A DNA stretch of 63,950 bases, filler included, from Octopus bimaculoides (lineage: Eukaryota): the NCBI RefSeq assembly GCF_001194135.2. It is 11 parts of 10 records of this genome, joined end to end, with 100 filler letters (N's around TTAATTAATTAA, not from the genome) between each part and the next. Parts side by side here need not be neighbours in the genome. Positions count along the whole stretch, not along the records: positions 33,191 to 45,087 come from NC_068990.1; 10 more parts are not named here. The stretch is one strand, 5' to 3'. Within the stretch, counting starts at the first letter, position 1. Each line of letters opens with the position of its first letter. The translations under genes were made by a program, and so were the position numbers. Of the stretch, positions 1 through 63,950 are shown in pieces. A model generated the notes under the pieces. The model had not been told where the DNA came from. It made no database searches and saw nothing but the letters and a program-made list of their open reading frames with translations.

Positions 1-2
1 TA

Positions 3-177
3 TAGGCACAGGAGTGGCTGTGTGGTAAGTAGCTTGCTTACCAACCACATGGTTCCAGGTTCAGTCTCACTGCATGGCACCTTGGGCAAGTGTCTTCTAC
101 TATAGCTTGGGCCAACCAAAGCCTTGTGAATGGATGTGGTAGACGAAAACTGAAAGAAGCCCACTGTATATATACAT

Positions 178-215
<38 letters not shown>

Positions 216-430
216 GTACATATTTGTGTGTCTGTATTTGTCCCCACTATTATCGCTTGACACTGATGTTGGTGTGTTTACGTCCCTGTAACCAAGCGGT
301 TCAGCAAAAGAGACCGATAGTATAAGTACTAAGCTTACAAAGAATAAGTCCTGGGGTTGGTTTGTTCAACTAAAGGTGATGCACCAGCATGGCCACAATC
401 AAAGGACTGAAACAAGTAAAAGAATAAAAA
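3..430 (+). mobile_element. SINE family A (tRNA-derived head, internal TA/CA microsatellite), near full length, CpG-decayed
   Basis: Head GGCTGTGTGGTAAG...GGTTCAGTCTC (A/B-box-like), body and tail match copies at 13376, 26840 (minus), 30255, 38345 and 49930 (minus). Confidence 0.85.
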
Positions 431-479
431 ATATCTATACGTATATAATGTGTGTGCATACATACACAGACACACACAC

Positions 480-520
<41 letters not shown>

Positions 521-716
521 GATTGTGTTGTCTCAAACAAGTTTCTGGGTGTAGTGTAAAAGAGAGATAGCCTTGCTGCAATTTGATCTCTGAAATATTC
601 ACCTATTTCCTGGTCACCTTACTTCAGATTCTACTACTTTTGTTTTTTGCTATAGAATATGATTCTGATGAAATAGCAAACACTACAAATACACTATTGA
701 CTGTTTTAACCATTTG

Positions 717-747
<31 letters not shown>

Positions 748-888
748 TATGTGCAATTTTATTTCACTTTAAGAAATTGAATGGTGAGACCTTGAAAGAC
801 ACCTTTGTTCTATTTTATAAACCTCCTGATTGAAAGTTATCTTACAACCTTCTATCAGAATTCCATGCTAATTTATGTCTCAGGCATA

Positions 889-1094
889 AGGTGTGAGCTG
901 ACAGAATTGTTAGCACACCAAGCAAAATGCTTAGTGGCATTTTGACCATCTTTACAATCTGAGCTCAAATTCCGCCAAGTTCAACTTCGCCATTTGTCCT
1001 TTCGGTGTTGATAAAATAGTAACAATTGATGACTGGGGTTGATATAATCAACTAACCTCATCATGGCCTTGTGCCAAAATTTGAAATCAATATA
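889..1094 (+). mobile_element. SINE family B copy (CpG-decayed)
   Basis: GAGCTGACAGAATTGTTAGCAC...GAGCTCAAATTCCGCC...GGCCTTGTGCCAAAATTTGAAA aligns with the family B copies at 7627 and 49368. Confidence 0.85.
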
Positions 1095-1639
1095 TTTCAG
1101 TATCATTAACAGTAACAAATTTGTTTTGTTAAATTCTTCATCATTTTTCCAAAGAATTGAAACAATGTTAGTTTATTTCAATAGAAATATGGAAACAAAA
1201 GGGTTAAGAATTAAATCCAGCAGCTCTTAATGGTTGTACTTCTCACTGAATTCACATAATTAAGAAAATGGGAGATAAATCTGGCCTACCTAGTAGGTAA
1301 CAATGAAAATCTTGGAGCTATTTCTGATAGCTATTGCAAGTTAGGAGTGAAAAATAGGCAAACATATGAGATACCAGAAATGGATCTGAACTTGCTTCCA
1401 ATACTATGTCCACTTGGCCATTTTACTTGGAACTAGCTGTAGAGCTGAATAATTAAAGAAATAGTTTTTGTGTTGAAAATGATAATTTAATTGCCTTTAA
1501 AAAAATCTTTTTAGGAACCTCTAACTCGATTACAATTAAGAAGATCATTTCTTAATTTAAGTAGATATTTATAATTCCTTTCCTTGTTTAGGATTACTGT
1601 CCTAAATGTAAGGTCTACCAACAAATAAAACTAATCTGG

Positions 1640-1812
1640 TATGGTGGCTTTACCTGCAAAATGTAGCAGCCAAATCTTAGTCAGATGGTACTCTACCATC
1701 ATAAAAAGGATGGTCACTGTTGGTTAATGTTGTCCAAAATCCATTATCTCTGAATAAAAGACTAGATGATTATGACTTGAATGTTATTAATCATAAGCAG
1801 ACCTGGAGGTTA
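1640..1812 (+). mobile_element. Fragment of an old, diverged SINE-like repeat (related pieces at about 14230-14395, 15470-15650 minus, 39305-39480 minus)
   Basis: Shared degenerate motifs (GCAGCCAAATCT..., GATGGTCA, GATCATAGGTCTG...GACCTGG) are seen by eye across several loci. The alignment is loose. Confidence 0.4.
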
Positions 1813-1831
1813 CGCAAAAGCATATTTCATA

Positions 1832-2052
1832 TACAAGGGGATGCTGAAAAGTTCCACACTTTGGGTAAAAGAAAATACAGGAGGATCAGTTAATTACATT
1901 TTTATTCAACATATTCCCCTCTTGGATTCACACACTTATTGCAATGGCCCTTCAGTTTTACTAAGCCCTGTAAAAGGATTTGGAAGGTTGAGCCTCTAAC
2001 CAGGTCTTTCATGATACCCTTAAAGCCAGGAACTTTTCAGCACTCCCTCATA
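1832..2052. mobile_element. Mariner-derived MITE, about 220 bp
   Basis: TIRs TACAAGGGGATGCTGAAAAGTTCC (1832-1855) and GGAACTTTTCAGCACTCCCTCATA (2029-2052), both with terminal TA. The interior minus strand resembles a mariner C-terminal end. Confidence 0.8.
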
Positions 2053-2966
2053 AGGATTCATATGAATTAAACATTTACTTTAAAGGCCAAAAGTGATTGC
2101 TTGGTCCTTACAAATTAATTTTGTTTAAAGTTTGTTGTTATTTTAAGTCTCAATATTTAAGAATAAGAAAACAAATATAAAAACTGTTTTTCAAAATATA
2201 TAAACTATATTTATTGAATCAAAAATCAAAATGTATAAAAAGGTATTTAAAAAATATTGTTGATTACATATATCTTTTATATATACAGTGAGAGAAACAA
2301 ATGAATGAATAAAAATTCAAATATATTTAAAACAGATTTCCACGTCTGCTAATGTTAGGCAGACAGAGATAAGGAGATAGACAGAAAGACGGAGACAGAC
2401 ATACACAAGACAGCTAAAATATTTTGTAATGAAAATATAAAAATGTTCAGAAGGTAAATGAGATTACTGAGAAGATTTTCTCATAATTAAATTAAATCAA
2501 ATCAAATCAAATGGAATGTTTTACGGTGTTAAATTCAGTTTGTGGATCAACTTAATATTAAAGAGAGAATATATACTTTAAAAAAAACTGTGGATTTATA
2601 TGTAGATATTTTTTAAAATTCTAAAACCCTGCCTCCTAAAACTAATATTTTTGTTTGAACATAATTATACAATATTAATATAATTAATTGATTGAGATAG
2701 AGAAGATCTCTCACTTGCAAAGCTATTTTCATGCTCTGGTGTCAATGAAAAAAAAAAAAAACAACCTTAGACACTCCAAGGCTTAATGGTCTGGGAGGGA
2801 ATCAATGTCCTGGCCAATGAATCTGGCACAAGTAAATATGAAGTCCCTAATATTCAATGTTGTAATGATAAATCAAAAATTAAAAAAATATATTTTTAAG
2901 AGTAAGACAATAACTGTCAGAAATAATTATTTCATACAAAGGCACAATGTTTAAAGTGAAAGGTAT

Positions 2967-3155
2967 AATATTGGTTTTAAATTTTGGCACAAGGCCAGCA
3001 ATTTTGGAGAAAAGGTCAAGTTGATTAGGTCAGCCTCAGTACTCAACTAAGTATTTATTTTATCAACCCCAAAAGGACAAAGGGCAAAGTCAGCCTTGGT
3101 GGAGTTTGAACTCAGAACAAAAAGATGGACAAAATACTGCTAAGTCAACTCTGAC
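2967..3155 (-). mobile_element. SINE family B copy, 5'-truncated
   Basis: Reverse complement matches the family B body and the GTGCCAAAATTTAAAACCAATATT tail. Confidence 0.8.
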
Positions 3156-3439
3156 ATTGGGACTTAGAAATTATAACATACCAATTAAGCACTGGAGTTG
3201 ATTTGATACTTCTATAAATCATCCTTGATGTGAATGAAATTATAATAGATGGCAAGAAGACAGGATCAAACTTATGTCTAATTCATCCAGCACACTTTTA
3301 TCTTGGCACATCTTTTACCAATGCACATCAATCTAACTTTTTTCTGTGATACAATAAAGCAAAACTGTGGAAGTTTTCAATTTTTTTTTTTTTTAATATA
3401 TATATATACATTTCTCTCCCCAGATGTTTAAGTAATATT

Positions 3440-3631
3440 GGTTTCAAATTTTGGCACAATGCCAGCAATTTCAAGGGAGAAGTGAAGTCGATTACATCAA
3501 CTCCAGTACTCGACAGACACTTATTTTATCAACCCCAAAGGGATGAAAGGCAAGACCGACCTCAGTGAAATTTGAATTTAGAATGTAAGGATGGACAAAA
3601 TGCTTAGTGGCATTTTGTCTGGCATGCTCTG
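3440..3631 (-). mobile_element. SINE family B copy, 5'-truncated, with a 17-bp target-site duplication
   Basis: Identical flanks GATGTTTAAGTAATATT at 3423-3439 and 3632-3648. Confidence 0.85.
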
Positions 3632-3840
3632 GATGTTTAAGTAATATTTAAAATAATCTTTGTTCCTGCTTTCATTCTTTGATCATTGTATTGTTGCTGT
3701 CCTAGTGTATTAAAGTAAAAAAATTCTTACTAGGCCAATAATGCATTTTGTCGTTCAAGGTTTAAGAAAAAAAAATTCAAAAGAAGAGGAAAAAAAATAC
3801 CAATTATATGACAGGGGTCAATACAAATTCAATGGCACAG

Positions 3841-4075
3841 TTCTATATTTGAGAGATGAGGAATTATGTACATTATTTACCTTTGACGGATATTTGTCCT
3901 CATCTTGTTTGTTTGTTGTTAACGCAATGTTTCGGCTGATGTACTCTCCAGCCTTCATCAGGTTCGAAATTCCTCCGGGACACCTGATGAAGGCTGGAGA
4001 GTACATCAACCGAAACATTGTGTTAACAACAAATAAGATGAGGACAAATATCCGTCAAATGTAAATAATGTAAAT
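3841..4075. mobile_element. Fold-back (inverted pair) of the family E 3' module, each arm containing a degenerate hammerhead motif
   Basis: Arms 3871-3963 and 3982-4070 are reverse complements (4 substitutions plus one 4-bp indel) around an 18-nt spacer. Both match 44040-44170. Confidence 0.9.
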
Positions 4076-4436
4076 TTAATGACAGTTTAATTTTCATTGA
4101 GAGAACAGCATTTCAGTTCATGAATACTTATCACAAGGAAAGAAGTTTCAATTTGGAATGTAAAGTAAGGTTTTTAAAAGACGAGAGGGAATCTTTTTAG
4201 ATGGGCAGGATACTGAAATACAATGTTTTTCAAAAAAGTATGACACCATAGGCAAGTAATAGAGTTGTGTGTACATATGTATGAATATATATATACAATA
4301 ATTGCTTCATCTTGACAGATGATAGCCATACCATGTNNNNNNNNNNNNNNNNNNNNNNNNNNNNNNNNNNNNNNNNNNNNTTAATTAATTAANNNNNNNN
4401 NNNNNNNNNNNNNNNNNNNNNNNNNNNNNNNNNNNN

Positions 4437-4633
4437 GTTAGATCAATTTTTCGAGTCGAAATCGGATGATTTCTACCAACGAGTATTGAAAATCGTGTTG
4501 AACGTTGAGAAGAAGTTGTAAACAACAAGTGTGAATACATTATTGATTAATTAGTTGTTATTTTTTTTATTAAACCTTAAAAAAAAAAATTAAATAAAAA
4601 AAAGACAGCGGGAACTTAGTTGCCAACCTAATA
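4437..4633 (+). mobile_element. Mariner 3' end (transposase C-terminus plus right TIR)
   Basis: Reads DQFFESKSDDFYQR... then, with frameshifts, toward a ...VNNK.EYIID*-like end. The right TIR reverse complement is TATTAGGTTGGCAACTAAGTTCCC, resembling mellifera-type mariner ends, with terminal TA. Confidence 0.75.
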
Positions 4634-4651
4634 TATATATATGTAAATGAC

Positions 4652-4941
4652 TGGCACTCCGTCGGTTTCGACGACGAGGGTTCCAGTTGATCTGATCAAC
4701 GGAACAGCCTGCTCGTGAAATTAACTCCACAGACACGCGTTCCCGTAACATAGTTCTGAGGCGAATTCAGCGTGGTATAGGGTGTGACAAGGCTGTTACA
4801 GATACTACTCATTTTTGCCAGTTGAGTGGACTAGAGCAATGTGAAATAAAGTGTCTTGGTGAAGGAGAGAACGCGTCGCCAGGCATAGAACTCACGACCT
4901 CACGATCGTGAGCCGAATGCCCTAACCACTCAGCCACGCCC
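4652..4941 (-). mobile_element. SINE family D (tRNA head; 3' module shared with family C)
   Basis: The minus strand begins GGCGTGGCTGAGTGGTTAGG...GTGAGTTCTATGCC and ends ...CCCTCGTCGTCGAAACCGACGGAGTGCCA. It matches 40016 and 48090. Confidence 0.85.
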
Positions 4942-4946
4942 CTTCA

Positions 4947-4990
<44 letters not shown>

Positions 4991-5000
4991 NNNNNNNNNN

Positions 5001-5036
<36 letters not shown>

Positions 5037-5164
5037 TATGTATGGATTTATGTTTGTGTGTGTGTGTGTGTGTGCGCGACCTCGCGTGAGTGCATGCATG
5101 TGCGCGTGCATGTGTGTGTTGCGTGTATGTGCTGTATGTGTTGTGTGTGTGTGTGTAAATCCCG

Positions 5165-5590
5165 CTAATAAAACGTAAGGTTATGAAACAAGGAGGAGAC
5201 ATACGTATAATACAGGGAGTCAGGTAAGCAAACGCTAGATGGGAAATGCGTTGAAATAAAATACAAAACAAAAAGAACAACAATAAGAGTATACAACGAA
5301 GCTATACACACGAAGGGGAAGCTATACGCACCAAGCTATACACACCAAGAGAGTCTAACGTCTCGAGAGATACTCTTCGTCAAAGAGAACAAAAACGAAT
5401 AAGTAGGAGAAAAATAAAAATATATGATATCGAATTTAAGCTGTCTGTTTACATGGCAGGCCCAGCGTAAAACCCTTGCATCCTGAATCTATGAGTAATA
5501 ATTTAACTCTTAAATGCCAATAAATTTAAATAAAGTTTAAGCCGCGTCTTCTAATCGACGCAGAGACGCATTTCTTTGCTGTATTTGACA
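5165..5590 (-). mobile_element. Probable degenerate Penelope-like 3' end/pLTR with a mutated hammerhead-like motif at 5354-5386
   Basis: Minus strand TCT-TTGACGA-A-GAG-TATCT-CTC-GAGA-CGT-T-AGA. Upstream weak translation SLRRLEDAA*TLFKFIG; downstream triple AAGCTATAC repeat at 5298-5345. Confidence 0.45.
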
Positions 5591-5842
5591 AAGTCGATCT
5601 CGGCGGCGTTTGAACTCAGAACGTAAATGCCTTCCCACTCCCCAAATGCCACTAAGCATTTTGGCCGGTGTGTTAACGATTCTGCCAGCTCACCACCTGA
5701 ATAGTAATAATAATAATCCTTTCTACTATAGGCACAAAGCCTGATATTTTGGGGGAGAGTACTAGTCGATTACTTCGACTCCTGCACTTGACTAGTACTT
5801 ATTTCATCGAAATGCAAACTCCACCTCGGCGGAATTTGAACA
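5590..5842 (-). mobile_element. Two SINE family B fragments (5' half 5590-5698; 3' part 5712-5842)
   Basis: Direct similarity to the family B consensus on the minus strand. Confidence 0.8.
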
Positions 5843-6149
5843 ATGATAATAACAATAATAGTACAATAAGGAGCTTACTGCGTGCAGCGTCCAGGTGTAC
5901 TAGAACTTTTGCAGAGTGAATCGAAGCCGAGACCCACAGACGATATTAGAATATGTAAAAGTTTGAGTTACATAGTTATCAGAATTACTATCTGTATGAG
6001 CTTGAGTGATCGGGGAGACTGTATAAAAAAGATTAATGAATGTTTAGTCACAATCCCACTCGTTAGGACAGTCTGTGTTAGTTCCATTTGCACTTGTAGA
6101 ACTTAGTCCTGTAGTTTGGGCTTTAAAAGTTTTCATCACTTTGTGAGAA

Positions 6150-7125
6150 AATGTTTCCTGGTGAAATTCCTACGGAGATCTATAAACATGGTGGACGGAA
6201 AATACAGGAAAAACTTCTCGCTTTACTTATAACAATATGACAGCATGAACTAATTCCACAAGAATTAAAAAAACGTTTGCATTGTACACTTCTATAAAAG
6301 AAAAGGAAACATCCAACTGTGTGACAGCCATAGGGGCATATCACTCATGCCATTTGCAGGAAAAACCTTAGCATGGACCACGCTCAATCGGTTCATGCAA
6401 CATCTTGTGCCTGGACTTCTCCCTAAGATTTAGTGTGGTTTCCGAAAATCTCGCGGAACGATTGAAATGATGTTTGCTGCAAGACAGCTTCAAGAGAAAT
6501 ATCAGGAACAAAATCAAGTCAACTACAGTGTTTATCGACTTGACCTAGGCTTTTGATACTGTAAGCAGTCAAGGCCTTTGGAAAATAATGAAGAAATTTG
6601 TTTGACCAAACAAGTTCATCAACATGATGCATCAGTTTCATGATGGCGTGTAAGTTCATGTCTTGAATGATGGAAAATTCTCGCAAATTTTCAGTGTTAC
6701 CAATGGTGTGAAGTAGGGTTGTGCTCTAGCACTCACACTCTTCGGTTTGATGTTTAGTGCAGTGCTACACGATGCAGTCTCCCATGTGGCAGCTAGCATC
6801 CAGACCAGATACAGATATGACGGTGGTCTTTCCAGCTGTCAGAAAGCTGAGGCCCAAACCAGCTTTTGCGGACGATTGTGCTCCGGATGCAAACTCTGCT
6901 CTGAAGCAAATTTTCAACGGTGCTTAGACAGCTTTGCTTCAGCTTGCGGTAATTTCGGTTTCACAATCAGTATAAAAAATACTGGAGTCATGTAGCAACC
7001 CGCCCTCGGGAAACTTTTCGTTGAATCACTCCTGACAATAAAAACGAACATCTCCAAGCTGTAGAGAGATTCACCTACTATGGAAGTCGGCTGTATGAGT
7101 ACAGTGTCAAATTGGCCCGATAAAC
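6150..7125 (+). mobile_element. RTE/BovB-type LINE reverse transcriptase remnant (stops and frameshifts)
   Basis: Translated pieces IPTEIYKHGG, IVHFYKRKGNIQLCDSHRGISL, DL..AFDTVS..GLWKIMKKF, VTNGVK*GCALALTLF, FADDCA (6865-6882), FASACGNFGFTISIKNTGVM, RFTYYGS. Confidence 0.9.
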
Positions 7126-7626
7126 CACCTCAAGACCCACAAAGTGTGAAGCTGATACCAAAGTTATTAAAGATAAAATAATAATAAATTGATTAGACAT
7201 TAAACAAATCATCGCTAATATATATATATATATATATATATATCTATATATATGAGTATAATTTTCATGGAAGGAATCGATCAAGTACGATGGACGTAAA
7301 TAAAACAGCATATATTCATAAGGGCTACAGGGCCATTTTTTTTTAGCAGGACGTGGGACGTGTGTATTGGTGTATATACTTATTTATTGATATTATTACT
7401 GTAATTCATTGTTTTGTTTCCTTTATTCATTTAATTAACTTGTTGAACAAGCTATCAGAAGCAAAACTTGAAGTCCCAACCAAACCAATATGTAAAAAAC
7501 AAAACAACAACAAAGAAACAAAACAAAACAAAAAAGGATCTACTAAAAGTATTGGGTCCTTTCATCAGTAAAACATCAGATGTCCTTTATTACTTTACAT
7601 TTTAATATTTCTAACACTAATTAACA

Positions 7627-7843
7627 GGGCGGCGAGCTGGTAGAATCGTTAGCACACCGAACAAAAAGCTTAGCGGCATTTCGTCATTCGTTATGCTCCA
7701 AGTTCAATTTCCGCCGAGATCGACTTTGCCTTTCATTTTTTCGAGGTTGATAAAATATGTTCCAGTTGAGTACTGGAGTCGATTTAATCGACTTGGCCCC
7801 TTTTCCGAGCTGGTCTTGTGCCAAAATTTGAAACCAATATTTC
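7627..7843 (+). mobile_element. SINE family B, full length
   Basis: GGCGGCGAGCTGGTAGAATCGTTAGC (A box) ... CAAGTTCAATTTCC (B box) ... GTGCCAAAATTTGAAACCAATATT tail. Confidence 0.9.
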
Positions 7844-8468
7844 TAACATTAACAAGTATATATATGTATGTGTGTTTGTGCGTCTAAGTGACTCGCCCTC
7901 ATATAGAATCACGTCGGATTTTGTGGCAGAAGGACCCATATCTTTGCTCCTGCTTTAGGTACCTACATAGTCGAAAGCAAACAGACCTTTTGATCTGAGC
8001 ACCTTTGATCCAAGGATCTTCAAAGACGTTACAGCTGGATACTGTCTATCTGAATGTACGCGCGCGTATGAGAGAGAGAGAGAGAGGTGATGGTGGGGCT
8101 TCATCCCAGTAATTTGGTAATTCATTTTATCGGTCTCAAAAAAAAAAAACGAAAAGCAAAACTGGTCACGGTAAGATTCGAAATCACATCGTAAAGGACC
8201 AGAAGCATACTGTAAAAAGCACTGTGTCTGACGCTTTAAGAAACCCCCCTAATCTATTGCATTAGACCAAGTGTCGTATTTTATCAATTGCGAAACCTTA
8301 AGTAACTTTAAAGTTCATAAAATAAACTTTAACGTTTATTATTATCGGTGTTAAAGTTGACTTCGGTGGGATTTGAACTGCGAACGAAAGATTCAGAGCA
8401 AATGGATATACACAAACAAAAGCACATAAGTTACACAAACAATCAAACATACTCATACATGCGCTCTC

Positions 8469-8474
<6 letters not shown>

Positions 8475-8507
<33 letters not shown>

Positions 8508-8994
8508 NNNNNNNNNNNNNNNNNNNNNNNNNNNNNNNNNNNNNNNNNNNNNNNNNNNNNNNNNNNNNNNNNNNNNNNNNNNNNNNNNNNNNNNNNNNNN
8601 NNNNNNNNNNNNNNNNNNNNNNNNNNNNNNNNNNNNNNNNNNNNNNNNNNNNNNNNNNNNNNNNNNNNNNNNNNNNNNNNNNNNNNNNNNNNNNNNNNNN
8701 NNNNNNNNNNNNNNNNNNNNNNNNNNNNNNNNNNNNNNNNNNNNNNNNNNNNNNNNNNNNNNNNNNNNNNNNNNNNNNNNNNNNNNNNNNNNNNNNNNNN
8801 NNNNNNNNNNNNNNNNNNNNNNNNNNNNNNNNNNNNNNNNNNNNNNNNNNNNNNNNNNNNNNNNNNNNNNNNNNNNNNNNNNNNNNNNNNNNNNNNNNNN
8901 NNNNNNNNNNNNNNNNNNNNNNNNNNNNNNNNNNNNNNNNNNNNNNNNNNNNNNNNNNNNNNNNNNNNNNNNNNNNNNNNNNNNNNNNNNNNNN

Positions 8995-9057
<63 letters not shown>
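8475..9057. repeat. (CA)n and (GA)n microsatellites flanking an assembly gap
   Basis: Direct inspection. Confidence 0.95.
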
Positions 9058-9066
<9 letters not shown>

Positions 9067-9247
9067 GTGTAAAAGAGGCGGGATTTGTGAAATGTTAAAG
9101 AGGAATTTACTGATATGAACTTATTCGGAGCCACATACAAATGTATGTAAGTATGTATGTATGTATGACAATTTGAAGTCATACACGTGTGCAAACACTA
9201 ATTCAAATAACACGCACACAAGAAGGGATAGAGAAACATCCAGGCAA

Positions 9248-9441
9248 TCAGCTCGACAGCAACCTCAACAACCGCCATACATACATACATACATACATGC
9301 ATACATACATACATACATGCATGCATGCATGCATACATACATACATGCATGCATGCATGCATACATACATACATACATACATACATACATAATGTCGACA
9401 TACAAAACATGCATGTGTATGCATGTATATATGTGTATGTG

Positions 9442-9495
<54 letters not shown>

Positions 9496-9660
9496 TATAG
9501 ATATGTATATATATACACACACATATATATGTATGAGTGTGTGTGTGTATGTATATATATGCATCTGTATGTGTATGTGATGTATGTATATATATATACA
9601 CGCACGCGCACATAAACAGACATGCGCGTACTCACACACACACACACACACATACATATA
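9248..9660. repeat. Compound (TACA)n/(TGCA)n/(TA)n/(CA)n microsatellite
   Basis: Direct inspection. Confidence 0.95.
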
Positions 9661-9725
9661 TACTGCGTAAGTGAAAGAAAGTGAATACTAATGAGTAGAC
9701 AAAGAGACAACGAGCCAACCAGTCA

Positions 9726-9758
<33 letters not shown>

Positions 9759-10279
9759 ACAAACAGACAGAGGGACAGACAGGCATGCAGACACGCAGGC
9801 AAGCCGACAGAGCAGTAGACTGACAGAGAGGCAGTGACACTAAAAGTAACGAGGACAATAATGCCAAGTTCAGGAAACGATATATATTTAGTCCGGATGT
9901 CTCCTCTTTTACTGCTTGATTAATTCGTCTGGTTCACATGGTCTGGGCATCTTTGGTTTGAAGGTCATGAAGTAATAACAACGATAGCAACAACAATAAT
10001 ATCAAAACCTGCCACAGCAACAACAATAGCAACAACAACAACATATCAAAATTTGCCGCAACACCGCCAACAACAGCAATATCAACAATATTAGTAAAAC
10101 GTATAGCAACAATAAAACCAACGCTTGTAAAAGCAACAATAAAACTAAGAATAATATGAAAGACCTTCAACAGTAACTTTTACAAGGATATCAAGAATAT
10201 CAAAACTTTAACAAGAATATCAATAACAATATGAACAGCTACGTCAGCAGCAACGATAATACGAAAATCTGCAGTAATG

Positions 10280-10313
<34 letters not shown>

Positions 10314-11478
10314 TAAAGACACCCTTCGGTTATGACTGACCATGGGATTGCACCTGGAAAGTTACCTACCGAGGCACAGGTCCGGGCAAGGTTGTTTATG
10401 GAAGACCGGCATTCACCCACGTATACCAGTCTCGGATCTTGTTCAAAACAGAGGCACCAGTATTTTCTTAACGAAACACTTTGAAACTTGGGACACTGGT
10501 AGAATGTGTCATATAAAACATCTTTTTCTCTTAGTCTTCTTAACAAAAAAAACGTACATCGCAAGTTATTTCATGTTAAAATTGTCGTATTTCTGTAATT
10601 TCAACCAATGACTGACGTCCATTCAGCCGAATAGAGTAAGTGCTGACTACGTAAACAAACGATTCTCGCGGTGATAAAATTATTATTTCTTTGTCAAAAA
10701 ATGGCTGAAGCATANNNNNNNNNNNNNNNNNNNNNNNNNNNNNNNNNNNNNNNNNNNNTTAATTAATTAANNNNNNNNNNNNNNNNNNNNNNNNNNNNNN
10801 NNNNNNNNNNNNNNAAGACGAAGACATATATATATATATATATATATATATGATAAAACGAATGGTTTACACCTGGTAGCTTATTGGTAAAGCACAGTCA
10901 CTTTCATAGTATTCGTTATGTATATGGCAAATGAAAGACGGGAGATGGAGTATACGAGAATTTATTATTAACCACAATTTTATCGGCGCATCTAGCATCG
11001 ATCTCTCGTGGCTTAACATTTAACAACTGGTTCAGGAACATCTGGCGGTGCAGATGTATCTCATCGAGTGATAAATATATACAACTCGTTAAAATAACTG
11101 TTCTACAATGTAACTTCTCATTTTGTAGAAAGAAAAGCAGCCAGACGAAGGAAATATCTTCAGCAATAAAGTCACAAATGGCAAAACAGGAACGAACACG
11201 CACGCAGCGAGAAAAGTAATAAAAATAACCGTTCACAGATATGGATGACTAAACACCCTCGGGCAAACTGCATGGCACGAGTACACTCGCTCATACAAGC
11301 ATCCGCGAAAATGCGAGCATACGCAGACGTGAGGTTTGATTCACTCATGATCACAAAACGAGTTAGTTGTCTACTTGGTGTTTGTAAGAATGAGGCGGTT
11401 AAAAGTAAACTTAAGTCATCCATACCTTAAAGTTAATAAAATTATGTTAACGGTTACTCAAAATTCATTCTAACTTCA

Positions 11479-11800
11479 TTATGCGAAAGTACATTTATAT
11501 GCATGTAGACATCTCAAGAGTTGTTCAGAAATTCTATTAATGATTTTCTCGCTAGTCCACAGAGTAGACAGGGATTCTTCGGTGTAGAGACAGCATCTTC
11601 TGGAAATTATATTGTATAGTTTCGCGTATCTTACTATGGACCATGTTATACTGTACTTCATTTTATCCTCCTTCAGTCGCCATACAAAATCTGCCAAAGA
11701 TGTTAAATGTCTTTTATTGATTGTCATACAATTTCCAAGAGATTGTACTTTCGCACAATGCAGTGAGAATGAATTTTGAGTAACTTTCAATTGCCGTATA
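11479..11800 (-). mobile_element. Penelope-like element, GIY-YIG C-terminal remnant
   Basis: TSLADFVWRLKEDKMKYSITWSIVRYAKLYNIISRRCCLYTEE...INRISEQLLRCLH fits the PLE C-terminal pattern T.LS..IW.LK.....Y.I.W.I...A..Y....KRC.LC..EK...LN.R.E....CRH. It is truncated by the gap at 11801. Confidence 0.8.
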
Positions 11801-12419
11801 NNNNNNNNNNNNNNNNNNNNNNNNNNNNNNNNNNNNNNNNNNNNNNNNNNNNNNNNNNNNNNNNNNNNNNNNNNNNNNNNNNNNNNNNNNNNNNNNNNNN
11901 NNNNNNNNNNNNNNNNNNNNNNNNNNNNNNNNNNNNNNNNNNNNNNNNNNNNNNNNNNNNNNNNNNNNNNNNNNNNNNNNNNNNNNNNNNNNNNNNNNNN
12001 NNNNNNNNNNNNNNNNNNNNNNNNNNNNNNNNNNNNNNNNNNNNNNNNNNNNNNNNNNNNNNNNNNNNNNNNNNNNNNNNNNNNNNNNNNNNNNNNNNNN
12101 NNNNNNNNNNNNNNNNNNNNNNNNNNNNNNNNNNNNNNNNNNNNNNNNNNNNNNNNNNNNNNNNNNNNNNNNNNNNNNNNNNNNNNNNNNNNNNNNNNNN
12201 NNNNNNNNNNNNNNNNNNNNNNNNNNNNNNNNNNNNNNNNNNNNNNNNNNNNNNNNNNNNNNNNNNNNNNNNNNNNNNNNNNNNNNNNNNNNNNNNNNNN
12301 NNNNNNNNNNNNNNNNNNNNNNNNNNNNNNNNNNNNNNNNNNNNNNNNNNNNNNNNNNNNNNNNNNNNNNNNNNNNNNNNNNNNNNNNNNNNNNNNNNNN
12401 NNNCAAACAGTTTTAAATA

Positions 12420-12450
<31 letters not shown>

Positions 12451-13375
12451 CACACACATACACACACACAAACGCATATATATGTATATATATATATATT
12501 CATACATGTATATGTATGTAAATTATTCCTCGAGAAGTATGTGACTATATATGATGTATACCTTAAGTCTGTCTGGGTTTTTAATATAAAACTTGCTGCG
12601 AATCTGTCTTACACATTGGTTTGCAAATGAGTGCTAAAATTGTAATTAAATGGCACCATTAATTTCTTTATGTTTTTATCGTTTGTTTTGTAACGCAACT
12701 TGCAAATAGTCTTATTCGAAGTGAAAATTGAAATAAAGACATATTTTTGATCCTCAAATACTTGTTTAATCATTTTATTTCTTTTGTATTTTTTCTCCTA
12801 GATTGCAACGTTTATTTGTGTTTAAATTTCGTGTTTGATTTTTTCTTTCTTTCAATCCTATTCACGCCTCGTCTCCTGAGTTGATTTTATGAAAATAAGG
12901 CAGTTGCATAATTTTCAATTTTCAAACCTTTAAAATTAGACAAAAAACCCAAACTAAACAAAATCATGATTTTCCCAAAATTTGATTTTTCCAATTTTCA
13001 ATTAAAATTATTATAGTTATTATGTAGCTCCAGATTAGCTTTGATCAATGAAATTTTTGATCAAAGACGAGGAAGATTTAGTTGTTTTCCCAAGCAGATC
13101 GAATGACCTTGTAAAACGTTCAGAATGTGTAACAGAATTACAAGTTTATTGTTGTACTGGTAAACAGCAGAGGGCTAGTAGCTTAAGTAGTAAAACTATG
13201 ATGGCTACTAAGAGGTATAAGTTCGCTTCCCACCTACTGCTCAGTTATTTCTTTTCTCTCTGTCTCTCTCTCTGTCTCTCTCTCTGTCTCTGTCTCTCTC
13301 TGTCTCTCTCTCTCTCTCTCGATATATATATATTTATATGTATATATATATATTATATATATATATATATATGCG

Positions 13376-13960
13376 CAGGAGTGACTATGTGGTAAGTAGC
13401 TTGCTTACCAACCACATGGTTCCGGGTTCAGTCCCACTGCATGGCACCTTGGGCAAGTGTCTTCTACTATAACCTTGTGAGTGAATTTGGTAGACGGAAA
13501 CTGAAAGAAGTCCGTCGTATATATGTATATGTATATATGTGTGTGTGTGTTTGTGTGTCCGTGTTTGTTCCCCCAGCATCGCTTGACGACCGATGCGTTC
13601 CGGCAAAAAGAGGCCGATAGAGTAAGTACTAGGCTTACAAAGAATAAGTCTTGGGATTTATTTCCTCGACTAAAGGCAGTGCTCCAGCATGGCCTCAGTC
13701 TGAGGCCATGCTGGAGTAAAAGGGTAATATATATACATAGTTCTGAACTTAGTTCCACTGCGTGGCACCTTGAGAAAGTGTATTTTACTATAGTCTCGGA
13801 TCGACCAAAGCCTTGTGAGTGTATTGCGTGTGTTTGTGTGTGCCTGTGTATCTTTATTTATCCCCCAAAACTCTTGACAACTGGTGTTGGTGTGTTAACG
13901 TCCCCGTAACATAGCGGTTCGGCAAAAAAAAAACACCAATATAATAAGTACCAGGGTTAA
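13376..13960 (+). mobile_element. Two tandem, partly deleted SINE family A copies
   Basis: First copy 13376-13698 ends in a fold-back; the second, 5'-truncated copy spans about 13740-13960. Confidence 0.85.
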
Positions 13961-14064
13961 AAAAGATGACTGGCTATACTCTTTTCCCCTATAATTCATA
14001 TTTCTTTGAATTTTGAATAATAGATATTGATTGATTGATATGTACATGTACACAGACACATGTG

Positions 14065-14092
14065 TATGTATGTATGTATGTATGTATGTATG

Positions 14093-14156
<64 letters not shown>
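14065..14156. repeat. (TATG)n-(TATC)n compound microsatellite
   Basis: Direct inspection. Confidence 0.95.
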
Positions 14157-14157
<1 letters not shown>

Positions 14158-14804
14158 GCGCACGTATGCACTTATATTCCATAAACGCACCGAGCTACCT
14201 AAATTTCGATCATGTGTTCACTTGATCTGATAACAATAACGGCTAAATCTCTCTGAAATCACATCTCCCATCTAACACAAGACATTCTAGGTAGTGCAAT
14301 ATGAATTACTGTATGTGTGAAATATTCCATCCGTGACCATCTCGACTGGCATGCATTTTCTCTGGCGTATACCTAAATAGCACTGATCTATGATGAGACG
14401 ACATCACACACACAAATAAACACACATACATACACACACGCGTGTATACACAGATATACACACATGCACATATACACACACAATGCACAAGACACATACG
14501 CAATACACACAATATATATATATATGTTATTGATCCTATAATAAGGTTAATTGTTCTTCCTGTCGTCAAGTAAAGCTTTCCGTCTTACACACTTAAAATT
14601 GAAGTGCTACAAAGGTGATGACAGAGGAAGTAGATAACTAGACAGATGTGAGAAGGAAGTTCTCATTTGGGATGTAAAAAGAAACGGATTAAATATTAAA
14701 CGCTTTCCACTGATAACAGTAGTGCCATGAGAAAATTGTTATAGATAAATATTTACTGTAAATTACTTAAGATTTACTGGAAACTCAATCTAATTAATAT
14801 ATAT

Positions 14805-15120
14805 TAACAACAGAGACCGCATTAATACTGAGAGGTAATTTTTATCCCCACTTAAATGTAGATGCTCTGTTAGAACAAACTACACAGCAGTAGTTACCGT
14901 GTGAGAAAGTCTCTTATTGGCTTTTGGTGTAAAATGCACTCATGTTTATATCGCTAGCGGGGAGATTGAAAAAAAATATTTATTAGCGAAAGAGGCAATT
15001 TCAATACCGAGAAGTAATTTTTTTTCCCATTTAAATGAGGATGATCTATTAGAACAAACTTTACTACGGTAGCTACCAAGAGAGAAACTCTCATTTTGGC
15101 ATTTTCGTGCAAAGTGCACC
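14805..15120 (+). repeat. Diverged tandem duplication, period about 180 bp
   Basis: AATACTGAGAGGTAATTTT...TTAGAACAAACT...GAGAAAGTCTC...GTGTAAAATGCAC versus AATACCGAGAAGTAATTTT...TTAGAACAAACT...GAGAAACTCTC...GTGCAAAGTGCAC. Confidence 0.8.
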
Positions 15121-15799
15121 TTCGGTGGCAATGCTGGTATTTATTCTTATTGTTTTTGAGTCGCAGGTTAGTTACGGTCCAGCATAAATATGTCCAAATC
15201 TAGTTCCAGCCATAGTTATCTCGTATTTTGCTTTTTCAGATATAGTGTTATCCATGACTATATCAGCAGATTAGTAGAATGTGTGAACTTTAAGAGTGAT
15301 TTGATTAGAATTTCTTGCAAATTTTGCAGTTATATATCACCCCTAAACATCACCATTAAACTAGATTAAACTGCACAAAGGTATCTCCAAAAAATTTGCT
15401 GACAATGCTTTAGATCGGACGCCTCTCTCGTTATATTGTCAATGCCAGGGAAATGAAAATAATTAACATTGCTGTTTAACCCTAGATTAATCATGATCCA
15501 GTAGATCTATGATGAAAAGCTTTCCAGTCGTGACTAGCCATTGTGTGTTTTTCTAGTATCAATGATACATTGCTTCAATGTCTCCTACCCCAGCTTTGTT
15601 TCAGAGTGTATTTGAAGAGGGTTGGCTGTTATTTCTAGTCGATAAAGTTAGTGGACAGAGGCTTCACTCATGGACTTCTCAAAGAGGTTGATCTCTGTGA
15701 AAGATAAAAATTGTAAGAGCGATAAGAAGATTATTTAAAGAATTATAAGGATTTAATTGCCCTATATAGATAAACTACTGCTGCTGCTGCAGTACTATT

Positions 15800-15829
15800 A
15801 GTGTATTATTATTATTATTATTATTATTA

Positions 15830-15900
<71 letters not shown>

Positions 15901-15930
15901 TTTATTATCATTAATATTATTATTAGTAGT
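15800..15930. repeat. (TTA)n microsatellite
   Basis: Direct inspection. Confidence 0.95.
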
Positions 15931-16114
15931 AGTAATAGTAGTTGTAGTACTAGTAACTGTTCTTGAGTAAATTCTTCCGTAGTTCTATAGCTTGTAAATA
16001 AATTCCAGCGTTTGAGAAGCATGACCAGTAAACAAGTGTCACCTTAGTCTTTTGGCTGTGGACAGCCAACACTTTCCATCAAAACAAGCAAAATAAGCTG
16101 TGGATTTTCAGCAC

Positions 16115-16186
<72 letters not shown>

Positions 16187-16199
16187 GCAATAATAATAA

Positions 16200-17092
16200 T
16201 AGCAGAGACTGAAGGATGTTTAATTGCTGCACAAGACCAAAGCCTCCCCACCAGAAATTACCAAAAACATATAATGAAAAGAAACATAACAAATAACTGT
16301 AGAATATGNNNNNNNNNNNNNNNNNNNNNNNNNNNNNNNNNNNNNNNNNNNNNNNNNNNNNNNNNNNNNNNNNNNNNNNNNNNNNNNNNNNNNNNNNNNN
16401 NNNNNNNNNNNNNNNNNNNNNNNNNNNNNNNNNNNNNNNNNNNNNNNNNNNNNNNNNNNNNNNNNNNNNNNNNNNNNNNNNNNNNNNNNNNNNNNNNNNN
16501 NNNNNNNNNNNNNNNNNNNNNNNNNNNNNNNNNNNNNNNNNNNNNNNNNNNNNNNNNNNNNNNNNNNNNNNNNNNNNNNNNNNNNNNNNNNNNNNNNNNN
16601 NNNNNNNNNNNNNNNNNNNNNNNNNNNNNNNNNNNNNNNNNNNNNNNNNNNNNNNNNNNNNNNNNNNNNNNNNNNNNNNNNNNNNNNNNNNNNNNNNNNN
16701 NNNNNNNNNNNNNNNNNNNNNNNNNNNNNNNNNNNNNNNNNNNNNNNNNNNNNNNNNNNNNNNNNNNNNNNNNNNNNNNNNNNNNNNNNNNNNNNNNNNN
16801 NNNNNNNNNNNNNNNNNNNNNNNNNNNNNNNNNNNNNNNNNNNNNNNNNNNNNNNNNNNNNNNNNNNNNNNNNNNNNNNNNNNNNNNNNNNNNNNNNNNN
16901 NNNNNNNNNNNNNNNNNNNNNNNNNNNNNNNNNNNNNNNNNNNNNNNNNNNNNNNNNNNNNNNNNNNNNNNNNNNNNACTTTCAATACAGTAACCATAAG
17001 AGCACCACAGCAAACCACATCACATACCCAAGGTGCACAGAGCTGCGCTCGGTAGTGAAGTGAAAGCACGTTATAAAAATAAAACTACTGAA
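16200..17092 (+). mobile_element. 5'-truncated R4/Dong-type non-LTR element embedded in (AAT)n (middle hidden by a gap)
   Basis: AETEGCLIAAQDQSLPTRNYQKHIMKRNITNNCRI starts right after (AAT)n. A non-coding 3' end follows the gap and runs into another (AAT)n at 17093-17255. Confidence 0.75.
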
Positions 17093-17100
17093 CAATAATA

Positions 17101-17141
<41 letters not shown>

Positions 17142-17186
17142 GATATAAATAATAATAACGACGACGACAACAACAGCAGTAACAGC

Positions 17187-17255
<69 letters not shown>

Positions 17256-17256
<1 letters not shown>

Positions 17257-17772
17257 CCCTGATGCAGTACCAGGCAGTAGCTCTCATGGCTTCTCATCTT
17301 AATTGATTGGAAGTGTTATCATGTACATTGTTTTGTCTTGGTATAAAGGATGGGATGCAGCAAATATTCTGCTTAATACCACAGATTTGCTTGTCAGTTG
17401 CTTGACCTTAACTAGTTGAACATGTCTTAGTGGCTGACGAGATGTGCATCTCTGATCCTAAGCAGAAGTTGAGAGGAATTCTTTGGTGTTTGGATAATTC
17501 ACCTCTGGAAGCTTGGCTGTTTTGTTCAACGTCCTTAAACGACCCTTATTCAGGGACTTTTTGATGGGTTACTCGATCTGAAGAAAATTCTAACTGGGCC
17601 CCACTTGCAAGGTCATGCGCTGTTTGTCTTGATATGAGATTATCATGTCACATATGGTTGTAATGCATGTATCTGGTGTACCCTTATCAGATGGGCTGTC
17701 ATGATGGGTATACTGGGCTTCGTATATTTTACCCTAGTGTTACTTTGGCGGCGTACGCTGCCCTCTCACTCA
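17256..17772. mobile_element. About 515-bp non-coding segment bounded on both sides by (AAT)n; probable non-autonomous element
   Basis: Sharp boundaries at AATGCCCTG and CTCACTCAATAAC against the flanking AAT arrays. Only one copy is in this window. Confidence 0.4.
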
Positions 17773-17777
17773 ATAAC

Positions 17778-17859
<82 letters not shown>

Positions 17860-17860
17860 G

Positions 17861-17967
17861 GGACTACTCGATTACATTGATCCCAGTGTTTCACTGGTAC
17901 TTAATTTATCGACCCCGAAAGGATGAAAGGCAAAGTCATAATTTCATTATTTACCACGAGGGTGAAG
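17861..17967 (+). repeat. Left copy of a 107-bp direct repeat (truncated SINE B plus unique junction)
   Basis: Matches 18799-18905 with 4 mismatches, including the non-SINE part ATAATTTCATTATTT.CCAC.AGGGTGAAG. Confidence 0.9.
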
Positions 17968-17969
17968 AG

Positions 17970-18750
17970 ACATTCATGTATGGATGAAGAGCTCAGGACT
18001 GAAGGATGAAACCGAAGGTTTTATCATAGTAGCACAAGATCAAAGCTTGGTAACCAGGGCTTACCACAACAAAATAATGAACGACGGCACTGACCCGAAA
18101 TTCAGAATGTGCCATGAGCAGGATGAAACAATGGACCGCATCTTACCTGGATGCACAGCGCTTGCAAAAACCGAATATATTCATAGACACGATAGAGTAG
18201 CACTATATATCGATTGGAAGATACGTAAACACTACCAGCTTCCAACTTCAGAAAGATGGTACCAGCATAAACCTGAAACTGTGACCGGAAAAGATGACAA
18301 CAGTACTCTGGGACATGCCAATCAACACCGATAAAGAAACCAAGGCAAACAGGCCGGACATAGTCATCAAAGATAGAAAGAATAAGAAATGCTAATCAAT
18401 ATGTGACAGTACCATCAGAGAGAAATGTGTCCATTAAAGAAGTTGAGAAGTTATTTAAGTACAAAGACCTAGAAGTAGAAGTGACCAAGACGTGGGGAAT
18501 GAAAATCAGCACAGGACCAGTGGTGATTGGAGCGTTAGGGCTAATTAAAAAGGGCCTTGATAAGCAGTTCAACAAACTCCCTTGCAGTATTAACGTGGGA
18601 GAACTTCAGAAAATAGTGTTGTTAGGTTCCGCACACATTTTACGCCGTGTACTCTCCATGAGATGAGGACCTGCTGTGACCCTAGGTTCAAGGGATGATC
18701 CCGGTTCAGCAGAAGATAACGGACCATATTTAATTCTATAAAAAAAAAAT
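17970..18750 (+). mobile_element. R4/Dong-type LINE 3' end: CCHC zinc knuckle and restriction-like (PD-D/ExK) endonuclease, frameshifted, plus 3' UTR
   Basis: SSGLKDETEGFIIVAQDQSL...RMCHEQDETMDRILPGC..LAKTEYIHRHD; NRPDIVIKDRKNK; TVPSERNVSIKEVEKLFKYKDL; PVVIGALG; LQKIVLLGSAHILRRVL. Confidence 0.92.
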
Positions 18751-18756
18751 GATAAT

Positions 18757-18905
18757 ACTTTCTACTATAGGCACAAGGCCCAAACTGTGACGAGGAGAGG
18801 ACTAGTCGATTACATCGATCCCAGTGTTTCACTGGTACTTAATTTATCGACCCCGAAAGGATGAAAGGCAAAGTCATAATTTCATTATTTGCCACAAGGG
18901 TGAAG
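18757..18905 (-). mobile_element. Truncated SINE B, containing the right copy of the 107-bp direct repeat
   Basis: TTTCTACTATAGGCACAAGGCC tail plus a body truncated at GCAAAGTC, the same junction as 17937. Confidence 0.85.
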
Positions 18906-19099
18906 GACGAGGATGACAATGCAAATACAGGCATAAAGTATGGGTGTTAACATATAATGAAATGATAAAAAGAAAGAATGTATACACGGTATACGCTGAA
19001 AAAGAAGTGGCATATGCATAGTATACAAAAGTTTAAAAAAGCGGCGGAGAGGATGATAAAGATGCAGAAAGGCCTCTAGGGATAATTGAGGAACCTCAC

Positions 19100-19600
19100 T
19101 GTTCGACATTTCCCTGAACCTCAGGAGCAAGTACCCTCTCTAATTCCTTCTCCCCGACTCACAGGTCTACACTTACAGAGGTACCATCCACTCTTGCCAT
19201 TTTCGGAACTTTTACCCACCTTTCAATAAACTCCCTCGAGGACAGCACTTCCCTCTCCACTCTCAATTTCCTTTATAAGGAAACTTGAAGAAGTCAATGA
19301 GAGCTCTACCAAAGAGGAATATATCTGTCCTCATGCTTTTCAACCTTATCCATCACATAACCTCTTTCACCACAGCCACTACGCAATGGAAAACTGCCTT
19401 GCCTGCCCGATTCAAGGAAGGCGACGAGCGATCATCACTACAGACTCGGCCGACAGACAGAACCGCCCCACACGTGACAGCAGCTGTTCGGCATAACCCC
19501 CACAAGTCACTAATGACCGAACGCTGAACGAGGGCATGCAGAACGGTTTCGTCACTGCGCGCAGCTCGGACAAGCCTGTCTGACTGTATATCCGTACCTG
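19100..19600 (+). other. GC/C-rich non-SINE segment: degenerate PLE GIY-YIG region or a host terminal exon (19280-19496)
   Basis: A pyrimidine tract ends in AG at 19278-19279, followed by 71 open codons (KLEEVNESS...CLACPIQGRRR...SADRQNRPTRDS...). Weak PLE-like motifs are also present (YHP; C..CP; ADRxxxxxRD). Confidence 0.3.
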
Positions 19601-20653
19601 TAGAGTTTATCTCGAACCAGTAGTGTCCCCTGGTTGTACTACCAGGTCAAGGATAGCTGGAAATTATTCATCATAGTTCCTGACCAGAAATTCCTCGGGA
19701 ACGGCCTAGCCAGTATAACAGTAATAATAAAAATTTCTGTATTGACCACAAAGGATAATAATAATTTCTTTATTGACCTCAAAAAGTTTACATTCAGAAA
19801 AACATTACGGAGAGCACAGAACAAAACATTTAATGCGTGTGTACATATTTGTACGTGTGTGTGTATATGTGTGTATGTATATGCGTGCGTGTGTGTATAT
19901 GTGTGCGGATGCGTATATGTGTGAGTGTGTGTATTTGTGCGCGTGTGTGTTGTGAGAGTTTTGCGTGTAATAAGTTTAACGTAAAAATAAGAAAAAAATA
20001 ACAATGTGTGATCCACGATAGGGTGGAAAACGTTTGAGGGCTGCTTATAGAAAAACCCCATAAAACCATGGGTGCCCTGAATTATCTCCGATTTACAGGC
20101 TTACGCTTAGTTCAGGCCCGTTCACTCGCACCATTTTCGCCCCGCTCATTCACCATTCAACTAAGTGACTGGAAGGCAACGCTTCCCTTTCCGCCCTTAT
20201 TTTTCTCTTCAAGTGAAACTTAAGGAAGTTGATGAAGGATTGGCCAAAGAGAAAAATGTTTGTCTACAGTTCCTTCAATTTCGTCCATCATACGACCTCT
20301 TTTGCCATGGCCGCCAGGCATATAAAACTGCTTGCCCTTCCCGGTTAAAAGAAAGCGAAATAATAATAATGGTAATAATTATGTGTTGATCTGAATGAAG
20401 GATCAGAATATTAAGTTTAAACAGACCTTCTACAACAGTTGACATCGGTGCAGTTATTGATCGGGAACAACGGTGAGTTGGCGGCTGTAGGAGGAGAGAA
20501 GGATGCACAAATTACAGGGTGGCGGTGCAAATCTCCTGCTTCAGCCATCTGGGGAATAAGAATTGGATGTAGTGATTAGTGAGGTGTGTTGTAGAATAGA
20601 TAAATGTGGGGCTAGGTAAGAAAGAGAAACAAAAGAGTAGCGATAGTAAATAA

Positions 20654-20657
<4 letters not shown>

Positions 20658-20735
<78 letters not shown>
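20658..20735. repeat. (GA)n microsatellite
   Basis: Direct inspection. Confidence 0.95.
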
Positions 20736-20740
<5 letters not shown>

Positions 20741-23559
20741 GTGGTTGGTAGGTAGATTCACATACACAAGCACACAAAGAGGCTAGTCATGGGTTTAGAA
20801 AACAAATTCCTCTGTTTCATTGCATCTCGGGTATGTCACACTATTTGTACTATCTTATCTTCACTACAAATCGGTTGCATCTCACAAAAGCACTCCTAGT
20901 ATTAATTATTTCTGAATGGCCTTTATAATGTTCGATGCAAAAATATTTCTTCAGAGTATGTATAAGATGAAATATAATAAAATAAAATAATCAAGGGTTC
21001 TTTATATATTCTTTCCACTAACTTTATATGAAATGCAAAGATTGTTGTGTTATGCAAAGATTGCATTGCTCAATCTTGGAAGTGTTATGAACATCTCTTA
21101 ACACTCCAGATACTTGCTACTCCTGTAAAGGTTACACTTTATCGAAGATTGCAGCTCTCCTTCGAGGAATTTCTACAGACGATATAGTGTCAGAGAATAT
21201 AGGAGAGTCTATCGTGAATCCTATGGAGAGTGTTCTGTCTTCTGTTGAATTTCAGCAGGTGAACATATGGATTAAATCTCCAGCCTTGAGAGTTTGATTT
21301 GATGTTAACTCGTATCAGATTTTCTCTCGTTTGGTACGGAGTTGTCTTTTCTATTGGAAAGACCAACCATTTTTTTGATTTATTTCTTGTCCTGTCATCT
21401 GGTTATGTTTGACTGGTTTAGAAAGTACCAGCTTGATTTCGGAATATTCTGATATTGTAAAAGCTCTGCTAATATTGAATTGTTTATTTGAAACAGCAGC
21501 CGAAAGTTCTCCACAAAATTCTCTATCGCTTTAAAAACATTTGAATATACAATATAATACATTTCTGGATATTGTATATATAAAAAGACGTGGAGCTCAT
21601 ACTTAGAGCGTTATCCTCCCGGTAATGTTTTGTCAAAGTAAACAGTGACAAACGAATATCAAGACCAGGGCTACAGTTGTGTATATGAAGCATAGCTTAG
21701 CCGTTCGGCTAGCAACACTAGGTGTTATAAGTGTCTACATAACAAGACCCTCAGTTGACCCAGCAGCAGCAGCAGCAGTAGCACTCACCATCACCACCAC
21801 CAGCAACAACAACAACGACAGCAACAACAACAATTGCATGTGAATCTCTCATCAAAACTTCCCACCGAAGGGATCTATCAATTTCTCAACTCTTGGCTCG
21901 GTAGCTTCTTACCACAACCACTTAAATACAAACAGATGGCATCATTCTGGTAAGCCCTAGGGTTCTGTTTCGTGCACTATTCTATACATCAGTGCTCCAT
22001 TCCCGTCACATCTAACAACTACCACTCTTATGCGAAAGATACACCCCTTCATTCCTTCATAACCTTCTCCAGCTATACATCATCCACTCGCATCCTATAC
22101 ATCATACGCCAAACCCACACTGATTCCATGAAGGGAGACCTAGAAAGTGTCTTGCAGCGGGGTAAATGTAATCATCTCTTCAAACATAAAAATATCAAGC
22201 AGTAATGACATTAAAGAAACACAATCGCACACATTCCCCTTGAGAGGTAATCAGAACCTTCACGGTTAATGTTGGGTCTCACTGTCACTAAATATCTTTT
22301 CTGCTAAAGACATCTTAATAGAGACCGCTTCCCAAAAACTGTCACTTTTCTTCAAAATCAGGGAGTATTTGCCCCCCAAAATTCTCATACCGTCCTTCTA
22401 AAGATAAGGTGAAGCTCACAGGAGAACATGGATCTCATATCAAGGACGATACTGCTGTTATGCACTCAGGCTGGGACTGCATTTAAAGAAAGAGAGCTGG
22501 CTGATCTCGTACCTACTTCATCCGATCACTCGCGACATACTCATCTTTTTTTATCACTCGTCGCTTTTGTTATGTCCAACACACTACTGCCGCAGTAATA
22601 ACTATCTCTAGTATCTCCTTCCTGAATATCAATTTTCTCATTCATTTCATGCAGATGTTGGTCTGCATAAGTTAAACGGGGCATTAACGACATCAGTTTC
22701 ACCAGTCTTGGACTGACTGTAAAGGTATTGGCACTATCTCTTGCTCCAGTTTAGCAAAAGCAACAGCAGAAGCAACAGCAATAACAACACCAGAAGCACC
22801 GGGAGTAACAACGACAGCAACATAAATAGATAATCAAATCAGTGAAGAGAACGCACAATGTCCAAACAGTACGGTTACATCACATATTAATCATTGAATG
22901 TCAAGATGTGAAATACAGTTTGCAACTAGGCGAAGGTTATGACATAGCAAAACCTATGGTCCTTATGTATGGCAGCAATATTATTCTGTAGACTACGTAC
23001 GTGACATAAGACTTCCTGGTAGGGGAGGCAGGTGCCAGATAGCAACAACAACAACAGCAACAACAACAACAACAACAACAGCAGCAAAAGCAGTAGTTGC
23101 AGCAGCAACAGTAGTAGTAGCAGCAGAAACAAAACAAATCCCGTTACAATTACATCGTCTGCATAGGTGTATTTATTTTAGTAACTATGCAATCATTTAT
23201 GCAACGTATATAAAAACCTAAACACACATTCAAATCTCAATAGGCCGATATTTCAATTAAACAGGTCATTTTCACCTTTAACCATATTATATCACAGATC
23301 GATCTACACCCGGAAAAACATTATTATGATTATACCCTGCTTTCTTTTTTTTTTTGTTATTCTTTCTTGCCCACAAATATCAACGAACGTCTATCGTTTT
23401 CCTTGCCAACCGTTGCTTGTACGTCTCTATATCCTTCTAGACTTCACACACACACACACNNNNNNNNNNNNNNNNNNNNNNNNNNNNNNNNNNNNNNNNN
23501 NNNTTAATTAATTAANNNNNNNNNNNNNNNNNNNNNNNNNNNNNNNNNNNNNNNNNNNN

Positions 23560-24640
23560 GTGGTGGTATCAAACAGTTCCTGGACTAGTTATAATAAATA
23601 CTTTATTTACCTAAGTTTATCATCATTTCCTTCCAAATAGTCACCAAATACACCGGTCCCAGCGTTCCTGGCACTTTTTGGAATACGGCCTGGAAGTCAT
23701 TTTCCGTAAGTGAGTCGGGGACCCCCTGCGACCTTCGCTCTGGATTTCGACAACTGTTTTAAAAAAAGCTTTGCGTTTCATTTCCATCTTGTGGAAAAGA
23801 TGGAAATCCGCAGATGCTAAACATGGCAAATAAGGCGGGTGCGGAGGAGATACTATGTTGTTTTTGGCAAGAAACTCACCGAGAAATACACCGAGAAGAG
23901 TTCGGTGACATTGTCCTCATAAAGAATCCGATTCTTCGCCGAATGTTCTCCATCAAACGTTTCAAAACGTCATAGTAGCACTCTCAATTGACTTTCTGGC
24001 CCCGGGGGTCGAACTCTCGATGTACAATACTGCGGATGCCGAAAAAGAAAAACGATGAGTATGCTCTTGAGGTGCGGCTCTCTCGTGTCTTCTTCGATCC
24101 TGGAGATGAAGTGCTCTTCCATTGTGGTGACTGCTACTTCATCTCAGTGTTTGCGCCCGTAGACCCAACTCTCGTCACCGGTGATGATCCTCGACATGAA
24201 GAATGGGTCATCAGCGATACGCTGACGGAGACCTTGACGACTTGTGGGGTACAAACTTGCCAGAGACACGCCACATGTTCAATTCTGACGTCAGGATTGC
24301 CTGTATGAACTCATATGACAGATCAAAACATCAGCAATGTCATTAATTGTACTCCGACGATCCTCATGCATAAGCTGATGAATTTTTTTTCACATTTTCG
24401 GGGGTGTGATTCGTGAGAGGGCTTCCAGATCGCTCATCGTCTTTCAGGGACGTTCTTCCACTTTTGAAGCGACCGTGTCACTCGAGAACATTGCGTACGA
24501 CACATTGCCACGTCGCCGTAAGCTTGCTGAAGCATGCTCAATGTCTCTGTAGCAGACTTTCCAAGTTTAACGCAAAATTTCCCGTTGGAATTTTGTTCCA
24601 ACTTCCTGACCGTGACAAAATTGCAGACACATACACATGG
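23560..24640 (-). mobile_element. Mariner transposon remnant (degenerate transposase)
   Basis: N-terminal KFCVKLGKSATETLSMLQQAYGD (HTH), IITGDESWVY at about 24160-24190, C-terminal PCLASADFHLFHKM...QERWDRCI. TIR-like GTGGTGGTATCAAACAGTTCC at the gap edge. Confidence 0.92.
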
Positions 24641-25199
24641 GTATATNNNNNNNNNNNNNNNNNNNNNNNNNNNNNNNNNNNNNNNNNNNNNNNNNNNNNN
24701 NNNNNNNNNNNNNNNNNNNNNNNNNNNNNNNNNNNNNNNNNNNNNNNNNNNNNNNNNNNNNNNNNNNNNNNNNNNNNNNNNNNNNNNNNNNNNNNNNNNN
24801 NNNNNNNNNNNNNNNNNNNNNNNNNNNNNNNNNNNNNNNNNNNNNNNNNNNNNNNNNNNNNNNNNNNNNNNNNNNNNNNNNNNNNNNNNNNNNNNNNNNN
24901 NNNNNNNNNNNNNNNNNNNNNNNNNNNNNNNNNNNNNNNNNNNNNNNNNNNNNNNNNNNNNNNNNNNNNNNNNNNNNNNNNNNNNNNNNNNNNNNNNNNN
25001 NNNNNNNNNNNNNNNNNNNNNNNNNNNNNNNNNNNNNNNNNNNNNNNNNNNNNNNNNNNNNNNNNNNNNNNNNNNNNNNNNNNNNNNNNNNNNNNNNNNN
25101 NNNNNNNNNNNNNNNNNNNNNNNNNNNNNNATATATATATATATACACAATCAAATAAACATGTATTTACATATACTCATATAATAAGATGATTATAAC

Positions 25200-26018
25200 G
25201 AAAGTAATGCAAAAGTGGGCATTTTAAATTGATTGACGTAAGTTGTTGAAATTGCCCATCTTGTTAGAACAACTCTTCCGCTTCTCCCCCGTTGAAAGCA
25301 AATAATGGGTTCCAAACAGAAACAACGGACCGTTATTAAGTTCTTGGTTTGAAGAAGTGGTTAATCTACACGCGTCTACAAATTGTTTATAGAGATCACA
25401 CCATCAACAAAAGCAAAGTGTACAGGTGCATAACGATATTTAAAGACGGAAAAATCACCACTGAAGACCAACCACTCAGTAGGAGGTCAATAACTACGAC
25501 CACTAAAGAGTTGATGAACCGAGTCGCTCAAACGAGTCACAATCTGTGAGCTTGTTGTACAACTACACTGTGATCATAATGCATCCGATTTGAAAGAGCG
25601 AATGCTGGAGGTTTTATCTGATCTGCTGGAAGCGTTTAACGTGAATGAAGTCACGTTTTTTCGAACTACTGACTGAAGATAGATTATGGGCGTATATATA
25701 AGGATTAGTGCAAGAAATGGTATCAGTCCTCTTCTAGGCACAAGAAACGTGACGAAATCTTCAGTTGCAAAGATTTTGCTGACTGAACCAAGGCGAAAGT
25801 GACTGTGAAGAAGCTATTGTAACAGTGCACAACTAAATTTATTCAAAGGGGATTTGAGAGTTGCGTTTACCGACGGGAAAATGCTTCGTTTGTGACGGAG
25901 ACTATGTTGAATAATAACATTGAATAAAAGAAAATTTTCTCTACCAACATGTGCACTTTAAACACTATACGTCCGTTAAAAAGATTATACCCATAATACT
26001 TTCATTTTAACCCTCGTA
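25200..26018 (+). mobile_element. Heavily deleted mariner remnant
   Basis: QRTVIKFL / VYRDHTINKSKVYRCITIFKDGKITTEDQPLS (HTH); C-terminus RGFESCVYRR.KCFVCDGDYVE*; right TIR ...CTTTCATTTTAACCCTCGTA ending at 26018. Confidence 0.75.
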
Positions 26019-26068
26019 TTTAATCTTTAAGTAACGCAAAAAAAGCATCTTAAAAATAATAAAACAAA

Positions 26069-26137
26069 AATATGAATAATAGATCTTGTAAATGTGATAA
26101 TAGATCTTGTAAATATGAATAATAGATCTTGTAAATT
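26069..26137 (+). repeat. Three copies of a 21-22 bp minisatellite TAATAGATCTTGTAAAT(G/A)TGA
   Basis: Direct inspection. Confidence 0.9.
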
Positions 26138-26834
26138 TAATGTTTACAAGACAGTACATTCAAGAAACATCTACCGTACACACACAACCATTACCTTTGT
26201 AGCTGAATAACATTGTCAAAATTATTCTTGGTGCTAAACCAATATAGAGTTATTTAATTCTGTCTTGTAGTGCTCATTGTCATTTTTGTATAAACTCCAC
26301 ACAAACATTCCCCTTTGTTAAAGACTGTCTATAATATTCATTTATTTACCATTTATTATTTATCATTCACTTAAAATTTCTTTGAAATTTCTCACAGAAG
26401 TTTTCATACGAACTTGTATTTATGGAAATTTTATAGAACTTTTTATACAAAAAATTAAACAGAAATATTTTGTAGAAGCACATTTTGAGTTTTGTTGTGT
26501 CTGTGGAGAGTTTTCTTCTTTTAGTGCCTTATTATTTAACACACTTACCGGTAAAGTTTCCACTCAATTAATTATTTAGTTATTGTTCTACTCTTCTGGT
26601 GAGTGTGTTAAATAATAAGGCCTTAAAAGAGAATGACTCTCCCCAGAAACAACAAAATATGCTTCAACACACGAACTCACATAAAGAATCTTGCAAACCA
26701 AATCCAAAAATGAAACACATTTTGAATGTTTTTCAGAATTTTTTTTTATACCTTTTTGCATTGATAAATACTTATATAAGAACTTATAACTTCTTATCAA
26801 ATTTCCCCAACCGAGATAATTTTTTTATATTTGT

Positions 26835-27027
26835 TTCAGTCATTTGAATGCGGCCATGCTGGAGCACCGTGTTTAGTCGAGCAAATCGACCTCAGGACTT
26901 ATTCTTTGTAAGCCCAGTACTTATTCTACCGGTCTCTCTTGCCGAACCACTAATGTTACGGGGACGTAAACACACCAGCATCGGTTGTCAAGCGATATTG
27001 GGGGGGGGGGAACAAACACAGACACAT

Positions 27028-27075
<48 letters not shown>

Positions 27076-27235
27076 GACGGGCTTCTTTCAGTTTCCGTCT
27101 ACCAAATCCACTCACAAGGCTTTGGTCGGCCCGAGGCTATAGTAGAAGACACTTGCCCAAGGTGCCACGCAGTGGGACTGAACCCGGAACCATGTGGTTG
27201 GTAAGCAAGCTACTTACCACACAGCCACTCCAGCG
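26835..27235 (-). mobile_element. SINE family A, full length and young (CpGs intact)
   Basis: Minus strand GGAGTGGCTGTGTGGTAAGTAGC...GGTTCAGTCCC...(TA)n(TG)n...GCATGGCCGC. Confidence 0.92.
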
Positions 27236-27659
27236 CCTATATACATAAAGAAACTCCATAAGTTTATTACCAGTCTTCTGAAAATCGGGACTGTGTATTT
27301 TCAGAAGCGGCTAACACCGAATCAGCTTTGAATAAATAGGATGCTACTCTACGTCAGTGAATCGATAACTTTTTCACTTAATTGCAATTACGCCAGTTTG
27401 ATGTAACTAGCCATTATGTAGTTCTAAGTTTGATATAACTAGTCATTATGTAGCTCTCACCGCCGATCGCACATTGCAGCTTAGTTAAAGAGTTGAATTA
27501 TGAATTAACATCCAGTTCAAGACTGTGCCTATTTCGACACATTAAACTTGAATCTTATACTGAACCGAGGATGTCGGGACAAAAGAATATGCCTATTTCG
27601 ACACTTGTTCGGAAAACCACAAATAGCTACACAACTTTGATTCTGATATTTTCAACAAA

Positions 27660-29420
27660 GTGTGGCTGGTTTTATAAATGTGGACAGTTTCAAGTAGATT
27701 CCCAAAAATATTATAAATAAATTCAGTTTCATAAAATATCTTTGTACTGTCGGACAAAAGAAAAGCAACTGGTACGAAACTGATTGGCATAGATGCAATA
27801 AACTCTTCTGTAAAGGATAACCAACATTTCAAAAGAGACATCACTACAATATTTTCGACTTGATAAACCAAGAGCTGAAAAAAATTCCAAATTAGACATG
27901 GAGGAGAGAGTTGAACGCTTAGTACTCTACACACCTTACATAACTCTTAAAGACCACCTTCAAAACTTCTCCTATAAGCCTAACTAGAGATTACTGAATA
28001 CAACTACAAATGAAATTAGTAGACTAAGCCTTATAATCAAGACAAAAGAAACAAAGGAAGAAAAAAAATCAACAAAAGTTGTCTTCATAGATATATTGCG
28101 CTTAACCTAAGCAGTTGCTGTTATTTCTCCTTTAAAAAACAAATGTAACGAGTCGAGTCTACTATGTATCAACAAATTATTTTATCTAATTATTTTCATC
28201 ATTAATGTGTTAGTGAATAATATTAAGCACCTACTAAGTCCATTTACAGATGAGTCCATTTCACAAGAGTTTCTCAGTTAAACGGATACACTAATGCTAA
28301 GCTTCTTCATGGGTAGCATACAAGACATAATGAGAACTACTAGTAACTCCAGTAAACAACGCAAACGCAACGTACTATGCCTCAAATCCCAACTTAAGTC
28401 GTAAAAGCCTAGCAAACCTCGTCAATACCCTAACTTCAATATAAAGATGCTTCCTCCAACAACGGCCACAAGATGCATGAAATATTGAAGAAAAGAAAAG
28501 AAAAAAGCTAAACTACAGCTGCACATCTAAATTTGTAGCACACATAGCAAATAGCAGCACCAGAAACCTTTCACAACTCCAGCAACTCCAAACCGAGTCT
28601 ACATTAAACAAAATACTTATTCGCTAGATGGTCTTTATCTTATAAATTCAGTTGTATACCGAGTAGATGTCTTCACTAATAATAACAAGACAGCCAAATG
28701 CTACCTCACTTTAACAAAGAGCACTTTCAAATCCACTATACTAACATCATCACTTCAGAAACATCAATCGAAAAACGGAAACTAGCTTTTCTACAAAACA
28801 CATATTTAGTTAGGAAAATATCAATAGAACACTAGCTATAAGATCAAATAAAAAAGTATAGACTGCCCGACATTTTTGTTGGCACTCCGTCGCTTACGAC
28901 GTCGAGGGTTCCAGTTGATCCGATCAACGGAACAGCTTGCTCGTGAAATTAACTTGTAAGTGGTTGAGCACTCCACAGACACGTGTACCCTTAACGTAGT
29001 TCTCGGGGATATTCAACGTGACACAGTGGGACAAGGCTGACCCTTTGAATTACAGGCACAACAGAAACAGGAAGTAAGAGTGAGAGAAAGTTGTGGTGAA
29101 AGAGTACAGCAGGGTTCGCCACCATACCCTGTCGGAGCCTCGTGGTGCTTTAGGTGTTTTCGCACAATAAACACTCAACGCCCGGTCTGGGAATCGAAAT
29201 ACCGATTCTATGACCGCGAGTCCGCTGCCCTAACCACTGGGCCATTGCGCCTCCATACTGGCCGACATATATGAACAAAAAATAGGCAACTCCAGCCTCT
29301 ATACCAGAGAGAAATGAATATGCCATTTCATAACAGATCAACCTCGAACTCAAAATTGGAGTTTATTCTCTTTCGTATGCACAAGTCCAAAAACCTTTCT
29401 AAAAACATCAGAACTAACCA
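27660..29420 (+). mobile_element. Penelope-like element remnant (RT N-terminus, thumb/linker, GIY-YIG; RT core deleted), interrupted by a SINE C
   Basis: KLDMEERVE...PYITLKDHLQNFSYKPN*RLLNTT.NEISRLS; RKRNVL; NYSC; LDGLYLINSVVYRVDV...CYLTLTKSTFK; HI*L...YKIK*; after the SINE, NSKLEFILFRMHKSK. Confidence 0.8.
28874..29256 (-). mobile_element. SINE family C, full length, with a 12-bp TSD
   Basis: Matches 57384-57767. Flanks are ACTGCCCGACAT (28862-28873) and ACTGGCCGACAT (29257-29268). Confidence 0.92.
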
Positions 29421-30254
29421 GAAAGTTTAAAGCCTCATGCAACGATAATTCTTACTCTCCCCTTCCAGATATTCTGTTCTCTGCACCCAATTCTTTAAGC
29501 TTACATCCATAATCTGTATGGCATGTTCTAACTTAATATTTTCTGTATTAAACGTATATGTTTCAAATCCCAAATCCTGAATCATGTTTTGTAAACACAA
29601 CATTGAGTTTGCATGTTTGTGTATATGCGCTTATATGCGTAAATATTACTGTATGCGCGAGTATATACATGAGAGTGTCCGAATTTATGCATATTTGTCT
29701 ATGTATGCATTCTGCAGTTACGTGAACGTAAACATATGCATATGTATGCAGTATGCATATATGGATTTTGATGTACAGTATATTCCTGAGCATTCATGCA
29801 TGTGTTTGTGCACGCATTCATGTATGCATTTCCATATTTATACTTGTATGTGTATGTATATATGTTTGCATGTGAGCGTATGCGGATCATGTGTCAGCAT
29901 AAGCACATATATTGATTATATATAATTGAATGCCCATATAAGCATTTGCCAAAATCTCGTGCATGCCTGCGTGTAAAACTACGTTTACTATATGTAAATG
30001 TAAGTTACCTACGTGTGTATGTGCACATATGCATGCATAATGTATACGTATATATGTGAAAGTATGTGTGAAAAGTTGTACATGTGACCCTGAAAATGAG
30101 TATAATCATGAATGTGTAAGTGCGCGTGAGTATGAATTTTTATTCATGTTTATACGTATATTTTCTCATGGGGAGTGGAGTTCCACGGTTCTATCTTTCT
30201 CTCTTCATATAATTTTTTATACATATATCGGCGCAGATGTGCATATAGACGCAG

Positions 30255-30790
30255 GTATAGCTGTGTGGTAACAACTTTGCTTTCCAACTACATCGTTCTA
30301 GGTTCATTCCCACTGAGCGGCAATTTGAGCAAGTGTCCTCTACTATGCCTCATGTTGACCAAAGCCTTTTGGCAGACCGAAACTGGAAGATGCCCGTCCT
30401 ATATATATATNNNNNNNNNNNNNNNNNNNNNNNNNNNNNNNNNNNNNNNNNNNNNNNNNNNNNNNNNNNNNNNNNNNNNNNNNNNNNNNNNNNNNNNNNN
30501 NNNNNNNNNNNNNNNNNNNNNNNNNNNNNNNNNNNNNNNNNNATATGTATGTATGTATGTATGAGTGTGTGTGTCGTTGTGTCAACGTTTGCCCTTCACC
30601 ACTGCTTGACAACCGCTGTCTGTGTATTTATGTTCTGTAACTTAACAGTTCAGCAAAAGAACCTGATAGAATAAGCACTAGGATTTTAAAAGATAGGTCC
30701 TAGGGTCGAGTCATTCGACTAAAACACTTGTAAGCAGGGCCCCAACACGGCCTCAGTCTGATGTCGAAAACAAGTAAAAGATAAAGATAT
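30255..30790 (+). mobile_element. SINE family A copy with its internal microsatellite collapsed into a gap
   Basis: 5' and 3' halves of family A flank Ns at 30411-30542. Confidence 0.85.
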
Positions 30791-31127
30791 GCCTAACACA
30801 CAATCGTTATATGACAATTTTATACAGATGTATCTTTATACACAAGATGTATACTTATAGGACTGGAATATATTCTGTTAGAAAAAAATAGCCCATCTTT
30901 TATATAATGCATTTATCAAGCTTTCCAAATTTTGAAATAAGTTTCGTATGTATTTTAAATTACGTTTTCATAATTTAAAAATATCTTTACGTGATTCTAT
31001 ACAGAAATGTTTCGGACAGTTTTTTCTTATTCACACTTTCATGTATTTGGTATATTTGCATCTTCGGATAGCCATAGTTTATATATTCATGTTTCATAAG
31101 TGTTTTTTAAACGCATTACTTTAAACT

Positions 31128-32100
31128 TACGAGGTCTGTTCATTAAAGATTTCCCCTCACCCACTTCCAAAGCACTGGGATAAACGAAACATAATTATTA
31201 GTCTTTCTCTACATAGCCACCAACAATGGTGATACACTTCTCCCATCACTTTATGCAGCTGTAAAGATCTCGTCTATAGATGTCGGTAGGTTATGTCTAG
31301 AGCCAAGACTTTACCTCGGAAATAAGTTCATCATCATCTGAAAAGTGCTTCCCCTTCAAAAAAGACTGCACAGAGTTGGACACGAACCATCTTTGGAGGT
31401 GGGGAATTATTATGCTTACATTCTTTCGACTGGACTTTAGTCTCAGGATCATAGTGATGGTCCCATGTTTCATCCTGTGTGATAAGTCTACCGAAAAAGT
31501 CCTCCTCGTTTTCTTGGCATATTACCTGGGAGCAATTGACTCGTTCCTGCTTCTGAAAAGGTGACAGCATCCGGGGAACCCTTCGTGCAGACAACTTCCG
31601 GATGTGCAAATGGTCGTGAATGATTTTTTTCCATGTAACCTACACTATCTTCACTTCTTGAGTTAATTGCCGATTAGTTATTTGGCGATCCTCCAAAATG
31701 GCGGCTTCCACTTTATGAATGGTATCATCCTCAATGGTGGAATGTGGTCATCCAGAAAACAGTTTCCACCGATACCCCACCACATTTGAATTAGCGATGC
31801 CAGTGCTTGACTACGCCGTATGATGGTGTTTCGTCACCATAATCTTCTTTCTTTTCATCGAAAATCTCTTTTGATGTACGACTTTTCAAGTACAAGAACC
31901 TGATCACTGATCTGCATTCAACTGCCTCCATTATAACACTTTGTCCACTTCAGCAGCCGTAAAAGACAAACGAATACTAGTGAAAAGCTGCAATTTACAA
32001 TATGACAGGTAGAGACATATTTCATTTTACCTGCACGATTTCCGTTTCCTGCAATGACAGGAAATGCGTCAGAAGAAATCTTTATTGAATACCCCTCGTA
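31128..32100 (-). mobile_element. Mariner element with both TIRs, internally deleted transposase
   Basis: TIRs TACGAGGTCTGTTCATTAAAGATTTCC (31128) and AGAAATCTTTATTGAATACCCCTCGTA (32074-32100), 22/27 match. Translation YGDETPSYGVVKHWHR, RKLSARRVPRML, RLITQDETWDHHYDPETKVQS. Confidence 0.92.
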
Positions 32101-33059
32101 TAAGCTTACAAGTACGTTCTGTTTGACGTGAATGACTCTATGAGAATATATGCTTAAATAAATACAGATACGTGTGTTTGTATGCGAATATTTAACGTAA
32201 GAAAGGCTCGATTTTAGCACTGCAAAACTTCTAAGATTCAAAATAAGAGTATATGAATATTTAAACAATGTTGGCTACAAAACACTCTCTTCAAGAAACC
32301 ACGTTATGGTTCACAAATTGTTACAATTCAAAATTGTGAATCATAAGGATTTTAGCCAAATCACACATAGTATCATCAATTCCTTTTGCTGCCAAAGCTA
32401 ATAAATATTCATTTGTTTGTTATACTATTCACAAATAAAACAGTATCATTTCCTACTGTTAAAATGTCTCCGTATTGCCTAAACGCCTATATCAAATATT
32501 TACTGTCAGATATTTGAAAGTTCCATCTATATTTTTTCACATATTAATTATAGAATCGTTATAGAAAGTTTTACAGAAACATTTTCCAGAAACTTTTAAC
32601 AGAAACACTTTTGCTATAGAATTGTTTTGCCCGGAGAAAGTTTTATACTATTTTATACTATTTTAGAATATTCACACAAGGCATCTGTTTCTTCTATACT
32701 TTCCAGTCCTCTTACTTTCTGTAGGAAATAAAAATCCTCAACCGAGAAGTTTGTAGATAAGTTTCAGACCTATTTCATCAATTACATGAACATCTAAGAT
32801 GCAAAACTCCAACTAGTGACTGACCCAAACAAGACTATTGCACTCTGTACCACTCTACCTCATTGACGTGAATAGTTTCTTTCAAACAATTTCATTCGAA
32901 AGCCGTAAAATACTGCTTTCATATGTATGTACGTCTGCGTGCGTGAGTATGTGTGCGTATGAGTGTGTGCTGGTGTGTGTGTTCATATATACGTATATAT
33001 TCTGTTAGACACACACACATACACGCATGTGCACACATACACATAGACAAATGTATATT

Positions 33060-33090
<31 letters not shown>

Positions 33091-33197
33091 NNNNNNNNNN
33101 NNNNNNNNNNNNNNNNNNNNNNNNNNNNNNNNNNTTAATTAATTAANNNNNNNNNNNNNNNNNNNNNNNNNNNNNNNNNNNNNNNNNNNNACGTTAG

Positions 33198-33338
33198 ATG
33201 TCCCCATGGTCTTTCTATTTGTGCACCCGAGGGAAGGACGAAGAATGTTGTCTACCAAGAGGACTCCAATGATAACAACGGCAACTTCAACTGCTCCAAT
33301 TTCAACTCCGCAATTTTTTCATCGTCTTGCCAGCCCAC
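33198..33338 (+). CDS. Candidate 141-nt internal coding exon of an unidentified gene
   Basis: TTAG acceptor at 33194-33197, strong donor AC|GTAAGT at 33339, length divisible by 3, open in two phases (VPMVFLFVHPREGRR... or CPHGLSICAPEGR...). The polypyrimidine tract is hidden by the adjacent gap. Confidence 0.3.
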
Positions 33339-33885
33339 GTAAGTCCAGTCTTGCTTTGTTCTCCTTACTAACTCACCATGACATTCATTTTGTTCTACCA
33401 AGATCCGTCGCCCAAACACCACTTCGTATCCACTTCTTCCTCATTTCTCTCTTCGCGTCGTTTTCTGACCGGGTGAAACCGGGTTTAGCTGCTAGTATAT
33501 ATATATATATGTATATATATATATACTAGAGTGTAACCCATCATATAACGGGCAACTTGAGAAATATGTTTTTGCCACCATGGGGAAATATCAAGATACA
33601 TGACATACATAAAATAATTATAATTTAACTTTTATTTAATTTCCTGCTTTTTATACAAAATAATGAAATGAAAACTAATTTTCAAAAGAAAAATATTTAT
33701 TACCTTAAACAAACAAGTCAAATTTCTCATTTGTGTATTTGCAATAAATAGGTTGATTTTTTTTCTAAGTTTTATCAATCTAATCGTAATTTACTCCATA
33801 GAAAACCTGGCTCTGAGAAGTTTCGTTTAAAAACGTGTTTTTCAGAAAGCTATCGATGCCTGTCACCGAATCTAGTATGATTTAT

Positions 33886-33918
<33 letters not shown>

Positions 33919-34104
33919 TTATCTATCAATCTATCTATCTATCTATCTCTCTATCTCTTTTCTTTCTTTCTTTCTTTCTTTCTATTACACACGCACATAC
34001 ACACACACTCTCTCTCCCCCTCTCTTTGTAAGATATAAAGTGTAGCTGGAGAAATCAATCATCGAAGCATCCAGCATTTGTATCGATTATTATTAAACAG
34101 TCAT

Positions 34105-34250
34105 GCAAATTTTACATCCTGAGTTCAAATGCCACCGGGGTCGATAAAATAAGTACCAGTCGATCACAGGAGTCGATGTAATCAACTGAACCTCCACCCC
34201 ACCCCCTAAAAAACATTACTGGCCTTGTGTCAAAATTTGAAAATAATATT
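34105..34250 (+). mobile_element. SINE family B, degenerate and partial
   Basis: CTGAGTTCAAATGCCACCGGGGTCGATAAAATAAGTACCAG...GGCCTTGTGTCAAAATTTGAAA. Confidence 0.75.
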
Positions 34251-34659
34251 GAATTTCTTTCTTCTACGCTGCGATTTGTTGTACGGCACAGGTCGACTCT
34301 GTCATTAACTTCTTAACGTTCTGAGATCGATAAGTCCCTATCAAAGTATTACAATCTTCCCTGCCTCATGTCTCATGCCAAACTAACAATTTATCGATCA
34401 CATACTAGATTCTAGTATTCATATTATTATAAAAGGAGGAATTGAATTTACGTAAGACTCACCCTTCACATTAACACGAAAATTTCCTTGATTTCCATTT
34501 AAGACATTGTGAAGTAAATAATATATTTCCATAACTTAGAGAATAAAATACTAAAAAAAAATCGAATGCCACATTATGAAGATCCTATAAGTTATTTCCT
34601 TATATTCTGAATTAATATTTTACCGTTTCCTTTTTCCATTACTCAATAAATTCCCAACT

Positions 34660-34817
34660 TCTGTCTTTACGTTCTGAGTTCAAATTCCGCTGAAGTCGAC
34701 TTTTCTTTCATCCTTTCGTGGTCGATAAATTAAGTACCAGTTGCATATTGGGGTCGATCTAATCGACCGGCCCCTTCCCCCCAAATTTCGGGTCTTGTCC
34801 CTAGAGTAGAAAAGAAT
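34660..34817 (+). mobile_element. SINE family B, 5'-truncated
   Basis: ACGTTCTGAGTTCAAATTCCGC...CTAGAGTAGAAAAGAAT. Confidence 0.85.
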
Positions 34818-35854
34818 AAATTGTCAACTTGCAGTACTTGGAATGTTTATGGAAGCAACTGTTTCCCCAATTCTGGAGAAATTTATGAACTGGGCCCTAA
34901 TAAGGATCCATTATATGGTTTGTATCAAATTTACTTTGGTTATGTGTTAATCATTTTATGCTTTAATAATCAGAAGAACTAAAAGAGTCAAACATCGGAA
35001 TATTCAGTCATGTGACCAGAGTTCATCGTCTGCAACCATCATTTTGTTGTGAAAGCAAAGGCAGAACACCTCCATCTTATGGGGTTTTTTCTTTTCAAAA
35101 TAAATACACGGATAACACAGAAGAAATCATAGAAAAGTGTTCGGTCCCAGAGGAACATTGTGTATTCTTTGCTCAAAGTTCCACATCTTCATTGATTTGA
35201 ATTTAGTAGACGGCCAAATAATTAAGTTAGCGACACCACACACAAGACAACTCTCAAAAGATCCAACTCATTTAGTTTTAAACAGAAATCATAAAGTAGT
35301 AACGACTCTCTACTGTAGACAGCAACAACGGATCAAATGTATCTTCTTTCTTCACAGTAATGAGTTCAATTCCTATAACGAGTGTAAGCTATGTTAATGT
35401 ACTTAGGAAAGGCATAAACATCACAAATTCCATTTATCCACCTTCTGAACTCAACGACACTAGGAGCCAATGAAACAGTGCTGCCACCGACTTCCCAACG
35501 CAAGCTGTTCCCTCATTGTGGTTCTCCCCGTGATGGATATCTCAGGTCGCCAACAAAGTCAAGCAATTGACTGCAACATTTATCGCCCTACTCCATAGAA
35601 TAAGTAAATAATTATTGCAAGTTATTTAGGTTTTATTTAAACCCCTTGTTTATGTAATAGAAGTTGTTTTAATTTTAGTTTCTTTCTGATCGTTTACTGC
35701 TTGGCTGTTGGTCATAAAATTTAACGTAATGTCGCAGAAAGTCTGTATAACGTGGACAATAAACTAGAAACTGTTCTGGTTAATGGTGTTAACAGTTAAA
35801 GCTTGTTATGAGAGTTATGGGCTGTACTTTGACGGTTCAGAGAGTGAAAGGGGA

Positions 35855-35891
<37 letters not shown>

Positions 35892-36494
35892 AATGTAAGA
35901 AAGACTGATAAACAAGGGCATTCATACATTTACACACATACATACATGCATACATACATACACACATACATACACACATACATACACACATACTGGCACG
36001 CAGGCATTCAGACATATATACGTACATAGCATACATACGTGCATGCATAATTGGGGTGGGGTGAAGCACATACAAAAANNNNNNNNNNNNNNNNNNNNNN
36101 NNNNNNNNNNNNNNNNNNNNNNNNNNNNNNNNNNNNNNNNNAAAAAGGGGAAGGAGAGAAAGTGTGGGTGACTCGGTGAAGAACGAGATACGGGGGGGGG
36201 GGAGTGGAGAGGAAAGAAGGATATTGGCAAAGAGTGGAATATGCGCGTGCGTGTAAAAGGAAGAAGTGTTGCAGAAAGGGAGAAAGAGGGAGAGGTGAGA
36301 GAGCGAGAGAAAGAGAGAGAGAGAAAGACAGAGAGAGAGAAAGACACAGAGAGAGAAAGACAGAGAAAGGAAGAGAGAGAGAAAGAAAGAAAGAAAGAAT
36401 GAATGAGAAAGAAAGAGAGCGAGAGAGAGAGAAAGAAAGAGAGAATGAAACAGGTAAACTACAGAGTAAAGAGTGAATACATTAATGTTCCTGT

Positions 36495-36698
36495 GTTTCA
36501 TAGTCAAAAGCCTAGTAATTTTGGAGGAGGGAGTAAGTCGATTACTACATCAACCCCAGTATCTAACTGGTACCTATTTTATCGACATCGGAAGGATGAA
36601 AGGCAAAGTAAACCACGGCGTAATTTGAACTCAGAATGTAAAGACGGATGAAATGCTGCTGAACATTTTGCCCGGCGTGCTAACGATTCTGGTAGCTC

Positions 36699-36699
<1 letters not shown>
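36495..36699 (-). mobile_element. SINE family B
   Basis: Reverse complement of the family B consensus. Confidence 0.85.
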
Positions 36700-36730
<31 letters not shown>

Positions 36731-36769
36731 TAACAACAATAACAACAACAACAACAACAATAGAAGGAT

Positions 36770-38155
36770 CCAACCAAAATTTACCAGAACAAGCATGGGA
36801 AGACATCACAATAGCAGACCTAAGGATGACATTCACGAAGGCTCATAAGTGGAAATCCCCCGGTAATGATAGGGTGCCAAATTTCTGGCTCGCATTGCTC
36901 CCATGCGCTCGCGAAAAGTTAGTTCAGCTACTCAATGAAATTATGAGAGGCCCTAAGAAAACCCCTGATTGGTTAACAAGTGGTATTATTTACCTTCTTC
37001 CAAACAATAATGAAACCAAATTTCTCCAAAGCTATCGGCCCATAACCTGTCTATCTAGTATGTATAAAATTTTAACATCCATCTTCGTGCAGAAAACCAT
37101 ACGCCTTTACGAGACAGAACGATATTTTCCCCACTGAACAAAAAAGGGTTCCGACGGGACTCATATGGATGCAAAGACCAACTCCTAATCAATCACATGA
37201 TCTTTGAGAAGTGTCATAACAAACGCAGAAATCTCAGTTCCGCATGGATTGATTATAAAAAGGCCTTTGGCAGCGTACCGTATTCATGGATCTTGAAATC
37301 CCTGGATATCTTCAAAATTTCTCCTGTGATTTGAAATTTCCTGAAGCACATGTCAGTGTGCAATACGAATCTCTATTAATACTATTCTAATGGAGTACTG
37401 ACCACAAAAACATTAATATCACCTGTGACATTGTTCAAGGTGACTCTGATCTTTAATTTTTTGCATAGCCCTAATATCCCTTACAAGTGAACTTAACAGA
37501 ACAGAGCATGGGTATAAAATTGACAAGATAATAAACCATCTATTTCACATGGATAACTTAAAACTCTATGGCAAAGACGATAATGAGCTTGAAGGACTAC
37601 TGCGTAATGTGAAGACGTTCAGTGATGAGATCGGGATGAACTTTAGTTTTGATAAATGTACCAAGGTCACTTTCCAGAAAGGGAAATTAACGACCTCACA
37701 TTCAGTGGTGTTAGATGTTGACACATAACAGAACTCGGACAGGAACAAACTGACAAATACCACGGAATAAACGAGGGTTTTGGCATTCAGCATGCAAGCA
37801 TGAAAGAGAAGATCAGGAAGGAATGTTACAGGAGAGTTCGAGCAATCCAAAAATATGAGTTAAATACACATAACAAAGTGTTAGCCATAAATTCCTTAGC
37901 AGTTCCGGTTATTTATAGTTTCAATGTATTGAAATGGAATATCAACGAAACAAAGATTGACAGGAAAATCCGTAAGCTGCTGACTTGCAATAAAATACAC
38001 CAACCGAAGGCAGACACAGATCGTCTTTACTTACCCAGAGCCCAAAGAAGTCGAGGCTTGACCCAATTTGAAATCTCTTACAAAACCACCACAATTAGAC
38101 TGGCCAAATATCTTGAAACATCTAATGACTGGATGCTACAACTCTTTAGAAACCG
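36770..38155 (+). mobile_element. R4/Dong-type LINE reverse transcriptase remnant starting at an (AAT)n(AAC)n array
   Basis: KAHKWKSPGNDRVPNFWL, YRPITCL, EQKG.RR.SYGCKDQLLIN, AWIDYKKAFGSVP.SWI, QGDS, NHLFHMDNLKLY (YMDD motif), NKVLAINSLAVPV, KADTDRLYLPR...RGL. Confidence 0.93.
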
Positions 38156-38344
38156 CATGTAAATTCTGTAATGTCCTTTTTGCCCTGAGGATATTTCACT
38201 CAAACTCTTAAAAAGTGCAAAATTATTTTATTAAATATATTTTGTAATTTGTATTGAGTATAAATTGATACAGTTGTAGGCTATGTTAATTAATTAAGAA
38301 TTAATTTATATCCATTATAACTCTCCATTTTCTTAATTATATAC

Positions 38345-38530
38345 TTACGTGTGTGTCTCTTTGTTTGTCCTCTTATCACCTCTTGACAACTGGTGTTGGC
38401 GTGCTTATACCCCGTAACATAGCGGTTCGACAAAAGGATACTAAGCTTAAAAAGAGCCCGGTTGTCGATTTGTTTGACTAAAATCCCCATCAAGGCTGCA
38501 TTCAAATGACTGAAACAAGGAAAAAGAAAA
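38345..38530 (+). mobile_element. SINE family A, 3' half
   Basis: CTTGACAACTGGTGTTGG...CCCCGTAACATAGCGGTTCG...AAATGACTGAAACAAG. Confidence 0.8.
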
Positions 38531-38832
38531 GATATTGTGTATATATATATATATATATNNNNNNNNNNNNNNNNNNNNNNNNNNNNNNNNNNNNNNNNNN
38601 NNNNNNNNNNNNNNNNNNNNNNNNNNNNNNNNNNNNNNNNNNNNNNNNNNNNNNNNNNNNNNNNNNNNNNNNNNNNNNNNNNNNNNNNNNNNNNNNNNNN
38701 NNNNNNNNNNNNNNNTATACTTACACACATTTATGCATAGATGTGTATTCTATAAAATATAACAATATAAAATGACATGACGCTGTGACGACAATGATAA
38801 AGCTGATACGTTATATACCTTATTTTGAAACA

Positions 38833-38910
38833 GGTGGTGGTTGTGGTGGTGGAGGTGGTTGTGGTGGTGGAGGTGGTTGTGGTGGTGGAGGTGGTTGTGG
38901 TGGTTGTGGC
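38833..38910 (+). repeat. GGT-rich 18-bp minisatellite (GGTGGTTGTGGTGGTGGA)n
   Basis: Three exact units visible. Confidence 0.9.
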
Positions 38911-39823
38911 GATGGGGTGGTGGTTTGCATTGTCTGGTTATGCTGACGATGCCCCTGGCGGAAGAAACCTTTTAAAATGATTAATATACCGTCCAGGGGT
39001 CAAGTAAGGTGACGTGTCAGGGACCTGGCATGTGTCGGTAGCGGAGTGGGGAAGGGGTAGAAGACTGACCAAATCCTACTTCTATCCTTCCCCTTCCCCG
39101 TCCCACGCCCCACGCTAATTGGTCGGTGTCAATTATTTCTCCTGGGATCGGAGAAACTAATAAACACAAAATGAAAGACTCACCACTGTGATTTGGGTGG
39201 TGATGGTGTTGTCGGCGGTGGTATGTGTGTGTGTGTGTTAGTATTCGTGTATTTGCATGTGTGTGTGTGTCTCTCAGGTGATGTTCATTGGGGCTAAATT
39301 GCTGTTATGTTATTATTTAGCCCAGGTCAGGCCTCATCTTGCAGACCAATGACTAAAGAGGCTCCATTTGTTACCACTCCTGTCATGGTGTATCTGGGAT
39401 AATGTTATGCAAAGAGTTCTTCCGTTTTTTATATATATTAGGGTTTTTAGCGTGTTAGGTGACCACCACTGATGCTACACTTTCCATTATTCTCAAACAA
39501 TGCTCTCCAGATCTTGATCCTACCTTTATCCCACCCCGTATCTCATCACCAACCTAAAACATATCCCAACACATAACACAGTGTCCCACTACTTTTGGCC
39601 ATCCATTATTGTTATCGTTGATAACAGCAAACATTGGACAGTTTCTGATACGAACATCGACCAAAAAGTTGTCCCCCAATGGACTCCACATGTCTCTTAG
39701 CACATTCTTTAACTACAAGAACAAAATGAACATTAATCCAATCTTAAAACATAGATGTAATAAGTCAAACATTTTTTGTTTAGTTTCCAAATGACTGGAA
39801 ACATTCCTTTCGACTTTAAATTC

Positions 39824-39877
39824 GACGATTTCACTGTGATCTGAATAAACGTTTATTCAGGTCACAGTGAAATCGTC
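39824..39877. repeat. 54-bp near-perfect palindrome, directly followed by a SINE A 3' tail (39878-39935)
   Basis: GACGATTTCACTGTGATCTGAATAAAC|GTTTATTCAGGTCACAGTGAAATCGTC, 26/27 pairs plus one G-T. Confidence 0.95.
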
Positions 39878-40015
39878 CTAAAGGCAGTGCTCCAGCATGG
39901 CCGCAGTCAAATGACTAAAACAAATAAAAGAAAGAGTAGGCACCAGACCAAAGATAACAGGAATATTCAATGCAAGATCGAATGGCGTCCTTATAGAAAG
40001 ACAAAATACTCGCGA

Positions 40016-40328
40016 AGCCCGTGGCTAAGTGGTTACGGTAATCGTCGTTAAGGTCATGAGTTCGATTTCCAACGGCGCGTTATATATCCTTCAGCAAGAC
40101 ACTTTATTTCACGTTCCTCCAGTCCACTCAGCTGGAAAAAATGAGAAGTGCCTGTTTTTCAAAAGACCAGCTTTGTCACATTCTACGCGACACTGAATCT
40201 CCCTGAGAACTATGTTAAGGGATACGCATGTCTGTGGAGTGCTCAGCCACTTTCACCTTAACTTCATGAGCAGGCTGTTTCGTTCAGCGGATCAACTGGA
40301 ACCCTCGTCGCAACCGACGGAGTGCCAC
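40016..40328 (+). mobile_element. SINE family D, full length
   Basis: GTGGCTAAGTGGTT (A box), GAGTTCGATTTCC (B box), 3' module ...GAACCCTCGTCGCAACCGACGGAGTGCCA. Confidence 0.85.
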
Positions 40329-40603
40329 AAGATATTCTCAAACGTAACAATAGCTTCACCTATTTCTCTAAGAGGTTTAAGGTTATGCAAAGTGGCCCTT
40401 TCCTTGAACCTTTTAACCGAACATTTGAAATTGATGTAAAATTCTGGATAGCCAGCCGCCTGTTCTCCCATGTGTTCCTTTAATAAAAGACTTAGTTTTA
40501 GTCGTCAGTTCTTACTTTTAAGAAACCCCCTTTTTGTTTTCAACAACTATCACGTTTTATTATTTTATCATTATTATTTTTTTTTTTGGTGGGGTGTGGT
40601 TAT

Positions 40604-40639
<36 letters not shown>

Positions 40640-41166
40640 TAGGAAAAAGGTAGAGAGAGAAAGAGAGAGACATAAGGGAGAGAAAGAATGAAATGGCTAC
40701 CGGAAAGGGGTAGAAAGTAGGGAAAGAGTTGGACAGTGGAGGAGCAAAATGGGGTCCAGGAAGCTTTGTCACGTGATCAATGTGTCACTGGGTAACCAGA
40801 TCGTATCAACAAAACGAGGGACCCAAAGTTGATTTACCAAAATATTTTGGGTCGAGTTTCTTAGCCACCGCCGCCCCACCTCTTATTAGCTCCGTTTTTG
40901 TAGTGGTGGTGGTGGTTTGCAAACAACAGGAGAAGGAGAGAGAAGTCGGACTTGGGGAGGTTATACAAATAAAGATCCCTAATTATGATATCGCGGTTGA
41001 TCTGTCAAACAAAAGACCGAGGAAGAAAGATGGCGAAGCGGCGGAGCGGCGGAGGGGTTGTTGGTGGAGTGATGGCAAGGGGGACTTCTCGTTTGACACA
41101 TACACCAATCACACATACACACATACAACTATACACACATATACCCACACGCACACGCGTGCACAT

Positions 41167-41205
<39 letters not shown>

Positions 41206-42018
41206 TATATGTGTGTATGAATGTATATATAAAGGGTCCGCAGTGGCGTACAAATTTCTATATTGGTACACACATACATATATATGTATATATGAATTTA
41301 TATATACATTTATATATATATATATATNNNNNNNNNNNNNNNNNNNNNNNNNNNNNNNNNNNNNNNNNNNNNNNNNNNNNNNNNNNNNNNNNNNNNNNNN
41401 NNNNNNNNNNNNNNNNNNNNNNNNNNNNNNNNNNNNNNNNNNNNNNNNNNNNNNNNNNNNNNNNNNNNNNNNNNNNNNNNNNNNNNNNNNNNNNNNNNNN
41501 NNNNNNNNNNNNNNNNNNNNNNNNNNNNNNNNNNNNNNNNNNNNNNNNNNNNNNNNNNNNNNNNNNNNNNNNNNNNNNNNNNNNNNNNNNNNNNNNNNNN
41601 NNNNNNNNNNNNNNNNNNNNNNNNNNNNNNNNNNNNNNNNNNNNNNNNNNNNNNNNNNNNNNNNNNNNNNNNNNNNNNNNNNNNNNNNNNNNNNNNNNNN
41701 NNNNNNNNNNNNNNNNNNNNNNNNNNNNNNNNNNNNNNNNNNNNNNNNNNNNNNNNNNNNNNNNNNNNNNNNNNNNNNNNNNNNNNNNNNNNNNNNNNNN
41801 NNNNNNNNNNNNNNNNNNNNNNNNNNNNNNNNNNNNNNNNNNNNNNNNNNNNNNNNNNNNNNNNNNNNNNNNNNNNNNNNNNNNNNNNNNNNNNNNNNNN
41901 NNNNNNNNNNNNNNNNNNNNNNNNNNNNNNNNNNNNNNNNNNNNNNNNNNNNNNNNNNNNNNNNNNNNNNNNNNNNNNNNNNNNNCATACACATAAATCA
42001 AAAATATATACGTCCTAT

Positions 42019-42064
<46 letters not shown>

Positions 42065-42339
42065 TTGTATCATATATACACCCTCTCACACACACTCAAT
42101 TAACCTCCGAAAACAAACCCATTTCACTCTCCTTATACAATCGTTAGAAGGAAGATGGTGGCCGAAGCGTGGTGTATTACGGTGCTGTAGCATGACCACC
42201 GGCGACACTCACACTGAGGTAGTGGGGGAGAGGTGAGAGTGTTGACACAAGCTGACAAAGACGTTGATTGAGTCGGTACATCTCATGTAACAAGGTGAGA
42301 CTAATTGAGCAACGGGCGACAGGCGGGGAAGAAGAGACT

Positions 42340-42790
42340 TGTGGGGGAGAGTGGGGGAGAGAGAGCAGAAGAAGAGGTAAGAGAGAGGGAAAGACAGGGA
42401 GAACAGATGGGGAGAAGGAAAAGGAAGAGACATGAGGGAGGAGTGGGAGAGAGAGAGAGAAATGAAGATGAAACAAAGAGATGGAAAGATGGGAAGAGAG
42501 CGGGGAACAGAAAGAGAGGAAGAACGAAAGAACGGAGAGAGGAAGAGGAGAAGGAGAAGGAGAAAGAGAGTGGGAGAGAGAAGGGAGAAGGGAATAAGAG
42601 GGAGAAATATGGCGAAATGGTTGGAGGTAAAGAGGGAATAGAGAGGAGTGGTATGAGGGAAAGAGAGAGAGGATTAGGAGCAGGACAAAGAGGCAGAGAA
42701 GGGGAGAGGAGGATGAGAAGTGTCAGGCCAGGAAGTAAGGAGGTAAAGAGAGGGAGAGAGAGTGAGGGAGGTAGAACGGGAGAAGGCGGT
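42340..42790. repeat. Purine-rich (GA-rich) low-complexity tract
   Basis: Almost pure A/G over about 450 bp. Confidence 0.9.
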
Positions 42791-42965
42791 GTCGTCTGCG
42801 AAGATCACCAAATTTTCGACCCAAAAGGAACAATGGATTCGGGACGGTTAGGGCTGTTTGTGTATTCATTTGATCAAATTAAACTTAGTTTGTCATTAAT
42901 GATGTATTTGTTTATCATTTATCTCATTGGGGGAACCACACAGAGTAAATAAACGAAGTGTGTAG

Positions 42966-43009
<44 letters not shown>

Positions 43010-43349
43010 CCTTTCTACAATAAGCACAAGGCAGGAAATGTGGGGAGCGGGTATATCGATAAATAACATCGTCGTGGTGATGGTGGCGGCGGAGGCGTAG
43101 GTGGTGGTGGTGGTGGTGGTGGTGGTGTTGATGGCAGTGACAGACGTGGCGGCGGTGATGGTGCTGGCAGGCTCAAATCATTCAGCAAGGAATTTATAGA
43201 GCAGAGAAAATGAAAGGAATCCTGATGACAAGAAAATGGAATTCTAAGAACGAAGCAAATTGATATTCAGCAACTTCAAAAAGTCGGAGACAAACGAGTA
43301 AAGAATCTCAGAGCGTATATCTCAACCTTTAAACCAAATTTACATTTAC

Positions 43350-43532
43350 AGTCGACGGATATTTATCCCCATCTTGTTTGTTGTTAACACAACATTTCGG
43401 CTGATATACCTTCCAGCCTTCATCAGGTGTCTTGGGGAAAATTTCAAACCTAGATTCACATTCCTAAAGTATTTTTCGATGTTGTTATTTTTCGATGTTG
43501 TTATTTTTCGATGTTGTTATTTTTCGATGTTG
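43350..43532 (-). mobile_element. Family E 3' module (headless), ending in four copies of a 16-bp repeat
   Basis: Reverse complement of 43995-44120; (TATTTTTCGATGTTGT)x4 at 43470-43532. Confidence 0.9.
43386..43431 (-). ncRNA. Minimal type I hammerhead ribozyme (Penelope-type), intact catalytic core
   Basis: Minus strand GACAC (stem I) CUGAUGA A GGCUG-GAAGGUAUAU-CAGCC (stem II) GAAA UG U U GUGUU (stem I partner). Stem III is the self-complementary AUGU with no loop and the cleavage triplet is GUU. Confidence 0.8.
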
Positions 43533-43745
43533 CTGGCAGAATCGTTAGCACGCTGGGCAAAATGCTTACCGGTATTTCGTCTGCCGTTACGTTCTGAGTT
43601 CAAATTCCGCCGAGGTCGAGTTTGCCGTTCATCTCCTTTCGGGGTCGATTAAATAAGTACCAGTTGCGCACTGGGGTCGATGTAATCGACTTAAGCCCTT
43701 TGTCCCCTCTATGTTTAGCCCCCTGAGGGCAATAAGGAAATATTA
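43533..43745 (+). mobile_element. SINE family B, young copy with a third tail variant
   Basis: GCTGGCAGAATCGTTAGCACG...GAGTTCAAATTCCGCCGAGG...; tail CTTAAGCCCTTTGTCCCCTC...AAGGAAATATTATT. Confidence 0.9.
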
Positions 43746-43850
43746 TTATTATTATTTTATGTTTGACTTTTGCTTTGCATTTGTACAAGTTGGATCCAAG
43801 AGACCTCAAGAGACAACAAGTTATTATTATTATTATTATTGTATACCTGT

Positions 43851-44170
43851 GGGCATATGGCGTAGTGGTTAAGAGCACGGGCTACTAACCCCAAGATTCC
43901 GAGTTCGATTCCAGGCAGTGACCTGAATAATAATAATAATAATAATAATGATGATAATAATAATAATAATAATAAGAAGAAGAAGAAGAAGATCGAAAAA
44001 TACCTTAGGAATGGGAACCCAGGTACGAAATTTCCCCAAGACACCTGGTGAAGGCTAGAGGGTATATCAGCCGAAACGTTGTGTTAACAACAAACAAGAT
44101 GAGGACAAATATCCGTCAATTGTAAATAATGTAAGTAATGTACATAATTCCTCATCTCTTAAATATAGAA
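43851..44170 (+). mobile_element. SINE family E, full length: tRNA-derived head, (AAT)n(AAG)n, and a 3' module with a hammerhead motif (44040-44085)
   Basis: A box TGGCGTAGTGGT (43858-43869), B box GAGTTCGATTCC (43901-43912). Hammerhead GACAC-CTGGTGA-A-GGCTAG..CAGCC-GAAA-CGT-T-GTGTT with core A6 changed to G. Confidence 0.88.
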
Positions 44171-44194
44171 GTGCTTTAAACCAAAGACTTGTGA

Positions 44195-44720
44195 AATCTT
44201 TGCAAAAATTCATGAAATCCGACTGAGTTTACTTCGAGACCAAAAAATGTAAAAAGTCATTGTGAAAAATCATCGAATCATTTAAAATAAAAGAAACGAG
44301 AAACCTTTTAAAACAGATTATGACGAACCTAAAACTTCATTCACGACCTACTGAGTTAAACGTGAGAAAATGTAACCGACCGGACTGTGGACTACACAAC
44401 TATTTATAAGAAAGTTACAGGATTCCATTTCAAAGATAGTCTTAAGGTCAAAATTAAAAATAAGTTTTCGCGCTGCACCGAAATGTTAATATATATTTTA
44501 ACATGCAGATGTTGTTGAAAATAATATATTGGTTAAACTGGCCTGACACACTGAACAAGAGCGACAGTGCATCGTCAGCAAATTAGACAACCATACACAA
44601 AAAATTCCCCTGGATCAACATATAGATAGTGTTTTAGCAGCCTAATGTTTTAAAAACGGAACAACAACAAGTAAAGAAATGTAATCTATAAACAAATATC
44701 ATCCCAAATTAAATGAAATA
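44195..44720 (+). mobile_element. Penelope-like GIY-YIG endonuclease remnant
   Basis: RNLLKQIMTNLKL, NVRKCNRPDCGLHNYL, KFSRCTEMLIYILTCRCC*K*YIG*TGLTH*TRATVHRQQIRQP, then KTEQQ...IIPN*. Confidence 0.85.
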
Positions 44721-44744
44721 TTTTAATAGACATGCTTTTATCAC

Positions 44745-45087
44745 GTTATCCGGGTATACAGAGGAGCTAACAAGAAATTTGAGGAGATTGTTGTCAAAGA
44801 TACAAATGGAACACAACCTAGATACCGTAACAAACAGTGGAATAGACTACAAATGATTAGTGACAAAACAAACAAAAAGACCACGTGGTACAATACCGAC
44901 AAGTTCCAGGGAGTAATGTTTGTGGACGCCACGCCACACGGAGAACTGGCCCGCAGATTTCGAAAAATCCTCAAAAGTACCAAGTTGAGGATAAATGTTA
45001 TAGAAAAACCAGGGAGATCAATTAGATCAATAATATGTAAAACATATCCCTTCAGAAGAACAAGGTATGTTGAGGAGAGTTGCATTG
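44745..45087 (+). mobile_element. Second, different Penelope-like element: RT thumb/linker remnant
   Basis: RYRNKQWNR...KKTTWY...VMFVDATPHGELARRFRKIL...INVIEKPGRSIRSIICKTYPF fits the PLE pattern VMFV..TP.G.LA......L....VVE..G......L.KS.PF. Confidence 0.75.
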
Positions 45088-45187
45088 NNNNNNNNNNNNN
45101 NNNNNNNNNNNNNNNNNNNNNNNNNNNNNNNTTAATTAATTAANNNNNNNNNNNNNNNNNNNNNNNNNNNNNNNNNNNNNNNNNNNN

Positions 45188-45218
<31 letters not shown>

Positions 45219-46744
45219 ATATGTATGTATATATATAAATGAAAAATACACATTGTGTACAGGACATCACCAACGACAGAAAAGTACAGGATAAAATACC
45301 AAAAGAAGATAACGCCTTATCAGTTGTCGGGCTGTTTATCAATCCTATTTCATGCGTTTAACGACAATATAGGGAACTTCATAAGACAGCAGCATCCAAA
45401 AAATATTTAAATATAAAATCCATGGAGAGTTAGAGCTTCAAACGAACAAATAACGACAGAGTGGACAGTAAACAATCGACAAAGACAAACATTAAGGGCC
45501 GTTAGGCCAAAACGAATTGTAATGAGTAACGCATGGGAGAAATATTTTCAAAGAAATAGAATAATTAGAAGAGAATAGTAGAAGAAAAATGTCGGGAGCC
45601 AAGAGAAAGGACACCCAACCCGGTGAACGTCTAGTCCAGAAAAGACAGAGAACTTACTGTGGTCAAGGTTGCGTGGCGTTCGATTATAAATAAGCATAAT
45701 GAAAAATGTACATTGTGTACAGGACATTACCAACAAATGAAAAATACGTAAACATACTACCCCTACCACCACTACCTACCCTAAAAGTTCTGGCCATGTG
45801 CCAGGATTATTATTATCATTATTATACTTATTTTTATGTTATTATCAATATTGTTGTTATTGTTACTTACACAAAGCATTGAAAACGTTCCGCACGCTTC
45901 TGTTCAGTCCGGGTCTTGCAGAGTTATGTTCTACAACTGTTGAAATGTAGGTCGGATTCGGCTGTCAGCCGTATCTATCATGATGATTGCTTCGTGGCTC
46001 TTCTGTAACCATGCAGAGAAAGCAGTGTTACTCTGTCTAGTGACTCTTTCGAAGGTGTTTGTGCGGTGGATGGGATCGAATGGTCTGAGGGCAAACACTT
46101 TCCTATTCCGTCNNNNNNNNNNNNNNNNNNNNNNNNNNNNNNNNNNNNNNNNNNNNNNNNNNNNNNNNNNNNNNNNNNNNNNNNNNNNNNNNNNNNNNNN
46201 NNNNNNNNNNNNNNNNNNNNNNNNNNNNNNNNNNNNNNNNNNNNNNNNNNNNNNNNNNNNNNNNNNNNNNNNNNNNNNNNNNNNNNNNNNNNNNNNNNNN
46301 NNNNNNNNNNNNNNNNNNNNNNNNNNNNNNNNNNNNNNNNNNNNNNNNNNNNNNNNNNNNNNNNNNNNNNNNNNNNNNNNNNNNNNNNNNNNNNNNNNNN
46401 NNNNNNNNNNNNNNNNNNNNNNNNNNNNNNNNNNNNNNNNNNNNNNNNNNNNNNNNNNNNNNNNNNNNNNNNNNNNNNNNNNNNNNNNNNNNNNNNNNNN
46501 NNNNNNNNNNNNNNNNNNNNNNNNNNNNNNNNNNNNNNNNNNNNNNNNNNNNNNNNNNNNNNNNNNNNNNNNNNNNNAGGGAGGAGAATGAATGTTGGAG
46601 CTGACACTTGCCCTTGGTGTTCAGGGTAATCTTGGATTGGTGGGCACCCAAATTGGCCTTATTTGGAGATCCTCCTCTGTCAGGAGAACTGCGTTATCAT
46701 CATCATGTCTAAGTGTATTTCATTTTTCTTTTGTCTCATTCACA

Positions 46745-47200
46745 TCCTCGGATCGAGCTGGATGACGAACAAAAGTGTGGAGTGGAGTGAAAGCTTTTGA
46801 GGAGGTCAGAATGACACATGCAAGACTGAAAAAGGATTTAGAGAAGAATGTTGCGATCGAGAAGGTGAATCTCAGTGACCTCTTGTGTGCACAGTTTGTG
46901 ACAGACCATGCCTTTCTTTTGTTGAGCACAAATCTCATTTGCGGATCCATGAAAAACGAACCTCTACCAACTACTCTGCCTATATATCTGTGCACACCTT
47001 TCAATGCCGTGTATGCCAGAAAGTTTGCAAATCTAACGGAGGCCTCAAAAGACATTTTAAGATCCACAAAGATCGAAACTTAACTGCAGCTCTTGGTGTT
47101 AGGGTATGAAATCGGATATGCAATCTATGTGGGTGAGTTTTCAATACATTGTTTTGTTTAAAAAGCAACATCAGACGCCATGATGGATCTAAGGTGTAGA
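46745..47200 (+). mobile_element. RTE-type LINE ORF C-terminus with three tandem C2H2 zinc fingers (third degenerate)
   Basis: DRAG*RTKVWSGVKAFEEVR (RTE DR..WR..V..G...FE..R), then CTVC-x12-HLRIH, CRVC-x12-HFKIH and CNLC-x12-NIRRH with internal stops. Confidence 0.65.
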
Positions 47201-47250
47201 TACAAAAGGTGGTCAGACTCTGCACAAGACGTAGACAGCCACCATACATA

Positions 47251-47292
<42 letters not shown>

Positions 47293-47392
47293 NNNNNNNN
47301 NNNNNNNNNNNNNNNNNNNNNNNNNNNNNNNNNNNNTTAATTAATTAANNNNNNNNNNNNNNNNNNNNNNNNNNNNNNNNNNNNNNNNNNNN

Positions 47393-47705
47393 TCTTTGCA
47401 TCCGTATGAGCCTCGTCTGCATCCTTTTTGTTCAGTGGGAAAGAGGTTATTCTCTTCCATAAACGAATATGTTTTCTCCACTAGAATAGATGTCAAAATC
47501 TTATAGGTAGTAGACAAACATGTTATAGGCCGGTAGTTTTTTGGATCTTTGGTTTCGTTATTTTTCGGGAGGAGGTAAGTAATACCATTTGCCATCCAAT
47601 GGGGAGTTTTTTCTGGGTCTTTCATAATACTATTAAATAGTATTACTAAGATTTTGTGTGCGGACGAGAGTGATGAGAGCCAGAAATTTGGTACTCTATC
47701 AGTAC
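47393..47705 (-). mobile_element. R4/Dong-type RT fragment (same family as 36770)
   Basis: MKDPEKTPHWMANGITYLLPKNNETKDPKNYRPITCLSTTYKILTSIL...FPTEQKGCRRGSYGCK. Confidence 0.92.
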
Positions 47706-47714
47706 CAACGGCAG

Positions 47715-47855
47715 TCTTGTTTCAGTTTCTGTCAACCAAATCCACTCTCAAGGCTTTGATTGGCTCGAAGTTATAGCAGAAGACAATTGCCAAGGTGGCA
47801 CACAGGGAGACTGAACCCAGAACCATGTGGTTGGGAAGCAAACTTCTTAGCGCCC
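47715..47855 (-). mobile_element. SINE family A, 5' half
   Basis: Reverse complement matches the family A head to AAACTGAAA. Confidence 0.8.
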
Positions 47856-48089
47856 TTAAACTGCAAGTGAAATGCAGGAACGACTCTTCGAGCGTGGCAT
47901 ATCGTCAGACCGGAAACAAATGATCGGGATCGAATTATTGCGACAGAGGGATCCGTTTCGATGGCGGTGGTATTATTTGGTAGCACAGCTTTAGCTTTGG
48001 TTTCACGATTTAACGATAATCTTCGAGGATTATCGTTAAATTTTCACCATTTAAGATTCCAAAGGTGATGCAGATACTAAACTTTAAAC

Positions 48090-48485
48090 TGACACTCAGT
48101 CGGTTACGACGACGAGGGTTCCGGTTGATCCGATCAACGGAACAATCTGCTAATGAAGTTAACGTGCAAGTGGCTGAAGTCTCCGTAGACACGCGTACCC
48201 TTAACGTAGTTCTCAGGAAGATTCAGCGTGATACAGAATGTGACTTTGAAATAGAGGTTGTACTCATTTTTTCCAGCTGAGTGGACTGGAACAACGTGAT
48301 ACAAAGTTCTATATTTCAGAGATGAGGAATTATGTACATTATTTGCATTATTTACATTTGACGGATATTTGTCCTCATCTTGTTTGTTGTTAACACAGCG
48401 TTTCGGCTGATATACCCTCCAAGCCTTCATCAGGTGTCTTGGGGAAAATTCGAACATGGTTTCTCATTCCTAAGATATTTTTCGA

Positions 48486-48522
<37 letters not shown>

Positions 48523-48692
48523 GNNNNNNNNNNTTAATAACAAACAAGATGAGGACAAATATCCGTCAAATGTAAATAATGTAAATAATGTGAAATAAAG
48601 TGTCTTGCTCAAGGGTACAACGCGTCGCCCGGAATTGAACTCACAGCCTTACGATCGTCAGCCGAATACCCTAACCACTAAGCCACGAGCCT
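48090..48692 (-). mobile_element. SINE family D interrupted by an inverted pair of family E modules
   Basis: D 3' part 48090-48306, D 5' part 48587-48692. The insert lies between AACGTGATACAAAG and AATGTGAAATAAAG. Confidence 0.85.
48307..48590. mobile_element. Family E inverted pair (minus arm 48307-48523 with a hammerhead at 48392-48438; plus arm 48534-48590)
   Basis: Both arms match 44040-44170. A 10-N gap sits at the junction. Hammerhead U16.1 is mutated (GAAACGCU). Confidence 0.8.
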
Positions 48693-48716
48693 GCACTAAT
48701 GAAGATATATGCAGTA

Positions 48717-48771
<55 letters not shown>

Positions 48772-48794
48772 CTGGTAAAAAAAAACGGCGTTAA

Positions 48795-48985
48795 AACCCT
48801 TTATTCTTGTTGAAGTGCCTTGCCTTTGAATTAGTTTTGAAAATAATGAAGAATTTTGTAAAATAAACTAGTTTGAAGGAAATTAAGATGAAATTTTAAT
48901 GGAAGATTTTCAGTGAAATCATTTTGAAACAGGAAGTTTGTATCATAGAATCAAGGGCGGTGTGAGGTGGGTTGGTATCTTAACG
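48795..48985 (+). mobile_element. AT-rich MITE fragment (same family as 52168; another end at about 1100-1209)
   Basis: TTTTGAAAATAATGAAGAATT...GGAAGATTTT...GGGTTGGTATC motifs are shared with 52168-52394. Confidence 0.6.
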
Positions 48986-49204
48986 GCCTCCTGAATTAAT
49001 ACTGGTTGTGTGTGCAAAATGTAGGATTGGAAAACGAGTGATCTAAAGGGCCACAAGCACCGTGTTGTGTCTATACTGTAGGTCCAATAGTAACTGAAGC
49101 TATGAATAGATAAATGTTTATTTAACGAGAGAGAAATATCTTAACAGGTACTGCAATTTGAACGAAATACCTATTAAGATTTTTCAATACCACCGGGAAT
49201 GCTT

Positions 49205-49585
49205 AACGTTCTGAGTTCAAATTCCGCTGACGTCGACTTTGCCTTTCGTCCTTTCGGAGTCGATAAATTAAGTACCAGTTGCGTGCTGGGGTCGATCTAA
49301 TCGACTGGCTCCCTCCCCCAAAACTTTGGGTTTTGTGCTTAGAGTAGCAAAGTATATTGAATGACAAAGACGGCGAGCTGGCAGAATCGTTAGCACACCG
49401 GGTGAAATGCTTAGCGGTATTTCGTCCGTCTCTACTTTCTGAGTTCAAATTCCGCCGAGGTCAACTTTGCCTTTCATCCATTCGGAGTCGATAATATAAG
49501 TATCAGTGGCGTGCTGGGGTCGATCTAATCGACTGGCCCCCCTCCCCACAAAATTCGGCCGTTGGGCCTAGAGTAGAAAAGAAAC
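49205..49585 (+). mobile_element. Two tandem SINE family B copies (truncated 49205-49350; full 49368-49585)
   Basis: Direct similarity to the family B consensus. Confidence 0.9.
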
Positions 49586-49929
49586 GTTAGNNNNNNNNNN
49601 NNNNNNNNNNNNNNNNNNNNNNNNNNNNNNNNNNTTAATTAATTAANNNNNNNNNNNNNNNNNNNNNNNNNNNNNNNNNNNNNNNNNNNNAATTACATAA
49701 CAACCTTCTCCAACTACAGTTCTCATATTCAGTTAAAATGTCTTACGTTTAAGCTGGTTCCCAGGCATTTCCCTGAAGAGAAGATTACATCCTTATCAAC
49801 ATCACCTATTCCTATGGAAGGTATAATTTGTAATCTTCGAAACATATGTTGGAAATAAAAGTATGCAGTTAACATATGCGTTTTACTCCATTCACTAAAT
49901 TTATATATATATATATATATATATCTTCT

Positions 49930-50365
49930 ATTCTTTTATTCTTTTACTTGTTTCAATCATTTGACTGTGGCCATGCTGTAGCGCCACCTTTAGTCAAACA
50001 AGTTGAACCCAGAACTTATCCTTTGTAAGCCTAGTTCTTATTCTATCGGTCTCTTTTGCTGAACCACTAAGTTACAGGGACGTAAACACACCAGGAATGT
50101 AAACACACCAACATCAGTTGTCAAGTGATTGTGAGGGGACAAACACAGACACACAAAAACACACACACATACACGCATATATACATATACATATATATAT
50201 ACGATGAGCCCCTCATCCCCAGTGCTTGTTTGGTGCCCTATTTTATTGATCCCATAGGGACGATAAAGTTGATCTTGGTAACATTTGAACTCAGAATGTA
50301 AAGAGTGAGAAATTCTGCATCACACTTTTTCTGACACTCTGCCATTCCTGCCACTCCACCACTCT
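49930..50365 (-). mobile_element. SINE A 3' half (49930-50210) next to a decayed SINE B (50215-50365)
   Basis: Reverse complements of the respective consensus sequences. Confidence 0.75.
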
Positions 50366-50369
50366 TACA

Positions 50370-50730
50370 TACGTACACACTCACACACACATACACATGC
50401 ACACACACACTCGCACATGCTCACACATGCACGCACACACGCACACATTCATCCATTCACTCACTCACACACACATACACACACACGCTCACACATGCGC
50501 ATGCATGCGCGCACACACGGACTCACATGCACACACATTCACACACTCACACACACATTCACACACACATACACACACTCACACAGGCACACACACACAT
50601 ACACACACTCACTCGCACACACACACACACATTCACACACACACATGTACACACACACACTCACTCACACACATACACAACACTCACTCGCACACACTCA
50701 CTCACATTCACACACACATGCACACACACA

Positions 50731-50768
<38 letters not shown>
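50370..50768. repeat. Imperfect (CA)n/(CACT)n tract
   Basis: Direct inspection. Confidence 0.95.
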
Positions 50769-51049
50769 NNNNNNNNNNNNNNNNNNNNNNNNNNNNNNNN
50801 NNNNNNNNNNNNNNNNNNNNNNNNNNNNNNNNNNNNNNNNNNNNNNNNNNNNNNNNNNNNNNNNNNNNNNNNNNNNNNNNNNNNNNNNNNNNNNNNNNNN
50901 NNNNNNNNNNNNNNNNNNNNNNNNNNNNNNNNNNNNNNNNNNNNNNNNNNNNNNNNNNNNNNNNNNNNNNNNNNNNNNNNNNNNNNNNNNNNNNNNNNNN
51001 NNNNNNNNNNNNNNNNNNNNNNNNNNNNNNNNNNNNNNATGAGGTTTAT

Positions 51050-51585
51050 CATGCTGGTGGTGGTGGTGGTGGTGTTTGTTGTGCCGGCAGTGGCGGTGGT
51101 GATGGTGATGGTGGTAGTGGTGTTTGTGGTTGTGGCGGTGGTGGTGGTTGGTGTTTGTAGTGGCAGTGGCAGTGGTGGTGGTGCAGAGGTGACGTCACTG
51201 CTGATGACAGCTGAGGATGTTGGTGGTGGCAGAGAGAGAGAGCGAGAGTATGGTCATAGTAGAAGTAGCAGTGGTGAGTGGTAATGATGACGGTGGTGAT
51301 GGTGGTGCTGGTGATAGTAAAGATAGTGATGATAAAGACGATGGTGGTGGTGATAGTGGCGATGATGACAAGAATGATGAGGATGATGATGATGGGGGCA
51401 GATAATGAGGACAATGATGGTGGTGGTGGTGGTCAACAGTAAGAATAGTAGTTGTAAGGATGATGGTGGCAGAGATGATGACACATGATGATGATGATGT
51501 TGGCAGTGGGGAATGAAATAATGATGACAATGGTGGTGGTGGTGGTGGTGACGGTAAAGATGTTGATGATGGTGGTGATGATGAA
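51050..51585. repeat. (GGT)n/(GAT)n low-complexity tract
   Basis: Direct inspection. Confidence 0.9.
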
Positions 51586-51944
51586 AATTTACCCCAAACT
51601 AGAATACAGACTGGACTGAGCCCTGATTTCAAATACGAAGAACAAGGCTAGAGGATTGCGAAAGAGGGAAAGAATTGGTAAGAAGACAAAGAACTGTGCG
51701 AAGGGTCCAATGAATATGGAGAATATATGTGGGGGTTGGACATTGGAATAGCCATTGGTTTCAGATTTCTGGTACAAAGTCAGTAAGTCTGGGAGAAGGG
51801 ATAAGACAATTATGCTGACCCCAGTGCACACCTGATACCCATATTATCCACCCTGAAAGGATGAAAAGCAAAGGTGACCTCTGGAGTTTGAACTCAGAAT
51901 ACAAAGATTGTCAAAATGCTGCTAAGCATTTTGCTTAGTTTCAA

Positions 51945-52394
51945 TAAAATTTTGAAATTAATAAAGAATTCAATAAAATAACTCTGTCGTTATTAAGCTG
52001 GTGTTTGGAACATAAATTAGCATAACATTTTGATGGCAGGTTTTAATTTCGCTCACTTTAACCCTATGAAGGAGATAAGAGGANNNNNNNNNNTGAAGAA
52101 TTTAGTAAAATATTAAACTATTGTTTGAAACATGAAATTTTGATGGAAGATTTTAATTTAGATCACTTTAACCCTTTTGTTGTCATATTTCTGTTCAAAT
52201 TCACTGACTTTGTTCAATTAATTTTGAAATTAATGAAGAATTCAATAAAATAATTCTGTCGTTATTAAGCTGGTGTTTGGAACATAAATTAACATAAAAT
52301 TTTGATGGAAGGTTTTAATTTAAATCACTTTAGATAAAAAAATTTGTATCTAGAACCAAGGGTTCTCTTATGTGGGTTGGTACCAAAGGGGTAA
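51945..52394 (+). mobile_element. Cluster of TTAA/CCCT-ended (piggyBac-type) MITE copies; full copy 52168-52394
   Basis: TTAA-CCCTTTT...AAAGGG-GTAA ends. The internal block TTATTAAGCTGGTGTTTGGAACATAAATT is repeated at about 51991 and 52262. Confidence 0.6.
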
Positions 52395-52454
52395 AAGAAC
52401 TGAGTGTCCAATAGACAGAATTGTCAGTCTTGCAATATTTCTTCCAGTTCCTTA

Positions 52455-52595
52455 CGTTCTGAGTTCAAATTCTACCAAAGTCAATTTTGCTTTTCATCCT
52501 TCTTGGGAAGTGGTCACTAAAATAAGATACGAGTTAAGAATGTAATTGACTATCCTTCTTCCTGCCAAAATGCTGCTGGCCCAGTTCCTTAAAAC
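52455..52595 (+). mobile_element. SINE family B, degenerate
   Basis: ACGTTCTGAGTTCAAATTCTACC...TTTTCATCCT. Confidence 0.7.
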
Positions 52596-52611
52596 AATTC
52601 ATCATCATCGA

Positions 52612-52729
52612 TGTCAGTGCCACCTGACTGGCACCTGTGCTGGTGGCACATAAAAGGTATCATTCAAGCGTGGCCAATGCCAGTGCTGCCTGGCTGGCCC
52701 CCATGCCAGTGGCACATAAAAGCACCCAC
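52612..52729 (+). mobile_element. Fragment of an RTE-tailed SINE-like repeat (same family as 63690-63950)
   Basis: Internal subrepeat GTGGCACATAAAAG..ACC appears twice and matches the reverse complement of 63850-63950. Confidence 0.7.
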
Positions 52730-52839
52730 NNNNNNNNNNNNNNNNNNNNNNNNNNNNNNNNNNNNNNNNNNNNTTAATTAATTAANNNNNNNNNNNNNNN
52801 NNNNNNNNNNNNNNNNNNNNNNNNNNNNNATATTTCTGC

Positions 52840-52876
<37 letters not shown>

Positions 52877-53177
52877 GACATACACAAACACACACACATA
52901 TATGACACTCGTTATGGCCGTAGAATTGAAATTGTATTCAGTTCAGCTGAGTGAATAAGAGCTAACATATCAACATATTAATATAATGTATTCCCGTCTG
53001 TAATATATTAATCGGGCTACTATAAGAAAATACGTCATTTATGCAAATCGGAAAGCCGTCTCATCAATGCCGTTAAGTATTTCATACCAGTGAGAGAAAG
53101 TATTACTATATCTATCTATGTATTCATCTATTTACCTGTCAATCCATAGGTATAAACATACACATACTCCACGCATA

Positions 53178-53245
<68 letters not shown>

Positions 53246-54308
53246 ATCATGGACGGACGGTAGACACATCGGCTCCCATGTAAGTTGCATTTTTCACCTC
53301 TTAAAAGACCTATTTTGTTTTAAAATTTTGTATAAGTTGTGTATAACACAAAATACTTCGTGAACATATATTTTTCAAATCGGAAATAGCTCTATTTAGA
53401 GCCTTATTTCCAAAAATTCAAACATATCTNNNNNNNNNNNNNNNNNNNNNNNNNNNNNNNNNNNNNNNNNNNNNNNNNNNNNNNNNNNNNNNNNNNNNNN
53501 NNNNNNNNNNNNNNNNNNNNNNNNNNNNNNNNNNNNNNNNNNNNNNNNNNNNNNNNNNNNNNNNNNNNNNNNNNNNNNNNNNNNNNNNNNNNNNNNNNNN
53601 NNNNNNNNNNNNNNNNNNNNNNNNNNNNNNNNNNNNNNNNNNNNNNNNNNNNNNNNNNNNNNNNNNNNNNNNNNNNNNNNNNNNNNNNNNNNNNNNNNNN
53701 NNNNNNNNNNNNNNNNNNNNNNNNNNNNNNNNNNNNNNNNNNNNNNNNNNNNNNNNNNNNNNNNNNNNNNNNNNNNNNNNNNNNNNNNNNNNNNNNNNNN
53801 NNNNNNNNNNNNNNNNNNNNNNNNNNNNNNNNNNNNNNNNNNNNNNNNNNNNNNNNNNNNNNNNNNNNNNNNNNNNNNNNNNNNNNNNNNNNNNNNNNNN
53901 NNNNNNNNNNNNNNNNNNNNNNNNNNNNNNNNNNNNNNNNNNNNNNNNNNNNNNNNNNNNNNNNNNNNNNTATATATATAGGTATACATACATATACACT
54001 TATACTTATATATCTACAAACGGAAGAACGATGCTTATGCACTTGTATATGTTTTTATCCCTTCCCTTCCTACTTACACAATCGCTCGTATTTGTCTGTA
54101 TGAGCGAGAATATGTAAGTAAAACTATGTTGTGAGGCAAATCGTTTTTTTCTTTTACAAAATATTACTATTTGCACTGGGAAATTATAAAGTAATTTGTT
54201 CATAATTACAGATAATTAACTTGACGTATTTGGCGTACAGATCATAACATTTTATCAACAAAAACACTACGCTATAAATATATGAATACACAAATATATT
54301 TACATTGA

Positions 54309-54344
<36 letters not shown>

Positions 54345-54479
54345 TATAATATGTATATCTGTACGTATATATCTATAATATATATATATTATATATATAC
54401 ATGTATAATAAACACACACACATATGTATAACAATTGTATATTTGTACATATGTATATAGATAAACATTCATATATGAA

Positions 54480-54525
<46 letters not shown>

Positions 54526-54797
54526 GTTGATATATATGTATCTGTACAGAGATGTATGCATGCTTATTTTTATGATTCTTATGTAAATTTATATACCAAT
54601 GTTCATACATTTTCTACAAAATTATAATTCGTACGTTTCCACAATACAGACATACATGCATACATCTATACACACATGCCTATATTTATGCATGTTTTTA
54701 GAAACACACAGAGACGCATACGTATGTACATATGTACATATGTACATACATATGTGTTTATAAACACATATAATCACCAATTTAAGGGCATACACAA

Positions 54798-54828
<31 letters not shown>

Positions 54829-55165
54829 NNNNNNNNNNNNNNNNNNNNNNNNNNNNNNNNNNNNNNNNNNNNNNNNNNNNNNNNNNNNNNNNNNNNNNNN
54901 NNNNNNNNNNNNNNNNNNNNNNNNNTTTTAGAACGTAATAATTATATTTATATCACTCAATATACGCAAATTTTTGTACAAACAAAATGGCGGCATCAAC
55001 GCTCATTGTAAACAGATATCGTACATACGTGATACAAAGAGAATGACTACATATATGATATGTTGCGTCAACTTGTAACAATAATCGTACATCAGTTAAT
55101 GGCTATGTATATATTTACACACACAGATACACACACATGTGTGCGCTCACATACACACAAGCGCT

Positions 55166-55212
<47 letters not shown>

Positions 55213-55569
55213 TTGGATACGAATAACGTTCTTTAAGAAATATTTAAGCATTGAATCAATAAGAAACACTGTTCTGTTTTCTTATACATTTCCATCATAG
55301 ATTTTTTCGTAGTTATTATCAACGCATCACATGTGCGTGTCTATATATGTATGTATGCATGCATTTATGTATGTATGCATGTATATATGTATATACGTAT
55401 GTATACGTATATATATATGTATACATGTATGGATGTATATATGTATATATGAATACATGTATGGAGGTATACATGTATGTATGCATGTATCTAATCTTTC
55501 ACTCACTCTTACACTCTCTGCATATATTTATTTACTTTATGCATGTATGTATGTATGTATGTATGTATG

Positions 55570-55624
<55 letters not shown>

Positions 55625-55826
55625 GTAGCTAGCTAGCCGTCTATGACTGTATGTATACCTGTATATGCATGTATGTATGTATTCTGCATATATGTACGTA
55701 CATACGTACGTACGTACGTACGTGTGTATGTATTTATGTATGTATGAAGCTCACACTCTTTCTGTCACTCGCATTCTCTCTTTCATCTATCCATGCATGT
55801 ATATATGTCTGTATGTATGCATATGT

Positions 55827-56150
55827 GGAGGCGGAATGGCCCAGTGTTTCGATTACCAGACCAGGCGGTGTGAGCGTTTTTTGAGCGATTACTCCTAAAG
55901 CTCCACGAGGTTCCGACAGGGGGTGGTGGCGAATCCTGTTGTACTCTTTCACCACAAGTTTCTCTCAATCTTTCTTCCTGTTTCTGTTGTACCTGTATTG
56001 TATTTGTATCGCATTGAATCTTACCGAAAACTACTTTAAAGGCACACGTGTCTGTGGAGTCCTCAGCCACTTGCACGATAAATTCACGAGCAGGCTGTTC
56101 AGTTGATCGGTCAACTGAAGCTCTCGTCGTCGTAACCGACAGAGCGCCAC
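55827..56150 (+). mobile_element. SINE family C copy with a small internal deletion
   Basis: GGAGGCGGAATGGCCCAG...CTCTCGTCGTCGTAACCGACAGAGCGCCA. Confidence 0.88.
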
Positions 56151-57383
56151 ATATATGTATGTATGTATGTATGTATGTTCCTATCTCCGTATCCATATTT
56201 GCAAGATTTATTTACCGAACTATCTACTTAAATGTCTCTCAAAATATCTTAACTATTTACTTTTTACTTTTAAACAATCTAATCTCTTCTTAGTATGCTG
56301 TATTTTTTGTGCTCTATGGAAATAAATTTGTATGTGTGTGTGTATTTGTGTGTGTGTATGTATATATGTATGTATAAAGGTTCATCTTTAGGAATATATG
56401 TAACTGCATCTATCTATCTGTCTGTCAGCCTGTCAGTCTGTTTGTCTGTTTGTCTGTTTGTCTGTCTGTCTGTCTATTAATATATATGTATGTTACTACA
56501 TGAGTATATATTTATAGATATATACTCATGTCTATAAATATATATATAGACATGAGTATATGTATATATATATATATATGTATATNNNNNNNNNNNNNNN
56601 NNNNNNNNNNNNNNNNNNNNNNNNNNNNNNNNNNNNNNNNNNNNNNNNNNNNNNNNNNNNNNNNNNNNNNNNNNNNNNNNNNNNNNNNNNNNNNNNNNNN
56701 NNNNNNNNNNNNNNNNNNNNNNNNNNNNNNNNNNNNNNNNNNNNNNNNNNNNNNNNNNNNNNNNNNNNNNNNNNNNNNNNNNNNNNNNNNNNNNNNNNNN
56801 NNNNNNNNNNNNNNNNNNNNNNNNNNNNNNNNNNNNNNNNNNNNNNNNNNNNNNNNNNNNNNNNNNNNNNNNNNNNNNNNNNNNNNNNNNNNNNNNNNNN
56901 NNNNNNNNNNNNNNNNNNNNNNNNNNNNNNNNNNNNNNNNNNNNNNNNNNNNNNNNNNNNNNNNNNNNNNNNNNNNNNNNNNNNNNNNNNNNNNNNNNNN
57001 NNNNNNNNNNNNNNNNNNNNNNNNNNNNNNNNNNNNNNNNNNNNNNNNNNNNNNNNNNNNNNNNNNNNNNNNNNNNNNNNNNNNNNNNNNNNNNNNNNNN
57101 NNNNNNNNNGCATATATCTGTGTGCGCGCGTGTGTGAGCGCATGTGTGCGCGCGCAAGTGTGGTTTATAGAAATTAGTGTGAATTAGTTTCAGTGATATT
57201 TTTCTTTATACGGAGGATCAGAGAATTCCTCTCTTTCCGGTATATCTCTTCACTTTAGAGACATGTCCTAGCTCCGAGTAATTCATAATTACATATAATT
57301 ACAAGGCGATCACTATTCTACTTAGACGTTTTAATATGTGCTCTGTTGTACTCTTGTGGGATTTTATTGCCCTACATGCAAGT

Positions 57384-57767
57384 GGAGGCGCAATGGCCCA
57401 GTGGTTAGGGCAGCGGACTCGCGGTCATAGGATCGCAGTTTCGATTTCCAGACCGGGCCTCGTGAGTGTTTATTGAGCGAAAACACCTAAAGACCCACAA
57501 GGCTCCGACAGGGGATGGTGGCGAACCCTGCTGTACTCTTTCACCACAACTTTCACTCTTACTTCCTGTTTCTGTTGTGCCTGTAATTCAAAGGCTCAGC
57601 TTTGTCACACTGTGTCACGCTGAATATCCCCGAGAACTACGTTAAGGGTACACGTGTCTGTGGAGTGCTCAGCCACTTGCACGTTAATTTCACGAGCAGG
57701 CTGTTCCGTTGATCGGATCAACTGGAACCCTCGACGTCGAAAGCGACGGAGTGCCAACAACAACAAC
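57384..57767 (+). mobile_element. SINE family C, full length and young
   Basis: A box TGGCCCAGTGGT, B box GTTTCGATTTCC, 3' GGAGTGCCAACAACAAC tail. Confidence 0.93.
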
Positions 57768-57917
57768 ATGCATATATTATACTTTCATACATACCGATAT
57801 ATAAACATATATACATGTATCGATATATACACACGCACATATATGTATGCATATATGTATGTACATATGTATATATATATATATGCATGTGTCCACACTC
57901 TCACACTCACATATAAG

Positions 57918-57997
<80 letters not shown>

Positions 57998-58085
57998 TAT
58001 ATACTTTTTCTCTTTACTCTTTTACTTGTTTCAGTCATTTGACAGTGGCCATGCTGGAGCACCGCCTTCAATCGAGCAAATCTAC
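57918..58085. repeat. (TA)n microsatellite followed by a SINE A 3' end (minus)
   Basis: Direct inspection; CTTGTTTCAGTCATTTGAC..TGGCCATGCTGGAGCACCGCC. Confidence 0.85.
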
Positions 58086-58525
58086 CCCAGGTCCATCACT
58101 GCTAACAATTACTTCCACTGCTGCAATCATTACCTCTACGAGTATCACGAAAACTACTACCATCACGTGGAGCAGGGAGCGCAGCAACGGGAGGGTCAGC
58201 AGGGGCAGCGGTACCATTCTTCAAGACGTTCTTATCAAGAGCATTCAATCCTTTCTTTTGCCAGACACCATACTTCTGGAAATCTCATATTCTGTGCCTT
58301 TAGTTATTCTTGAACCAAGGCGTCTTTAAATATTGGAAACCGACATTAACCTATCGACCTGATCCCAGCGAAAAGTCAGGTGGATTCGATGAGGTGCAAA
58401 GGAGTTGAAGATTTGTAAAAAAGACGTGCCTACGTTCCACTCATTTAACTCGTTCCATTATATAAGTAATAAAAAAAAAACACAAGTAAACAAACAAAAC
58501 AAAGCAATACAACAAGAACAGTAGC

Positions 58526-58558
<33 letters not shown>

Positions 58559-58939
58559 AATAATAATAATAATAAAGGGATTGATTATACCTGACTTCTG
58601 TTCATATTTTCCAATGTTCGAAAGAAAAGCAAATTGAAAAGAAAATGGCGAACTCTGTCGAAATATAATCAAATTCACTCACCTGTAATTAGAAATGAGA
58701 AAAAGAAAAAAAAAAACTTAGAATTAGTTAAAATTGCAAAACAAGAAATATTGTTCGCTATTTTAATGTAATACAATCAACCAATGGGAAAACAAATTTA
58801 AGGAGTATTAGCAAAGGTGTTGCAATGTCTTCGTTCGCAACAAACGCAGTTTCACGCCCTTCGTCTCCTTGTTTTCTTTTTTGTTTGAATAACGTTTTAT
58901 TTTACATATTGAGCTTTTTTTTTCTTATCATATTACTTA

Positions 58940-58941
58940 TT

Positions 58942-58983
<42 letters not shown>

Positions 58984-59022
58984 CTTCTTCTTCTTCTTCT
59001 TCTTCTTCTTCTTCTTCTTCTG
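58940..59022. repeat. (GTT)n-(CTT)n compound microsatellite
   Basis: Direct inspection. Confidence 0.95.
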
Positions 59023-59200
59023 ATCATCATCGTTATTATTAGTACTGCTATTATTACTATTCTTATTACTGTTACTACCATCATTATCAATTACCACCAC
59101 NNNNNNNNNNNNNNNNNNNNNNNNNNNNNNNNNNNNNNNNNNNNTTAATTAATTAANNNNNNNNNNNNNNNNNNNNNNNNNNNNNNNNNNNNNNNNNNNN

Positions 59201-59236
<36 letters not shown>

Positions 59237-59568
59237 CACATATATATATACACACACACGTGTGTGTGTATGTGTGTGTATGGGCCTGTACATATACATG
59301 CTTGTGTGAATGTGTACGTATGTAGACATTATGAACGCAGGTGGTTTTATGTCTATGTTTTGTGAGAATATGGTTGCGTGCATTTTTAATCTTTTATATT
59401 TTTTCCTACCTATTAGAGTAACTTTCCATTTATTCATCGGTTTTTTATAGCGTCTATTGCCATTAAGAGCCGATGAGAATGCATCGTAGCTCTTAGCTTC
59501 GGCATTTGAAACTCCGAGTACTATTATGACAACTTACTGATTGTCCTATACATACATACATACATACA

Positions 59569-59602
<34 letters not shown>

Positions 59603-60239
59603 GTAGCTGGTGTACCCAGGGGTAAAGATGTTCTATTGAAACGCCTTATTATTCTGATATAAGAAAGCAATTTCGTTACAACTGCCACAAAAGGTGTATT
59701 TTTCGTTGCGCAAAAGTACAAAAAAACTGTCAGCTGGAGGAGGGAGAGATTGTTGGAGGTTGGTGAGAAAGTACTCTGACTCGTCGTGGCATTTTAAAGG
59801 TGAACTTTATGAAGGTTAATTTATTAAAGGTAATATATAAATGTAGTATATATGTATATAAATATATGAATGAAGTGTTTAATGTTTAAAAATGAAATGA
59901 AGAAAGTGCAGTAATAACGTTCACAATTACTGATGGTCGCTCTCAGTAACTGCCTTTAGCTTACGGAGTTCTTGTTTTTATAACTATGGAAAACCAGCCA
60001 GAAGGATAGACATATTATTGAGAACAAATGATTTCGTTGGAAGTCTGTTATCTCCATTCCAGCCCCTGGTGCCCTGGAAGAGGTTAGATGGGTCAAGTGG
60101 CAAAGACATTATTCTGCTTAGCGAAGGCATCTAGAAAATGTATAACTGCTGTCATTCACAGAAAAACTATTGTTTTATCATGAGAAAAGCGTTGTTGAAG
60201 TGTTAAGAGAAATTTGGCATGAAGCCACAACAAATACGT

Positions 60240-61110
60240 TGTGGAATAAAAAATTTATCTACTGTCATAGAAAAAGTGTAACTGTAAAAATGCAGAATTA
60301 TCGGAGTAATGGGTATTCAAAAAAGTATGTATGTATAGAAATATGTGTATGAAGTCTTTAAGGTTTAAGATTCAAATCAAGGAAGTGCAATAGTAATGTT
60401 CAGCAGTTCAAAACTGAGTAGTGAAATGCAGAATTAAGTCGGCTGGTCGTGAGAATCAAATATTGATCGCTTCACTAAAAACTGCAGGTGGTATGAGTTA
60501 TTTCCCTTGGGTTGTTTAAATAGAATGTTAATANNNNNNNNNNNNNNNNNNNNNNNNNNNNNNNNNNNNNNNNNNNNNNNNNNNNNNNNNNNNNNNNNNN
60601 NNNNNNNNNNNNNNNNNNNNNNNNNNNNNNNNNNNNNNNNNNNNNNNNNNNNNNNNNNNNNNNNNNNNNNNNNNNNNNNNNNNNNNNNNNNNNNNNNNNN
60701 NNNNNNNNNNNNNNNNNNNNNNNNNNNNNNATTTTTTAAGAATTTTAAGCATTCAAAGTATGAGTTCATTTTATTGGGGCACACTTATTAAAAATGTTCT
60801 GGAATCAAAAATTTATGTACTGTCATCGAAAAATTTTAACTGGAAAAATGCAGAATTATCGGAGTTATGGGCATTGAAAGAGTACATGCATCAAGAAAGT
60901 GCATTAATGAAGTTTAGCATATGAAAACTGTGAGTAGTGAAATGCAGAATTAGGTCCACTGATCGTGAGAATCAAATATTGATCGCTTTGCTAAAATCTA
61001 ACAACTGTAAATGAAGGTGCTATGGGTTATTTCCCTTCAGTGTTTAAAAACACTCAAGGGAAATATTGTGCTGGTGCTATGGGTTATTTCCCTTGGGTGT
61101 TTAAAAAAAT
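60240..61110 (+). repeat. Diverged direct duplication of an approximately 290-bp unit (about 60240-60525 and 60795-61050)
   Basis: Shared blocks AAAATTTAT.TACTGTCAT.GAAAAA, AAATGCAGAATTATCGGAGT.ATGGG, TGAGTAGTGAAATGCAGAATTA, TCGTGAGAATCAAATATTGATCGCTT, GTTATTTCCCTT. Confidence 0.85.
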
Positions 61111-61494
61111 TCGTTAGAGGTAGATATAAAGATCCTTTCCAGGGGCCGTATTATCAATTTTTAAAACAATCTAAGTATGTCACGAGGTTTCCAGAGTGGT
61201 CACAATACATTTTCATACATTGGAGCAATGCAGAAAATATATAGAACAATAAAGGAAATATTGAAATGCGATGCTGGGTTTTGATCAGGCAATGAAACAA
61301 ATAAAGATTGCCATATTGGTTCTGGAGGGGATGCTTTTGGATTACAAATTTCTGCTTTACAAGAAGTGAATATAATAACAGCACGAGAATTATCGCGAAG
61401 AAAATTCATATATATAAACAACACACACAAATACAGGAATATAAAATACCATATGACATGAATTTTTGATTTTTAAAAATTATCTCCACCTGAA

Positions 61495-62067
61495 GATGTG
61501 TCCCAATTTCGAAATGGCAACTGAGACCAGTTCTATCACAAATGATATAATTTAAAAAAATAAAGAATTCTCGAAAATGTCTACACCACTTATAAAAGGA
61601 CAGCCTGAAGATGAGGACAGTTGCTCACACATGTTTCTGTGTCAATAGCTAATAGCATCACTTGTCGTGTGTTATCTCTAAGCAGCCAAGAAACTTAGAC
61701 GCAGAAAAACAGGTTAGAATTCATTTAGGGCCAATACATAACACTGGCCATTCTGAGTTATTTCTCTTAACTCATTTTTGTTTAGTTTATGCAAATTTCG
61801 TGGGCCATAAATATGTTTTAGCTTTTTGAGTATGTGTGTGTCCTCTGGATACATGAGATAAACTAATACTGGACATAAGGTAATTGTCATCTGATGACGC
61901 CTTTTGATGCGGAAAAAGTCGTCCACGATTGTCCCCTTGTCTCCAGGCATTAAGTCTGCGCATTTCCTTAATGGCTTCTAAGTTTAAGAATATTCATAAT
62001 TAATGAGATTATCTCCCCTTTTCGAACGTAGCAGGTCTCAGTTGCTATTTCAGAATTGTGACACATC
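61495..62067. repeat. 34-bp inverted repeat pair (30/34) about 500 bp apart
   Basis: GATGTGTCCCAATTTCGAAATGGCAACTGAGACC (61495-61528) versus the reverse complement of 62034-62067, GATGTGTCACAATTCTGAAATAGCAACTGAGACC. Confidence 0.8.
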
Positions 62068-62622
62068 CTCTAGGGATAGAGAATTTATCTTACATGCATC
62101 TTAAGGCAGTGGGACAGTTACCGTGTGGAGAGGTTCCACAGTCCAAGGGCCTATTTCTAATCTACATATACTGAAGCATGCCGTCAATATATCAATAAAT
62201 ACTATGTGCACTGTTTGGCCGGGGGATAGGCTAAAATGCTGCTAAGTGGTCCCTGATTGTATGGTATCTGATATAATTATATTATATTTCTCTCTCTCTC
62301 TCCCTCTTTCTCTCTCTATATATTCACATACATATGCATGTCTCTGAGTGCGAATGCGCGCGCGCGAGTGTAACTAATATAATTTAGGGAAGGGGAAATT
62401 TTAGAGAATAAAGAACACAAATATATTTACTTTCGTTTTTCTTGGTAGCATATCTATGATACAATTTCATTCCAACAGCCAAACTGTGTCAGTGATCAGT
62501 TCTCGATATTTTTAGAGTCTTCGTGTATTCTGGAATGGCTAAAATATCTTTCATTATGTAATTGTTTCAGTTTCAACATTTTATCTATCTGTTTACCTAC
62601 CTACCTACCTACCTACCTACCG

Positions 62623-62686
<64 letters not shown>

Positions 62687-63689
62687 GTCTGTCTGTCAAT
62701 CTACCTACCTACCCACCAATCTATCCATCTATTTATCTCTCACTCTCTCTTTATATATATATGTACACACACACANNNNNNNNNNNNNNNNNNNNNNNNN
62801 NNNNNNNNNNNNNNNNNNNTTAATTAATTAANNNNNNNNNNNNNNNNNNNNNNNNNNNNNNNNNNNNNNNNNNNNTATATTTGATTCTTTCCTTCTCTCT
62901 CACATTTTGTTTGATGTTTAGAAGAACGCTTTTCTTTTTCCTTCCCTTTTCTTCAATGATTTTCTTTGGAGTAAGGAACTGAACCCAGACCCCTTTATAT
63001 GCTCTTTGTTCTCTATTTTTTTATGGTTTAACTAGTGTATTTATCATGTTTAATAGTATCAAGTGAAAAAAAATAGATATTTTATCTCTCTCTCTATCTC
63101 TCTCTTTCCCCTATCTCTCTCATTTCTCTTTCTTACTTTTGTTGAAGGATATTCAGGCTAATCTACGTTTCTCACAAAAAAAAAAAAAAAGAAATAGTAA
63201 CATTTGTAACCACTGTGAATATAAATGTGTGTACAATGTGGCTGTGTTACTGTTGTAAATATGCTTCTAGTCACGTGGTTCTGGATGCAGCCTCACTGGA
63301 CAGCATTTTATGCAAGTATATATGTGGATGGAGCATAACTGATGTTTGCATAGATGGAGCATAATTGCTGTCTGTATGTATGGAATGCTGTTTGCATGTA
63401 TGGAGTGCTGTTTGTATGTATGGAGTGTGACAGATGGCTGTAGGGCTGGGGTGTGATTACAATCATATATGCAACAGCTGGCAGCATTTAAGATTATGAA
63501 AAGCAGGTAATGAGACTCTAAATAAATAAGGAAGTATCTGGTCCACAAATTTGCCCCAACATCTACAGGGCAATCTGAATTAAGCAATTTGTAAGGCAAT
63601 ACTCAACATTTGTTCCTGTCAGCTCAGGGAGAAATAGCAGCCAATGCCATCTACAAAAGAAAGAGGACACATTGATTAATGTAGTTCTA

Positions 63690-63950
63690 AATACACTCAT
63701 CATCATCATCATCATCATCGTTTAACGTCCGCTTTCCATGCTAGCATGGGTTGGACGATTTGACTGAGGACTGGTGAAACCGGATGGCAACACCAGGCTC
63801 CAGTCTGATTTGGCAGAGTTTCTACAGCTGGATGCCCTTCCTAACGCCAACCACTCAGAGAGTGTAGTGGGTGCTTTTACGTGTCACCCGCACGAAAACG
63901 GCCACGCTCGAAATGGTGTCTTTTATGTGCCACCCGCACAAGCCAGTCCA
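63690..63950 (-). mobile_element. 3' end of an RTE-tailed SINE-like element with a (GAT)n tail
   Basis: Minus strand ...GTTGGCGTTAGGAAGGGCATCCAGCTG...CATGGAAAGCGGACGTTAAACGATGATGAT; same family as 52612. Confidence 0.75.

What the first reader, a model, noticed from the sequence alone, without database searches (positions are those of the whole stretch)
43386..43431. Intact minimal hammerhead ribozyme in a repeated octopus element (five copies in the window)
Seen: five copies (3921-3963 minus, 3979-4024 plus, 43386-43431 minus, 44040-44085 plus, 48392-48438 minus) give the consensus GACAC CUGAUGA A GGCUG-GAGGGUAUAU-CAGCC GAAA CGU U GUGUU. That is a 5-bp stem I, the hammerhead core CUGAUGA...GAAA, a 5-6 bp stem II, and a loopless palindromic stem III (ACGU) with a GUU cleavage triplet. 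Known: Penelope-like elements carry minimal type I hammerheads with a palindromic stem III that cleave as dimers, and an extra A between A9 and stem II is tolerated (as in the CChMVd plus hammerhead). Inference: the 43386 copy keeps every core nucleotide and should self-cleave, probably as a dimer. The other four copies carry lesions in the core or stems.
Basis: partly seen in the sequence, partly recalled or inferred. Interest (0 to 1): 0.88.

Follow-up and report, generated by a model that had tools for sequence, protein, structure and literature searches.

The report
Decayed Penelope-element hammerhead motif in octopus
The motif is real: it is the minimal hammerhead ribozyme that Penelope-like retrotransposons carry near their 3' end, seen here as two decaying, inverted fragment copies in an octopus genome, so it is an ordinary new example of a known kind and not a demonstrably working ribozyme.

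Summary
The sequence is there. 43386-43431 (-) reads GACAC CUGAUGA A GGCUGG-AAGGUAUA-UCAGCC GAAA UG U U GUGUU. The hammerhead core is complete, helix I has 5 bp, helix II has 6 bp, and one extra A follows A9. The partner copy at 44040-44085 (+) has A6->G and a helix II mismatch.

Chance is excluded. My descriptor gave 0 hits in 3000 simulated 11-kb sequences. A relaxed version gave 10 hits in 140 kb of this piece plus related loci, against 0.013 expected.

The two copies are the last ~140 nt of Penelope-like element (PLE) units, lying head-to-head. The right one is followed by a PLE RT/linker ORF fragment. An O. bimaculoides locus repeats this layout. Three other PLE lineages carry the same architecture with different stems.

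This matches the PLE min-HHR of Cervera & de la Peña 2014 feature by feature.

The hammerhead is no better conserved than its flanks, and the four octopus copies show no compensatory changes. A read-through transcript would bury it in a hairpin. Min-HHRs cleave poorly, and only as dimers. Verdict: real, a new member of a known kind, probably a relic. Low interest.

The parts
43386..43431 (-). L copy of the minimal type I hammerhead. On the RNA, 5'->3': helix I 5' strand 43431-43427; CUGAUGA 43426-43420; extra A 43419; helix II 43418-43413 paired with 43404-43399; loop II 43412-43405; GAAA 43398-43395; 15.2/16.2 = U,G at 43394-43393; U16.1 at 43392; U17 at 43391; predicted cleavage between 43391 and 43390; helix I 3' strand 43390-43386.
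   Evidence: Sequence read. Only descriptor hit in the piece; 0/3000 simulations gave a hit. Own covariance model scores it at 83.1 bits.
44040..44085 (+). R copy of the same hammerhead, inactivated: A6->G (CUGGUGA) and G10.5->A (an A.C mismatch in helix II). It keeps the ancestral ACGU palindrome.
43345..43480 (-). Left arm: the ~140-nt 3'-terminal segment of a PLE unit (pLTR end). It contains the L hammerhead, then the A/C-rich tract AACAACAAACAAG, and ends at TGTAAAT.
   Evidence: Inverted repeat I1/I21. Alignments A1 and A2. Homologous segment in O. bimaculoides L001 9113-9274.
43992..44131 (+). Right arm: the same ~140-nt PLE terminal segment in direct orientation, 91% identical to the left arm over the 100-nt core.
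   Evidence: Homologue at L001 9819-9924.
44748..45087 (+). 5'-truncated PLE ORF fragment (RT C-terminal region and the linker before the GIY-YIG endonuclease), cut by the piece's edge. It is 90% identical to O. bimaculoides LOC128248506 (P0001).
   Evidence: tblastn E=7e-66. 250 homologues, including 776-1047-aa RT+EN proteins. Named octopus relatives.
44453..44590 (+). Possible heavily decayed GIY-YIG remnant (..IYILTC..C.K.YIG.T..) with in-frame stops. Weakly supported and unresolved.
   Evidence: Pfam GIY-YIG E=0.76. Profile match i-E 0.005 at the correct profile positions. No tblastn hit.
43470..43532 (.). 16-nt tandem repeat (TATTTTTCGATGTTGT)n, grown out of the 5' end of the left arm.
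   Evidence: Direct repeat family D10; alignment A1.
43532..43700 (+). Octopus SINE copy inserted between the two arms. Not part of the hammerhead element.
   Evidence: Repeat families D8/D9/I2. 12 copies in L001 and 7 in L002, none in L003, L005 or L006.
43926..43991 (.). (AAT)n/(AAG)n microsatellite abutting the 5' side of the right arm. It is either the likely insertion context or a microsatellite internal to the pLTR.
   Evidence: The same (ATT)n context is seen in L001 and at the 3' ends of relatives.

Best explanation
The motif is the minimal type I hammerhead that canonical Penelope-like retrotransposons (RT plus C-terminal GIY-YIG endonuclease) carry in their pseudo-LTR, close to the 3' end of the unit.

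The window holds a typical PLE insertion scar in an octopus genome. Two ~140-nt 3'-terminal fragments lie head-to-head: one inverted 5'-truncated copy and one direct copy. On the direct side, a further 5'-truncated PLE unit follows.

In a live element (inferred, from published work) the transcript carries two such motifs. Helix III is too short to form within one motif (A15.1-U16.1 closing only the two nucleotides 15.2/16.2), so two motifs pair through the ACGU palindrome into a double hammerhead and cleave after GUU, trimming PLE RNA.

At this locus the copies are neutral relics. The R copy is dead (A6->G). The L copy keeps the core but has a weakened dimer palindrome (AUGU), has no same-strand partner, and would be sequestered by its inverted partner. 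Efficient self-cleavage here is therefore unlikely.
For: Shown here:
- Core and helices are present in the L copy.
- Chance is excluded.
- The L and R arms form a 100-nt, 91% inverted repeat.
- A PLE ORF fragment lies at 44748-45087 on the R strand.
- An independent O. bimaculoides locus has the same layout of inverted segment, direct segment and 5'-truncated PLE ORF, but with a different truncation point.
- In related PLEs from another organism (L003, L005, L006) the same architecture sits at the 3' end of the RT-EN ORF and in the inverted partner copy. Stem sequences are entirely different, yet all copies have one extra nucleotide after A9, G10.1, a Watson-Crick palindromic 15.2/16.2 (CG, AU or UA) and H17=U.
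- O. vulgaris PLE copies carry a degenerate HHR-like motif ~125 nt before the unit's 3' end.
- The HHR diverges as fast as its flanks, and the octopus copies show no compensatory changes.
- The hairpin sequesters the L copy in a read-through transcript, and the C15.2->U change costs 4.3 kcal/mol in the modelled dimer.

From the literature:
[quoted passage not shown] Pairs of motifs 100-700 bp apart on opposite strands are reported. No monomer activity and low dimer activity were found (PMC4209133).
- An inverted 5'-truncated copy next to the upstream pLTR is the typical PLE structure, and PLEs insert preferentially into microsatellites (10.1101/2021.04.23.441226).
- In the Anolis Poseidon element, reverse transcription starts in an AC-rich stem-loop shortly downstream of the HHR, and HHR mutants do not affect insertion in vitro (PMC11167929).
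Against: - I found no full-length octopus element that carries exactly this ~140-nt segment after its own endonuclease. The L001 ORF is not followed by a third copy.
- Three copies share the same 5' boundary next to microsatellites. That fits a discrete short element as well as it fits random 5' truncation.
- The 612 nt between the R arm and the ORF fragment are unexplained.
- Rfam gives no hammerhead hit, though this is uninformative.
- Between-lineage covariation comes from descriptor hits that were selected for pairing.
- Cleavage was not and could not be tested here. Nearest-neighbour energies ignore the tertiary contacts and protein cofactors that may drive activity in vivo.
Confidence: 0.85

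Rival explanations
1. One reading: the 43386 copy is a functional ribozyme that self-cleaves at this locus, as a dimer.
For: All core nucleotides are present, with 5-bp helix I and 6-bp helix II. AUGU can still self-pair through two wobble pairs. Min-HHR dimers show some cleavage in vitro.
Against: There is no second sense copy on the same strand in the piece. 44 of 46 nucleotides pair with the inverted arm in a spanning transcript. C15.2->U costs 4.3 kcal/mol in the double-hammerhead fold, which is already less stable than two monomers. The HHR is no more conserved than its flanks. Published min-HHR monomers are inactive.
Confidence: 0.1
2. The ~140-nt segment is a discrete non-autonomous element, a short PLE-dependent 'mini-retrozyme' or SINE-like unit mobilised through the PLE 3' end, and not a randomly 5'-truncated PLE copy.
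For: win_L, win_R and L001_L share the same 5' boundary (..ATC(G)AAAAA(T)AC..) next to microsatellites, and the same 3' end TGTAAAT(AAT). A 2026 preprint argues that animal retrozymes derive from PLE pLTRs.
Against: Only three informative copies are available. The 5' boundary coincides with (AAT)n tracts, where alignments break anyway, and O. vulgaris pLTRs contain internal microsatellites. There is no tandem head-to-tail array of the kind that defines retrozymes. L001_R is truncated at a different point.
Confidence: 0.12
3. A chance match to a loose hammerhead pattern inside an unrelated repeat.
For: The descriptor is short. Rfam models do not recognise the motif.
Against: 0/3000 simulations gave a hit. 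10 hits were observed against 0.013 expected. Hits sit at a fixed position relative to PLE ORF ends. Features the descriptor did not require are uniform: the inserted nucleotide, G10.1, palindromic 15.2/16.2 and H17=U.
Confidence: 0.01
4. The relevant feature is the inverted repeat itself: a long hairpin RNA that feeds small-RNA silencing of PLEs, with the hammerhead only a passenger.
For: The arms are 100-150 nt at 81-91% complementarity, and the spanning transcript folds into a long hairpin.
Against: There is no expression or small-RNA evidence. The inverted arrangement is a known by-product of PLE insertion. The arms decay at the neutral rate.
Confidence: 0.04

Closest known systems
Minimal hammerhead ribozymes (min-HHR) of metazoan Penelope-like elements (Cervera & de la Peña 2014, PMC4209133)
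   Same: Type I topology with an open helix I of 5 bp, and a long helix II (6 bp). One unpaired nucleotide lies between A9 and G10.1, and the G10.1-C11.1 pair is present. Helix III is reduced to A15.1-U16.1 plus a 2-nt palindrome (CG in the ancestral state). The motif sits in the terminal repeat of a PLE. Paired motifs a few hundred bp apart on opposite strands are reported for this family.
   Different: The host (octopus) and the sequence family are not in the literature I could search. Loop II is 8-10 nt. This particular copy has U at 15.2, so the palindrome pairs only through wobbles.
Hammerhead of the Anolis Poseidon PLE, PAc (PMC11167929)
   Same: The HHR lies a short distance upstream of an A/C-rich region, where PAc reverse transcription initiates and which defines the 3' end of inserted copies. 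Here AACAACAAACAAG follows helix I directly, and copies end ~50 nt after the cut site. An AUG sits in the CUGAUGA box.
   Different: In PAc the main ORF starts within the HHR. In the four octopus copies the frame from that AUG stops after 25-26 codons, and in relatives L003, L005 and L006 the HHR instead overlaps the ORF's stop codon.
Metazoan non-LTR retrozymes (Cervera & de la Peña 2020, PMC7229834)
   Same: Type I hammerhead in a short non-coding repeat, with a proposed dependence on PLE machinery.
   Different: Retrozymes are head-to-tail tandem arrays of ~170-400-bp units carrying canonical HHRs with loop-loop contacts, and they yield circRNAs. Here there is no tandem array, the helix III is minimal, and no loop 1 exists.
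CChMVd (+) hammerhead with an extra A between A9 and G10.1
   Same: An extra unpaired nucleotide at the same position. PMC4209133 cites De la Peña & Flores 2001 for unpaired nucleotides at this position in some canonical HHRs.
   Different: CChMVd is a type III viroid ribozyme with a full helix III and tertiary loop contacts. There is no evolutionary link.

Membership tests
Hammerhead ribozyme, PLE minimal type I variant | Catalytic core C3 U4 G5 A6 N7 G8 A9 ... G12 A13 A14, with A15.1, U16.1 and H17 (not G) | tested here: met
   The L copy has all of them. The R copy fails at A6 (G). L001_R fails at C3 (U). L001_L passes.
Hammerhead ribozyme, PLE minimal type I variant | Helix I (4-6 bp, open end) and helix II starting with G10.1-C11.1 | tested here: met
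   Helix I is GACAC/GUGUU, 5 bp including one G.U. Helix II is GGCUGG/UCAGCC, 6 bp including one G.U. The fold with helices I and II alone scores -12.0 kcal/mol against an MFE of -12.7.
Hammerhead ribozyme, PLE minimal type I variant | One unpaired nucleotide between A9 and G10.1 | tested here: met
   An A in all four octopus copies, and A or G in all PLE-associated hits from other lineages. The one hit without it, L004 1331-1400, is probably chance.
Hammerhead ribozyme, PLE minimal type I variant | Palindromic Watson-Crick 15.2/16.2, allowing a dimeric helix III | tested here: inconclusive
   CG in R, L001_L and L001_R, and CG, AU or UA in other lineages. The L copy has UG, so the self-dimer forms two wobble pairs, and the modelled dimer is 4.3 kcal/mol weaker.
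Hammerhead ribozyme, PLE minimal type I variant | Location in the terminal repeat (pLTR) of a Penelope-like element | tested here: met
   The R arm is followed on the same strand by a PLE ORF fragment. The same layout occurs in L001. In related PLEs the HHR lies at or just after the RT-EN ORF end. No full-length unit of this exact family was recovered.
Hammerhead ribozyme, PLE minimal type I variant | Stem covariation | tested here: inconclusive
   Within the octopus family there are 0 compensatory pairs and 5 of 44 cells are unpaired, and shuffles do as well. Between PLE lineages every stem position changes while pairing is kept, but those hits were selected for pairing.
Hammerhead ribozyme, PLE minimal type I variant | Site-specific self-cleavage after H17 | not testable with these tools
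   Needs in vitro transcription or mapping of RNA ends.
Rfam hammerhead families (Hammerhead_1 and relatives) | Covariance-model score at or above gathering | tested here: not met
   No hit at gathering or at E<=10. The control also fails: the clean PLE min-HHR in L003 gets only 22.2 bits to RAGATH-1-hammerhead, and nothing reaches gathering in 108 kb of control loci.
Canonical (C-terminal EN) Penelope-like element | Single ORF with RT followed by a linker and a GIY-YIG endonuclease | tested here: met
   The window holds only a 113-aa RT-C-terminal/linker fragment. Its homologues are RT+EN proteins of 776-1047 aa with a YVDD RT motif and a GIY-YIG-type C-terminus. RVT_1 scores 21.7 bits in P0053. 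GIY-YIG scores 29.3 bits, above the 22.6 cut-off, in L006.
Canonical (C-terminal EN) Penelope-like element | Partial-tandem or inverted 5'-truncated insertion structure, often at microsatellites | tested here: met
   Head-to-head arms. Head-to-head 5'-truncated copies in L003, L005, L006 and L004. (AAT)n, (AATC)n or (ATT)n at the ends.
Metazoan non-LTR retrozyme | Head-to-tail tandem repeats of a ~170-400-bp unit, each with a canonical type I HHR | tested here: not met
   No direct repeat of the segment exists; the two copies are inverted. The helix III is minimal and there is no loop 1.

The most novel reading that the evidence does not exclude
The ~140-nt hammerhead-bearing segment is a discrete, independently amplified non-autonomous element of octopus genomes. 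It would be a PLE-parasitic 'mini-retrozyme' with defined 5' and 3' ends that inserts at (AAT)n microsatellites, and whose min-HHR is still used, in trans-dimers, for RNA processing.
Probability: 0.1. Interest if true: 0.45.

Novelty: new member of a known kind. Interest (0 to 1): 0.2.

Why it matters
It adds octopus, and at least three further PLE lineages in the related loci, to the hosts of PLE minimal hammerheads. It reproduces without hand-curation the published hallmarks: the extra nucleotide after A9, G10.1, palindromic 15.2/16.2, H17=U, and a position near the unit's 3' end.

It also shows that Rfam models miss this whole class, which matters for automated scans.

It does not open a new question. 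The biological role of PLE hammerheads remains unresolved, since they are dispensable for insertion in vitro in the Anolis element, and this locus is a decayed copy that cannot settle the matter.

Tried and rejected
- Rfam at gathering, and at E<=10 on the piece and on 141-nt slices, gave no hammerhead hit. Positive controls show Rfam is blind to this class.
- A word-indexed homologue search with the 78-aa ORF found nothing. The exhaustive HMMER search was needed instead.
- I had read 44170-44735 by eye as a decayed 'linker + GIY-YIG + decayed hammerhead' unit. blastn of the HHR segment against it is not significant (E 0.3-0.9). tblastn finds nothing. Only a weak GIY-YIG-like stretch survives. 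I dropped it as a claim.
- I expected a third HHR segment after the endonuclease of the L001 ORF. None is there.
- An exact look-up of a window ORF, meant to recover the source contig beyond 45087, found nothing on record.
- Pattern scans of viral and metagenome contigs for more copies gave 0 matches.
- L004 1331-1400 is a descriptor hit with a CCUAGG loop III. Its paralogue lacks the core, so it is probably chance.
- ARAGORN found no tRNA in the piece.

Full report
**Observation**

The piece (33191-45087) contains two copies of the motif.
- L copy, 43386-43431 on the minus strand: GACAC CUGAUGA A GGCUGG AAGGUAUA UCAGCC GAAA UG U U GUGUU.
- R copy, 44040-44085 on the plus strand: GACAC CUGGUGA A GGCUAG AGGGUAUA UCAGCC GAAA CG U U GUGUU.

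The L copy has every invariant hammerhead nucleotide (C3-A9, G12-A14, A15.1, U16.1, H17=U). Helix I has 5 bp, helix II has 6 bp starting with G10.1-C11.1, and one extra A follows A9.

A loop II base differs, and position 15.2 is U, not C. So the 'stem III palindrome' is AUGU, not ACGU. Both O. bimaculoides copies and the R copy have CG there, so the U is a derived CpG->TpG change.

The R copy has A6->G and a helix II mismatch.

**Chance**

A descriptor for the minimal hammerhead required:
- helix I of at least 4 bp;
- the CUGAUGA box;
- 0-1 inserted nucleotide;
- helix II of at least 4 bp;
- GAAA, then 2 or 4 nucleotides, then U and H (not G).

It hits only the L copy in the piece. It hit nothing in 3000 first-order Markov simulations of the piece.

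With position 7 free (CUGANGA), there are 10 hits in the 140.5 kb made up of the piece and six related loci, against 0.013 expected.

Rfam gives no hammerhead match at gathering, nor at E<=10 on 141-nt slices. It equally fails on clean PLE min-HHRs in control loci. The negative result therefore says nothing.

**Context in the window**

The two hammerheads sit in the middle of a 100-nt, 91% inverted repeat (43344-43443 / 44028-44127). A weaker extension brings each arm to about 140 nt. Both arms run 5'->3' away from each other.

Each arm ends about 50 nt after the predicted cut site. After helix I comes an A/C-rich tract (AACAACAAACAAG), and the arm closes with TGTAAAT. Each arm abuts a microsatellite-like repeat at its 5' side. 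Between the arms lie later insertions: an abundant octopus SINE and a tRNA-like piece.

On the R strand, 612 nt downstream, an open frame runs to the piece's edge (44748-45087). An exhaustive HMMER search found 250 homologues. The best is 90% identical (tblastn) and is annotated in Octopus bimaculoides. Longer homologues of 776 and 1047 aa carry a YVDD reverse-transcriptase motif followed by a linker and a GIY-YIG-type C-terminus, with weak Pfam support. This is the ORF of a canonical Penelope-like element, and the window fragment is its RT-C-terminal/linker part.

The 612-nt spacer has no significant match to PLE proteins or to the hammerhead segment. It contains only a weak GIY-YIG-like stretch. 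I leave it unresolved.

**Related loci**

- **O. bimaculoides (L001).** The locus encoding the best homologue has the same layout. An inverted hammerhead segment lies at 9113-9274 and a direct one at 9819-9924. A 5'-truncated PLE ORF follows directly, truncated at a different residue from the window copy. The flanks are otherwise unrelated, so this is an independent insertion of the same kind.
- **Another organism (L003, L005, L006).** These loci lack the octopus SINE. Head-to-head 5'-truncated PLE copies each end in a perfect minimal hammerhead, UUCUCA CUGAAGA G GCCGCC GAAG GGCGGU GAAA AU U U UGAGGA, which overlaps the ORF's stop codon.
- **Two further PLE remnants in L006.** They carry GUGA CUGAAGA A GAUCU..AGAUC GAAA UA U U UCAC, about 195 nt after a GIY-YIG ORF (Pfam 29.3 bits), and UUAAA CUGACGA A GAUU..AAUC GAAA CG U U UUUAA, about 60 nt before an (ATT)n tract.
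- **O. vulgaris (L004).** In this PLE family a degenerate hammerhead-like motif (A9->C) lies about 125 nt before the shared 3' end of the pseudo-LTR.

Across these lineages the stems are entirely different, but the architecture is fixed. Features my descriptor did not demand are uniform among the PLE-associated hits: one inserted nucleotide, G10.1, a Watson-Crick palindromic 15.2/16.2, and H17=U. The covariation itself is partly circular because hits were selected for pairing. The enrichment, the fixed position relative to PLE ORF ends, and the unrequired features are not circular.

**Comparison with what is known**

Cervera & de la Peña (2014, PMC4209133) described minimal hammerheads in the terminal repeats of metazoan PLEs. 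Their features were:
- helix I of 4-5 bp;
- a long helix II;
- conserved G10.1-C11.1;
- palindromic 15.2-16.2;
- pairs of motifs 100-700 bp apart on opposite strands;
- no cleavage as monomers and weak cleavage as dimers.

Craig et al. describe the inverted 5'-truncated copy next to the upstream pseudo-LTR as the typical PLE structure, and report a bias for microsatellite targets.

For the Anolis Poseidon element (PMC11167929), reverse transcription starts in an AC-rich stem-loop shortly downstream of the hammerhead. That fixes the 3' end of inserted copies. Hammerhead mutants still insert in vitro, and no RNA-seq ends were found at the cut site.

The octopus segment matches all of this. PLEs are known to be abundant in octopus genomes (PMC13282606). 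I found no paper reporting their hammerheads.

**Is the L copy a working ribozyme?**

The evidence points to a relic.
- Between the two arms, the hammerhead differs at 4 of 46 positions. The flanks differ at 6 of 48 and 4 of 42.
- The four octopus copies show only disruptive stem changes and no compensatory ones.
- The modelled double-hammerhead fold of the L sequence scores -18.0 kcal/mol, against -22.3 for the C15.2 consensus. Both are less stable than two monomers, at about -25. This agrees with the low activity reported for this class.
- There is no second sense copy on the same strand in the piece.
- In a transcript that spans both arms, 44 of the 46 nucleotides pair with the antisense arm.

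Residual activity in trans cannot be excluded computationally.

**Alternatives**

- **Discrete ~140-nt non-autonomous element.** Three copies share one 5' boundary, which would fit this reading. But the boundary coincides with microsatellite tracts, and only three copies are informative. I give it about 0.1.
- **Retrozyme.** Membership fails because there is no tandem array.
- **Chance.** Excluded by the simulations above.

**Verdict**

This is a real hammerhead motif of the known PLE minimal type. It is a new member (octopus) of a known kind and is most likely an inactive remnant at this locus. Interest is low.

Noticed in passing
window 43532-43700 (+); also 34105-34190, 34660-34771, 36528-36698: A ~165-nt SINE-like repeat. 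It has 12 copies in 21 kb of O. bimaculoides (L001), 7 in O. sinensis (L002) and 1 in O. vulgaris (L004), and none in L003, L005 or L006. This places the window in an octopus genome.
   Followed up: partly
window 43845-43930: A tRNA-like stretch (GGCGTAGTGGTTAAG...GAGTTCGATTCC, with A- and B-box-like motifs) flanked by (ATT)n on both sides. ARAGORN does not call it, and Rfam gives no tRNA hit at E<=10. It has no other copy in the piece or the fetched loci.
   Followed up: partly
window 43470-43532: Four copies of a 16-nt tandem repeat (TATTTTTCGATGTTGT) whose unit is the 5'-terminal sequence of the left hammerhead arm, so the arm's end has been locally amplified.
   Followed up: no
window 43346-43459 (-): A 37-codon frame runs through the L hammerhead, with an in-frame AUG inside the CUGAUGA box. 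It ends at the TAA in the terminal TGTAAAT. This recalls the Anolis PLE, whose ORF starts inside the hammerhead, but all four octopus copies stop after 25-26 codons.
   Followed up: partly
L003 11358-11401 (+); L005 10978-11017 (+); L006 11202-11245 (+): In these related PLEs the minimal hammerhead overlaps the last ~10 codons and the stop codon of the RT-EN ORF. The UGA spans the last base of helix II and the first two bases of the GAAA box. RNA structure and coding sequence are therefore superimposed.
   Followed up: partly
L004 7321-8992 versus 10329-12000: A perfect (100%) 1.67-kb inverted duplication around head-to-head PLE copies in the O. vulgaris assembly. It is either a very recent palindromic insertion structure or an assembly artefact.
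   Followed up: no
L004 1331-1400 (+): A hammerhead-like descriptor hit with a 6-nt palindromic loop III (CCUAGG) and a 33-nt loop II. Its 77%-identical paralogue at 18769-18873 lacks the CUGAUGA box, so it is probably chance.
   Followed up: yes
window 36826-37137 (+), 37800-38162 (+): ORF fragments of a non-LTR (LINE-type) reverse transcriptase (weak RVT_1 match, E=0.12), unrelated to the PLE.
   Followed up: partly
window 36079-36141, 38559-38715, 41328-41985: Runs of N inside the piece (63, 157 and 658 nt), each embedded in microsatellite or low-complexity sequence. ORFs listed across them are artefacts.
   Followed up: no
window 44453-44590 (+): A GIY-YIG-like stretch with in-frame stops (IYILTC..C.K.YIG.T...R..H), lying between the R arm and the PLE ORF fragment. 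It may be a second, much older PLE remnant. Support is weak (Pfam E=0.76; profile i-E 0.005).
   Followed up: partly
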